In this document: positions 1 to 64,000 of the stretch, in pieces
How positions within the stretch are numbered: the first letter of the stretch is position 1
Layout of the letters: the number at the start of each line of letters is the position of its first letter
Assembly: GCF_006345805.1 (NCBI RefSeq)
Contig: NC_043009.1
Coordinates: forward strand, 48,112,001-48,176,000
Source: Octopus sinensis
Taxonomy: Eukaryota
Reading direction: 5' to 3'
DNA: 64,000 nt
Program-made: the position numbers and the translations under genes
Notes under the pieces: model-generated
Seen by the model: only the letters and a program-made list of their open reading frames with translations
Databases searched by the model: none
What the model was told of the DNA's origin: nothing

Positions 1-176
1 ATGGAGGTGGTGGAACAAACGCACTCACACACACACATACACACACGTATATATATGACGAGATTCTTTCAGTTTCCGTCTACCAAATTCACTCACAAGG
101 CTTTGATCGGCCTGAGGCTAAAGCAGAAGACACTTGCCCAAGGTGCCACAGAGTGGGACTGAACCCGGGACCATGA
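1..176 (-). mobile_element. Family C SINE fragment (tRNA-like head, CORE-like CCTTGGGCAAG box, internal dinucleotide tract)
   Basis: Reverse complement matches the full copy at 2227-2647 (gaagacacttgcccaaggtgccac...gggactgaacccgg). Confidence 0.85.
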
Positions 177-200
177 TATATGTAAATATATACTTAAAGA

Positions 201-518
201 GTGCAGGCGCGTGGTTTAGTGGTTAGGGTTATAAGGTCACGAGTTCGATTTCCGGCGGTGCGTTGTGTCCTGGAGCAAGACGCATTTTTTAAAATGTTAC
301 TCCAGTCGACTCAGCTAGCAAAAATGAGTAGTACCTGTAATTCCAAAGGGTCAGCCTTGTCACATTCGGTGTGTCACGCTGAACCTCTCCGAGAACTACG
401 TTAAGAGTACGCGAGACCTGTGGAAGGCTCAGCCACTTGGACACTTATTTCACGAGCAGGCTGTTCCGTTGATCGGATGATCAACTGGAACCCTCGTCGT
501 CGTAACCGTCAGAGTGCC
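201..518 (+). mobile_element. tRNA-derived SINE, head B + tail 1
   Basis: Pol III A box tggtttagtgg and B box gttcgattt; body tgtgtcctggagcaagac; 3' half matches the tail of 14761-15145. Confidence 0.85.
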
Positions 519-599
519 AATTATTCTTACACATAGACACATATGTACGCATACGTGTGCGTGTGTATATCTTTATCTTTTCCTTTTTTTTTTTGTTTC

Positions 600-760
600 A
601 GACACTGGATTACGATTGAACGAAGAAACCCCAAAGGATACTTTTTTTAAAAAGTCTGTTATTTATTCTACGGTCTCTTTTGCGGACGTAAATAAACCAA
701 CAGCAGTTGTCAAGCGGTGGTGATGGTGGTATGTGTAGACACAAAGACATACATACATAC
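600..760 (-). mobile_element. Family C SINE 3' fragment, degenerate
   Basis: atttattctacggtctcttttgc...gttgtcaagcggtggtg matches the family C tail region. Confidence 0.65.
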
Positions 761-784
761 GTTTGTAAATCTGTCTGTCTGCCC

Positions 785-965
<181 letters not shown>

Positions 966-1055
966 CGTGCCTGAGGTACGACGACGATCTCGAGGCGAAC
1001 CTGGGTGTCGACGAGGAATACCTGACTCGCCTGTTCAAGACGACTTTCAGGCCGG

Positions 1056-1368
1056 GACCCTTCATTCATGAATGATTATGGAATTGCACCTAGAAAGTTA
1101 CCCTCCAAGGTACAAGTCCGGGCAAGGTTTTTTTATGGAAGATCAATGGTTGCCCATGCATATCAGCCTCCTCTCTCCACACCACCAATGTTATCCAAGG
1201 GAAAAGTAAAGACCGATACAGCTTGGCACCAGTGACATCACAACTCATTTCTACAGCTGAGTGAACTGGAGCAACGTGAAATAAACACGCAACCCTGTTT
1301 GGGAATCGAACTCACAATCGCGTGATTGTAAGCTCGATGCTCTAACCACTGAGCCATGTTCCTTCACC
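1056..1368 (-). mobile_element. tRNA-derived SINE, head B + tail 3
   Basis: Reverse complement aligns with 49884-50220 (ttgcacctagaaag, cagcttggcaccagtgacat, cagctgagtgaactggagcaacgtgaaat). Confidence 0.85.
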
Positions 1369-1881
1369 AAATTGTCTTCTCACAACCCACATAAAACCAG
1401 CAGCTGTTAAATGTATAAGGAAAATAGGAACAAGTACTTTAAATAATATCCAATACAAAGAAATGACTGTTGATGTTGTTGTTGTTGTTGTTGTTATGCT
1501 CTAGATTAACCTTTATGTAAAAACATTCCAAGTGTGACCATCTTGTTTATTTTTATGACGATCACTAAGTCTACATAATCTGATATGTTCTTTCAATTAT
1601 TAATGTTAATGAATGATTTGAGGAAGAATTAGTCGCTATTTCTAGCAAGCTAAGCTCATTTGGTGGCTCCTACACATCATCACTTGTAGTTGTTGTTGCT
1701 ACTGTAGTTCTAGTAGTAGTTGTAGTAGCAGCAGCAGTAGTAGTCATCATTATTGTTGTAGTTGTTGTAGTAGTGGTGGTGGTGTGGTGGTGGTGACGGT
1801 GGTAATAACTGTAGTAGCAGTAGTTGTTGTTCTCTAAACCTAGGTCAGCCTGATCTGATTGAGTAAGCCTATGATCAAAGT

Positions 1882-2130
1882 GGGGAGGTGCGTAGCTTAG
1901 TGGTTAGGGTGTTGGACTCATGATCATAAGAGTGTGGTTTCAATCCTGGACCGGGCGATGCATTGTATTCTTGAGCAAAACACTTCATTTCACGTTCCTC
2001 CAGTCTACTCAGCTGGCAAAAATGAGTAATCCCACGACGGACCGGCGTCCCATCTAGGTGAGGGAATTTCTACACTACTGAAACCGGGAAACCAGCCCTT
2101 ATGAGCCTGGCATGGCTCTAGAAGGAAACA
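1882..2130 (+). mobile_element. tRNA-derived SINE, head B + tail 2
   Basis: tagcttagtggttagggtgttggactcatgatc head; tail gaccggcgtccc...gaaaccgggaaaccagccctt shared with the copies at 29257 and 30376. Confidence 0.87.
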
Positions 2131-2226
2131 CTATTATCAAAGTAATTTCCAGCAGCGTCTTCAGACACAGTGTATCAAGGTCTACAAAATCCAATGTATC
2201 TTTCCCATTTTTTTTATAAAGACTCA

Positions 2227-2647
2227 GGAGTAGGAGTGGCTGTGTGGTAAGTAGCTTGCTTACCAACCACATGGTTCCAGGTTCAGTCCCACTGTGTGGC
2301 ACTTTGGGCAAGTGTCTTCTATTAAAGCCTTGGGCCGACCAAAGCCTTGTGAGTGGATTTGGTAGATGTAAACCGAAAGAAGCCCGTCGTATATATGCAT
2401 ATATATGTATGTGTGTGTATATGTTTGTGTGTCTGTATTTGTCCCATCCAACATCGCTTGACAACCGATGCTGGTGTGTTTAAATTCCTGTGGCTTAGTG
2501 GTTCGGCAAAAGAGACCAATAGAATAAGTACTAGGCTTACAAAGAATAAGTCCTGGGGTTGACTTGCTCGACTAAAGGCAGTGCTCCAGCATGACCACAG
2601 TCAAATGACTGAAACAAGTAAAAGAGTAAAAGAGAGAGTAAAGAGTA
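2227..2647 (+). mobile_element. Family C SINE, near full length (octopus OK/OR-type tRNA SINE; exact family name unverified)
   Basis: tggctgtgtggtaag head, ggttcagtccc B box, ctttgggcaagtgtcttct body, internal TA/TG tract, tail gtgctccagcatg...gactgaaacaag(taaaagag)n. Confidence 0.92.
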
Positions 2648-2759
2648 TGGTTTGAGGGAGAGATCGCAACTATTTCTAAAAGGTCAAGTGAGCACAAGAT
2701 GCTCCTTCATTTACTTGTGACGCATCGATTGATTGAAATGGTTGATGCTGTTCATAAAA

Positions 2760-3140
2760 GGAAACTTAGTTCTTATCCTAATGACCACAGCTGTAATTAG
2801 GAAAAGTCTGCACTGTCCGCAGCAGGATTCATTAATAGGTTCATTTAGCAGAAATGGATCCAACAGCATACATGTAAATGACCCCATAAAATGGGGTTTT
2901 AAGTAGAATATGGAAACAGGAGGATAGAGACAAGGATAGACACAATTGGTTGAAGGTGATTGGAGTGGAATGGCTGTAGAACTTCATCAGAAAATTTGCC
3001 TCTTGGGAATCAGGAAAGATTATGAGTAGGATTTTGAGCACATGAGAGGTTATTGAAAGCTTCTTGATACCTAAGGTCACAGGTAGTACTCATTACCCAC
3101 ATAAGTTCTATCAGAAAAATGAACAAACCTGCGTCAAGTT
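2760..3140 (+). mobile_element. R4/Dong-clade LINE 3' end, degenerate
   Basis: Encodes VELHQKICLLG/SGKIMSRILST* (cf. LQKAxLLGTARILRKVL C-terminus of RLE LINEs), then a short 3' UTR and (TAA)n. Confidence 0.65.
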
Positions 3141-3193
3141 CAATAACAATAATAATAATAACAATAATAACAATAATAATAATAATAATAATG

Positions 3194-3250
<57 letters not shown>

Positions 3251-3254
3251 TAAT
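3141..3254. repeat. (TAA)n microsatellite
   Basis: Direct observation. Confidence 0.97.
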
Positions 3255-3907
3255 AAAGCAAGACACGACAGAGTCGGCCAGTATTTACATTGGACAATAT
3301 GTCGGCATAATAAAATCAAAACCGCTGACAAATGGTATAAACACCATCCTGAAGCTGAAGGGAGAAAAAGTGTCGATTCTATGGGACTTCCCTGTACAGA
3401 CCGACAAGACTATAAAAGCTAATAAACCGGATATTATTATAAAAGATCAGACAAAAAAGATTTGTTTATTAATTGACATGAGTATTCCTTGCGATCACAA
3501 TATAGCGGCGAAAGAATTTGACAAGATTAGTAAATATAAAGACTTGCTAAAAGAAATTGAAAAAATGTGTCATCTCAAGGCGACTACAGTACCAGTGATT
3601 GTAGTATCTCTTGGAATGATAAAAAAAGGTACTGAAACCTATTTGAGAATGATTCCAGGCTTACCATCCCTACAGGAAGTGTAAAAAATCGTATTAACTG
3701 GAACGGCTCATGTACTGAGAAGAGCATTATCGCTGTGAAAACAACATCCATCCAAGAATTTATTTATTTATTAATTTTTAAATACATATTTTATCTGTGA
3801 ATTTGCGTGTGTAATCTGGGAATGCATACAATGAGCTTCCCTGCCCTAGGTGTATGGAAAACACTTGGCAAGAAACGGAAGAAAATTTGAAGAAAGAAGG
3901 AAAAAGC

Positions 3908-3909
<2 letters not shown>
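3253..3909 (+). mobile_element. 5'-truncated R4/Dong-clade LINE with restriction-like endonuclease domain
   Basis: KARHDRVGQYLHWTICRH...WYKHHPE, frameshift near 3360, then ILWDFPVQTDKTIKANKPDIIIKD...LIDMSIP...KISKYKDL, in-frame stop at 3682, KIVLTGTAHVLRRALSL* ending 3738. Flanked by (TAA)n on both sides. Confidence 0.92.
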
Positions 3910-3938
<29 letters not shown>

Positions 3939-3950
3939 TAATAATAATAA

Positions 3951-4160
3951 TCCTTTTTACTATAGGCACAAGGCCTAAAATTTGGGGGTCGGGGATAAGT
4001 TAGTTATACTGACCCCAGTGTTTCACTGGTACTTAATTTATTGACCCCGAAAGGTTGAAAGGCAAAGTCAACCTTGGAAGAATTTGAACTCAGAACGTAA
4101 AGGACGTACTATTGCTAAGTATTTCACCTGGCATGCTAACAAATCTGCCAGCTCACCACC
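3951..4160 (-). mobile_element. Family D SINE (Meta/MESC-like central domain gcctttcatcctttcggggtcgataaa), tail b
   Basis: ccccgaaaggttgaaaggcaaagtcaaccttggaagaatttgaactcagaacg is the reverse complement of the family D body. Confidence 0.85.
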
Positions 4161-4183
4161 TAATAATAATGATAAAAATAAAG

Positions 4184-4222
<39 letters not shown>

Positions 4223-4223
<1 letters not shown>

Positions 4224-4713
4224 GTACATTGTTTTGTCTTGGTATAAAAGATGGTCTACAGCAAATATTGTGCTCAATACCACAGATTTGCTTGTCAGTT
4301 GTTTGACCTTAACCAGTTGAGCATGTCCCTTAGTGGCTGATGATATGTGCATCTCTGATCCCGAGCAGCAGTAGTGGGGGAGCATCATAACCATGTGTTG
4401 AGAGGAATTCTTTGAGGTTTGGATAATTCACCTTTGGAAACATGGGTGTTTCGTTCAACATCCTCAAACAACCCTTATTCAGGGACCTTTTGAGCAGGAT
4501 GGGCTACTCGACCTGAAGAAAATTCTAACAGTGCCCCACCTGCAAGGTCATGTCCTGTTTATCTTGATATGAGATCACCAGGTCGTGCACATATGGTTGT
4601 GATGCATGTGCCTGGTGTACCCTTGTCAGACAGGTAGTCATGCTGGGTATACTGGGCTTCGTATATTTTACCCCAGTGTCACTTTGGTGGCATGCACTGC
4701 TCTCTCTCTCTCA
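4223..4713 (+). mobile_element. Non-coding retroelement 3' segment embedded in (TAA)n (probable Dong-type 3' UTR)
   Basis: Flanked by TAA arrays on both sides; last ~105 bp recur at 61680-61786 with the same 3' junction. Confidence 0.7.
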
Positions 4714-4718
4714 ATAAC

Positions 4719-4792
<74 letters not shown>

Positions 4793-4809
4793 TAATAATA
4801 GTTAATAAT

Positions 4810-5168
4810 CCTTTCTATTAAAGGCTCAAGACCTTTAAAGGGAGGGGACTAGTTGGTTTCACTGGTACTTAATTTTATTGTCCCTGAAAGGACAAAAGAT
4901 AAAGTTGATTGAGGTTGAATTTGAACTCAGAACTTTCACCTGGTATGCTAATGATTCTGTTTGGTTTTTGATTTAAGCATAAGGTCAGCAATTTTTAGAA
5001 AAATGGGTGTAATATTATCGCTTCTAACACTCGACTGGTTCTTTATTTTATTGATCCTGGAAGAATGCAAGGTAAAGGTGACTTTAGTGGGGTTTGAACT
5101 CAGAATATAAAGAGCCAGAACAAATGCCACAAGCATTTTTCCTGACACTCTATGATTTTGCCGCCACC
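4810..5168 (-). mobile_element. Two degenerate family D SINE copies
   Basis: actggtacttaattttattg...tttgaactcagaa motif occurs twice. Confidence 0.7.
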
Positions 5169-5609
5169 ACTAGCAGCAACACTATGACGACCACACCACC
5201 CCGATCATTATTACTCCAACAACAACAAAAATGGCAACACCAACATCTACAACAATAACAACAAAACACACTTGTCTCCCTTTTTTCTCTACTATTCTCT
5301 CCCCCTCTCTCTCTTTCTATGACTCACCTCTTCACCAACCATTTTTCTTTCATCTCATCTCATATCAATCTCACATTTTCCTTCATGATAACATTTAATT
5401 ACCAAGCTGAATTCCTAACCAAAGTCAGATTTCCTCAGGCCAATATCATTTGCAGCATCGTTCCATAACCTCTGTCCGGTTTCTATCTTGCTGCTAGCGC
5501 CACTCATCTTGATGATCCATAATTTCATAATTTTCAGCCTCAATTCTATCTTGTTAATAATAAGTATTGAATAGCTTTTGGTAAGTCTTTGTGGAACTTG
5601 GCCAGAATA

Positions 5610-5976
5610 TATGTATACACATATGTACACACATGCACGTACACGCACGCATGCACGTACACACACACATCATTTATATGAACATATACAAATAAAGGCA
5701 AATATAAATAAATATTTGTGTGTGAGTGTGTGCCTATACATGCATATATATATGTGTGTGCGTGTGTGCATATATGTATATATATATGTATGTATGTACA
5801 TGTATATATATATGTATGTATATGTACATATATGTATGTATATGTATATATATATATATGTATGTATGTGTATATATATATGTATATGTATATATACATG
5901 TATGCATGTATATACACATACATATATATGTATATTTATGTATATGTATATATATATGTATATGTATATATATATG

Positions 5977-6007
<31 letters not shown>

Positions 6008-6072
6008 GTATATATACATGTATGTATGTATACATACATATGTAAATGAAAATATGTATATACTTACATTGA

Positions 6073-6121
<49 letters not shown>

Positions 6122-6148
6122 ATATATATATACATATATATACATACA

Positions 6149-6179
<31 letters not shown>

Positions 6180-6245
6180 GAATGGACATGCATATGTGCT
6201 TATGCACCAGTTTACACATAGGCATGCACATGTGCACATACACAA
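5610..6245. repeat. TA/TG/TACA compound microsatellite field
   Basis: Direct observation. Confidence 0.95.
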
Positions 6246-6435
6246 AATTCCATAGAAAAAGAAATCTGAAGACACTTAAAATTACTTTCAACAAACTTCT
6301 ACATTTTCGTCAATTTACATTTTATTTTAAATGGTGTATTAAGAGGAAGAATCGTATTATAATATAACAGTGTTATTTGCTATGTTTTAACAAGGGAAAC
6401 TCTATTAAACAATGTATATTGTATCAATTATATAT

Positions 6436-6620
6436 CATCTTCATCACTTAACGTCTACCTTCCATGCTGGCATGGGTGGAACGGTTTGAAGGGAACTGGC
6501 CTGCACCAAACTTCTGCAACTGTTTTGGCAGGATTTTTACTGCTGGATGCCCTTCTTAACACCAACCACTCACCAGAGTGGACTTAGTACTTTTTCCATG
6601 GCACAAACACATCGTACTGC
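6436..6620 (-). mobile_element. Degenerate short copy of the RTE-related non-autonomous element at 6828-7225
   Basis: ttccatgctggcatgggt and ctggatgcccttcttaacaccaaccact are shared. Confidence 0.7.
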
Positions 6621-6827
6621 CCAGGTGTCAAAACCATAATGATATCCGTGTGGCAGCTGATGATGGAGGTATGTTGGATTGTTGGAATGGCTGTTTTTGT
6701 ATTTGTGGAATAGTGTTATAACACATCGTTTTTTTAAATCTATAAATTCATAAATATTCAATTGTTATGATGAAGAGCCATGAGAAAGAAAAATCTAGAT
6801 GGTATGAACTGATGCTTACATGCTCAG

Positions 6828-7225
6828 TATCATCATCATCATCATCATCATCATCGTTTAATGTCCACTTTCCATGCTAGCATGGGTTGGACGATTCAAC
6901 TGGGGTCTAAGAAGCCCGAAGGCTGCACCAAGCCAGTCAGATCTGGCAGTGTTTCTACAGCTGGATGCCCTTCCTAATGCCAACCACTCCGTGTGTGTAG
7001 TGGGTGCTTTTTATGTGCCACCGACACAGGTGCCAGACGAGGCTGGCGAACGGCCACACTCGGATGGTGGTTTTTATATGCCACCGGCACGGAGGCCAGG
7101 CGGGGCTGGCATTGGCCACGATCGGATGATGTTTGTTATGTGCCACGAGCACGGAGGCCAGTTGATGCGGTGCTGGCTACGGCTACGTTTGGATGGTTCT
7201 CTTATGTGCCACCGGCACTGGTACC
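6828..7225 (-). mobile_element. RTE-related non-autonomous retroelement with (GAT)n tail and internal ~63-bp tandem repeats
   Basis: Minus strand carries ggttggcattaggaagggcatccagctgtagaaac (RTE-type UTR motif) and ends gcatggaaagtggacattaaacgatgatgatg; four ttatgtgccaccggcac-like units. Confidence 0.75.
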
Positions 7226-7478
7226 ACAACTACAAATTCCATTGATGTTGATTGATTTCGATTTTGATTTGATTTTTTGATTTGTATGTAATTGTTTAAA
7301 CCTCTGAGCCATTTCACAACACGTGTTAATGATGATGAAGTTGATAAATTATCTGTAAAGAATGAATCATTATTTTAAAGAAAATCTTCTTTTAATACAA
7401 TAACAACTACAAGAATACTAAGAGAATAAAAGAAACCAAAAATATTGATAAAATGCGTGTTTGCCTGTCTCTCTCCAT

Positions 7479-7479
<1 letters not shown>

Positions 7480-7509
<30 letters not shown>

Positions 7510-8280
7510 CATGTATATATGCATGTATTTATATATATGTATATATATATATTCTTTCATTATTTTATTCTTTTATTTGTTTTGCCATGCTGGAGCACTG
7601 CCGCTTTAGTTGAAGAAATTGACCCCTAGACTTATTCTTTCTAAGCCTGGTACTTACTCTATCGGTCTCTTTTGCTGTTACATTATGTATTTTGTATATG
7701 TATATATATTATATATATATATATAATATATATATTATATATATATATATATGTGTCAGTGTGTATGTATGTGCATATATATATACATATATACATACAT
7801 ATATAGATACACACACATGCACACACACACACACACACACACAGAGATATTTATATATATATATATCCACATATTTTTTTCAAATATATATATATATATA
7901 TACATAATTTTTTTCAAGTATGAACATTTAATAATTAAGAAATATGTAATTACCAGCATTTCTTTAAGATTCAAACAATATATAACAAATTTTTTTTGTA
8001 TTCTTTGAGAATTTGAAAATGAAAATGAATAAATGACTAACAAAAAGAAACATTGACAATAACAACAAGTAACTAATCACTTATTTGTTATATATATATA
8101 TATACACACACACACACGCACATATATATATATATATAGTATATATATATATATATGTACATCTATATATATGTATATGTATATATGAATATATATGTGT
8201 TTATGTGTGTATATATATATATATACATACATACATACATACACACACATGCACACATCCACACCTGCACACACATATTG
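7480..8280. repeat. TA/CA microsatellite field containing a family C tail fragment (7560-7680, minus)
   Basis: Direct observation; gccatgctggagcactgcc motif. Confidence 0.85.
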
Positions 8281-8770
8281 TTTGTTTGTCATAAATAATA
8301 CATGAAATTGAATCAGTGTTCTATGAAACTGGTGAAAAAAATATAGATAAAGCTCAGAGATTTTATTTGTCATAAAGGTCGTTACAGCGGACGAAAATTA
8401 CAAAATTACAAAATTACAAAATTACAAGAAAAATATAAAAAAATGAAAGAAAAGTGAAAGAAAATGAGAAGACAAGAGGAGTGAATGAGAATAAATGAAG
8501 AAGAAGAATAGAGAATGGAGATAGTGTTAAGTGTGGGGGGGGGGAAATTGAGAAATATTATTATAAAAAAAAGAGGCAAATACTATCATCCAGAGGATAG
8601 CGGGCAGTGTGTGTGTGGGGGGGGGGAGGGGGGGAGATGATGAAAACAAATAACTAAAAAAATGTCATTTGTATATGTTATACACTAATACATACACTCA
8701 TACATACACATACTTGCACATATCCCCCACCAATTCCTGTGTAATTAAATGTGTGTATGTGTGTGTAACA

Positions 8771-8807
<37 letters not shown>

Positions 8808-8825
8808 GTCTGTCTATCTATATAA

Positions 8826-8981
8826 GCACAAGAGTGGCTGTGTGGTAAGAAGCTTGCTTCCCAACAACATGGTCCTGAGTTCAGTCCTACTGCATGGCAC
8901 CTTGGGCAAGTGTCTTCTAAAATAATAAAATAACCTTGTGATTGGATTTGGCAGACGGAAACTTAAAGAAACCCATCATAA

Positions 8982-9020
<39 letters not shown>

Positions 9021-9328
9021 ATCACCGTGACTGACCAGACTATCAAATGTTGCTACACATCGCTGGTCACAATGCGCTTCGCATTGTTTTAGCCTTCAAA
9101 TGACACCACCTCGCTGGCTAAACGAGCAGGCCAATATATATATATATATATATATGTATGTGTATATGTGTGTGTGTGTGTGTGTGTCTGTGTGTCTGTG
9201 TGTCTGTGTGTTTGTGTGTCTGTGTTTGTCTCCCCATCACCACTTGACAACCTGTAACTTAGCGGTTCAGCAAAAGAGACTGATAAATTAAGTATCAGGC
9301 TTAAGAAATAAGTTCTTGGGTCGAGTCA
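8826..9328 (+). mobile_element. Family C SINE interrupted by a tail-4 insertion
   Basis: Head at 8826-8980, body resumes at 9135 and continues to taacttagcggttcagcaaaagagac. Confidence 0.85.
9022..9134 (-). mobile_element. 5'-truncated tail-4 retroposon inserted in a (TA)n tract
   Basis: Reverse complement of 57513-57626 (gaaggctaaaacaatgcgaagcgcattgtgaccagcgatgtgt). Confidence 0.88.
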
Positions 9329-9334
9329 TTTGGT

Positions 9335-9445
9335 CAGTCCAAGGCTATAGCAGATGACACTTGTTCAAGGTGCCACGCAGTGAGACTGAACCCGGAACCA
9401 TGTGATTCGGAGGCAAGTTTCTTACCACACAGTCACACCTGTACC
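9335..9445 (-). mobile_element. Family C SINE head fragment
   Basis: caaggtgccacgcagtgagactgaacccggaaccatgtg...cttaccacacagtcac. Confidence 0.82.
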
Positions 9446-9710
9446 TATATATATATACATGTATATAGACACATACGTACATATATTTCTCTCTATATAT
9501 ATATATGTATATGTGTTTATATATAAATACATGTACATATATCTATATATCTCTATACCTGTGGGCACACACATAGTATAATATACATGGGAATATACAT
9601 ACATACATACATATATATATATATCATCATCGTCATATATATATATATATATGTATACTTTATATATATTCATACATATGTATGTATATGTATATATGAA
9701 TGTATGTGTG

Positions 9711-9762
<52 letters not shown>

Positions 9763-9839
9763 GCATATGTATATACATATGTATATATATGTATATATAT
9801 ATACATATGTATATATATATATATATCTATATACATATG

Positions 9840-9925
<86 letters not shown>

Positions 9926-11011
9926 TATATATATGCATATATATATATGTATATAGATATGTATATGCTTATATCTGGTGTATTATAATATGCATGTTTT
10001 ATATACACTCACATATATACATGTCTATATATGTATATTACACACACACACTCACATATATGTGTGTGTTTATGTATAAGAGTAGTTGTGTCCATATGAA
10101 TATATGCTCATATTGTGTGTATACGAAAATTTTTGTCACCAGAGAAAAAAATTAAATTATAAAAAAATAAAAGAAAGGAGGAGATAAAGAGGAGGAAGAA
10201 CAAAAGAAATGAAGTGGAATGAGATAAAAAAAAAATAATTAAATATAAACAAAATGATAAAAAAAACAAAAACTTCCAGAAGTCCTTGGTGTTGGGTATA
10301 AAGAAATAAAAGTTTTTGGGAAAATTGGTTTGTGATACAAACTCATGTAAACCGTGGTATACATATACACATACACGTATATATACATACACATACACAA
10401 AATCCAAAACACACACATACACAGACACAGACCAACTTATACGTATGCATACACATCTATGCATAGATACACACACACATGAACAGATATGTTCAAAGAC
10501 GTGTTGCATATAATCAGACGGTGTTCCACAATTGAGGCAGTATTTTAAACGTTTTTATATTGAAAAACCTGAATAACAAATGAGATACAATATCTCTCTC
10601 TCTCTCTTACTCTTCATCTCGCGCTGCTCACTCTCTCTTTCTCACTCTTGCTCTCTTACTCTCTCTAGTATGCTCTCTCTTTGCTATGTCCTCTTGTTCA
10701 CTTTTCTATCTGTGTGTGTGTGTGTGTGTATGGGTGCATATATATATATATATATATTGTATGTGTCATTTTGTGTATGCCTAAATTAGTGTATATCTGT
10801 TAGTGCATTTTAACATCATATATATATATTTGTGTGTGTGTGTGTGTATATATATATGTGTATATATCTACACATATACACATGTATATATACATATATA
10901 TGTAATTACATAAAAATACATACATACATGCATACATACATGCATATATATATACACACGTATGTATATATGTAAGTATATCTATGCTGTGCATGTATGT
11001 ATGTATGTATG

Positions 11012-11055
<44 letters not shown>

Positions 11056-11300
11056 CTCAGGCACATACACAAACAACATATATATATTCATACATATACG
11101 TTGCCTTGTGTATGTGTATAAGTAATTTTTATACATATTTATGTGTATGTGTGTGCATGTATGTAAGTATGTCTGTCTTTCTGTATATGTACATATATAT
11201 ATAATATATAATATATATATAATATACAACATACATACATACATACATATATATATGTATGTATATATATGTATATACAGATATACACACACACATCTGC
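9446..11300. repeat. Extended TA/TG/CA/CT low-complexity field
   Basis: Direct observation, with short unique AT-rich spacers. Confidence 0.9.
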
Positions 11301-11747
11301 AACTAACAGTGTGTGGGTGTGTTAAAACATTTTACTTAAATTTTCAAGAAAATGCTAGCGGTAAAAAAAAATTAAAAATTGAATGAAGAATATTCATTAA
11401 AGCAATTTAAGTGGGTACTTCATCTAAAGTCTTTTGTTTTGAAAAATTTTTCCAATCATATCCAGTCTCTTCTCTTTCTTTCTTCCTTCCTTTTGTAATT
11501 TGTTGTTGTTATTTTATGACATTATTCTATGTAAATTCTGCGTATGTCTACAGATTATATAAATAATAAATTGACAAATTATAACAAGTTTCCGAAGGAC
11601 AATGGTTCTAGTCCCACCATCAACAATGTGTTGTGTGCTGGTAATGGGCTGTCTCCATGGTCAAGATTGGAAATGTTGACTACTTCCTTCCACATAGCCT
11701 ATAGTAGCATAGCTGACTGCTACATATATTTTGTAATTCATGTTGTG

Positions 11748-11793
<46 letters not shown>

Positions 11794-12569
11794 TAAATGA
11801 TATATAAATATATGTACATACCTACATATATATATATACATTCATATATGGGTACAGGGCATCAAAAAACGTAGACACAATGAGAAAACAAAAACATAAA
11901 ATCAAAAACATAAAAAATGAACCGTTTTTTGAACAACGAAATAGAAAAACAAGCAGAGAAACGAGACATGGAACACCCATCCTTTGGACGGTGTAATTTA
12001 TTATAATGGTGCACTCCTGTGGATGGTTTAAGTTGAATTGGCCTGCAGTTAGAAGTCGTTTCAAGTTGATAAACCCAAAATATATAATTACCATTTTCGT
12101 TAGCAAGTTTATGATATGGTATTAAGCAACTTAGGTAATGAATAAAGTTTTTGAACACAAATTTGGCAGTTAGTAATAAATGAAGGACGATGACATAAGA
12201 TCACAACTGCAGTAGGCATTAGGGATCCTATATCATACCTGAAGCATCTTATATCATGTACTTATATATCTTGTAATGCCTAACTCAAATGTATTGAAGG
12301 TTTTTTTCAATGAAAGTCATGTATGATAAAGAAAAGCAAGCATTTATAGTAAAGACACAGATAGAATAATGGTACGTACAAAAATAAATGTCAGAGTATG
12401 CTTATGAACAAACAATGTGCATGAAGTAAGAAGGGTCGTTGAAGGTAATTTACTGTTAACAGCAATCAGGGAAATGAAGCAAAAAATATCAATGAAAAAC
12501 TTGTAGGAAGTCTGATTGCTAATGGCTACAGTTTGGCATTGATGTGAAGATTGCAGTAGAGGTATAACT

Positions 12570-13990
12570 AATGTAGGGTTGCTTTGTATATGACATTTTT
12601 GGTTTTTTCCTTCAGGAGCATAGATGAATAAGTTGTCTGGATGGTCAACTCTGGAACAACTGATGTAGAATTATCCATGTGAAAAGCATGCTGTTCGAAG
12701 GCCCAATCTGACAACTTTCGGTGACTGACCTTGTGCTTTGTTAATTGTTGTGGTGAAGATGAGTTTGAGAGGGAACTGAAGTCTCTCCATAGGGTAGGAG
12801 CAGCCTGTTGGGGTTAGAGAAACTTTTGGAATGAAAACGGTATTGGTTTTGCCATGTCCCATGATAATTTGGGTTTCAATGATGTGGTCCATCATTTGTT
12901 TGATCACAAGGTGAGTTTCATTGCATAGTGTGTGTGTGTGTTTAGATTGCATAGGAGGATGACAGGGCAACTGACTTTTAAGTGAAGTTCATGGGGAGGG
13001 TTCCTGGGGGAACTTGGGAGTTGAGAAGTTTTGTTCGAAAGTGTGTAATCTGATCAAGGTCGGTAACGGTGTCAACTGATCTGTAACAATGTTCTTGAGA
13101 ACAGCCCTGTTGCGAAGCCAATCTGGTTTTGTGAATTCTGTTGTAAGATTTGGGTAAACGGCAGAACATAAGACATCAAGGCTGGAGACAGTGTGGCCAA
13201 TGGTGGTAGTGTCAATGTATCCATTGTTGTGGAACCTAATTTGTCCATTGCCTATTTTAAGGAGCATTTCTGAAAACTGGGTTGTAGGCTGACCAGTCTG
13301 TAGGAGTGCTCTCATGTTGATGGTGAGTTGTTTTGATTGGACATGCAACCAAGGGAAGAATTCTTTTAAGGCAGGCATTAAGTTCATCAGCAGGTTTTCC
13401 TTTGGATATAGCAGGCAGAGTTTGTCAAAAATCTCCTGCAGGAAGTAGGGTCGCACCTCCAAGGATGTTGTTGTTTGATCTAAGGTCTCTCATTGTGTTA
13501 TTAAGTGCTTGTAAGGAACATTTATGGGACATAGTTACTTCATCCCAAACAATGAGTTTGCACTTTTTCAAAATTGTCACTTCGTCCAAGGAATGCATTA
13601 TGTGGCAAGTTGGGTTTTCTTGCTGTTGTTCATTGAAAGGTAATTTGAAGGTAGTGTGCTGTTCATCACCATCAAGAAGAGTCGAGGATATTCCTGAGGA
13701 GGCAACAGCAATAGCAAGGTCACCATTATGGCACAACTTCACAAGAAGAAGATTCAGGAGGAATGGTTTTCCAGTTCCTCTGGGTATGTTTAAGAAGATG
13801 ATTTCACCAGTGTGTGTGTAGATGTTTTTGAGGACAAAATTGTATATGTCAGCTTTATCGGAATTTAGAAGGGGCTTATTGCCTGCAATGTACTGTTTGA
13901 GTTTGTGGATGTTTCTCTGAGAACGAGGTGACTGTGGCAGGCGTTTTCATTCTTGTCTGGACTGTTGAGAGAATAACCATCCAATCATTG
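12570..13990 (-). pseudogene. Helitron RepHel Pif1-family helicase relic with stops and frameshifts
   Basis: Motifs in order: IFLNIPRGTGKPFL (Walker A), AVASSGISSTLL, LIVWDEVTM (Walker B), AGDF*QTLP, RLQFPLKL...TINKAQGQS, CFSHG*FYISCSRV, KTKNVIYK. Confidence 0.92.
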
Positions 13991-14008
13991 ACCTCCAACT
14001 GCCATAAC

Positions 14009-14242
14009 AAAGGAGGCAGCTGGTAGAATCGTTAGCACGCCGGGCGAAATGCTTAGCGGCATTTCGTCTGGCATTACGTTCTGAGTTCAAATTCCGCCGA
14101 GGTCGACTTTGCCTTTCATCCTTTCGGGGTCGATAAATTAAGTACCAGTTACGCACTGGGGTCGATGTAATCGACTTAATACCTATGTCTGTCCTTGTTT
14201 GTCCTCCCTGTGTTTAGCCCCTTGTGGGTAGTAAAGAAATAT
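14009..14242 (+). mobile_element. Family D SINE, full single unit, tail a
   Basis: gctggtagaatcgttagcacgccgggcgaaatgc head, gagttcaaattcc B box, Meta-like domain, tail gtccttgtttgtcc...gccccttgtgggtagtaaagaaat. Confidence 0.9.
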
Positions 14243-14279
14243 TATTTTATTATTATTTTGGTAAAGCACTTGATGCTAG

Positions 14280-14479
14280 TTTGAGCCATTTGACAGTGAT
14301 CATGCTGGAGCACCACCTTGAAGAGGTTTTATTCGAATGCACTGACCCCAGTACGTTTTGTTTCAAGCCTGGTACTTACTCACTCAATCTCTTTTGCCAA
14401 ACTGCTAAGTTATGCGGAAATACACAAACCAACACTGATTGTCAAGAAGTGGTAGGGGACAAACATATACACAAAGACA

Positions 14480-14513
<34 letters not shown>

Positions 14514-14646
14514 CATGTGCATGCACTCACACACATGCGCACACACGCACACTCATGATGGGGATCTTTTAATTTCCATCGACCAAATACACTCACAAGG
14601 CTTTGTTGGCACTGAGCTAAAGTAAAGGACATTTGTCCAAGGTGCC
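14280..14646 (-). mobile_element. Family C SINE, degenerate
   Basis: catgctggagcaccacc tail, (CA)n core, actcacaaggctttgttggc...ccaaggtgcc. Confidence 0.8.
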
Positions 14647-14760
14647 ATATATATATATATGCAATATACAGTATTATCACAACTGTATGATGAACAGAAA
14701 CATAAAACTCTGAGTAATAGTTTGTGAAGATTTTTCAGCTTTAATAAAATGTATGTATAT

Positions 14761-15145
14761 TGAAGAAGCACTCCGTCGGTTATGACGATGAGGGTTCCGG
14801 TTGATCCGATCAACGGAACAGCCTGCTCGTGAAATTAACGTGTAAGTGGCTGAGCACTCCACAGACACGTGTACCCTTAACGTAGTTCTCAGGGATATTC
14901 AGCGTGACACAGAGAGTGACAAGGCCGGCCCTTTGAAATACAGGTACAACAGAAACAGGAAGTAAGAGTGAGAGAAAGTTGTGGTGAAAGAGTACAGCAG
15001 GGATCACCACATCCCTGCCGGAGCCTCGTGGAGCTTTAGGTGTTTTCACTCAATAAACACTCACAACGCCCGGTCTGGGAATCGAAACCGCGATCCTATG
15101 ACCGCGAGTCCGCTGCCCTAACCACTGGGCCATTGCGCCTCCACC
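14761..15145 (-). mobile_element. tRNA-derived SINE, head A + tail 1, full length with 11-bp TSD
   Basis: Minus strand GGAGGCGCAATGGCCCAGTGGTTAGGGCAGCGGACTCGCGG...GTTTCGATTCC; TSD tgtatgtatat at 14750-14760 and 15146-15156; near-identical to the copies at 28746 and 62943. Confidence 0.94.
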
Positions 15146-15195
15146 TGTATGTATATATATATACATACATACTTATATATATATATATATATATC

Positions 15196-15487
15196 TTACT
15201 CTTTACTCTTTTACTTGTTTCAGTCATTTGACTGTGGCTATGCTGGAGTACTGCCTTGAATCGAACAAATCGACCCCAGGACTTATTCGTTGTAAGCCTA
15301 ATACTTATTCTATCTGTCTCTTTTGCTGAACCGCTAAGTTACAGGGACGCAAACACACCAGCATCAGTTTTCAAGCGATGTTTGGGGGACAAACACAGAC
15401 ACACAAACACACACACACACAAACATATATCTATATACATATATACGACGGGCTTCTTTCAGTTTCCGTCTACCAGATCCACTCACC
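15196..15487 (-). mobile_element. Family C SINE 3' two-thirds
   Basis: ttactcttttacttgtttcagtcatttgactgtggc tail and gggcttctttcagtttccgtctacc body. Confidence 0.88.
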
Positions 15488-15489
15488 AT

Positions 15490-15660
15490 TTTTTCACTTA
15501 CGGTACACTTATATTCTTTTCAAAATTCAGTGGCACACATGAAATAAAAATATTACTTAAATCATAAGGAAAAAAGTTATATTCAGGTTACACTGCGGCA
15601 CACCTAACATCCTCATGTGGCACACCTGTATGCTGCGACATACCAGTTGTGGAGCATTGA
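15490..15660. mobile_element. Probable hAT-type MITE end
   Basis: Repeated gcggcacac/gtggcacac motifs followed by ccagttgtggagcattg, resembling Charlie-type termini. Confidence 0.45.
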
Positions 15661-15670
15661 TATATAGCAT

Positions 15671-15770
15671 NNNNNNNNNNNNNNNNNNNNNNNNNNNNNN
15701 NNNNNNNNNNNNNNNNNNNNNNNNNNNNNNNNNNNNNNNNNNNNNNNNNNNNNNNNNNNNNNNNNNNNNN
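15671..15770. other. Assembly gap (100 N)
   Basis: Run of exactly 100 n; true size and contiguity unknown. Confidence 1.
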
Positions 15771-16019
15771 GGAGACAGATAGAGAGGCTGATTGATGCAT
15801 TTATAGGAGAGTAGTTAGAGGGAGGAGGAGGAGGAGGAGGAGGAAGGCGAGAGCGGAGATGTCAATGGTTTAGACGAGAATGAAACGAATGGAAATGCGA
15901 AGTGAAGAACGGCGAGAGGAATGGTCGTTTGTTTGGTTTCTGATTTCCAAGATAAACCAGATCGATTGCTAATGAGAAATATATTCATTCCATGTTTATA
16001 CAGTTTAATAAATAAACAT

Positions 16020-16332
16020 ATACGCATACATACCTACATACATACATATATACATACGTGCATACACATATACTCACACACACACCCACATACAATATAT
16101 ATACATGCACCATATACTATATATATATGTATGTTATACACACACACACACACACTATATATGTATATATATATGTAAATATATATATATAATATATGTT
16201 GTGTATATATGTATATATATATACATATATAAAACATGTATATATATCTATATATATATATATATATATAATATATATATTATATATATATAATATATAT
16301 ACATATATATATATATTATATATATATTATAT

Positions 16333-16406
<74 letters not shown>

Positions 16407-17031
16407 TATATATATATAGTATATATATTTATATATATATATATATATAGTATATAATAATCAATAAAAAATAAATAGAATTTATAAATAAAAAAGAAAT
16501 TTTGCATCGAGGAAATTTTGGTAAATTCTTCGATTCCTTGCTCTGAAGACAATTGAGTGAAATTGATTGTTTTTAAAAATCAATGAAAACCGATTCTACC
16601 CTAAAATAGACAGCCGACCCTTTCTCCCCTAACTCTCCCCTCTTTCGTTGACTAGGATTTAACCTAACCAAGTAGGGGTGGGCAGAAACAGACTTTAGTT
16701 GTTGACATTATTGATTTCTGTGAAAATGCTCCTGATTTTCTTTTATTGTTGCATATATGTTTTTTTTTTGTATTTTTGTTTGTCTTTTATTATTATTTTA
16801 TTTTTGTACTTGTATTTGTATGGAGCAGAAAATAAACATGTTTTTTTTTTGTTAAATAAAATGAAATAAAATAGAACAAAATAAAACGTAACGGTGTTCG
16901 TGGTGGGATATACAATGTAGAATAAATCCTATATATAACCTATACGTGTATATACATACATACATACATACATACATATACACACACACATACGTACATA
17001 CATACATACATACATACATATACACACACAC

Positions 17032-17064
<33 letters not shown>

Positions 17065-17396
17065 CATAAAGACATACATACATATATATATAGATGATGT
17101 AAACTCTCTCATATACTCCCACATACGTACACGTACACGCGCACACACTCTCATACACACATATAAACGCAAATATGTATTTGCTTATACATACACATAT
17201 ACGTATGTATATATGTAAGTACGTAAGAATGTACTTATATGTAACATAATATATATAAATAAACATATATATAACATACATAGACGCACACATAGATATG
17301 TATACACACACACATACACACATATATATATACACACGCACAAATGTAAATCTAAATTTATACGTATATACCGTATTATACACATACACACACACA

Positions 17397-17451
<55 letters not shown>

Positions 17452-17575
17452 ACACATATATATACATACGTAAACACACACATATTTATAATTATATATA
17501 TATATATATACATACACAGGCACGCACACATGCACTACGCCCACGCCCACGCCCACACACATACACACACACGTA
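16020..17575. repeat. TA/TACA/CA microsatellite field
   Basis: Direct observation. Confidence 0.9.
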
Positions 17576-17712
17576 GGCGTTGAAATGTATTGCATATTGT
17601 GTGTGTATATTTTGTGGGAAGTCTGGAACCGTCAAGTCAGGAAGAAGAGGTGACGAGAAGGAGAAAGAGAAAGAAACTAGGAAAGAAAAATGAAAGAAAG
17701 AAAGAGAGTGAG

Positions 17713-17962
17713 AGAAGAAGAAGAAGAAGAAGAAGAAGAAGAAGAAGAAGAAGAAGAAGAAGAAGAAGAAGAAGAAGCAGGAGAAGAAGGAGAAGAAAAA
17801 GAAGAAGAAGAAGGAAAAGAAGAAGAAGAAGAAGGAAAAGAAGAAGCAGGAGAAGAAGGAGAAGAAAAAGAAGAAGTAGGGTGTGAGAGAGCAGATAAGG
17901 AAAGAGAGAAAAAAAAAGAATGAGTAAAAAAAAAGACTAGCAGTAGACAAACAGACAGATAG

Positions 17963-18017
<55 letters not shown>
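17713..18017. repeat. (GAA)n polypurine tract with variant units, followed by (GATA)n
   Basis: Pure GAA at 17713-17777, GCAGGAGAAGAAGGAGAAGAAAAA unit twice, GATA tract at 17957-18016. Confidence 0.95.
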
Positions 18018-18904
18018 CTGACAGATTTGTAAGTAGATAAACAGAGAGGCAGGGAGAGAGATAATTAAAGAGTGTGCAAAATATATGTAATCTCAAAAGA
18101 AACAAATTCAATATAAAGAATGCATTAAAATGCGTTAAAGGACGTGCGTGCGTAAATGGAGATATCTTGAGAAATATAGACTATATCTGTTCCTTCATTA
18201 TAAAGTTGAGCATCGTGCTCAGAATGATAAATACGAACAGTATTTTGGTTAAAAACATCTCCATCCTATCTAAAATTTATTACTCCAAATGCTTAATGGA
18301 TAAAAAAAAGAACCCAAGTATTTCATTAGAAGAATGAAATGAAGTACTTACGTAATTGAGAAGGGCACGCAGAGAGATGATACTAAGTTCGAATGTTTTT
18401 AAGGTTTAGGGAATAACATCTAAAGTTTAAAAAGAGCTAAAGACGTTCGAAGCATATCTCTATAATTTGGCAAAAAAAAAAAAAAAATTCTTGAAGTTCT
18501 ATAATAGCTTTAAAAAATCCTGAAACAAAAACTTAATTGCTTTACGTGATTCTGAAAAAAAAATATCTTTGTCTCATCGGTTGAAACCAAAATCCTTTAT
18601 GGCGTTGATAAAAGCACAGAAAAGGGAAGTACTGTTCAGTAACATCACCAATATTTGTAAAATAATTGGACACCATTACACACACTTCTATTACCCTTGA
18701 GGCTTAAGATATTGCTGCAGCTCTTAACACAGGGAACAGTGTAGAATTAACGTAAATTGCTCCATTGGTGGATGTTAAATTTTAGGATATTATTCTGAAC
18801 ATATGTAGGCAGAACAATGAATTTTGCCTGAAGAGCTATGTTATGGCGAAACTAGTAGTTTTAGTATAGAGTGTAGTACCTAGGTATTAATAAATAATAG
18901 ATTT

Positions 18905-19355
18905 CAAAGAAGATATGCTATGATATATATATGGAAGATACTGGAAGGACTGGTACCAAACTTTGGAATAAAGAGCTATACCAGACCACGAACAGGACGC
19001 CACTGTGCTGTCCCCACTGTGCCGACTGCTTCATCACGGGCAAGGACGATGTACTGCAATAGCTTGGGGTTCAAGGGCCCACAGCTGTTTAACTGTCTGC
19101 CGAGACATCTGAGGAGCCTTCATGGAGTGGATGTAGACGCTTTCAAACGTGAACTTAACCTCTGGCTCGCAGAGATTCCGGATGAGCCAATATCTAAGCA
19201 AGAAACTCAAAAGAGGGCAGTAGCATCGAACTCCATCCTTCACCAGAAGCCGCTCCGACAAAGGTGGAAAATGGAAAGATGATTACAATGGCGGTGCTCC
19301 AGCATGGCCACAGTCATTGGACTGAAACATATAAGAGAATAAGAGAATGAGAATA
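18905..19355 (+). mobile_element. CR1-group LINE 3' end (ORF2 C-terminus, 3' UTR and short-repeat tail)
   Basis: ORF 18920-19282 IYIWKILEGLVPN...GPQLFNCLP...FKRELNLWLAEIPDEP...ASNSI; tail (aagagaat)n. Confidence 0.85.
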
Positions 19356-20015
19356 TATTTGAAAAAGAAAGCGTATATTGAAGTTAAAACTCATTTCAAA
19401 GAATTTGATAAATGCAATCAACATGTAAGGCAATTGCCGCAGTGTGTTGTAAGGTTAGAACTGTAAATTGTACGAGAGACGGAATATACAGAAAATCAAG
19501 GAAAAAAACCTTTAAATGTTAATCAACCATTACTTTGCTGAAAGTGAAGAATAACGGCTTAGCAAGAAACAATATTACTAAGACTTGCTGGTGTTAAAAG
19601 AAGTAGGATAGCTTGCGAAAGAAAGGAAGCGCTAGAGAAACTACCGTTAGCTCCACGGAGACACCAAGAATGTGAAAAACCATTAATCATCATGGAAGTG
19701 TCACCGGAGGAAAGATTTGAGAGAGAGAGAGAGAAATGGAGAATTTGTTGGTAGCTGCAGGAAAGTAAGTACTAAATAAAAATTCAGTAAATAAGGATAT
19801 TTATTGCCCCACTGCAACAAATAAATGCCGTTTAAGTAATCAACAAATGGAAAACATTGATCATTTTGTAGCATCTTGTAAAATATTAGCTTAGAAAGAA
19901 TACAAGCAATGGCATGATGAGGTCTGTCTTAATTTGCATTGGTCATCCATCAAAATATTTGGATACAACACTTCGGACAAGTGGTAGAATCATGTATTAA
20001 ATAAAGGTTCTAAAT

Positions 20016-21101
20016 CAGAGATTCTCAAAGTTTTTGGGCCACCGCCCCACTCATGGCCACATAATATCCTCAACACCCAACCCTATTTTTATGTATAGAT
20101 ATATATTTTATATTTTACTAACTATATATATATATATACTACGAGCAAAACGCCCCCCCCCCGTCCAATGGACGGTGCTCTGTTGTCAAACATTTAAACC
20201 AAATTTTCTCAAAACAACTTGTCCTATGGGACGGTCGGACAAGTTGTTTTGAGAAAATTGATTTAACCTAAATTTGAGACGCCAGCAAAAGAAGAAATAA
20301 AGAAAGACTCTTTTTCTATTCCAAAGAAAGACGATTTTATTCACACAAATATGCAACTGAAGAGTTTAAAGTACCAGTAACGATAAGGCTGTTGACTGGG
20401 AGAACACAAACATGGTTTAAACGGTAAGCTTGGCAGGAAAGAAACGTACCTTTAAGCAGTACAAAAACAACAAAAAATGGAAGGTGCAGTTATGTTCAGG
20501 TTGACAGAAGAAAAGCAGGACAAAAACGATGCATGTAAATAGGTTAGCGGGAGGTAAATCTAGATGGAAAAGCATGATGAATTTATGAGAACGTACCTGG
20601 GAGAATAATAAGTTTATCCAATAAATCATGTAGGAAATTATCTTGGGGCGATTTTCGATGAAAATTAAATATACTGCATTTTGTGGCATTATTTCAAGCC
20701 AGCCGGCTTTTTTGCGCAACCTGCACGTGCAATTTTTCTCGCGTACGCGTAGTATAGATCGCAACAGCTGATCTACTTGCGCGTAGAAATGCACGTCGGT
20801 ATATACATATCAAATTTGAGCGCAATCGGATGGCGGATGCCCGAGATCCTAGAAGACACACACACAGACAGACAGAACGGATTTTATATAATAGATGAAT
20901 CATTTGATATTTAATACAATATTATATAATTTGTGTACAATACTATAATAATATTATAAATTCATTGCGTCCCCAAATCCACTGCCTTCCTCTCAACGCC
21001 TCCTTTTTCTCTACCTCCGCTTACACTCTTAGGCACCAGCGCCCACCTGGATCGTCTCAACGCCCATCAGGGAGCGGTAGTGCCTACTTTGCGGACCTAT
21101 G
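20016..21101. mobile_element. hAT (Charlie/Buster-type) MITE with 8-bp TSD
   Basis: TSD ttctaaat at 20008-20015 and 21102-21109 (central TA); termini cagagattctcaaagt and actttgcggacctatg match at 12/16 as inverted repeats. Confidence 0.85.
20142..20895 (-). mobile_element. Non-autonomous Helitron
   Basis: Minus strand begins A^TCTATTATATAAAA with a (TCTG)/(TG) tract and ends with hairpin CCGTCC-ATT-GGACGG then CTCG^T; A/T insertion site, no TSD. Confidence 0.8.
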
Positions 21102-21419
21102 TTCTAAATGAACCTGGTAAACTAAAACGTTGTATAGGGCTTTGACATCCAGACAAATAAAATAATTGAATTTCGTAGACCAGCTATCATTATACTTAAC
21201 ATGGAAAAAGGAGATTGCCTTATGAAAAATTTTGCAATTCTTTCAGCGGGTGAAAAATGAGAAAGAGTTACTGACAAAGCAGAAGAAAATATTTCAAAAA
21301 TAGACTGGAATTAATGTAGAAATATAAAAAAGCAGGGTCAGAGGCCAGATGTAAAGAAAAAAAAAACCTTACCTGATAATACTGGAACATGAAGCTGAAG
21401 GAAAGAAAAAAACCCAGAC

Positions 21420-21595
21420 ATACATGGCTGTGTGGTCAAGAAGATCGCTTTGCAGCCACGTGGTTCCGGGTTCAGTCACACTGCACAGGTCATTTGGGCC
21501 AACACATGCCTTATGAGTGAATTTGGTAGAAACTGTATGGAAATCCGTCTTATATATGTGTGTGTATACATACATACACACATACATACATACAT

Positions 21596-21644
<49 letters not shown>

Positions 21645-22140
21645 TATATATTAAAAAAAGGGAGGGGGAGAATTTTGATTACCCCACGTGGTGAGTAGTA
21701 ATGCAAAAGATATATATATATATATATATAGGGATATAAACTTAAAGAAGGAAAATACACAGTTTAGATAGTTTTAATATATTCTTAAATGTATTTTATA
21801 TAAAAGAATATTGTGTTTGTTGACCGGTTTCGCTTTCGCTCATCATAACATTGAAATTATTGCAACTTCGTATTTTATGTATGCATGTATGTATGTGTGT
21901 GTGCACGCGCCCGTATGTGTGTGGGTATGCGTGTGTACTTGTGCGTATCTGTGTGTCTTTCTGCTTGTCTGTGCTTCCATCGCTTAGTTTGTTTACGAAC
22001 TTAGTAGTACGGTAAAAGAGACCGATAAAATATATAATAGACTTAAAAAATAAGCACTGGGAAAGATTTGTTCGACTGAACCATTCAAAGCGGTGCCCCA
22101 CCTTGGCCGCAATCTAATGACTGAAACAAGTTGAAGAAAG
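21420..22140 (+). mobile_element. Fragmented family C SINE(s)
   Basis: Head at 21424-21550 and tail at 21990-22135 (gcggtgccccaccttggccgcaatctaatgactgaaacaag). Confidence 0.7.
21818..21850 (-). ncRNA. Minimal type-I hammerhead-like motif, C3 mutated
   Basis: TGTT-ATGATGA-GC(GAAA)GC-GAAA-CCGG-TC-AACA; 4-bp stem I and GUC triplet, but A3 cannot pair with G8. Confidence 0.55.
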
Positions 22141-22325
22141 ACATCACACCGAACAGCTGGCCCTCAAAACAGATATACAGGAATTCCATAATATTTGACT
22201 TCCTTCGTACACTTCATATTCCTAGAACGGTATACTCAGTCAACAAACCTTAAAGAGTAAAAGTTAGTTTGGAGCAAAATATCAATAAAAATTAATAAGA
22301 TTCGTAATGTGATGTGGGAAAATAT

Positions 22326-22945
22326 TATTCTTTTCTACTCTAGCCACAAGGCCCGAAAATTTTAGGAGAGGGTGTCAGTCGATTAGATTTATCCAGTAGG
22401 CAACTGGTACTTAATTTATCGACTCCGAAAGGATTAAAGGCAAAGTCGACCTCGGCGGAATTTGAACTCAGAACGTAAAGACAGACGAAATACCACTAAG
22501 CATTTCGCCCGGCGTGCTAACGTTTCTTATTTTTTTATTGCCCACAAGGGGCTAAACATAAAGGGGATAAACAATGACAGACAAAGGGATTAAGTTGATT
22601 ACATCGATCCCAGTGTGTAAGTGGTACTTAATTTATCGACCCCCGAAAATATGAAAGGCAAAGTCGACCTCGGTGGAATTTGAACTCAGAACGTAACGGC
22701 AGACGAAATACCTATTTCTTTACTACCTATAAGCGGCTAAACGAGAGAGGACAAACAAGGACAGACAAACGGATTAAGTCGATTATATCGACCCCAGTAC
22801 GTAACTGGTACCTATTTAATCGACCCCGAAAGGATGAAAGGCAATGTCGACCTCGGCGGAATTTGAACTCAGAACGTAGCTGCAGATGAAATACTGCTAA
22901 ACATTTCACCCGGCGTGCTAACGTTTCTACCTGCTCGCCACCTTT
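22326..22945 (-). mobile_element. Head-to-tail array of three family D SINE units
   Basis: gtcgacctcggcggaatttgaactcagaacgta occurs three times; tails a, a, b. Confidence 0.92.
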
Positions 22946-23009
22946 ATGGGAAAATAATATTGACGGCAATAACAACAATAACAACGACTGATAATAACTC
23001 CTTTTAGTG

Positions 23010-23400
23010 TGCCCGGCTGGTAGAATCGTTTGTACGCCGAGCAAAAGGTTCAACAGCATCTCATTCATCTTTACATTCTGAGTTCAAATTCTGCCGAGGT
23101 CAGCTTTTCCTTTTATCCCTTTCAGATCAATAAAATAAGTACCAGCTGAACTGTTGAGTTAATGTAAACGATTGGATATTTTTTCGACCACTAACGATTC
23201 TGCAAGTCTACTTCAACTACAAGAACAACAACAATAGCAGCAGCTATTACAACAACAATAGCAGCAGCTATTACAACAACAACAATAATGATCTTTTCTT
23301 CAAATTTTGGTACAATGCCAGCAATTTTAGAGGTAGTGGGTTAGTCAATTTCCTCGATTCCACTAGTTGGCTGGTACATATTTTATCCACCCCGAAAGTA
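23010..23400. mobile_element. Degenerate family D copies in opposite orientations around a (CAA)n tract
   Basis: gagttcaaattctgccgaggtc (+) and caaattttggtacaatgccagcaatt...ccacccgaaag (-). Confidence 0.65.
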
Positions 23401-23539
23401 GGGCCGGGTTAAGACCCATAGAGTCCTTAAGAACTTAAAAGACTTTGGTGTCCCCATATACATACATACATACATACATACATACATACAGATATATATT
23501 ATATATATATATTATTATATTATATATATATGTCTATCA

Positions 23540-24132
23540 GCCCTTTCACGCTTATTCGTTCATTCCACTCTTTGTTCTGGCCTTCATGCTCACTTTCCCT
23601 CCACGTTTCACTTCACTGTGTCCCTGTCATTTTTTTCTTGCCCCTCCTTAATTTTTTTGTCTCTCTGCCTTTCCTTCTCTTCTCTTCCCACGTGACCGGC
23701 GTTCGGCCGAGCCTGATCGATCTTTCTTTCTTTCTTGGTCTGACCATTGTCCGTGCAACATCGATATTCCTCCCTCTGTCTGTGAAATCTTGTATCCATG
23801 TCGTAAGGCTTCATTTCCACACACACCAGCTTAATTAAATTCTTCCTTAGTCGAAAGACCTGTTGTTATATCCTGTTATTTTTATTGTATTTGTGTAACA
23901 TTGTCCGTTTTTTTCGGTCCTTGTTTTTGTATACATTCGCTGCTTTCTTCCAAAGAATCAAATGCTCTTAGCTTAGGTTTTACCTTGGGGCTGGCCAGAT
24001 TGAAGCAATCTCGAGTATAACCAGCCGAAATTGCAAAGATAATCTGGAACTCGACCGAGGAAAGAAAACTCAGAATGACCATCCTTGTTTGCTTTCTATC
24101 GTCTATCTGGATGTTTTTTGATCTTGTCCCAT
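23540..24132 (+). mobile_element. Unclassified interspersed repeat inserted in (TA)n (possibly Penelope-related terminal repeat)
   Basis: 23880-24131 aligns with the reverse complement of 46050-46350; (TA)n on both flanks. Confidence 0.7.
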
Positions 24133-24136
24133 TATA

Positions 24137-24206
<70 letters not shown>

Positions 24207-24831
24207 TTTCAGTTTTTAAAAATGGAACAAAGCTAACAGTAAGATAGAAATATTTTTTATATTTGTTATACTTCTAGTTTATTTAATTGCACAGTCTTTT
24301 ATTAGATCCTCACTATGTCACAATGAATATTTCGAATTGAGATTTGAACCCTATAGGTAACGAGCCGGAGTAAAAACCGCAAGGCAATTATACCGGCTAA
24401 CAGTTCTTTAACAATTTTGTCAAATAATGTATTTCAGAATTGTACTGGAATTGTATTGGAGATCGTGTGTTAAAAATTTATGTAAATGCTGTCCTTTTAG
24501 CCAGCCATAGTACATTCACTTTTACTTTCGGTTTATCTCTTTATAGTCTCACATACTATATAAACTGTCAAAAAGTTTTGATACATGTCTACAACCTTGT
24601 CACTGACATCATTCCACTGCATTCAGAATTATATCGGTGATCAAGACGCAGACATTGAGTCAAGATGATTCAACAATTTATTGTATGGAAGACTATTAAG
24701 AAATAAAATAAAAATGAATGAGACGCTTTATATAATATATAATATGATATAGTATAATAAAGCAGAATAAAATATAATACAACATAATATATATATTTAT
24801 GTATATATATATATATCTAAATATCTATATA

Positions 24832-24870
<39 letters not shown>

Positions 24871-25229
24871 TATATTATATTATATTATATATAATAATAT
24901 ATATATATATATCATATTTAATTTATATAATATATCTTATATATCATATATTATATTATATATATTATTATCTTATATATATATATATTAAATAATATTT
25001 ATAACCATGCATACTTAAATGTGTGGGTATAGTTTTGTAATGGCGAAAATGACTTTCCTACGATGTAATTGTATCTATTAGTCTATTAGTATTTGAAAAC
25101 GAACAAGCAATAACCCAGTTAGTTTCTATATAAGTCAAGACCTTAGTATGTCATATAGATTTTTTTTCTTTGTTAGTAAGTAATGTCTAAAAGTAACATT
25201 CACTTATAAATGCAACAATTCTCAAAACA

Positions 25230-25744
25230 CCCATCGCCGCCGCCGCAACCACCGCCACCGCCGCCGCAACCACCGCCACCGCCGCCGCCGCCGTCGTATT
25301 CGTCGTCGTCATAGCCGCCATGATCATCATATTCATTGTCATCTTCATTACTACCACGATGATAATGATAATGATGTTAATGCTGCTGCTGCTGCTGATG
25401 ATGATGTTCAAAGTCTGTCTTTTCTTTTCCTATCATTTTCTGAACAATATTTGATCATTCTGTTGCATGACTCGGTGACTTTGTGTCTATTACTATTTCT
25501 CATTTTCCCTCCCTCCTTCCTCCCTTTTTCTTTCTTTTTCTTTTTTTTCTTCAGTACATTTACTATACGACTGCAATTGTTATTGCTGTTGTTCTCGTTG
25601 TTATTGTAATTACTATACACATTGTCGCTCTCTTTATTCTTGTTATAATTATATTTGTTATAGTTGCTATTTAATGCCCTTATTACTGTTGCCCTGTTTG
25701 TTGTGTACATTAGTGTGTATGCATGTATACACACACACACATGC

Positions 25745-25796
<52 letters not shown>

Positions 25797-25990
25797 ATAT
25801 ATATATGTATATATATGTATATATATATATGTGTATATATACACACACATATATGATATATATATATATTATATATGTGTGTGTGTATATACATATATAT
25901 GTATATATATGTATAATATATATGTGTATATATTATACATATATATATATATTATTATATATATATGTGTGTGTGTGTGTGTGTATGTGT
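25230..25990. repeat. Trinucleotide (GCC/GAT/GCT) tracts followed by a TA/TG field
   Basis: Direct observation. Confidence 0.9.
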
Positions 25991-26377
25991 GTGTGTGTGT
26001 GTGTGTGCCTTGCAGGAGCGCTGCACTTCTCGCCATTGAAATTGATCAGCAATGTCTGTGGCGATGGTTCCTACCACGCGCTTACACACCAAAATTCAAT
26101 AGGAAAAAAAAGCCATGTGCTAACCATTGTCTTTCATGCCTCACAGATAAACCGAGATATTGCTTTTTTTTTTCTTTCTTTCCCGTCTCTGAATGAATGC
26201 AAACTCTAGAATTATTAGGTAGATGCATGACATACAAAACTGTCTTACACAAGGATTCACCACAACAAAGGATATTTACCAAAATAGTGCCGTTAGCTTC
26301 GTTTCCACTAATGCCTATCTTTTATATACATCGGTACTGATCAGTACTGATATTGGTCTTTTTATTTCCATTTTAAA

Positions 26378-26436
26378 TAATGATTATGATGATGATGATG
26401 AAGATGATGAAGATGATGATGATGATGATAATGATG

Positions 26437-26467
<31 letters not shown>

Positions 26468-26499
26468 CAACAACAATGAAAATTATAATAATAATAAAA

Positions 26500-26539
<40 letters not shown>

Positions 26540-26956
26540 TAATAACAACAACAATGAAAATTATAATGATAATATAAGTAATAATAATATTAATGATAAT
26601 AATAATAATAATGCTAATAATAATAATAGTAATGTAATTATAATAGTGATAATAATAGTAGTGTTAATGATAGTAATGACAGTAATAATAGTGATAATAA
26701 TAGCAGTAATAACAATAACAATAACAAAACAACAACAACAACAGCAGCAACAAACAACAACAACAACAACAATAATAAAAATAATGATAATAATAATTGT
26801 TATTCGTATTGTTCATTTCGTTTTGTCACAGTTTAGCAACGATTTCTCTTAGTTCTCATTAGAATGTTGTTAGTGTCCATAAAAAAAAACGGTCCTCAGG
26901 TACAACAAAACATCACTACAGCCACCACAACATCAACAACAATAACAACAAGAATC

Positions 26957-26990
<34 letters not shown>

Positions 26991-27167
26991 TAATTGATGC
27001 CGTTCATTTTGCTTTCTGTTTTTCTCTCTCAGACTATCAGTGATCTTCCATTAATTCTGGAAAGAGGCTGGTGTTGAAAACAGCGTCTAAGAACAAAGGT
27101 TCTTTTTGTACATGTCACGTTGGTGCACGTCTGGAATAGGTTATCACATTAATTGTAATATGTGGCC

Positions 27168-27201
<34 letters not shown>

Positions 27202-27252
27202 TATAATAATATTAATATAATAATAATGGTAATAATAATAATAATAATAATA

Positions 27253-27293
<41 letters not shown>

Positions 27294-27323
27294 GTAATAA
27301 TAATAATAATAATAACATAATAA

Positions 27324-27366
<43 letters not shown>

Positions 27367-27385
27367 AATAGTAATATAATAATAA
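26378..27385. repeat. (GAT)n/(TAA)n/(CAA)n compound arrays
   Basis: Direct observation, with short unique spacers. Confidence 0.93.
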
Positions 27386-27537
27386 ATTAAAACACTTTCA
27401 ATACAGTAACTATAAGAGCATCACAGCAAAACACAGTACAAAACCCAAGGCACACAGAGCTGCGCTCGGTAAGTGCGGTGAAAACACGTGATAAAAAATA
27501 ATACTGAATAATGATGATGATGATGATGATGATGATA

Positions 27538-27596
<59 letters not shown>

Positions 27597-27769
27597 CAAA
27601 CATAATTTTCTTATGATTTCTTAAACATTCACTAGTACAACACTAAGTACAAAACCAAATATATGGCACCATAGACATAACACCAACATGAACTCCCAAC
27701 TTGTTGTCTCTTGAGGTCTCTGGGTGAGACTTGGAGCCAACTTGTACAAATGTAAAGCAAAAGTCAAAC

Positions 27770-27771
<2 letters not shown>
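27386..27771 (+). mobile_element. Two short probable Dong-type 3' UTR remnants (27386-27510, 27592-27771) between TAA arrays
   Basis: Each is bounded by TAA arrays and carries a subterminal hairpin like that at 3845-3868 (e.g. aggtctc-tgggt-gagactt). Confidence 0.55.
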
Positions 27772-27835
<64 letters not shown>

Positions 27836-28458
27836 TTTCATTTATTTGCCACAAGGGCAAAGGACGAGGCGGGACAATACAGAAACAGACATAAAGTGTG
27901 GGGGTGTACATATAATAATGAAATGATTAAAAGGAAAATAAAGTATACACAGTATACACTGGCAAAGAAGGGACATATGAATAGCATATAAAGGTTTAAA
28001 AAAGAAGTGGCGGGGAAGATGATAGAGATGTGGCCCTCCTAATGCAGGAACGCCTCTAGAGATAATGGAGAACCTCTCTGTCCGATGATTTCTGAAACCT
28101 CTCTGTCCGTGCTCCTAATCCAAGTGCCTCTCAATTCCTCTCCAACTCACAGGTCTGCACTTTGAGAAGTACCATACACTCTTGCCATTTTCGCAACTTT
28201 CACCCACCTTTCAATAAACTCACTCGAGGACGGCACTTCCCTCTCTACTCTCAATTTCCTTTCCAAGTGAAAGTTGAAGAAGTCAATGAGAGCTCTACCA
28301 AAGAGGAACGTATCTGTCCTCATGCCGTTCAACCTTGTCCACCAAACTACCTCTTTCGCTACAGCCATCAGGCAAAGGAAGACTGCCTTGTCTGCCCGAT
28401 TGAAGGAGGTCGGTGGTGCAATAACCCCTACAGACTCAGCCGACAGACAGATCCATCA
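27836..28458 (-). mobile_element. L1/Tx1-clade LINE 3' end
   Basis: FLCLMAVAKEVVWWTRLNG...FHLERKLRVERE...FIERWVKVA resembles a Tx1 ORF2 C-terminus; pyrimidine-rich 3' UTR, AATAAA, then (ATT)n. Confidence 0.75.
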
Positions 28459-28745
28459 ATAATTATAATAATAATTATGGTTTCAAATTTTGGCACAACG
28501 CCAGCAATTTCGGGCGAAGGGATAAGTGGAGGTTTACATTGAGTAAAAAGCAGTATCAACAATGCAATAGGTAATATGATGTCAGCAAGAAAATTAGTCT
28601 GTAATATTGGGAAACTCTACGTGGATGCCCAGAATCATTCGCAGTTAATTGCCATTGATACCCTCCACTAATCATCTAGAAGATGTGAGATGTGAATTTT
28701 CTCTAATATCATCCTTCAGCTGGTAGAGTGCAGTGAGGGCCTGGT

Positions 28746-29137
28746 GGATGGATGGAAGCACTCCGTCGGTTACGACGACGAGGGTTCCGGTTGATCCGAA
28801 TCAACGGAACAGCCTGCTCGTGAAATTAACGTGTAAGTGGCTGAGCACTCCACAGACACGTGTACCCTTAACGTAGTTCTCGGGGATATTCAGCGTGACA
28901 CAGAGAGTGACAAGGCCGGCCCTTTGAAATACAGGTACAACAGAAACAGGAAGTAAGAGTGAGAGAAAGTTGTGGTGAAAGAGTACAGCAGGGATCACCA
29001 CCATCTCCTGCCAGAGCCTCGTGGAGCTTTTTGGTGTTTTCGCTCAATAAACACTCACAACGCCCGGTCTGGGAATCGAAACCGCGATCCTATGACCGCG
29101 AGTCCGCTGCCCTAACCACTGGGCCATTGCGCCTCCA
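28746..29137 (-). mobile_element. tRNA-derived SINE, head A + tail 1, full length
   Basis: Near-identical to 14761-15145; short (CCAT)n tail on the element strand. Confidence 0.94.
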
Positions 29138-29256
29138 CAATCTACATACCAAAGACTCAACCTCAGTCACTGTTTGACTCTGAACAATCACAGACACTGG
29201 CTGCTGGATGATGTATCACTCGAAAGACACTCACACATGTTCACTGTTGTCCTCGT

Positions 29257-29564
29257 GGAGGCACATGGCCTAGTGGTTAGAGCAGTGGACGCGCGGTAGA
29301 GGGATCGTGGGTTCGAATCTCAGATCGGGCGATGTGTGTGTTTATGAGCGAAATACCCAAGCTCCATGCGGCTCCGGCAGAAGGTAATGGCGAACCTCTG
29401 CTGACTCTTTCGTCACAACTTACTCTCACTCTTTCCTCCTGCATCTTGCAGCTCACCTGCGACGGAACCGGCGTCCGGTCCAGGTGGGGAACGTAAACTC
29501 CAAGGAAACCGGGAAACCGGCCCTTCTGAGCCAGGTATTGCTCGAGAAGGAGCAAAGAACAAAA
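29257..29564 (+). mobile_element. tRNA-derived SINE, head A + tail 2, with 14-bp TSD
   Basis: TSD actgttgtc(c/a)tcgt at 29243-29256 and 29565-29578; A box tggcctagtgg, B box gttcgaatc. Confidence 0.92.
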
Positions 29565-30375
29565 ACTGTTGTCATCGTCTGCAGACATGTCAGTCTCACT
29601 GTATGATACTGCATAGTTAGTGAGAGGATCCTTAAGATCTCTGCGGAATGGATGTTGGGAGCAGATGGATTCTCTGATGAGTGTAACCTCTGCCAATCTC
29701 AAGAAGTGCATGGACTGTAATTTGGCCAAATGTTTACTGGGACAAGACATGGCATTCAGATGGTAGCGCGTCACCAAAGCAGTGTGAAAATTAGTCACTT
29801 CCACCTCTCTTTCCAGAGATAGTAGGTACGGCTGCGTGGCTAGTTGACGGATTTACGACTTCCCTAACAAATTCTGCGGATTTTAAATTAAGTCAGCTTT
29901 TTCCAGCTAATTTTTCTCTCCCAACTCAATGACAAAGACATCTTGAGAAAGATATTTGCCGTCGGAAGAAATGATGAGGGAAGACCTTATGCAAGAAGTC
30001 CTTTACTGAATATCATTCCTGAATATCATTTCTCTCCTTCTCTCCTTCTCTCTCTCTTTATATCCCGTACCTACAGCCATCGTTGACTATTGACCTCCAT
30101 GCCTTGGTCTGAAGCTCATGACATTTCCTGGGAATGATACTCCAACGGTTTCCCGTTGTTTTCTACCGGTTTATTTGCAGATTGCTCTACTAGTCTTCTG
30201 ATTTTCCGAGCTTGAAGCGCAGGCCCTTTTTATTCTTTGGGTAATGGGTCTGTGTCACGTGACATCAACCATCGGAGCATGTCTATACACACGATGAGCT
30301 TCTGTGGCACATGTCTGAGTCTTGTATATTGTAGCCGCAAGACCATCTTATTGTATATAACTAATAACTGGGGCC

Positions 30376-30627
30376 TAGTGGAGGCGCATGGCTTAATGGT
30401 TAGGGTGTTGGACTTATGATCGTAAGATTGTGGGTTCGATTCCTGGACCGGACGATACGTTGTGTTCTTGAGCAAAACACTTCGTTTCACGTTGCTCCAG
30501 TCCATTCAGCTGGCAAAAAGGAGCAATCCTGTGACAGACCGGCGTCCCGTCCAGGCTGGGAATTTATACACCATGGAAACCGGAAAACCGGTCGTTATGA
30601 GTCTGCATGACTCGAAAAGGTAACTTT
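30376..30627 (+). mobile_element. tRNA-derived SINE, head B + tail 2, with 14-bp TSD
   Basis: TSD taataactggggcc at 30362-30375 and 30628-30641. Confidence 0.92.
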
Positions 30628-31494
30628 TAATAACTGGGGCCGTTGACAGGTGCTACCACCTCAAGTTAGAGCGGATGAAAATGTTGTAACTCAACACATC
30701 CTAAAACTCCCATACTGGACCTCCCTGATCATACTGTACAGTAAACATCTCAACAAAACAAGGGTCCAAGTAGCTTGCATTACCCCGACTTCAGTGACAT
30801 AGCTAGTACGTATGTATGTGTGCCACCCGGTGAAGTCTTTGAATTTGGCAACTTCCGCACCTTTCTCTCTATACAGCCTCGTACAGCTGAGCCGAAAGTG
30901 CCGCTTCTTTATAAGCGTCGTCCGTGGGACTGTAGAGAACAGCCCCATCGCCCCTTCGTAGTTTGGTACTGTCTGATTGCCACCTTTGTGTTGTGGTAAT
31001 CCGGGTAATGTTGATTCAGAATTTAGAAACTATACAGAAGAAAATTAAAACACCATAGGAAAAAAAAACCCCAAAACCCAAAATACAATGAATAAATAAA
31101 CAACAGAAAAAAAACAAGAAAACATATTTTCGGTGACAAAGTCCCTTAATTTCATATACCATTTTGTTATTTTTCGTACAAAATATGTTATTTTTCTTAT
31201 AAAATTTTTGCTTCTTGAAATAAGATATAGTAAAATTATTTTTAAGAAAAAAGAAATACAGATTTATATCTAAGAAAAAAACAAAAACAAAAACAAAACA
31301 AAACAAAGTAGAACAAAAACCAAATGAAAGAAATGGAAAATTATGAGAAATGGACGCTATTTATGATTAATGGAATGTTGTCATTTTTACAGAAAATTGG
31401 TTTTCTGAGTTTTCATATATTTAAAAGTGTTTTAGTATATAACTCTATATAACGTTCGTTGGTTAATTTTGATCTGTCTTGTGTTGTTACGCTT

Positions 31495-31597
31495 TATATA
31501 TATATAGATATATATATATATATAATATATATTATATATATATATATATATATAGATATATAAGATATATACATAATATAGATATATAATATATATA

Positions 31598-31632
<35 letters not shown>

Positions 31633-32238
31633 AATATATATATATAATATATATACAGTTATTACAATCACACTCACACATACATAATACATACATACAT
31701 ACATACCAATATACATACATACATACCTACATACATACATATATTTGTATAAGTATATATACCTGTGTATGTATAGGTATGTGTGTTTGTATTTTTAATC
31801 CTCTTTGTGTCTGGCAGAATTTTAAAGTACGATGCTGAAAATAAAGACCAAAGAATGGAATTCCATTCTTGCTTTTAAAACTAAATTTTTATTAAAAAAT
31901 ATCAAAAATATATATATATATAAAAAAAGACAATAAATGAAAAGTAAAAAGAATGAAGACATACAAACAGAACGAATAGACATTTCTATAAAAAAAAACA
32001 ATGGATACACGATCTTCAACTTACAATATTTATGTACGAATGTATGTGTGTGTGTGTAGGTGTGTGTGTGTGTGATTGTGTATAAGAAAGAGAGAAAGTG
32101 AGAGAGAAACAGATAGGCTTTGTGTCTCTTGGTATTAGTACATATGAATACATACAAATATCTACGTGTGTATATATATATATATGTGTGTATATATATA
32201 TGTATATATATATGTATATGTATACGTATATATGTGTG

Positions 32239-32282
<44 letters not shown>

Positions 32283-32355
32283 CGTATATATATTACATAT
32301 ATATAGAATTGTTTTACATTTTACTATTTTGGTAAGAAAAAAGCAAATGACTGAG

Positions 32356-32392
<37 letters not shown>

Positions 32393-32671
32393 AAGAGAAA
32401 GACAGAGGGAGAGAGAGGTGGAGAGAGAGTTGTTTCTAAGTGAAAATTGAGTGCGTGATGTTTATAAAAATTTACACGCCTTCCAATGTAGAAATAAATA
32501 TACAGAAGTGTAAGTATGTATGTATTTATATAATTAAGTACAAAACTATGTATAAATGTCTTTATATACATATAACATATTTATATTTATTCATAAAATA
32601 ATGTCATCGACAGTAACTGCGAACCTAAGCACGTGTTGCTTGTTCAAAGTGAGTTTTTATGTGTGTATGTG

Positions 32672-32745
<74 letters not shown>

Positions 32746-32802
32746 CATCTATCTATCTATCTATCTATCTATCCATCTATCTATCTATCTATCTATCTAT
32801 CC

Positions 32803-32879
<77 letters not shown>

Positions 32880-33201
32880 CCTATAGATATACACAAAAGC
32901 TAAAATGAATATATAACTGTTACATAGTTACATAGTTATGTATGTGTATATATATGTGTGTACGTGTATATATCTATCTATGTGTAAATATCTATCTATG
33001 TGTATATATATATATTTAAGTATATTTACGTATATATATATATATATATATAGCCACGTATATACCCAAAATGTTACACACACACACACACATCTATATA
33101 TGCATATATACATGCACACATACATAACTATACATATATGTAATTATCTATGCATACAATTATATATATGTGCGGGTATATATATATATGTATATATATG
33201 C

Positions 33202-33246
<45 letters not shown>

Positions 33247-33363
33247 TATATAATATATATATACATATACACACATACATATAGTGTGTGTGCGTATATA
33301 TGAATATATACATGCATATATATATGTATATATATATATATGCATATATATATACACATACAC

Positions 33364-33394
<31 letters not shown>

Positions 33395-33922
33395 CGTATG
33401 TATACACGCACAGACACACGTATGGTTATAAAAAATATACACCTGAAACTTTCCTTTGTGTACGGTGACATTGCTATTGACAAGAGAACTCCATGAAACA
33501 TCCTTTTACTCTTTTAACGTGTTTGAAATGCGCAAACAAGTGCATTTAGTGCATCGTCGTAGTCTTCATCATCATCATCATCGCCATTGTCGTCGTCCTC
33601 CTCCTCCTCTCCTCCTCATCATCATCATCATCATCATCATCATTATCATCATCATCATCGTCATCGTCGTCGGCGTCTTCAAAACTATCATTGCCGTTCC
33701 ATTGCTATCACCATCTTCATCCGCGTCGTCGGCATTCTTCTCCTCCTTCTCCTCGTCGTCATCGTCGTCGTCGTCGTAGTCCATCTCCTCCACCTCCTCC
33801 TCCTCCTCATCATCATGATCATCATCATCTCGTCATCGTCCTCACCTCTTTGGCTACGTCATCACTATCTTTTCAACCTTTTCATTTTTTTCCCCGCCTC
33901 TATTCTGTCTTCCTAAGACTCC

Positions 33923-33990
<68 letters not shown>
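31495..33990. repeat. Microsatellite field: TA, TAAA, GA, long (TCTA)n at 32671-32880, CAT/CCT/CGT tracts at 33555-33845
   Basis: Direct observation. Confidence 0.92.
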
Positions 33991-33994
<4 letters not shown>

Positions 33995-34379
33995 GTAGTG
34001 TATATAGTTTTTTTTACCACATGGAAGCTAGTTTGCCCTTTCAAACCAATTTATCTATTATGTTGAGAACAGCAAAACGTATAAGAAAACAATGGAAATC
34101 AAAAAAAATAAAAAATAAAAATAAATAGATAAAAGAACCCCCAAAAACAAAGCAAGAAAAAAAGCAAACCATAGTTATCCACGTGATCTTTGTCACCGAA
34201 CGTATAACAACATTTAGTGCAACTGAAAATTCTATAGAACAAAATTAAAAAAAACATGTAGGATTTCAGCAGAATAACTCTGGAATGTGCTGCATGTTAA
34301 TACATGTTCTCAGGTTGTACCAAGAGAACATGACGTGTTGAGAAGTGGCGTACCGACAGTACGATGTTATCTTTTTCCG

Positions 34380-34516
34380 TTTATGGGTTTCTGTCATTGA
34401 ACTACGGCCATACTGGGGCATCACTTGAAGGCTTTAGTCGAACTTATTAGGACGTAAGCAAACCAACACCGTTTGCCAAAAGGTGGTGGTGGGGAAAACA
34501 CAAAGGCGCACACAGA

Positions 34517-34520
<4 letters not shown>
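34380..34520 (-). mobile_element. Family C SINE tail fragment
   Basis: cggccatactggggcatcacttgaagg...aaaccaacaccgtttgccaa. Confidence 0.6.
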
Positions 34521-34567
<47 letters not shown>

Positions 34568-34769
34568 CGTGTACATTTAAACATATTAAGAAGTTTTCAT
34601 CATAGGAATCCTTTACGCTAGAAAGAACAGCTAAAGTCCAAACCACTAATTTGGGATAAATTCTCGAAGGGAATGAAAAGTAAAAATAATTACCATCTAT
34701 TTCCTGGACCATGGTTTCTGACTTATTTTAGCTGGTAGTAAAAATTTCTAAAATCTTTATTACCCTGAT

Positions 34770-34809
<40 letters not shown>

Positions 34810-34846
34810 AAAAAAGGTTTGAAAATGCAATTTAAACGATGTTTAT

Positions 34847-34891
34847 TTACTTAACCGGTTTCACTCTTTGGTAAAAGATTGTCAAAAGTAA
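34847..34891 (-). ncRNA. Type-I hammerhead ribozyme candidate, U3:A8 core variant
   Basis: TTACTT-TTGACAA-TCTTT(TACC)AAAGA-GT-GAAA-CCGG-TT-AAGTAA; perfect 6-bp stem I, 5-bp stem II, palindromic stem III. Confidence 0.6.
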
Positions 34892-34907
34892 CATTAAAAG
34901 TATCATT

Positions 34908-35042
34908 GAATAATATGGGTTCAAAAAAGTTTTTTACATAATTGTCACATTGAATATTATGCATTCAAAAAAGTTTTTTACATAATTGTCACATTGGATA
35001 TTATGAATTCAAAAATGTTTTTTTATACAAAAATGTCACATT
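34908..35042. repeat. ~44-bp tandem repeat, 3 copies
   Basis: tattatgcattcaaaaaagttttttacataattgtcacatt unit repeated with variation. Confidence 0.85.
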
Positions 35043-35443
35043 ACATGTATAAATATAGTGTTGGTAACAGAGAAGTTCAATAGTGTGATGAGAATATTGG
35101 AAAAATTGGCAGAAAAGGAAAACAAATATATTGTTGGAAATTTGGTTGCGTTAATATTGGTTGTCGCAAATTGTCACATTACATGTATATATATATACAG
35201 TCTTTGGTATATATATACAATATTTTGACAGCAAAAATTAAAATGGATTTTTTATACATCTCAGAATATTTTAAGTTGAAGGCGAGAAGTGTGTTGTTAC
35301 TAACCTGTTTGTTTTAGCAGAAGGGTTGAATTGAGAGAAAAAAGGTTGTACCCAGTGTGGTGTATACTCCCCTTCAAGCATCAATGGTTTTGGGGTTATC
35401 AGGAGGTTAGTATGCCTGCTGGTCAAGCAGCGTCTGTTTGTCG

Positions 35444-35484
<41 letters not shown>

Positions 35485-35899
35485 AAGAGGACTTGAAAAT
35501 GCAGAGATCTTTTTAAGATATTTATTGACGGTTTCACTTAAAAAAAAAAAAGATTTCCAAAAGTAAAGAGCGAGACTTTGTGTAGCCTTTGTGGCGATAA
35601 CAATTAGTTAACATAAATGTATTAAAATACAGTGACAGTCTTTGACATGGAGGAGAACATGTTAAGGAATAGAATCATTGACAATTGTAAAGAAATGGTA
35701 AGAGAGGCTTTGTGTCTAAACAGTTTGCATAAAAGTGTTCGAAATAAGCAGTAAAATAAGTTCATAATTGTTTATATAAGTTCATCAAAAATCATAATTG
35801 TTTATAAGTAAAGATGCAGAAAGAATTTTTAGACGGGATTTGATAGGAGAAAGCGTGTATTGCTTTGTCAGCAGAAATCATAATTGTTTTAAGAGGACA

Positions 35900-36070
35900 T
35901 ACATACACATATATGTCCCCGTAACTTAGGTTCGACAAAAAGAGACGAACAGAATAAGTAACATGCTTAAAAAGAAGGTAATGGGGTCGATTCATTCGAC
36001 TAAAACTCTCGAAGGTAGTGCCCCAGCACGTCAATGTCTAATTAGTGAACCAAGTGAAAGAGAAATGTAA
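35900..36070 (+). mobile_element. Family C SINE tail fragment
   Basis: gtccccgtaacttaggttcgacaaaaagagac...gtgccccagcacg. Confidence 0.7.
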
Positions 36071-36074
36071 AAGA

Positions 36075-36133
<59 letters not shown>

Positions 36134-36409
36134 ATACATACATACATGTGTGTGTGCGTGTGCATATATATATATATTTATGCACGCAGCAGCTTGTTGT
36201 TCAACACCTGCCTACCCACACACGCACGCGCACATACACATACACACACACATAGAGTTTGAAATTTATAGAAAAACAAAAGACGAGGATAGGTGTATGA
36301 ACGACAAGCAAAAAGAAAACGAAAAAGTCTCTTCGACAGAAAGGAATAAGAAAAAATACACAAAGAGAAACAGAGAAAAAACTTGTAGATTTCAGTGGTC
36401 CAGCATGGC

Positions 36410-36456
<47 letters not shown>

Positions 36457-36589
36457 CAGTGACGGCGGGCATTTTGAAATGGTCATGATGCATACGAGCA
36501 TATATATATATATGTATACGTTCGTATATGTAAGTATTCGTATGTTGTGTTTATATACATATATGTATTTATGTTTCTTTTCTGTGTGT

Positions 36590-36648
36590 ATTCTACTGAT
36601 GAGGCATAGCATTCCTAAATGCAAAATCAGAAATCCGGGATCTATAAT
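36590..36648 (+). ncRNA. Hammerhead-like motif, canonical core, decayed stems
   Basis: ATTCTA-CTGATGA-...gcatt(ccta)aatgc...-GAAA-TCCGGGA-TC-TATAAT; stem I has one mismatch and the base of stem II is unpaired. Confidence 0.45.
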
Positions 36649-37056
36649 TATCCAGTCATTTTTTACTAGTTTCATCTTGTCTCTTCGTTTTCTCTCCGTG
36701 TTGATATATGGAAAATTAAGGTGGTTTTAGAGTCAGATCATGGCTGCTATTTTCAGCATGGTGGTACCTCGTAGATACCCTAATATATAATTTTAATATA
36801 TATATATATATATTTATTAAAAAACTATATATATATATTAAAACATATATATATATGTGTGTATATATAATATATAATATGTGTATATATATATATGTAT
36901 ATATATATATATTATATATATATATATATTATATATATATGTATATATGTATATATATATATATATAATATATATCTATATATATATATGTATGTATGTA
37001 TGTATGTATATGTATATATTGTCTGAATTTTATAGTGTTAATAATCCATCACGGCT

Positions 37057-37141
37057 GGTCTTACCAATCGGTTTCGCGTAAAATTATATAAAGAAATGCT
37101 AGGCAGCAAACCAGTTATATAATATACGCTCATCAGATGTT
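37057..37141 (-). ncRNA. Hammerhead-like motif, canonical core, long stem II
   Basis: CTGATGA-GCGTA...TACGC-GAAA-CC(GATT)GG-TA; stem II extended by attatataa/ttatataat; stem I poorly paired. Confidence 0.5.
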
Positions 37142-37179
37142 GGTTGACACGGAAGGGGAAATGGCAACCGCTCTCCACT

Positions 37180-37203
37180 GTTATATATATATATATGTGT
37201 GTG

Positions 37204-37282
<79 letters not shown>

Positions 37283-37400
37283 AAGGATTTTTTCAGTTTC
37301 CGTCTACCATATCCACTCTCAAGGCTTTCGTCGGCCAGCAACTATGGTAGGAGACACCAGCCCACACGTTTGGGCAGGAAGCTTCTTAACCACACTGCTA
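37180..37400 (-). mobile_element. Family C SINE head fragment with (TG)n
   Basis: ttcagtttccgtctaccatatccactctcaaggctt...aagcttcttaaccacac. Confidence 0.7.
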
Positions 37401-37498
37401 CACTTGAGTCTATTAGTTAATAAATATATTATGCAGCATTTTTCTTGTAAGTAATGACAGTGAGGTCTCTATGGTGTACATATTACAACTAATATATG

Positions 37499-38055
37499 TG
37501 GCAGAATCAGCAGCACACGGGACTAAATGCTCAGCGGAATTTCATCCGTCTTTACGTTCTGAGGTCAATAAAATATGTACCAGTTGAGCATTGAAGTATA
37601 ACAACAACAACAATAACAACAATAACAACAACAACAACAACAATAATCACTCGTCGGACAAAATGCTTCGCAGCTTTTCTTTCGACCCATTACGTTCCGG
37701 TTTCAAATCCCGGTATGGTCGACTTTTTACAATCATCCTTTCGGTGTCAATGAATTAGATATCAGTTGAGTACTGGGGATCGATTTAATCGATTAGCATA
37801 CCACTCCTCCCAAATGCAATTATTCATGCTTCATAAGGCGGCTTTCGCGTTGGACAAATAAAAAAATCTTTAGCAAGCTTTTCTTTTGCCTCTTTACGTT
37901 TCGAGTTCGAATTCTGCTGATGTCGATGTTTTTTCTTTTCCATAGTTTTCGGGGTTCGATGAAATAAATAAGTACCAGTTATTCACTAAGGTCGATGTAA
38001 ACGAGTAGACCTCTCCTTAAAAATTCCAGGCCTTGTGTCGATCGTAGAAATAATT
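37499..38055 (+). mobile_element. Cluster of three degenerate family D SINEs
   Basis: tttacgttctgag, catcctttcggtgtcaat and ttcggggttcgatgaaataaataagtaccag motifs. Confidence 0.7.
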
Positions 38056-38239
38056 ATCGTTTATGTTTTTTTGTTGTTAGTGTAGAGGGTAGGGGTATGA
38101 TAAGGGTGTAGGTAGGTGGTAGGGCAGGTGGCAGGGAGTAGGGGTAGGTTAAAGTAGAGTGGTAATTACTTCGGACGAGAGACATTCGTTGTTGATTTCG
38201 TGCTTAATTGCTGCATTCGTATATTTCTTGTCTTAATTA

Positions 38240-39350
38240 TCAACAATTCTTCCTCCATCTTGGTCCCCCCTCCTCCTCCTCTTTCTCCCCTCCTCTTCCT
38301 GAGGATCACTGCCATCGCCACCACCAGCACCACCACCAGCACCACCATTCCCCCACATCCAGCACCACCACCAGCACCATAACCAGCACCACCACTACCA
38401 CCACCAGTACCACCACTATCACCACTACCATCATCATCATTATCGTCATTAACAACATCAGCAACCCCCCATTGTCACTGACATCATCATCATCATCACC
38501 GCCGCAATCATTACCATCGCCCCTTCCATCTTCCTCATCACCATCATGATCATCATCATGATCATCAACAGTTGCAGTAGCTGCAGCATCATTATCAATA
38601 GCACCATCAATACCGCCTCCACCTCCTCCTTCCACCTCCCCTTCCTCCTCCTCCTCCTCCTCCTCCTCCTCCCCTTCTTCTTATTCTTCCTCAACTCTCC
38701 CTCCTCTTACTCTCCTCCCCTTCTTCTTCTTTTTCTTCTTCTTCGTCAACTTCCCCCTCCTCCCCTTCTTCGTCAACTTTCCCCCTCTTACGCTCCTCCC
38801 CTTCTTTTTCTTCTTCTTCGTCTTCCACTCCCCCCTCCTCTTCCCCTCCTCCCATTCTTCTTCTCCCCTCCTCTTCTCCCCCTCCTCCTCTTCCTCCTCC
38901 TCATTTCTTTCTTTCTCTTCGCCTACGTTAATTACAGGAGTACAGAACCTAAATTGCTTTCCTCAAGCTTCAGGTGTTTGTTGAAGCGTTTGCTGATGTT
39001 GCAATCGTTGCTGTTGCTGCTGCTGCTGCTGCTGTAGTAGTAGTAGCAGTAGCAGCTGGAGTAGTCGTTGTTGTTGTTGTTATTGTTGCAGTTGATGCTA
39101 TGTTGGCTTAGTTTTGTTGTTGTTGTTGTTGTTGTTGATGTAATATTTGCTTGGTTGCGGTCTTAGGGTTCGTCGTGTTCGTCCTTTCAGTATTTACACT
39201 TTAGGAAATTGCTTTGCTGCTGCTGTTGTTGTTGTTAGCGTTCATTAAGTGTTTTATAATTGATTTGGTTGTTGTTGTTGTTGTTGCTGTTATTGCTGAT
39301 GTAGTTGTTTCGCTGTTGTTGTTGTAGTTGCTGTTGTTGTCTAAGTATCG
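38240..39350. repeat. Low-complexity trinucleotide field (CCA, CAT, CCT, CTT, GCT, GTT)
   Basis: Direct observation. Confidence 0.9.
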
Positions 39351-39429
39351 AGAGAGTTTGCTGATGTTGCTGGTTTGCTCGGAAAAATCCTTTCGAACAG
39401 CCGTCAAGTCTCAGTCAACAACTGAAATG

Positions 39430-39871
39430 CTTCTTATTTCTTTACTGCCCACAAGGGGCTACACACAAAGGGGACAAACAAGGAGTAACAAACGGATTAA
39501 GTCGATTATATCTACCCCAGTGCGTAACTGGTACTTATATAATCGACTTCCGAAAGGACGAAAGGCAAAGTCGACCTCGGAGGAATTTGAACTCAGAACG
39601 TAACGGCAGACGAAATACCTATTTCTTTACTACCCACAAGGCGCCAATGAACACAGAGGGAACAAACATAGAGGGAGCAAACAAGGACAAACAAACGGAT
39701 GAAGTCGATTTTATCGACCCCAGTACGTAACTGGTACTTATCTAATCGACCCCGAAAAGATGAAAGGCAAAGTCGACCTCGGCGGAATTTGAACTCAGAA
39801 CATAGCGGCAGACGAAATACCGTTAGGCATTCCGCCCGGCGTGCTAACGATTCTGCCAGTTCGCCACCTTT
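39430..39871 (-). mobile_element. Family D SINE dimer (tails a, a)
   Basis: Two ggcaaagtcgacctcgg.ggaatttgaactcagaac units joined at gacgaaatacc/tatttcttt. Confidence 0.92.
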
Positions 39872-40290
39872 AAGAAAGCTTATAATGAGACGCGACTATC
39901 TACGTTCAGAGCCTAAGATCCATCCGAAAGAAATCTTGGACAACATCAAAACTTGTTCATGTGAACGCGTCTAACTGTAGAGCTTTGATCCAGATGTTTC
40001 ATAGCGAAACAAAGGAGCACGACGTAAAACTGACCAAGTGATACTAAACGTATGATGGCTTTTTTTCTCACAGATTCCAAATGTATTTCGACAAAGCAGT
40101 TGCGAATTTTCTTTCACGGTCAACAAAGGAGTTTTTTAAGTAGTGATAACCCCGAATTTTAGAATTATGTTCAGTGAATCCAATCTAAATTTACGGTTTC
40201 AAGTCGTAGTTCAAGAATAACTTGGTGCAGTATATTGTTGACGGTGCTCGGCAATAGCCAAAAAGAACAATTTTATTGTATCATTTTCTT

Positions 40291-40500
40291 GGAAGCGCGT
40301 GGCTTAGTGGTTAGGGTGTTGGACTCATGATTGAGGTTTCGATTCCTGGACCGGTTGATGCATTGTGTTCTTGAGCAAAAACTCTTCACTTCACATTACC
40401 CCAGTCCGTTCAGCTGTAGAAACGAGTTTAGCGTGGAGAGGGCTTTCTCACACTAGATACGCGGCATGGCTGCAGAGCCCCAACGACATCCAAGGAGTTA
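40291..40500 (+). mobile_element. tRNA-derived SINE, head B with degenerate tail
   Basis: ggaagcgcgtggcttagtggttagggtgttggactcatga...tgtgttcttgagcaaaa. Confidence 0.8.
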
Positions 40501-40670
40501 AGGGACTTATCAAATGTCAATTATTTTTTTTATTACGTTTGGATTTCATCATAATTCACATTTTATTATTTATCTCATAATTCCTTCAGTGTTATTGTTG
40601 TAGTTGTCAGTGTTGTTCTAGTTGTCATTGTTCTTTTGCAGTACTTTTTTCTTGTTGATAATATTCTAGT

Positions 40671-41510
40671 TAAAGGCGATGAGCTGACAATCGTTAGCAC
40701 GCCGAGCGAAATGCTTAGCGGTATTTCGTCTGCGTTACGTTGTGAGTTCAAATTCCGCCGAGGTCGACTTTGCCTTTCATCCTTTCGGGGTCGATAAATT
40801 AAGTACCAGTTACGCACTGGGGTCGATGTAATCGACTTAATACCTATGTCTGTCCTTGTTTGTCCCCTCTGTGTTTAGCCCCTTGTGGGTAATAAAGAAA
40901 TAGGTATTTCGACTGAAAGACAGCGAGCTGGCAGAAACGTTAGCACGCTGGGCGAAATGCGTAGCCGTATTTGGTCTGCCGTTACGTTCTGAGTTCAAAT
41001 TCCGCCGAGGTCGACTTTGCCTTTCATCCTTTCGGGGGTCGATAAATTATGTACCATTTACGGATTGGGGCCGATGTAATCGACTTAATCCGTTTGTCTG
41101 TCCTTGTTTGTCCTCTCTGTGTTTAGCCCCTTGTGGGTAGTAAAGAAACAGGAATTACGACTGTCTCCATGCTCTGAGTTCAAATTTTAACGAGGTCGAC
41201 TTTGCCTTTCATCCTTTCGGGGTCGATAAATTAAGTACCAGTTGTGTACTAGGGTCGATGTAATCGACTGGCCGCCTCCCACAAAATTTCTAGCGTTGTA
41301 TCTAAAAAAGAAAAGAATCGTTAGCATGCCGAGCGAAATGCTTAGCGGCATTTCGTCTGTCTTTACGTTCAGAGGTCAAATTTCGCCGAGATCGACTTTG
41401 CCTTTCATCCTTTCAGGATCGATAAATTAAGTACCAGTTGTGTACTGAGTCGAAGTAATCGACGTGCTCCATCTCATGAACTTGCTGGCATTGTGCCTAA
41501 ATTGAAGACC
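40671..41510 (+). mobile_element. Array of four family D SINE units (tails a, a, b, c)
   Basis: gtcgactttgcctttcatcctttc occurs four times in the same orientation. Confidence 0.93.
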
Positions 41511-41559
41511 GCTAATATTGTAGTTGTTTCAGTAGATTTACAGTTGATTTACTTGTTTG

Positions 41560-42481
41560 CAATGTTGTTGTTGATGATGATGATGATGATCTAATTTTTA
41601 CAGTGTTGTTGTTGTTGTTGTTATAGCTAATTTTGTATTGTAGTTTCTTTAGTTGTTTCCATTGCTGTTGTTGTTGATGTTGATGATAATGATGATAACG
41701 ACGACGACGACGACTACAATAATGATGATGACGGTGATAATGATGAGGATGATGGTAACGATGATGATGGCGATGATGATGGTGGCGATAATGATGATAG
41801 TGATGATGATGATGATGATGATGACAATGACGACGACGACGATGATGATGATTATAATGATGATGAGGATGATGATGCTGATGATGATGGCGATGACACT
41901 GACGACGGCAACGATGAAGATGATGAGAATAACGATGATGATGACGATGGTGATGATGATGATGATGTAACTACTTTGGTGTTGTTGTTGTTGCTGTTGT
42001 TGTTTTTGGCTTTTGTTTTAATCATCATTAAAGACTCTGATCATCATCAATTTCTTCGCATTTTATTATTTTATAATAAACTAATTGCATTACGTTTGCA
42101 CGTGTGTGTGTGAGCTTGTGCGCATGCGTGTATGTGTCTGCATATATGTGTGAGTGTGTATGTATGTATGTGTGTGTTTGTGTATGAGAGTGTATCTGTA
42201 TGTGTGTGTTTTATACGTGTGAATATAGTACAATTTGCTACTTTTGATAGCTGAACATCAAACACATTGATTTGACCAAAATTGTAGGACCTACCTAGAG
42301 AGGCCACAGGCGGTGTCTGCACCTCTCTCTTTGATACATATATATATATATATTATATATATATATATACACACACTCAAATATACAGATAAACACACAC
42401 GCACATATAGATAATTATATATATATATTTATACAAACACAGGCACAGATATATATATATATAATTACTTATAAAATGCAT

Positions 42482-42535
<54 letters not shown>

Positions 42536-42680
42536 GGTGGTGTATAGGCGTGTGTATATATATATATACATATGTATATTTATGGATTTATATATGTATA
42601 TATATATATATTTATACATATATATGTACGTATCTCTCTCTCTATATATATACACACACACATACATATGTATATATATA

Positions 42681-42716
<36 letters not shown>

Positions 42717-42790
42717 TATATACATATATACATATGTATATATATATATATGAATGTATGTATAAGTATGTATATATGAATGTATGCATA
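41560..42790. repeat. Degenerate (GAT)n array at 41675-41968 and TA/TG field
   Basis: Direct observation. Confidence 0.92.
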
Positions 42791-43302
42791 ACTTTATTTA
42801 AGCCAAATGCTTTCCATCATAAATAATTTTATTTTGTAATAAAATATATTTTTGTCACTACAGTAATAGAAATGTTCTAAAAATGTTTTTCTTTTTCATA
42901 TGCAGAGAATATTTGAACTCTAATTTTATCTATTTTATATATATATAAAAAAATGAAATTTAAAAACTTCATTTTTGTCATTATATTAGGATTTTTCAGA
43001 GATATCAATTTACTTTAGTTTGCTAAATTTTGACAGATGAGGCTATTTTTTTCAATATTACATATATGATTTAAAAAAAAAAAGTCTTTTTTTCTGCATA
43101 TGTCGGCTTATTGGAATGTATTTAACTTAGATGTCTCAGATTTTAGTTAATATAATCTTTCGTTTGTTACATGTGTGTCTATGTTCGTGTGTCTACATAC
43201 ATTTATAAATATATAAATATAAAAATGTAACTATGTATATACATACATATATACATACATACACACACACATACACACACATATATAAATATATATATGT
43301 CT

Positions 43303-43577
43303 GACATGGCTGTGTGGTAAGAAGCTTTCTCCGCAACCACATGGTTTTTGTGTCCGTGTTTGTCCCCACTACCCCTTGACAACTGGTTTTGGTGCGTTTA
43401 TATCCCGGTAACTTAGTGGTTCGGCAAAAGGTTTCGATAGAATAAGTGCTACGCTTTAAAAAATAAGTCCTGGGCTTATTTGTGTGACTAAAGCCCTTCA
43501 GGGCGGCGCCCCAGCTTGGCCGCAGTCAAATGACCTAAACAAGTAAAAGATAGCACACACACACATACACAAACATG

Positions 43578-43610
<33 letters not shown>

Positions 43611-43804
43611 TTATATATATATATATATAATATGTATGTATTCTGGCTCATGTGTAGGTGTATGGTAAGCATTTTGCTTCCCAACCATATGTTTCCGTGT
43701 TCACCCCCGCAGCACGGTATCTTTGGCAAGTGTCTTCTACTTAGTCTCGGGTCGACCATAGCTTTGTGAGTGGATTTGGTAGATGGAAACTGAAAAAAGC
43801 CTGT

Positions 43805-43810
<6 letters not shown>
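43303..43810 (+). mobile_element. Family C SINEs: internally deleted copy (43303-43550) and head fragment (43645-43810)
   Basis: catggctgtgtggtaagaagc, gccccagcttggccgcagtcaaatgac, ggcaagtgtcttctac...gtgagtggatttggtaga. Confidence 0.82.
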
Positions 43811-43857
<47 letters not shown>

Positions 43858-44089
43858 CCATTTTCCTTTGGAAGGCACCATTAAGTTGTATCTAATTAAG
43901 CCGTATTCAAGAAACTTCAAGGAAATATTCTTCAAAACTTACATTATTTTGTAAACATCTAACTTCTGTGTAATAATTAACTTTAAAAAATAAATAAAGA
44001 TAATTTAATTCCAAACTAAACTGCCCCAGCATGGCCACAGCTCGTGAGCTGAAACTAGAATCAATCAATCAATCAAAAACCGTTTAGTG

Positions 44090-45750
44090 ACTCCTTTTCA
44101 TCAATAACTTTTATTAAATGGGGAAAATGTTCCTCCGAAATTTCCTTTTGAATAAGAAGTATTTTGGAAAAGGATGTTTTTTTTCTTTCTAAATGCTTCC
44201 ATTTTTTGCCACATATCATATATGGACTTAGTTTTACCTTGCAAAAAAAGTATTCAAGTCCTTTTACTTTGACAGGGTATCACACAGAATTATAACATTT
44301 CTACAGAAGTCTTTTTTCAATAATTCCCATTGCTGATTCTGTTGATCGTAAAATTTAATTATCTGTTCTCGCATAGATGAAAAAAAAATTCCTGACACCT
44401 TCCCCTGCGATAGCCAATGCACTTTACAATGGATACGGCAAATCCACACTGAACACCTCATCATTCAAATTTAGCATCTTTCAACTGACGATGCCCTGTT
44501 GCATTTGCGTGAATATAGCTAACTTTTTGCAAAGTGTCACTTAAAATAGTAGATTTAGCACAGAAATCTTGCTGATATAAAATACAATGAAAAGAAATGA
44601 AAACATCTGGATCTGATAATACTTTTTTATCCGTGCAATAAGCCCTTCATATTTTCCTCTTATGGAAGGTGCACCGTATGTAGATTCAATGAACTAACCA
44701 AATTCAGTCCGTTTTCACGATATTTATCTCGAAAGTTTGTGTACTCACTTTTACTCTTTTACTCTTTTACTTGTTTCAGTCATTTGACTGCGGCCATGCT
44801 GGAGCACCGCCTTTAGTCGAGCAAATCGACGACCCCGGGACTTATTCTTTGTAAGCCCAGTACTTATTCTCTTTTGCCGAACCGCTAAGTGACGGGGACG
44901 TAAACACACCAGCATCGGTTGTCAAGCAATGCTAGAGGGACAAACACAGACACACAAACATATACACACACATACACATATATATATACATATATACGAC
45001 AGGCTTCTTTCAGTTTCCGTCTACCAAATCTACTCACAAGGCTTTGGTCGGCCCGAAGCTATAGCAGAAGACACTTGCCCAAGATGCCACGCAGTGGGAC
45101 TGAACCCGGAATCATGTGGTTGGTTAGCAAGCTACTTACCACACAGCCACTCCTGCGCCTATAGATATATATTCTTCGTGTTTTATCCGTGAGACTGCCC
45201 AATGTTAGTAACTCTTGGTAGCAAATAAAATCTGTTATGGTCCGAATGAGTATAAAACCTGCGCTGAGTTAGTAGTATCAGTTGATTCAGCCAAAGCGAT
45301 TGAATAATATATTTTTTGGGGTGGTAGATATTGTATGAAGTTGTTCTGTTACGTTGAGGGTTAATTCATAGCTGCTGAAAGGTGTTTGTACACGGAAACC
45401 ATATCGGGGTCTAAGCATCCTATAACTTCGATAATGCAATTTTGACGATTTCCACATTGCTGACAGGCTTCATTCCCCCCACCCCACCCCGAGTCTCTAA
45501 GCTTCAGAGACATTATTTCCATAACTGTCTTTGCTTTTGCTTTTCATCTTTGAATTTCTGCAATGCAACTTTTTGCGCCCCTCCCCTCTAATCTGAAATA
45601 TTTGTGGTTCTTATAAGTGGCATAAAGATGATGAGCATTATTTCAAAGCAAGTAAATTATCTTATCTTTAGCAGACAAAAAAATAATATTACAGTTTCCA
45701 ATCCTCATTAAAACCCGGTTACTTCTTTCTTCTTTGATACGATGGAGTGT
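44090..45750 (-). pseudogene. hAT (Buster/Charlie/SPIN-like) transposase relic, split by a SINE
   Basis: Minus-strand motifs in order: IALAESTDTTNSAQV (cf. LDESTD), YGAPSIRGK (cf. DGAPSM), HCKVHWLSQGKV (cf. VRWLSRGKV), DLNTFLQGK. Confidence 0.82.
44745..45160 (-). mobile_element. Family C SINE, full length, little decayed
   Basis: Complete head-body-tail, reverse complement of the type at 2227-2647; tail (ttttactc)n. Confidence 0.93.
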
Positions 45751-46049
45751 TAAGCAGACAGAATTTTAAAAAATAAGCAAAATAAAGTAAAATAAATACG
45801 CGGATACGGTCAGGCTGTGCAACTATTCACAAATTCCACGATGACTGATAAATTACATGTGGTTATTGACGATTTAAAGTCTATTCTTCGGCATATTTGG
45901 CATTGGAATTGTTTTTCTTTTGCCCTTGTTTATAAGTTGTTTATAAATTTAACCTTATAACGTAGTTTTTAATATGCTGGCCACTGATAAATTTGTTTTG
46001 AAAATGTTATCCTATATTAGATGTATATATATATATATATATATGTATA

Positions 46050-46350
46050 AAATACAAAGTGGGACAAGGACGCAAAACATCAGGACAACTAGGTGATACA
46101 AAATGGGACAACAAATTATCCAGATAGGCGATACAAAAAGACAAGAACGAGTTATTCGAAGCTTTTTATCCTTAGTCAAGAAGCAGATCATCCTCACAAT
46201 TTCGGCTGATTAATCTTGAGATTGCTCCAATCTGGCCAGCCCCAAGGAAAAACTAAGCTAAGAGCATTAGATTCCTTGGAAGAAAGCATCGAATGTATAC
46301 GAAAACAATGACGGAAAACAGACAATGTTACACAAATATAAATACAATAT
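46050..46350 (-). mobile_element. Second copy of the (TA)n-associated repeat at 23880-24131
   Basis: gagattgctccaatctggccagccccaaggaaaaactaagctaagagcatt is shared. Confidence 0.8.
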
Positions 46351-46822
46351 AAACACAAATATAAATGCAATATAAATACGTATGTGTATGTATATACATA
46401 TACTCATATGCGCATACAAATATATAAGATGAGTGTTGTAGTTCGCTTGAAGTATTGTAGTACAAGTGATGAATAAGTTAATGAGAAATGAGGAAACCTT
46501 CTAACAATGGAGAAAGTTTAAAAAAAAAACATTTATACTTCGGAGGCAAAAGCATGTCTTCAGAAGGATACTGTCAAAGAAATGTGTGTGTGCGCAGATC
46601 CTGCAATTTTGGATTGCCGGATGATCTATGAATCCGTTTTAGTCCCGGCCTTGTGCTAGTAGCAGTAGCAGCTCCGAAATTGATTGTGCTGTTTGGTGCT
46701 GTGCCGTAAAGGTCACAAAAAGGATGGTGGTGGAAAACTGGGTGTAGGCTGGTATCAGTGGTGGTGTAGGCGGTTCACTATTACTGCACATCATTGAGTA
46801 CTTTATTCTAAGTGGCTGGACA

Positions 46823-46869
<47 letters not shown>

Positions 46870-47004
46870 ACAAACACACACACACACACACACATGCACC
46901 CCCACACACATACATATACACGTACACACAAACACACATGTATATTTCTATATCCCTGAAAACTCTCAATGAACAATATGTATACAAATCCTGACTACCC
47001 TCTT

Positions 47005-47376
47005 TTATTAGCTCCGCTTTAGCGAAGGTGGAGGTATTGTTTTCAGTAGTGCTTGTTTGTTTGTCCACAGACAAGATATCTCAAGAACCGCTGGATGGGT
47101 TCGGATGAAACTTTCAGGGATGTTTGGCCTCATGACTGGCACGAACTGATTAGATTTTGGGAATGATCCAGTATCGGACACGGATTCTGGATTATTTTTC
47201 CTGTTTTGTTTTTTTACTTAATTTTTGAGAGCGGTCGGGTTCATTTTTAGTATTCTCGTTCGTGAGAGCAGTCGAGTTTATTTCAGATATTTTTATTTTA
47301 GACATCTCTTGTTTAATCGTTGAGAGGACGTTGGTGTTGCCTTGGCGGAGCTTTGCGCTCTCTGAGTGCTCTTGTT
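47005..47376 (+). mobile_element. Helentron-associated non-autonomous element (HINE/DINE-1-like)
   Basis: Subterminal inverted repeats agctccgc (47010) and gcggagct (47345), 5' palindrome, (TTTG)n tract, 3' hairpin gcgctc-tct-gagtgc, T-rich ends. Confidence 0.78.
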
Positions 47377-47624
47377 AATATACAAATTCTGTAGACCATT
47401 GCAAAATCTATACACACGCATGTGGATATACAGTTGATTTTTAGTAGATTGAAAGTTTGCAGGTTCTCTCCCTTGTCTCTCTTGAGAATATGTTTTCATT
47501 AACGCTATGATATTTTTTTCTCATTAGGATTTCTGTATCAATTAATTAAAAAGACTTTCAGTTCACATCTCAAATTATGTAACAAGTATTTAACACCAAG
47601 ACTTTACATGCATATTTGTTTGCG

Positions 47625-48756
47625 TGAATGTCTGTCTGTCTGTTTGTATGTATGTATGTATGTATGTATGTATGTATGTATGTATTATGTATGTATGTAT
47701 GTATGTATGTATGTATGTATGTATGTATGCATGTATGAATGTTTTTGTGTGAGTGTGTTTATGTCTATGCGTACTTGTACTCGTTTATGTATGTATATAC
47801 ATCCATATATATTATACACACACGTACGCACACACTCACACACACACGCATACATATGTATGTTCCCCTTTCACTTTTCCTCCCTCTCTCTATACACACT
47901 CACAAGCATAATATACATATAGTTGTATGTGTAGAACACACACATACAAATATAAATTGCGTGTGTCGGTGCGTGCACGTATACATATACGTTTATATGC
48001 ATCTATCTGTACATACATACATACATACATACATACATACATACATACATACATACATACATACATACATGCATACATACACACACACACATACACACAC
48101 GCACGGATATACATACTCACACAAATAACCTTTCAGAAGAACGTACTAAAAGTAGATTTAATTCAGAATGTGTAGTGTAAGAACGCAAGGTCTCACTTCT
48201 TCTCTGCCAGGCTGTTTGCTAAAGCATGAAGCGGTTTTGCTTAATAAAATATTCTAGGAAAGCCGATTATCCAATGAGATGCTGATGTTGCAGTTGAAGC
48301 CTGCTGCTGTCTGTAATAATAAGTCAAATTGAGTCTTCAAATGTGACATATTAATTGATGAGTATTTTCTCTGTTACGGACGTTTGAACATGGCAGCTTC
48401 GCCTCTCAGATGTGGACATTTGGCGCTCGGTCCTCCCTTTATAACCGACGAGAAAATGACAGACGTATATCTATGTATGTATATGTATGGTGTATGGGCA
48501 TTTGTGCATGATTGTTTGTGTGTGTATATACACATATGTGTGCGCGCGTGTATGTATGTGCGTGTGAATGTACATGTGTGTGTGTGTGTCCGTCTGTGTG
48601 TGTGTGTACATATAATTATATGGTTATATTAAGCATATCTGAGCTCTGCATGCATACATACATACATACATACGTGTATATATATGCATATATATACATA
48701 TATATATATATATACAGATATATATATATATATATATACACATACAGATACGTACA

Positions 48757-48824
<68 letters not shown>

Positions 48825-49028
48825 CATATATATACATGTATATATGCAAATGTGTGTATATATATATATAATGTATACCCACACACACACATAAATATGT
48901 ATGTATATAAATGTTTTCTTGCATATATAACATGTAGTTATATATGCATTCAATATACATTTATGTATATGTAAGCATTTATAGCATCTATATGTTTGCA
49001 TATATTCATATATATACATACATGCATA

Positions 49029-49089
<61 letters not shown>

Positions 49090-49171
49090 TGTATATATAT
49101 ATATATATATACACATGCTTGAATATATATATATGCATTATGCATACATATATGTATGTACATACACATAT

Positions 49172-49210
<39 letters not shown>

Positions 49211-49367
49211 CACCTACGTATATATGAAAATATGCATATATATGCATGCACAGGGATTTATACGAGCAAAATACGTTATACAAGTACAATGCAGAACAGA
49301 AACGGACATAGTGTGATAAAAATAGAGAAAGACAGGCGGAAATTTAGTATAGTTCACACACACACAC

Positions 49368-49403
<36 letters not shown>

Positions 49404-49475
49404 CCCCATACATACACACTCTTTGTCTCTGCCTCTGTCTTTCCCTCTCTCTCCATCTCTCTCATACACACACGT
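47625..49475. repeat. TATG/TACA/TA/CA/CT microsatellite field with a unique island at 48125-48465
   Basis: Direct observation. Confidence 0.9.
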
Positions 49476-49883
49476 AAGCATGCAGAGCTTACCTGTCATT
49501 CAATGGCCACCATTATAATGAATTACGAAATTACAGTCAATTATAGTCTGTTGGAAATTTCAAAGCTTAGTCACAGAGGACGTGATTCGCCATATATTGC
49601 AAATTCCTTTATCTAGAGAGAAATCCAGGAGGATCCATGTAGAGATTGCATCGTCTTCCAGAATTCTGATTCGTATTTACTAACCTTATGTCGTTGCTGT
49701 TGTCTCGTTATTGTTTAGCTCCAAATCGGCCTTCATCGAATAGACATTATGATCAGAAGTATTGAAACCAAGTATTGCGTACTGGAAGAGATAATCTAGT
49801 ATGGCCTCTTGTAAGAAAACAGGGCGTACTTCGAAGGAGATTCGGGATTAGGATGTTATTTCTAGCAGGTCCAGTGTCCATGT

Positions 49884-50220
49884 GAAGGCGCATAGTTCAG
49901 TGGTTAGAGCGTCGGGATTATGTCATGAGGTAGTGAGTTCGATTCCCAGACCGGATTGTGTGTTGTGTTCTTGAGCAAGACACTTTATTTCACGTTGCTC
50001 CAGTTTACTCAGCCGTAGAAATGAGTTACAATGTCACTGGTGCCAAGCTGTGTCGGCCCCTTTGCCTTTCCCCTGGATAATATCGGTGGCGTGGAGAGGG
50101 GCGGCTGGTATGCATGGGTGACCGGCAGCCTTCCATAAACAACTTTGCAAGGAATTGTGCTTCAGAGGGAAACTTTCTAGGTGCAATCCAAAGGTCATCC
50201 ACGACCGAAGTGGGTCGCTT
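49884..50220 (+). mobile_element. tRNA-derived SINE, head B + tail 3
   Basis: tagttcagtggttagagc A box, gttcgattcc B box, tgtgttcttgagcaagacac body, tail shared with 1056-1250. Confidence 0.88.
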
Positions 50221-50409
50221 TTAGAGTCCAAATAGAGACCTATTATTGTGTCTGATGGTTGTGTTGGTGGTGTTTTACTCCTGGAGATACTTGGTCAAAC
50301 TGGTTTATAATCAAAGATATTTTATCCTTTTAATATAGGACAGCGTCCCAGGTTCACTGTTTTAGAGGTACCGAAATGTAATGACGTTTTTTAAAAGCAT
50401 ATCGTATGA

Positions 50410-50745
50410 CATCATGCAACAAGAGGATCCGCATGAAAGTATCGAGGATTTATTCCAGAGGTTTAACAAACCTTGGTCTACTGTGTAAAAGCATCTCAGG
50501 CAGAATAGGAAAGTGTATATTGAGGGAAGTAAGTACCTCATGAACTGTTTCCCGAGAATAAGGGCCACAGTGTGGAAAAATAACCCAAGAAAAAATAAAT
50601 CCATTGGGTTGGAAAGCTCTAGTTTACCATCCGCACTCACCAGACCTAGCACCAGGAAGTTTTTGCCTGAGATACATTACCAGTGCAAAATCACTCTGAA
50701 GCAAGAGGATTTTAAAACGGTATTCAAAACAATTTTAATGTTCTA
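50410..50745 (+). pseudogene. mariner transposase relic, internally deleted
   Basis: QEDPHESIEDLFQRFNKPWSTV*KHL (HTH), VPHEL, LGWKALVYHPHSPDLAP (cf. WVPHEL and YSPDLAP). Confidence 0.82.
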
Positions 50746-50894
50746 AAGAGCCCACCCCACGCCCTCTTTTTATTTTTTTTACCCGAGGAATAAAAAAAAC
50801 TGGTTTCGAGGAGGGAAAAGTGTTGCTGCTAACGACGAGGATTTTTTTACTTTGAATGCCTTTCCTTGCACCTCACGCAAAAAGGAAAAACGCA

Positions 50895-51235
50895 CAAAAG
50901 TGCTTGATGCGTCTCTTTGCTCTGTTTGGATTGCTAAAATTTACTGTATCAGACAACGCATCTGAATTTACAGCATCGAAAGGTTGCTTATCAACCCTTG
51001 GCATAAAGAGCATATATACACCTACATACCATCTACAGTCAAATGGGCAAGCCGAGCGAGCTGTCCAAACCATCAAACATACCTTACCCGCATGGAATCC
51101 TGTCACTGACGATTTACAGCGAGTTCTACTCAATCATCGATCTTTATCAGGCGGGAAAGCTGCTTCTCCGGGGGGAAAGGTTATTCGGAAGATCATTACG
51201 AATAAGACCCACTGAATCGACTTTCTTACAGAGGT
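50895..51235 (+). pseudogene. LTR-retrotransposon (Gypsy-like) integrase core fragment
   Basis: LFALFGL...VSDNASEFTA...LGIKSIYTPTYHLQSNGQAERAVQTIK, rve-type D..E motifs. Confidence 0.85.
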
Positions 51236-51380
51236 GGCGCGTGTCGTGTGTTGAACTCCTAATCAATACATAATGTTGTACATTTGTTTAAATAATTAAA
51301 AACCGCCGGTCACATGGCATACATGTGTTTTATGTGTACTTGTCGGACTTTTTTTTTTCTTTCTATATCTTGCAATCAAA

Positions 51381-51780
51381 AAAGCGGTGAGCTGACAGAA
51401 ACATTAGCACACCTGGCGAAATGCTTATGGGTATTTCGTCTGCCGTTACGTTCTGAGTTCAAATTTCGCCGAGGTCGACTTTGCCTTTCATCCTTTCGGG
51501 GTCGATTAAATAAGTACCAGTTACGCACTGGGTCGATGTAATCGACTTAATCCGTTTGTCTGTCCTTGTTTGCTCCCTCTATGTTTAGCCTCTTGTGAGT
51601 AATAAAGAAATAGGTATTTCGTCTCTCTTTACGTTCTGAGTTCAAATTCCGCCGAGGTCGACTTTGCCTTTCATCCTTTCGGAGTCGATAAATTAAGTAC
51701 CAGTTGCGTACTGTGGTCGATCTAATTGACTGGCCCCTCTCCAAATATTTCGGGCCTTGTGCCTAGAGTAGAAAATTATA
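51381..51780 (+). mobile_element. Family D SINE dimer (tails a, b)
   Basis: Two Meta-like domains joined at aaagaaata/ggtatttcgtct. Confidence 0.92.
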
Positions 51781-52029
51781 TATTGCAATCAAAATTAAAG
51801 GGGACACACACTTGATTTCATCTCTACAGGATTATGGTTGATGTTGTTATCCCTTTTCTTACGTGCTGCTGGTGAGATAGAGATAGAAATTCACAATTTA
51901 TGGCTATGTGATCCTTGTTGCTATATTTGTGTTTAGAAATAGGCAAATTACAAAACTTAACATTTACAATGCATTGTGTTGTTTTGAATTTACTCCATGA
52001 AACGAAACATTATTTTTCGGTATCTTCTC

Positions 52030-52422
52030 TTATATTTTGCTTGTTTCAATCATTTGGACTGCGGCCATCCAGGAGCGCCACCTAGAAGGGTTTTAGTCGA
52101 ACAAATCGGCCTCAGTACTTGTGATATTTTCTATTTGGCCGACCGCTAAGTTACGGGGGTCGTAAGCAAACAAACACCGGTTGTCAAGCTGTGGTAGGGG
52201 AAAACGTACACACATATGCATTCGTTCATACATACAAACATACGCATATACATACACATACATACGTAGATGCATGCACACACACCTATATATACGACGG
52301 GCTTCTTTCAGTTTCCATATACCAAATCCACTCACAAGGCTTTAGTCAGCCCGGAGCTAGAGCAGAAAATACTGAACCCGGAATCATATTGTTGGAAAGC
52401 AAACTTTCTATCACACAGTCAC
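52030..52422 (-). mobile_element. Family C SINE, degenerate
   Basis: gactgcggccatccaggagcgccacc tail; cgacgggcttctttcagtttcc body. Confidence 0.83.
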
Positions 52423-52678
52423 CCCTAATTTCGTCATAATTTAAAAAGGAGAGAGATATAACAGGTATTTCTAGCATAGCTAGTGTCCACGTAGAGACTT
52501 ACTTAGACCTGTTTAAGTTGACTAATAAACAAAAGACGTTTCAATCGTGACCACTCCGACTTTTTTGTTTAATAGTGCTCTTCTCTGTTTTAGAAGGAAG
52601 GTGATCAGGATGATTACTTTAGCAGTTCGAACGACCGCGTCATTTCAGAAAGTGTTTTTGCTTCTATATATAAATATA

Positions 52679-52770
<92 letters not shown>

Positions 52771-52846
52771 GTCTGTCTGTCTGTCTGTCTGCCTGCCTGT
52801 CTGTCTGCCTGTCTGTCTGTCTGCCTGTCTGTCTATCTATCTATCT

Positions 52847-52896
<50 letters not shown>

Positions 52897-53846
52897 CATC
52901 TATCTATCAATCTATCTATCTATCTGTCTATCTGTCTGTCTGTCTGCCTACTTACCTGCCTGCCTACCTGCCTGTTTGTCTGCCTGCCTACCTGTTTGTC
53001 TCTCTGTCTGTCTGTCACTCTGTCTGTCTGTACATATATACCCTCTGTCCTTTTTACTCCTGTAAAAATTCTACGCTCGTGTTTAAATAAATATATATGT
53101 GTCATAATCTGACATGATACTAGTTATCTGCCTGTTTATGCTTTTATTCTGCTATACACCTACCTGTTCAATTGCGACACTGCCTAAAGCTAATCGTCAT
53201 TAGGCCGCTTTAACATATCTGCATTTTCAGTCGCAGTTGATGTTGGAGTTTAGGCAGCAGATTGCCTAAGAACTAAATATATGCACCTATTACGTCATCA
53301 GATTAAATATTACGTGAAATTTATATCTACATAAATGTGTGTATATATATATATGTAAATATGTGTATGTTTTTCTCGCTCTATCTATTTGTCAGTCTGT
53401 GTATCTGGGTACAAATATTGCATTAATTTTCATATATATTCCTGTAGATGCGTACATAACTTGCTGTGCATGTATGCGAAACTGTGTGGTTTTTGGGTGT
53501 TTATATGTGTGTATGTGTGTTTATGTGTGTGTGTGTGGGTGTGCGTCTGTAGAGCCATGTACGTATTTGAATCTGTAGATGCGTGAACGTGTGTATGAGC
53601 GTGCGTATAGAAAAAAGAAATTCTTACAACTGATAAAACATTCTTGTTTCCAAGTAAACTATCCGAACGATGAAAGAACTGGCATTACGTCAACAAGAAT
53701 TAATAATAATAATAATAAAAAAATATCAAACAACAACAGTATTCGAAACACATACCATATATCCATATATTTGTATTTATACACACACTCACACACACAC
53801 ACACCAAGATTATGAGTACACAGACATAGAGGTACACATACGTCGG

Positions 53847-53918
<72 letters not shown>

Positions 53919-53979
53919 TATATTATATTATATATATTATATATATATGTATATATATGTATATATATTATAATATATA

Positions 53980-54067
<88 letters not shown>

Positions 54068-54354
54068 CACACACACACATTCGAGTATGATGCACAAGAA
54101 CATCTAGAATCATTCATAGACAAAACTGCATATATGAAGTATATATATGTATATGTATCTGTCTGTGTGTTGTGTTAAGTATATTTATGCATGTATGTAT
54201 GAATATTATATATTTCTTATATATTTCTTATGGATGTAGCAGGGGAAATTGATATGGTTTCTTGCTATTATTTTGTTGTAATTTTGTTAGCTGCTTTCTT
54301 TCTGTTATCAGTTTAATTATGTGTATGTGATATATATATATATATATATACATA

Positions 54355-54428
<74 letters not shown>

Positions 54429-54922
54429 TATACATATCATGAACATTCATAAAAACATAAATATGTAGACCATGCACAAACATATATTCACGTACATGTA
54501 CTCAAACGCAGATACACACACATATGTAGCTATATATGTATATACACACACCACATATACACACACGTATAAATTTCTTCTTCCATTTTAATCCCGCCTT
54601 AACTTACCATAGTGTATATTTTTTACATCTTAGCTCCATCAGCCAAGAATGTGACAGATAAAACTGAAATCACACCTTCAGTAGGGAAATATTTTGGATT
54701 TATGTTATAGTTTTGGCTTTTCATTTTAGATCAGAGAGAGAGAGAGGGGGGAGAGATGAGGGAGAGAGTGAGAGAGAGAGAGATGAGAGAGATGAGAGAA
54801 GGAACATGAATTTCCTTCTAAACTGCCAAAGTCTAATCAACGTCGAGCTTGGAAGTTAGGGATTGTGTTTGTCAAGAGATGGAGGAAGAAATATAGAAAG
54901 ACAGACAGACAGATATATATAT

Positions 54923-54953
<31 letters not shown>

Positions 54954-55156
54954 ATATAGATATAGATAGATTGACTAACAGACAGACAGACATGTAGATT
55001 AATAGGCAATGAGTGAAGACAACGACAGACAGATAGATTGATAAATTGACGGACAGCAAGATACTTTATTAGATATACAAATGGGCAGAGAGGTAGCTGG
55101 GCCGCTAGAGAAAGAGAAAGTCAGAGGCAGAGAAAGATTGGCGCGCTCGCGCACGG

Positions 55157-55201
<45 letters not shown>

Positions 55202-56298
55202 ACACACACTCACACACATATACGGACTGATAAGTAGCTGGATGGATGGAAGGACGGACAGTCGGACGGATAGAGAAGTACATAGGCTATATGATAGATA
55301 AATATATATATACATACATACATGCATACATACATACATACATACATACCATACATACATACATATATACATACATACATACACACATACATACACACAT
55401 GTCAACATATGTACATGCATAATACATACATGTATACATACATAAATGTTTACATACATAAATGGATACATACACACATACATACATGGATAATACATAC
55501 AAACATATGTACATACGTACGTACATACATACATACAAACTTACATGTATGTGTGCATATAAACATACATGCATAATGCATACATGCATGCATGCATACA
55601 TAGTACATACATGCATACAGACACACATACATGCATACATACATGTATACATAAATACATGCATACAAACATACTTGCATGCGTACATGCATACATAGCT
55701 GCATACATGCATACATACATACATACATACATGCATACAGAAATACATATATACATACATACATGCATACATACACGCATATATACATACATACATGCAT
55801 ATACACATACTTCCATAGATATTTCGTTTGGTAGACAGAGAATCAGAAAGACAAAGAAATAAATTGAAAGATAAAGATAGATAGATAGATTGACAGTTAG
55901 AAAGATAGATAGAGTGTGTGATAGATAGAGATAGAGAGAGAGAGAGAGAGAGAGAAGCGAGAGCGAGAGAGAGAGAGAGAGGGGGAGAGGGAGAGAGAGG
56001 AAGAGAGACGGAGACAGAGAAGGCGTATTGAAATTCGATGTCAGAATAATTCGACAATGAAAATTCATGGAAAAGAGAAGGAGAAAAAGAGAGAGAGGAA
56101 CAATAAAAGTATAGAAAAATGAAGAAAGGTGATGAGAGAGATTGAGAGAGAGAAAGTGAAAGCCTAAGAGAAATTCGTGGGGAGAATAATGAGGAGAGTA
56201 AGGGAGGAAGAAGAGAATGCGCGTGAGAATATGAGCGCGCATGTGCGAGTCTGTGTGAGTTTGAGCGTGAGTGTATGTCTGTATGAGTGTGTGTGGTG

Positions 56299-56329
<31 letters not shown>

Positions 56330-56607
56330 GTGTGTGTGTGGTGACACATATTCATACAGACACGCATACACACAGACAAAAACATGAATTCTTGAGAATA
56401 AGAAACTGCATTTGTCCAGTAATAGTCATTGCTTTTATAAATCCATCCATCGATCCATCCATCCATCCATACATGCATACAAGCGTGTGTGTGTGTATGT
56501 ATACACACACACTCGACCATACACACATATATATACATGTAATTATATGTATACATGTGTGTATATATATGTATATATGTATAAGTATATATATGTATAT
56601 ATATGTA

Positions 56608-56647
<40 letters not shown>

Positions 56648-56900
56648 TACATATACATATATTTATATATGCATACATATACATATATATGCATATATAT
56701 ATATACATATGTATATATACATGCATACATATATATACATACTTACATATATATATACATGCATATATATGTGCATATATATCTATCTATATACATATGC
56801 ATTTGTCTCTGTATCCATCTTTCTCTACATGTTGCATTTTAAGTATGCATATATATATTTATACCACAACATATATAAATACATGCACAAATATTTTTAT
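52679..56900. repeat. Large microsatellite field: TCTA/TCTG, TA, GA, TACA/TGCA, TG
   Basis: Direct observation, with unique spacers such as 53100-53335 and 54590-54880. Confidence 0.9.
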
Positions 56901-57239
56901 TATACCATAATTACACAGTAGTAAAAGACTATTGTGATATTTTTTCATATCGTCAAAGTTCCGCAAACTACTATTTTTCTTATTGACAACGTTACAATGC
57001 TTTATAGAAAAGACAAAATGTCGTCAGGTTTATGTTGGAGAGCAGATGATACTATATTTCATACTTAGATGTCAAGCTGTGTAGTAGTGAGTTTAGTTCT
57101 TAGTAGCAGATGGTATTATATAATATATAGTATACTTATATGCAATATTATATGCAATGTAGCAGGCAGTCCTATTGTTGCGCATATACGCACTTTTCTA
57201 GTAGTTGCAACAGTATAGAGGTCTTAAAAAATATATATA

Positions 57240-57350
57240 TTCTTTTCTACTGTAGGCACAGGGCCCGAAATTTTCGGGGTGTGGAGGCCAGTCGATTAGA
57301 TCGACACCAGTACGCAACTGGTACTTAATTTATCGACCCCGAAAGGATGT
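57240..57350 (-). mobile_element. Family D SINE 3' part, tail b
   Basis: gtaggcacagggcccgaaatttt...ggtacttaatttatcgaccccgaaaggatg. Confidence 0.85.
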
Positions 57351-57629
57351 ACAATGGCCTAGTGGTTAGGGCAGCGGACTCGTGGTCGTAGGATCGCTGT
57401 TTCGATTCACAGACCAGAGCGAAAACACATAAAGCTCCACGAGGCTCCGGCAGGGGGTGGTGGCGATCCCTGCTGTACTCTTTCGCCACAACTTTCTCTC
57501 ACTCTTTCTTCTGTTGGCCTGCTCGCTTAGCCAGCGGGATGGCGTCATTTGAAGGCTAAAACAATGCGAAGCGCATTGTGACCAGCGATGTGTAACAACA
57601 TCTGATGGCCTGGTCGGTCACGGTGACGG

Positions 57630-57631
<2 letters not shown>
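57351..57631 (+). mobile_element. tRNA-derived SINE, head A + tail 4
   Basis: caatggcctagtggttagggcagcggactcg head and ctccacgaggctccggcaggg body as in 14761-15145, but with the tail seen at 9022-9134; followed by (TA)n. Confidence 0.9.
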
Positions 57632-57675
<44 letters not shown>

Positions 57676-57677
<2 letters not shown>

Positions 57678-57787
57678 AGACGCATTGAAATATCTACCTG
57701 CTAGAAATAAGAGTTAAAAGCCTCATTTGGTCCTAATGAGGGTTTCAGCTCTTATTTCTAGCGGGTAGGCATTTCAGTATGTCCTTT
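57676..57787. repeat. Long imperfect inverted repeat (~52-bp arms, 7-nt loop)
   Basis: ctacctgctagaaataagagttaaaagcctcatt-tggtcct-aatgagggtttcagctcttatttctagcgggtag. Confidence 0.88.
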
Positions 57788-57879
57788 GATTAATATATTC
57801 TATAACTATATAACGCTGATTCAGGCCTGCAATCACCTATATTAATATTGTTATTATTGACTATTTATATTGACTTCAA

Positions 57880-59160
57880 TAATAATAACAATATTGCCAC
57901 CCCAAACACATAAAAATTAATATACTTTATAATCTAGCGAAAAAAATTTGTACCATAGTTTCGGACACCTATACTCGTAAAAGAAGACTCGTTGAACACA
58001 GATCAATACTAATCAAAATACATTACCCAATATTAATAAGTAATGGCATTAAACGAGCTATGGAAATAGACATACGAACATTAAAGGAAGTCAACCTAAA
58101 TACTAAACCAGACTTAAAAATACTCCTGTACATCACACAACCCTAGAAACAACAAAGCTTTCAACATTATCACCCAAAATTTTCCCAGCCTCACAGGAGA
58201 TAAAACAATGAACAAAATTTTAAGCTTATACAAAATTATCAAAAGCAAAATGCAACCTAAATCACTGAAAAAAATATTAACTAGCGAAAGACTATATCCA
58301 TTAACAACAGAACCCAAAGTGAAAAAATGTGGTCGACCTACCTGTCATGACCCCACCTTTTGGAGGGTTCAGAATTCCACTTCAAACAAGGTGAAATATT
58401 TAAGATCAAATCAAATTTCGCCTGTGCCCCGGAAAATCTAATCTATGCCATTACGTGCTTTGGGTGTGGTAATAATTATATTGGCCAAACAGGAATATCA
58501 CTCCATCGAAGAACCAATTTCCACAAAGAACAAATCCGCCACCCACAATACAGATAGATACAGGTTAGTGAAAACATAGAAAGGTGTGCTAGGAATCTTA
58601 ATCTTAATTTCCTAATTTTCTCCTTCTATCAAAGTTCATATAACACCTCAGTACAACAAAGAATAAATAAAGAGGCAACTTTCATCAATAAATATCTTCC
58701 CCAAACTAATATGAACATATAACATAATACAGAACACTACTAATCTTTCAATTAATACCACTAACCCCATACATCCAATACACTATTCACATTACAGATC
58801 TATATTTAACCTTATTGCACCAAATCCACAACTACTTACCTTCCTTACACATAATCTTTTTATACAGGGACTAGTAGACCTGACACCTTTCATTAATCGG
58901 TGTGCATTCAAAGCAATGATTAGTAAATTTACGAAACCGGTATGCTTTTAAATCTCTTTAACAATTCACATTAATGACTTTTATTACTTTGATTCCTACC
59001 TCAGTTCATCTATTTGTATATATCTATCGTTACTTTTCATTAAAAGCCTTTGCTTCTTTTGATTTCCAATGTGCATTTTCGCTTATTTTTCTTCATACTT
59101 TCCTCTTATATTTCAACGTGTGGTTTCGAATTTCTTTTTGTAACATATGTCTATTATATA
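57880..59160 (+). mobile_element. Penelope-like element 3' part: RT C-terminus, GIY-YIG endonuclease, 3' repeat region
   Basis: INILYNLAKKICTIVSD, KKCGRPTC, NLIYAITCFGCGNNYIGQTG...RRTNFHKEQI; frameshifts and stops; ends at (TA)n. Confidence 0.9.
58910..58948 (+). ncRNA. Type-I hammerhead ribozyme candidate, A3:U8 core variant
   Basis: AAAGCA-ATGATTA-GTAAATTTAC-GAAA-CCGG-TA-TGCTTT; perfect 6-bp stem I, palindromic stems II and III, GUA triplet; sense strand, downstream of the Penelope ORF. Confidence 0.7.
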
Positions 59161-59591
59161 TATATATTTATTAAAATTTCATTCTTTTGGGTAAAAAGTA
59201 TTTAGTGGGGTTGAATGAATACATAAACCTCTTTGTTGTCTTTTGATCACAAAATCTCCCACAAATCGCATGTTACTGATTAAAAATTTACGATGGAAGC
59301 ATTCAGTAATGAAGTCCAGATACGACATTCCTGTACACATGCTGAGATGATCATAGTTGGAAAAACTTTGAAATTAGACATACTCAATTAGGTAAAAGCA
59401 GGAGTTAAACTAAATACTAACAAAATACTTCTGCTTCAAGATTTTAACCACGGTGGAACTGATGAAACCTTACAGTGTCGAAACTTCAATTATTCACTTA
59501 TTAAAACTGTAGTTTCTCTCATATTGTTACGATTGTTGAAAAGCAAATCTGAAAATTTGATTTTCTAAAATGATTTAATTAATATGTTTTT

Positions 59592-60095
59592 GCGCATGGC
59601 CTAGTGGTTAAGCATGGTAAACTCATGTTCATAAGATTGTGGGTTCGATTCCTGAATCGAACGACACGCGTTGTATCCTTGAGCAAGGCACATCGTATTC
59701 CTTTTTCCCATCGTATTACTCTCCTCAAAATAAATATCAACCTAACGCTGATGCACCTCTTTCTATCCAAATTTTCCACTGGTTGAGGGATGAGAAAACC
59801 AAGAGCATGTTTATGTTTGCTCGGGTTGTGCTTTGTCCCTGAACAAGACACTTCATTTAACGCAGTTCCAGTCTACGCTGCTGAAAACGGATAACAACCG
59901 AGTACTGTTTCAGATTTCGGCACAATGCCAGTAATTTCTAGGTGCAAATTGATTACATCGACTCCAGAGATCAACTGGTATTTGTTTTATCGAACTCAAA
60001 GGTGACGTCAGCGGAATTTGAAATTAGGACGTAAAAACGAAATGCCGCTAAGCAATTTAATCAACGTCTTAATAATTCTCCCAGAATGCCGCCTT
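59592..60095. mobile_element. Degenerate head-B SINE pieces (+) and a family D copy (59908-60095, minus)
   Basis: gcgcatggcctagtggttaag...ccttgagcaaggcac; gcggaatttgaaattaggacg...gccgctaagc. Confidence 0.7.
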
Positions 60096-60354
60096 GCTAC
60101 TGTGATTTAACGTCGTATATTTACAGTGTTGTAATGAAGATGTCAAAACAATGAACTTACTGACACGGTGTAATATGTGTGTGTGATACTGTGTAATGTA
60201 CTCAACACAGCAATGTGAAGTAGATGGTGTGTGTAACAAACTTAGTATAATGCATAGGGTAATACTGTGTGTGACAATGAGTAGTTCTTAACATAGTAGC
60301 GTATACTAGATAATACTGTGTAACATAGTTAACGATATAGTATGCAGCAGACGG

Positions 60355-60575
60355 CAGTATATATATATATATGTATATCTTGATGTAATATGTAGTAGGC
60401 GATACAGTTAGCATATACACGCGCACGCACACATTCACATACATATATACATACATGCGTATGTATATACCCACATATACATATATTTATATACTATACA
60501 TCTATATATCTACATATATCTATTATCACACACACACATACAGACATATATATTCATATTTGTATGTATGTATAT

Positions 60576-60610
<35 letters not shown>

Positions 60611-61503
60611 GTAAGTATGTTTATGTATATATATATATATATATATACAAACATAAATACATATCCATAAACATATGCAATATATACATATGAATGTATG
60701 TATATGTATATATATGTATATATGAATATATATATATATGAATATATATACATATATATATGTACATATAGATTCATGTATACAAACATATACATATATA
60801 TATATATATGCATATACATGCATTCATATATATATATATATATATATATTCTATATATTTATGGATATGTATTTATGTTTACATACATGCATACACACAC
60901 ACACATATATATACATGCATACACACACAGACACATACACACACACACACACATATATATGATAAACAATGTAATGTGTAGCAAATGACAAAATAATGTT
61001 GAATAATTGAAATGGTATGCTATGTTGCAAGATGACAATAGAATTGAAGAAGATGAAGAAGAAGAAGAAAAAAACAAAAAGGAAACAGCAAAAATACAAA
61101 AAGAAAATAAGAAGGAAAATAAGATAGAAACCGGAGGAGAAATGTAATTCAATTCCAGACAAGATAATGGTGTTTTAAGTGGAGACACGGCAACAGTAAC
61201 TTGTTAGATGAAGATTGAAATAGAAGAATGATGAGGAGGTAAGATAGAAGACAAAATTACTGTGGAGAAGATGAAGAAAGACTGAAAAAAAATAGAAAAA
61301 AAACAAACGCCAAAGATGGATAAGAAAAGAGGAGGAGGTTGAGGATGAGGAGGAAGTGAAGGAAGTAGGAGGTGGAAGGGAAAAGATAGATGTCAGAATT
61401 AAAACACAGAGAAGCTGAAAGGTTTGAAATAATAAGAATAATAATAATAATAATAATAATAATATAATTAATAATAATAATGATGATGATAATAATAATA
61501 ATA

Positions 61504-61535
<32 letters not shown>

Positions 61536-61580
61536 TTAATAATAATAATAATAACAATAATAATAATAATAATAATAATG

Positions 61581-61641
<61 letters not shown>

Positions 61642-61646
61642 TGATG

Positions 61647-61679
<33 letters not shown>
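60355..61679. repeat. TA/CA field, purine-rich tract and long (TAA)n array at 61430-61679
   Basis: Direct observation. Confidence 0.9.
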
Positions 61680-61682
<3 letters not shown>

Positions 61683-61786
61683 TGCCTGGTGTACCTTTAT
61701 CAGACGGGTAGTCATGATGGGTATATTGGGCTTCGTATATTTTACCCCAGTGTCACTTTGATGGCATGCACTGCTCTCTCACTCAA
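61680..61786 (+). mobile_element. Short 5'-truncated copy of the element at 4223-4713, in (TAA)n
   Basis: tgtgcctggtgtacc...gggcttcgtatattttaccccagtgtcactttg..ggcatgcactgctctctc. Confidence 0.85.
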
Positions 61787-61800
61787 TAATAATAATAATT

Positions 61801-62110
61801 ATCCTTTTTCCTAGAAGTACAAGGACTGAAATTTGAGGAAAGGGATAGTCGATTACATCGACACGAGTACACACCTGGTATGTATTTTATCAACCCTGAA
61901 AGGATGAAAGGTAAAGTCAGCACTGGCGGAATTTGAACTCGGACAATAATAATAATAATAATAATAATAACAATAATAGGGCTGACATCTTATAGAGAGG
62001 AGTAAGTTGATTTCATTGAGCCCAGTACGCAGCTGGTACTTATTTTATTGACGCCGAAAGGATGAAAGGCAGTATCACCCTCTGCGGCATTTGAACTCAA
62101 AACGTAAAGA
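61801..62110 (-). mobile_element. Two family D SINE fragments between TAA arrays
   Basis: gaaaggatgaaagg...atttgaactc occurs twice. Confidence 0.8.
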
Positions 62111-62123
62111 TAATAACAACAAC

Positions 62124-62162
<39 letters not shown>

Positions 62163-62190
62163 GATGATAATAATAATAATAATAATAATA

Positions 62191-62257
<67 letters not shown>

Positions 62258-62942
62258 TAATATATTATACATATAAATGTACATACACACACCGTATATT
62301 TGTATACATACTTACTAACTAACCTCCCGCGAATACACAGTCATATGTTACGACTTCCTATTGACATTATAGAAAATATAGCGCCAACATAGATGACAAA
62401 AGGAAAGAGAGACTTGATATTGAAAGACAAAGCAAAGAGAAGAGAAATCAGTAATTATAGATCTATAACATTCTTGCCATTATTCTGGAAATTATTAATA
62501 GGCTTCGTAGCAGATGAAATATATAACTTTCTGGAGATGGAGAATATTTTGGCAGGTGAGCAAAAGGGATGCAAAATTTACTCAAGGAAATCTGCTGATC
62601 TGTAAATTGAGTGTAGGATACTAAATGAGGTACGTGTTAGAAGGGATTTGGTTGTTGGATAGACAGATTACAAGAAGGCTTGTGACACTGTTCCACATTG
62701 CTGGCTCTTGGAATGCCTGAAGACGAGCGGAGTCAGTGAGAAAATAAATAGCCTTAAAACAAAAAAAAAAGAGAGAGAAAATGAGTGAAAGTGGGCCAAC
62801 GTGTGCAAATGAATCGTTAGGAAACGTGAAAATACACAAGGGAATATTTCGGGGTGAGTCGCTGTCCCTATTACTCTTTGTCCGTGCGTTAATCCTTCTG
62901 TCACGTGTACTGTGAAATTCCAGTCCTGCCTATGTGTATATT

Positions 62943-63236
62943 TGGAAGCACTCCGTCGGTTACGACGACGAGGGTTCCGGTTGATCCGAATCAACGGAAC
63001 AGCCTGCTCATGAAATTAACGTGTAAGTGGCTGAGCACTCCACAGACACGTGTACCCTTAACGTAGTTCTCGGGGATATTCAGCATGACACAGAGAGTGA
63101 CAAGGCCGGCCCTTTGAAATACAGGTACAACAGAAACAGGAAGTAAGAGTGAGAGAAAGTTGTGGTGAAAGAGTACAGCAGGGATCACCACCATCCCCTG
63201 CCAGAGCCTCGTGGAGCTTTAGGTGTTTTCGCTCAA
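62943..63236 (-). mobile_element. 5'-truncated SINE (head-A body + tail 1) with 12-bp TSD
   Basis: TSD tatgtgtatatt at 62931-62942 and 63237-63248; tRNA part missing. Confidence 0.94.
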
Positions 63237-63400
63237 TATGTGTATATTAAAACCAAGGTGAAAATAAAACATCTGTTTTATTAAGATGACCTCAAACTAT
63301 ATACACAAAATGAAAAACACCTGGATTCGCCAATACAAACCTAAGAGAATTCAGTAAGGATATTGGAATGCATCTTGTAGTGTTGAGTATGAAGTGTTAA

Positions 63401-63575
63401 GTGCGTGGCTTAGTGGTTAAGGCATTCGGCTCACGATCGTAAGGTCGTGAGATCAATTCCAGGCGACGCATTGTGACCTTGAGCAAGGCACTTTATTTCA
63501 CATTACTCGAGTCCACTCAGCTGGCAAATATGAGTAGTACCTGTATTTCAAAAAGGGCCAGCCTTGTCATATTGT
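63401..63575 (+). mobile_element. tRNA-derived SINE, head B + start of tail 1
   Basis: gcgtggcttagtggttaagg head; gtacctgtatttcaaaaagggccagccttgtca tail start. Confidence 0.85.
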
Positions 63576-64000
63576 GACTATTTCGAAGGAGATGATATTA
63601 AAACTTAGGTAAATTAATTATTTTTATTAAAGATAACTAGTCCTGGAACCTTTTGATACCACTTGTGATGTTGGGGTTGAAAAGGTGTGTGGAGCGGAAT
63701 GAAGAAAGAATACCATCGGAGACTAGAACTGTCCAAAACGTTATTGAAACAGTAGGAGAAATCAAGACCAAAAAGACGGACAATAGACCAAGTAGGTGGA
63801 AAGAAATAGAATTACATGGCTAATTCCTACAATGCACCCATGATGTTGACAGTAAAGAACGCTAGATATGGCTCACAAATGAAAACCCGAAAAGAAAGAT
63901 TGAAGCGTTAATTATAGCGGCACATGAAGAAGCCATTGGGACGAATCTTAAAGACACAGATCGACAAAACTCAACTAGGGAGCAATGTAGAATCTGAAGG

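What the first reader, a model, noticed from the sequence alone, without database searches (positions are those of the whole stretch)
58910..58948. Penelope-linked hammerhead with an A3:U8 core pair
Seen: 39 nt with perfect stems (AAAGCA/TGCTTT; GTAAATTTAC; AC-CG-GT), core ATGATTA...GAAA and a GUA triplet, predicting cleavage after 58942. It is on the sense strand about 190 nt downstream of the GIY-YIG region. Known: Penelope terminal repeats carry minimal type-I hammerheads, normally with C3:G8. Inference: together with U3:A8 at 34847 and the C3:G8 relics, three different 3:8 pairs occur in one window, suggesting a diversified set of non-canonical octopus ribozymes. I cannot verify novelty without a literature and database search.
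Basis: partly seen in the sequence, partly recalled or inferred. Interest (0 to 1): 0.72.

Follow-up and report, generated by a model that had tools for sequence, protein, structure and literature searches.

The report
Jumping-gene hammerhead with swapped core pair
A family of Penelope-type jumping genes carries a tiny hammerhead RNA motif whose usual C-G core pair is replaced by A-U, and related copies show that this A-U likely arose from G-C by a paired double change, so the pairing is likely kept by selection and the RNA likely still cuts itself slowly, although cutting is untested.

Summary
The motif is real and A3:U8 is the family state, not a chance double mutant: 82 of 100 listed copies are A:U, 11 are G:C, 7 are mismatched and none is C:G. 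It lies 187 nt behind the GIY-YIG frame of a 5'-truncated, broken Penelope-like element. A tree built without the motif nests the A:U copies inside older G:C lineages, while more distant families are A:U again. Positions 3 and 8 are 2 of only 9-13 differences in 1,166 columns between the sister subfamilies. Genome-wide, among motifs with an ACCGGU stem III, A:U (1,232), pyrimidine:purine (3,127, mostly U:A) and G:C (92) outnumber canonical C:G (152). Cleavage is not shown: no usable RNA ends were found, 0 of 30 copies start at the cut site, and one published scan found only the G:C swap active. Natural U3:A8 is in print; I found no natural A3:U8 or G3:C8, but two key papers were not readable. 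This scan noted A3:U8 Penelope hammerheads before in other genomes, so it is not specific to this animal. Verdict: new variant of a known kind.

The parts
58910..58948 (+). Type I hammerhead motif with A3:U8 core pair
   Evidence: Sequence; descriptor scan and shuffles; family alignments
58910..58915 (+). Stem I, 5' strand (pairs with 58943-58948)
   Evidence: 6 Watson-Crick pairs; across 122 motifs of related families each of the 6 positions is paired in 99-112 of 122, with several pair types
58916..58922 (+). Core A3 U4 G5 A6 U7 U8 A9
   Evidence: positions 3 and 8 change together to G and C in a subfamily
58923..58932 (+). Stem-loop II, about 3 bp plus 4-nt loop; a 10-nt palindrome in this copy
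   Evidence: G10.1:C11.1 or G-U in 116 of 122 motifs picked with G10.1
58933..58942 (+). G12 A13 A14, palindromic stem III (58936-58941) and A17; predicted cut after 58942
   Evidence: Sequence; monomer and dimer energies; cut site inferred from hammerhead numbering, not observed
57895..59170 (+). 5'-truncated Penelope-like element copy (RT thumb/linker, GIY-YIG endonuclease with frameshift and stops, 3' UTR, tail)
   Evidence: Homology limits with other copies; longer copies of the family carry RT upstream
58354..58713 (+). GIY-YIG endonuclease remnant
   Evidence: 47% identity to the intact endonuclease region of a related family; Pfam PF01541 E 0.0014, below the curated cut-off, on a 66-aa piece
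34847..34891 (-). Second hammerhead motif, U3:A8 with a U10.1-U11.1 mismatch, in the 3' end of a young Penelope-like family
   Evidence: 41 matches at 96-100% identity; 29 of 29 aligned copies U:A; RT and GIY-YIG frames upstream in 5 loci examined

Best explanation
The 39 nt are a type I hammerhead motif in the 3' terminal repeat region of a Penelope-like retrotransposon; A3:U8 is the state of the family, it likely arose from a G3:C8 ancestor by two compensating transitions, and the RNA likely cleaves slowly after A58942 only as a dimer. In a hammerhead, position 8 contributes its 2'-OH and is held in place by a Watson-Crick pair with position 3, so the letters can change if the pair is kept (established knowledge; PMC8495972). 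The self-complementary stem III cannot close in one strand, so two copies (tandem repeats of one transcript, or two transcripts) would pair as a double hammerhead (inferred). Partial cleavage would trim read-through or tandem transcripts to unit length, while most insertions are copied from uncut RNA (inferred from intact motifs in the copies). The window copy itself is a truncated, frameshifted insertion with an intact motif and no partner copy in the window, so it is probably inactive in place.
For: Family state: 27 of 31 best-matching copies A:U, 2 G:C, 2 mismatched; 244 genome matches against 1 control, first 100 listed 82 A:U, 11 G:C, 7 mismatched, 0 G-U, 0 C:G (counted from the listing); 21 exact G:C copies. 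Direction: in a tree of 44 rows built on the endonuclease and UTR with the motif left out, the window's group (19 A:U plus 2 single mismatches, SH-aLRT 94) sits inside successive G:C lineages, and the 4 most distant rows are A:U; starred branches force at least 2 changes of the G:C label (13 of 57 rows dropped for lack of a callable motif; midpoint root). Compensation: 23 G:C against 16 nearest A:U copies differ at 9 clear (13 total) of 1,166 columns, 2 being positions 3 and 8 and no other inside the motif; chance for a named pair about 5e-5 to 1e-4. Stems I and II covary between families. Genome counts against reversed controls: A:U 1,232/9, G:C 92/0, Y:R 3,127/16, C:G 152/37. Both letters also change in contigs of two other organisms (G at 58916 in 17 and 15 contigs, C at 58921 in 15 and 19; linkage not shown). 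Penelope context: RT upstream in 10 of 15 long loci analysed, two 3' end peaks about 59110 and 59165 like the Penelope tail. A C3G/G8C double mutant partly restores cleavage in a Penelope hammerhead (PMC11167929).
Against: No cleavage shown. In a full double-mutant scan of a type III hammerhead only the G:C swap rescued activity; other double mutants in that region were low (PMC9901934). 0 of 30 copies picked by the sequence 3' of the cut begin at the cut; 27 run through the motif. The double-hammerhead fold (-15.1 kcal/mol) is about 2 kcal/mol above the best dimer fold (-17.2), in which the palindromic stem II pairs between strands. No copy with a second, 5' motif among 15 long loci. The switch within this family is a single event, the two groups were defined by these letters, and its branch has no star (a tree that kept the motif gave 98/85). 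Copy divergence does not order the subfamilies (G:C 5.9%, A:U 7.4% from own majority). Four copies at three loci have a stem II cut to one pair; only 17 of 46 pattern-picked copies keep the 3' core and C11.1 intact. In the anole element cleavage was not needed for insertion in vitro and no RNA ends were found at the cut (PMC11167929).
Confidence: 0.7

Rival explanations
1. The fold is selected but cleavage is negligible: the 3:8 pair keeps a hammerhead-shaped structure used for protein binding, dimerisation or template choice.
For: Copies are made from uncut RNA; catalytic mutants did not affect insertion in vitro (PMC11167929); A:U double mutant low in one scan (PMC9901934); stem II is only 2-3 bp; minimal Penelope hammerheads cleave weakly even as dimers (PMC4209133).
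Against: The 3:8 pair forms in the catalytic conformation (PMC3884650), so keeping it points to catalysis. Position 17 is A, C or U in the main families (my patterns required non-G there, so this is weak).
Confidence: 0.16
2. The A:U lineage is a decaying or unselected motif: the two changes accumulated by chance in one master copy after the ribozyme stopped mattering.
For: Single event; stem II weakens and a 21-bp duplication of stem I plus core appears in later A:U subfamilies; mutation rate in the 3' half of the motif (9.0%) is no lower than in the flanks (6.5-7.3%), as expected for dead copies under either reading.
Against: Chance of both partners being among 9-13 changes in 1,166 columns is about 1e-4; no amplified G-U or A-C intermediate (0 and 1 of 100); independent A:U families with covarying stems exist.
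Confidence: 0.08
3. The A:U core was imported from another A:U family by template switching or gene conversion, not evolved in place.
For: More distant A:U families are abundant in the genome and some share the same 7-nt core.
Against: Stems I, II and the triplet match the G:C subfamily and differ from those A:U families; a 6-7 nt conversion tract would be needed. Import would still imply a viable A:U pair.
Confidence: 0.05

Closest known systems
Minimal and short-stem-III type I hammerheads of metazoan Penelope-like elements (Cervera and De la Pena 2014, PMC4209133; read: main text parts 1-2 of 4, supplement parts 1-2 of 3)
   Same: Type I topology, place in the terminal repeat behind the endonuclease, palindromic 15.2-16.2 region, G10.1:C11.1, mostly single 5'-truncated copies, predicted dimer mode, a covariant core (U3:A8 in Schistosoma).
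   Different: Purine at 3 and pyrimidine at 8. All 56 rows of their Fig. S3, as extracted text, begin CUGA or UUGA. Stem II here is 2-3 bp without the extra nucleotide after A9, against about 4-8 bp with it in most of their examples.
Natural core variants of hammerheads (Perreault et al. 2011, PMC3088659; read: passages)
   Same: Natural covariation at 3:8; 2-bp stems II; U10.1-U11.1 mismatch, as in the 34847 motif.
   Different: The passages seen report only U3:A8 as natural; A3:U8 and G3:C8 are not named there.
Engineered 3:8 swaps (PAc Penelope hammerhead, PMC11167929, part 1 of 4 and passages; double-mutant scan, PMC9901934, passages; Przybilski and Hammann 2007, title seen in a reference list only, content recalled)
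   Same: G3:C8 supports partial cleavage; recalled: any Watson-Crick pair can work, depending on the surrounding elements.
   Different: Those are laboratory mutants; here G3:C8 and A3:U8 are the natural states of amplified families, with a traceable switch.
Short-stem-III Penelope hammerheads that cleave as dimers (Lunse, Weinberg and Breaker; PMC5785218 not held; seen only as cited in the review PMC6765202, passages)
   Same: Palindromic short stem III, Penelope association, dimer cleavage.
   Different: Unknown whether their alignments hold purine-3 cores; the paper and its supplements could not be read.

Membership tests
Type I hammerhead ribozyme | Three-way junction with N3 U4 G5 A6 N7 N8 A9, G12 A13 A14, A15.1:U16.1, H17 | tested here: met
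   all present except the canonical letters at 3 and 8
Type I hammerhead ribozyme | Watson-Crick pair between positions 3 and 8 | tested here: met
   A:U here; 93 of 100 listed family copies paired; compensated G:C subfamily
Type I hammerhead ribozyme | Canonical letters C3 and G8 (consensus and Rfam models) | tested here: not met
   0 of 100 family copies C:G; no Rfam hammerhead match at E <= 10
Type I hammerhead ribozyme | Stems I and II supported by covariation | tested here: met
Type I hammerhead ribozyme | Loop I / loop II tertiary contact of fast hammerheads | tested here: inconclusive
   Loop II is short and variable; folds of longer stretches gave no clear extended stem I with an internal loop
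Type I hammerhead ribozyme | Self-cleavage 3' of position 17 | not testable with these tools
   Only assembled contigs were available
Penelope-like element, endonuclease-bearing | RT followed by C-terminal GIY-YIG endonuclease | tested here: met
   GIY-YIG remnant in the window; RT upstream in 10 of 15 long loci, including A:U-group copies L262, L264, L266
Penelope-like element, endonuclease-bearing | Tail and inverted or tandem partial copies | tested here: met
   3' ends peak near 59100-59119 (23) and 59160-59179 (50); inverted partners and one 3-unit tandem of about 575 bp
Penelope-like element, endonuclease-bearing | Two terminal repeats flanking a full ORF, each with the hammerhead | tested here: inconclusive
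   No 5' motif within about 6 kb upstream in 15 loci analysed of 17 fetched; family homology reached at most about 3 kb
Neptune or Nematis clade | Cys-rich linker between RT and endonuclease; placement among reference RTs | tested here: inconclusive
   Linker complete in the 34847 family and partly visible before a frameshift in the window copy; motif definition from PMC8557442 (passages); no tree with named references was built

The most novel reading that the evidence does not exclude
In Penelope-like elements the 3:8 core pair is an exchangeable part: all four Watson-Crick pairs and a U-G wobble are natural, active states, lineages switch between them by compensated steps (here G:C to A:U), and in this genome the textbook C3:G8 form is the minority, so standard searches miss most purine-3 ribozymes; the pair may tune cleavage to the slow rate these elements need.
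Probability: 0.4. Interest if true: 0.68.

Novelty: new variant of a known kind. Interest (0 to 1): 0.5.

Why it matters
It gives natural, phylogenetically traceable evidence that the hammerhead 3:8 pair is under selection for pairing and not for identity, which until now rests mostly on engineered mutants and the U3:A8 case. It also argues that Penelope hammerheads matter to the element, which is an open question: in vitro work found cleavage dispensable. In practice, descriptors fixed on CUGANGA or UUGANAA miss at least 1,324 purine-3 motifs here against 152 canonical ones, counting only motifs with an ACCGGU stem III. The sister subfamilies, identical in the motif except at 3 and 8, are a ready-made natural pair for kinetics.

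Tried and rejected
Rfam: whole window gave only microsatellite-driven miRNA hits among the 150 of 535 listed; the local search gave no hammerhead, only weak snoRNA-like hits at E > 2, rejected as chance. RNA evidence: no RNA holder listed; runs guessed to be RNA hold only contigs, which cannot show ends; not counted for or against. Genomic footprint of cleavage: none, 0 of 30; the pile-up of 5' ends at 58890-58909 (17) is biased by picking copies on the motif, so not used. Dating by divergence: the first estimate was biased by best-hit picking and reversed with pattern-picked copies; not used for direction. Protein tree: too weak inside the family (3 starred branches); it only shows that U:A, A:U and G:C groups are related elements. 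One search's reversed control (910 against 1,833) was too high to be useful; tighter patterns replaced it. 'Chance double mutant of a C3:G8 family' rejected. Literature: searches found no natural A3:U8 or G3:C8; Przybilski and Hammann 2007, Lunse et al. and Martick and Scott 2006 were not held, and bioRxiv supplements are closed, so absence from print is not established.

Full report
Observation. The motif is present at 58910-58948 as described. A descriptor allowing any Watson-Crick pair at 3:8 found 2 hits in the window; only this one has 6 bp in stem I and 3 or more in stem II, and none of 40 shuffled windows gave such a hit. The descriptor was written after seeing the motif. Two corrections apply. 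Stem II is a 10-nt palindrome and can close only about 3 bp in a monomer. Stem III cannot close in a monomer: forcing one pair costs +2.6 kcal/mol against -2.7 with it open. Rfam has no hammerhead match here.

Context. The motif starts 187 nt after the stop of a GIY-YIG frame that is 47% identical to the intact endonuclease of a related family and is broken by a frameshift and stops. The insertion runs from about 57895 to 59170. The genome search found 1,564 candidates, scored 40 and reported 42 matches, the window copy plus 41 at 90-93% identity. Longer copies carry RT upstream (10 of 15 loci analysed, of 17 fetched). The 3' ends fall into two peaks about 60 nt apart, and inverted and tandem partial copies occur. 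These are Penelope-like features (PMC11167929, PMC8557442; passages read). No copy with a second motif at the 5' end was found.

Is A3:U8 the consensus? Yes. Of 31 full motifs in the 30 best loci, 27 are A:U, 2 G:C and 2 mismatched (one partial row left out). A pattern with positions 3 and 8 free gave 244 matches against 1 control. Of the first 100 listed, 82 are A:U, 11 G:C, 2 A:G, 2 A:A, 1 A:C, 1 U:U and 1 U:C; none is G-U or C:G (my count).

History of the pair. The G:C copies form a real subfamily (21 exact matches), and older relatives with shorter stems II are also G:C (92 matches, 0 controls). In a tree of the endonuclease and 3' UTR with the motif left out, the window copy lies in a group of 19 A:U and 2 singly mismatched rows (SH-aLRT 94, not starred) nested in successive G:C lineages. 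The 4 most distant rows are A:U (44 of 57 rows used; midpoint root). At least two switches between A:U and G:C are needed. Between 23 G:C copies and the 16 nearest A:U copies there are 9 clear and 13 total differences in 1,166 columns. Two are positions 3 and 8, and no other lies in the motif; the chance for a named pair is about 5e-5 to 1e-4. This is one event, and the groups were defined by those letters, but the 3:8 pair was the prior hypothesis. Divergence does not order the subfamilies, so the direction rests on the tree.

Genome-wide picture, for motifs with an ACCGGU stem III only. With a short stem II: A:U 1,232 (control 9), G:C 92 (control 0), pyrimidine:purine 3,127 (control 16; first 100 listed 88 U:A, 12 U-G, 0 with C3, my count). 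The patterns are not identical and other stem III loops were not counted, so this is not a census of all hammerheads. Across 122 motifs in my loci, stem I positions are paired in 99-112 with several pair types (near-copies included). The window's second motif (34847-34891, minus) is U3:A8 in 29 of 29 aligned copies of a young Penelope-like family. Contigs of two other organisms show both the A/U and the G/C letters.

Mechanism. Shown: sequence, family state, compensated switch, Penelope context. From established knowledge: position 8 acts through its 2'-OH and the C3G/G8C swap partly restores activity (PMC8495972, PMC11167929; passages); short palindromic stems III work as dimers with low activity (PMC4209133; PMC6765202, passages). 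Inferred: two copies pair through stem III and exchange stem I strands, then cut after A17. That fold is predicted at -15.1 kcal/mol, about 2 above a rival dimer paired through the palindromic stem II. Cutting must be partial or late, because copies carry the motif intact and 0 of 30 begin at the cut. The likely role is trimming of read-through or tandem transcripts. The window copy has no partner in the window and is probably inert.

Against. A complete double-mutant scan of a type III hammerhead found only the G:C swap active in this region (PMC9901934, passages), so A:U may be slow or context-dependent. Cleavage was dispensable for insertion by the anole element in vitro (PMC11167929). Some later A:U copies have a weakened stem II. 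No RNA-end data could be obtained.

Novelty. Natural U3:A8 is published (PMC3088659, passages; PMC4209133). All 56 rows in Fig. S3 of PMC4209133, as extracted text, begin CUGA or UUGA. Searches found no natural A3:U8 or G3:C8. Lunse et al. and Przybilski and Hammann 2007 could not be read, and the former's alignments may hold such cores; my statement that any Watson-Crick pair can work in some contexts is recalled. Of the 2026 retrozyme preprint I read part 1 of 5; of PMC7229834, PMC6155905 and PMC3884650, passages only. Five earlier notes of this scan report A3:U8 Penelope hammerheads in other genomes and one in a phage (unchecked, looked up after my own family result). The variant is therefore likely widespread in animals, not a feature of this lineage alone.

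Verdict. A real hammerhead-family motif with an apparently unreported natural core pair and good comparative evidence of selection on that pair; catalysis is untested. New variant of a known kind; interest 0.5.

Noticed in passing
window 34847-34891 (-); L117-L121: Young Penelope-like family (96-100% identical copies) with a U3:A8, U10.1-U11.1 hammerhead about 2.8 kb behind the ORF, across a microsatellite-rich 3' UTR; inverted partial copies flank the insertions.
   Followed up: partly
listing: An amplified family with a U3-G8 wobble core (7 identical motifs among the first 100 listed; 12 U-G in all). One U-G row is also in Fig. S3 of PMC4209133.
   Followed up: no
L191, L192, L195, L200: U3:A8 or U3-G8 families in which stem I pairs one register out, leaving an extra unpaired U before position 3.
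   Followed up: no
L053, L061, L062, L064, L071, L072, L077, L082: A subfamily with a 21-bp tandem duplication of the stem I 5' strand and core, and a 9-nt stem-loop II; also seen in contigs of other runs.
   Followed up: partly
L245-L254: The main C3:G8 family of this motif type occurs in short tandems and inverted pairs about 355 bp apart, like a non-LTR retrozyme or terminal-repeat array.
   Followed up: no
L059: Three tandem 575-bp units of the element's 3' end, each with G at position 17, which usually impairs cleavage.
   Followed up: no
window 18828-18860 (+): Degenerate C3:G8 hammerhead-like motif with a palindromic stem III and a weak stem I.
   Followed up: no
window 59459-59490 (+): C3:G8 core with stem II but no intact triplet or stem I; belongs to a different old insertion behind the element; no other match found.
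   Followed up: partly
L122-L148: Large A3:U8 families with only a 2-bp stem II and a 4-nt loop, GUC triplet and covarying stem I, behind GIY-YIG frames.
   Followed up: partly
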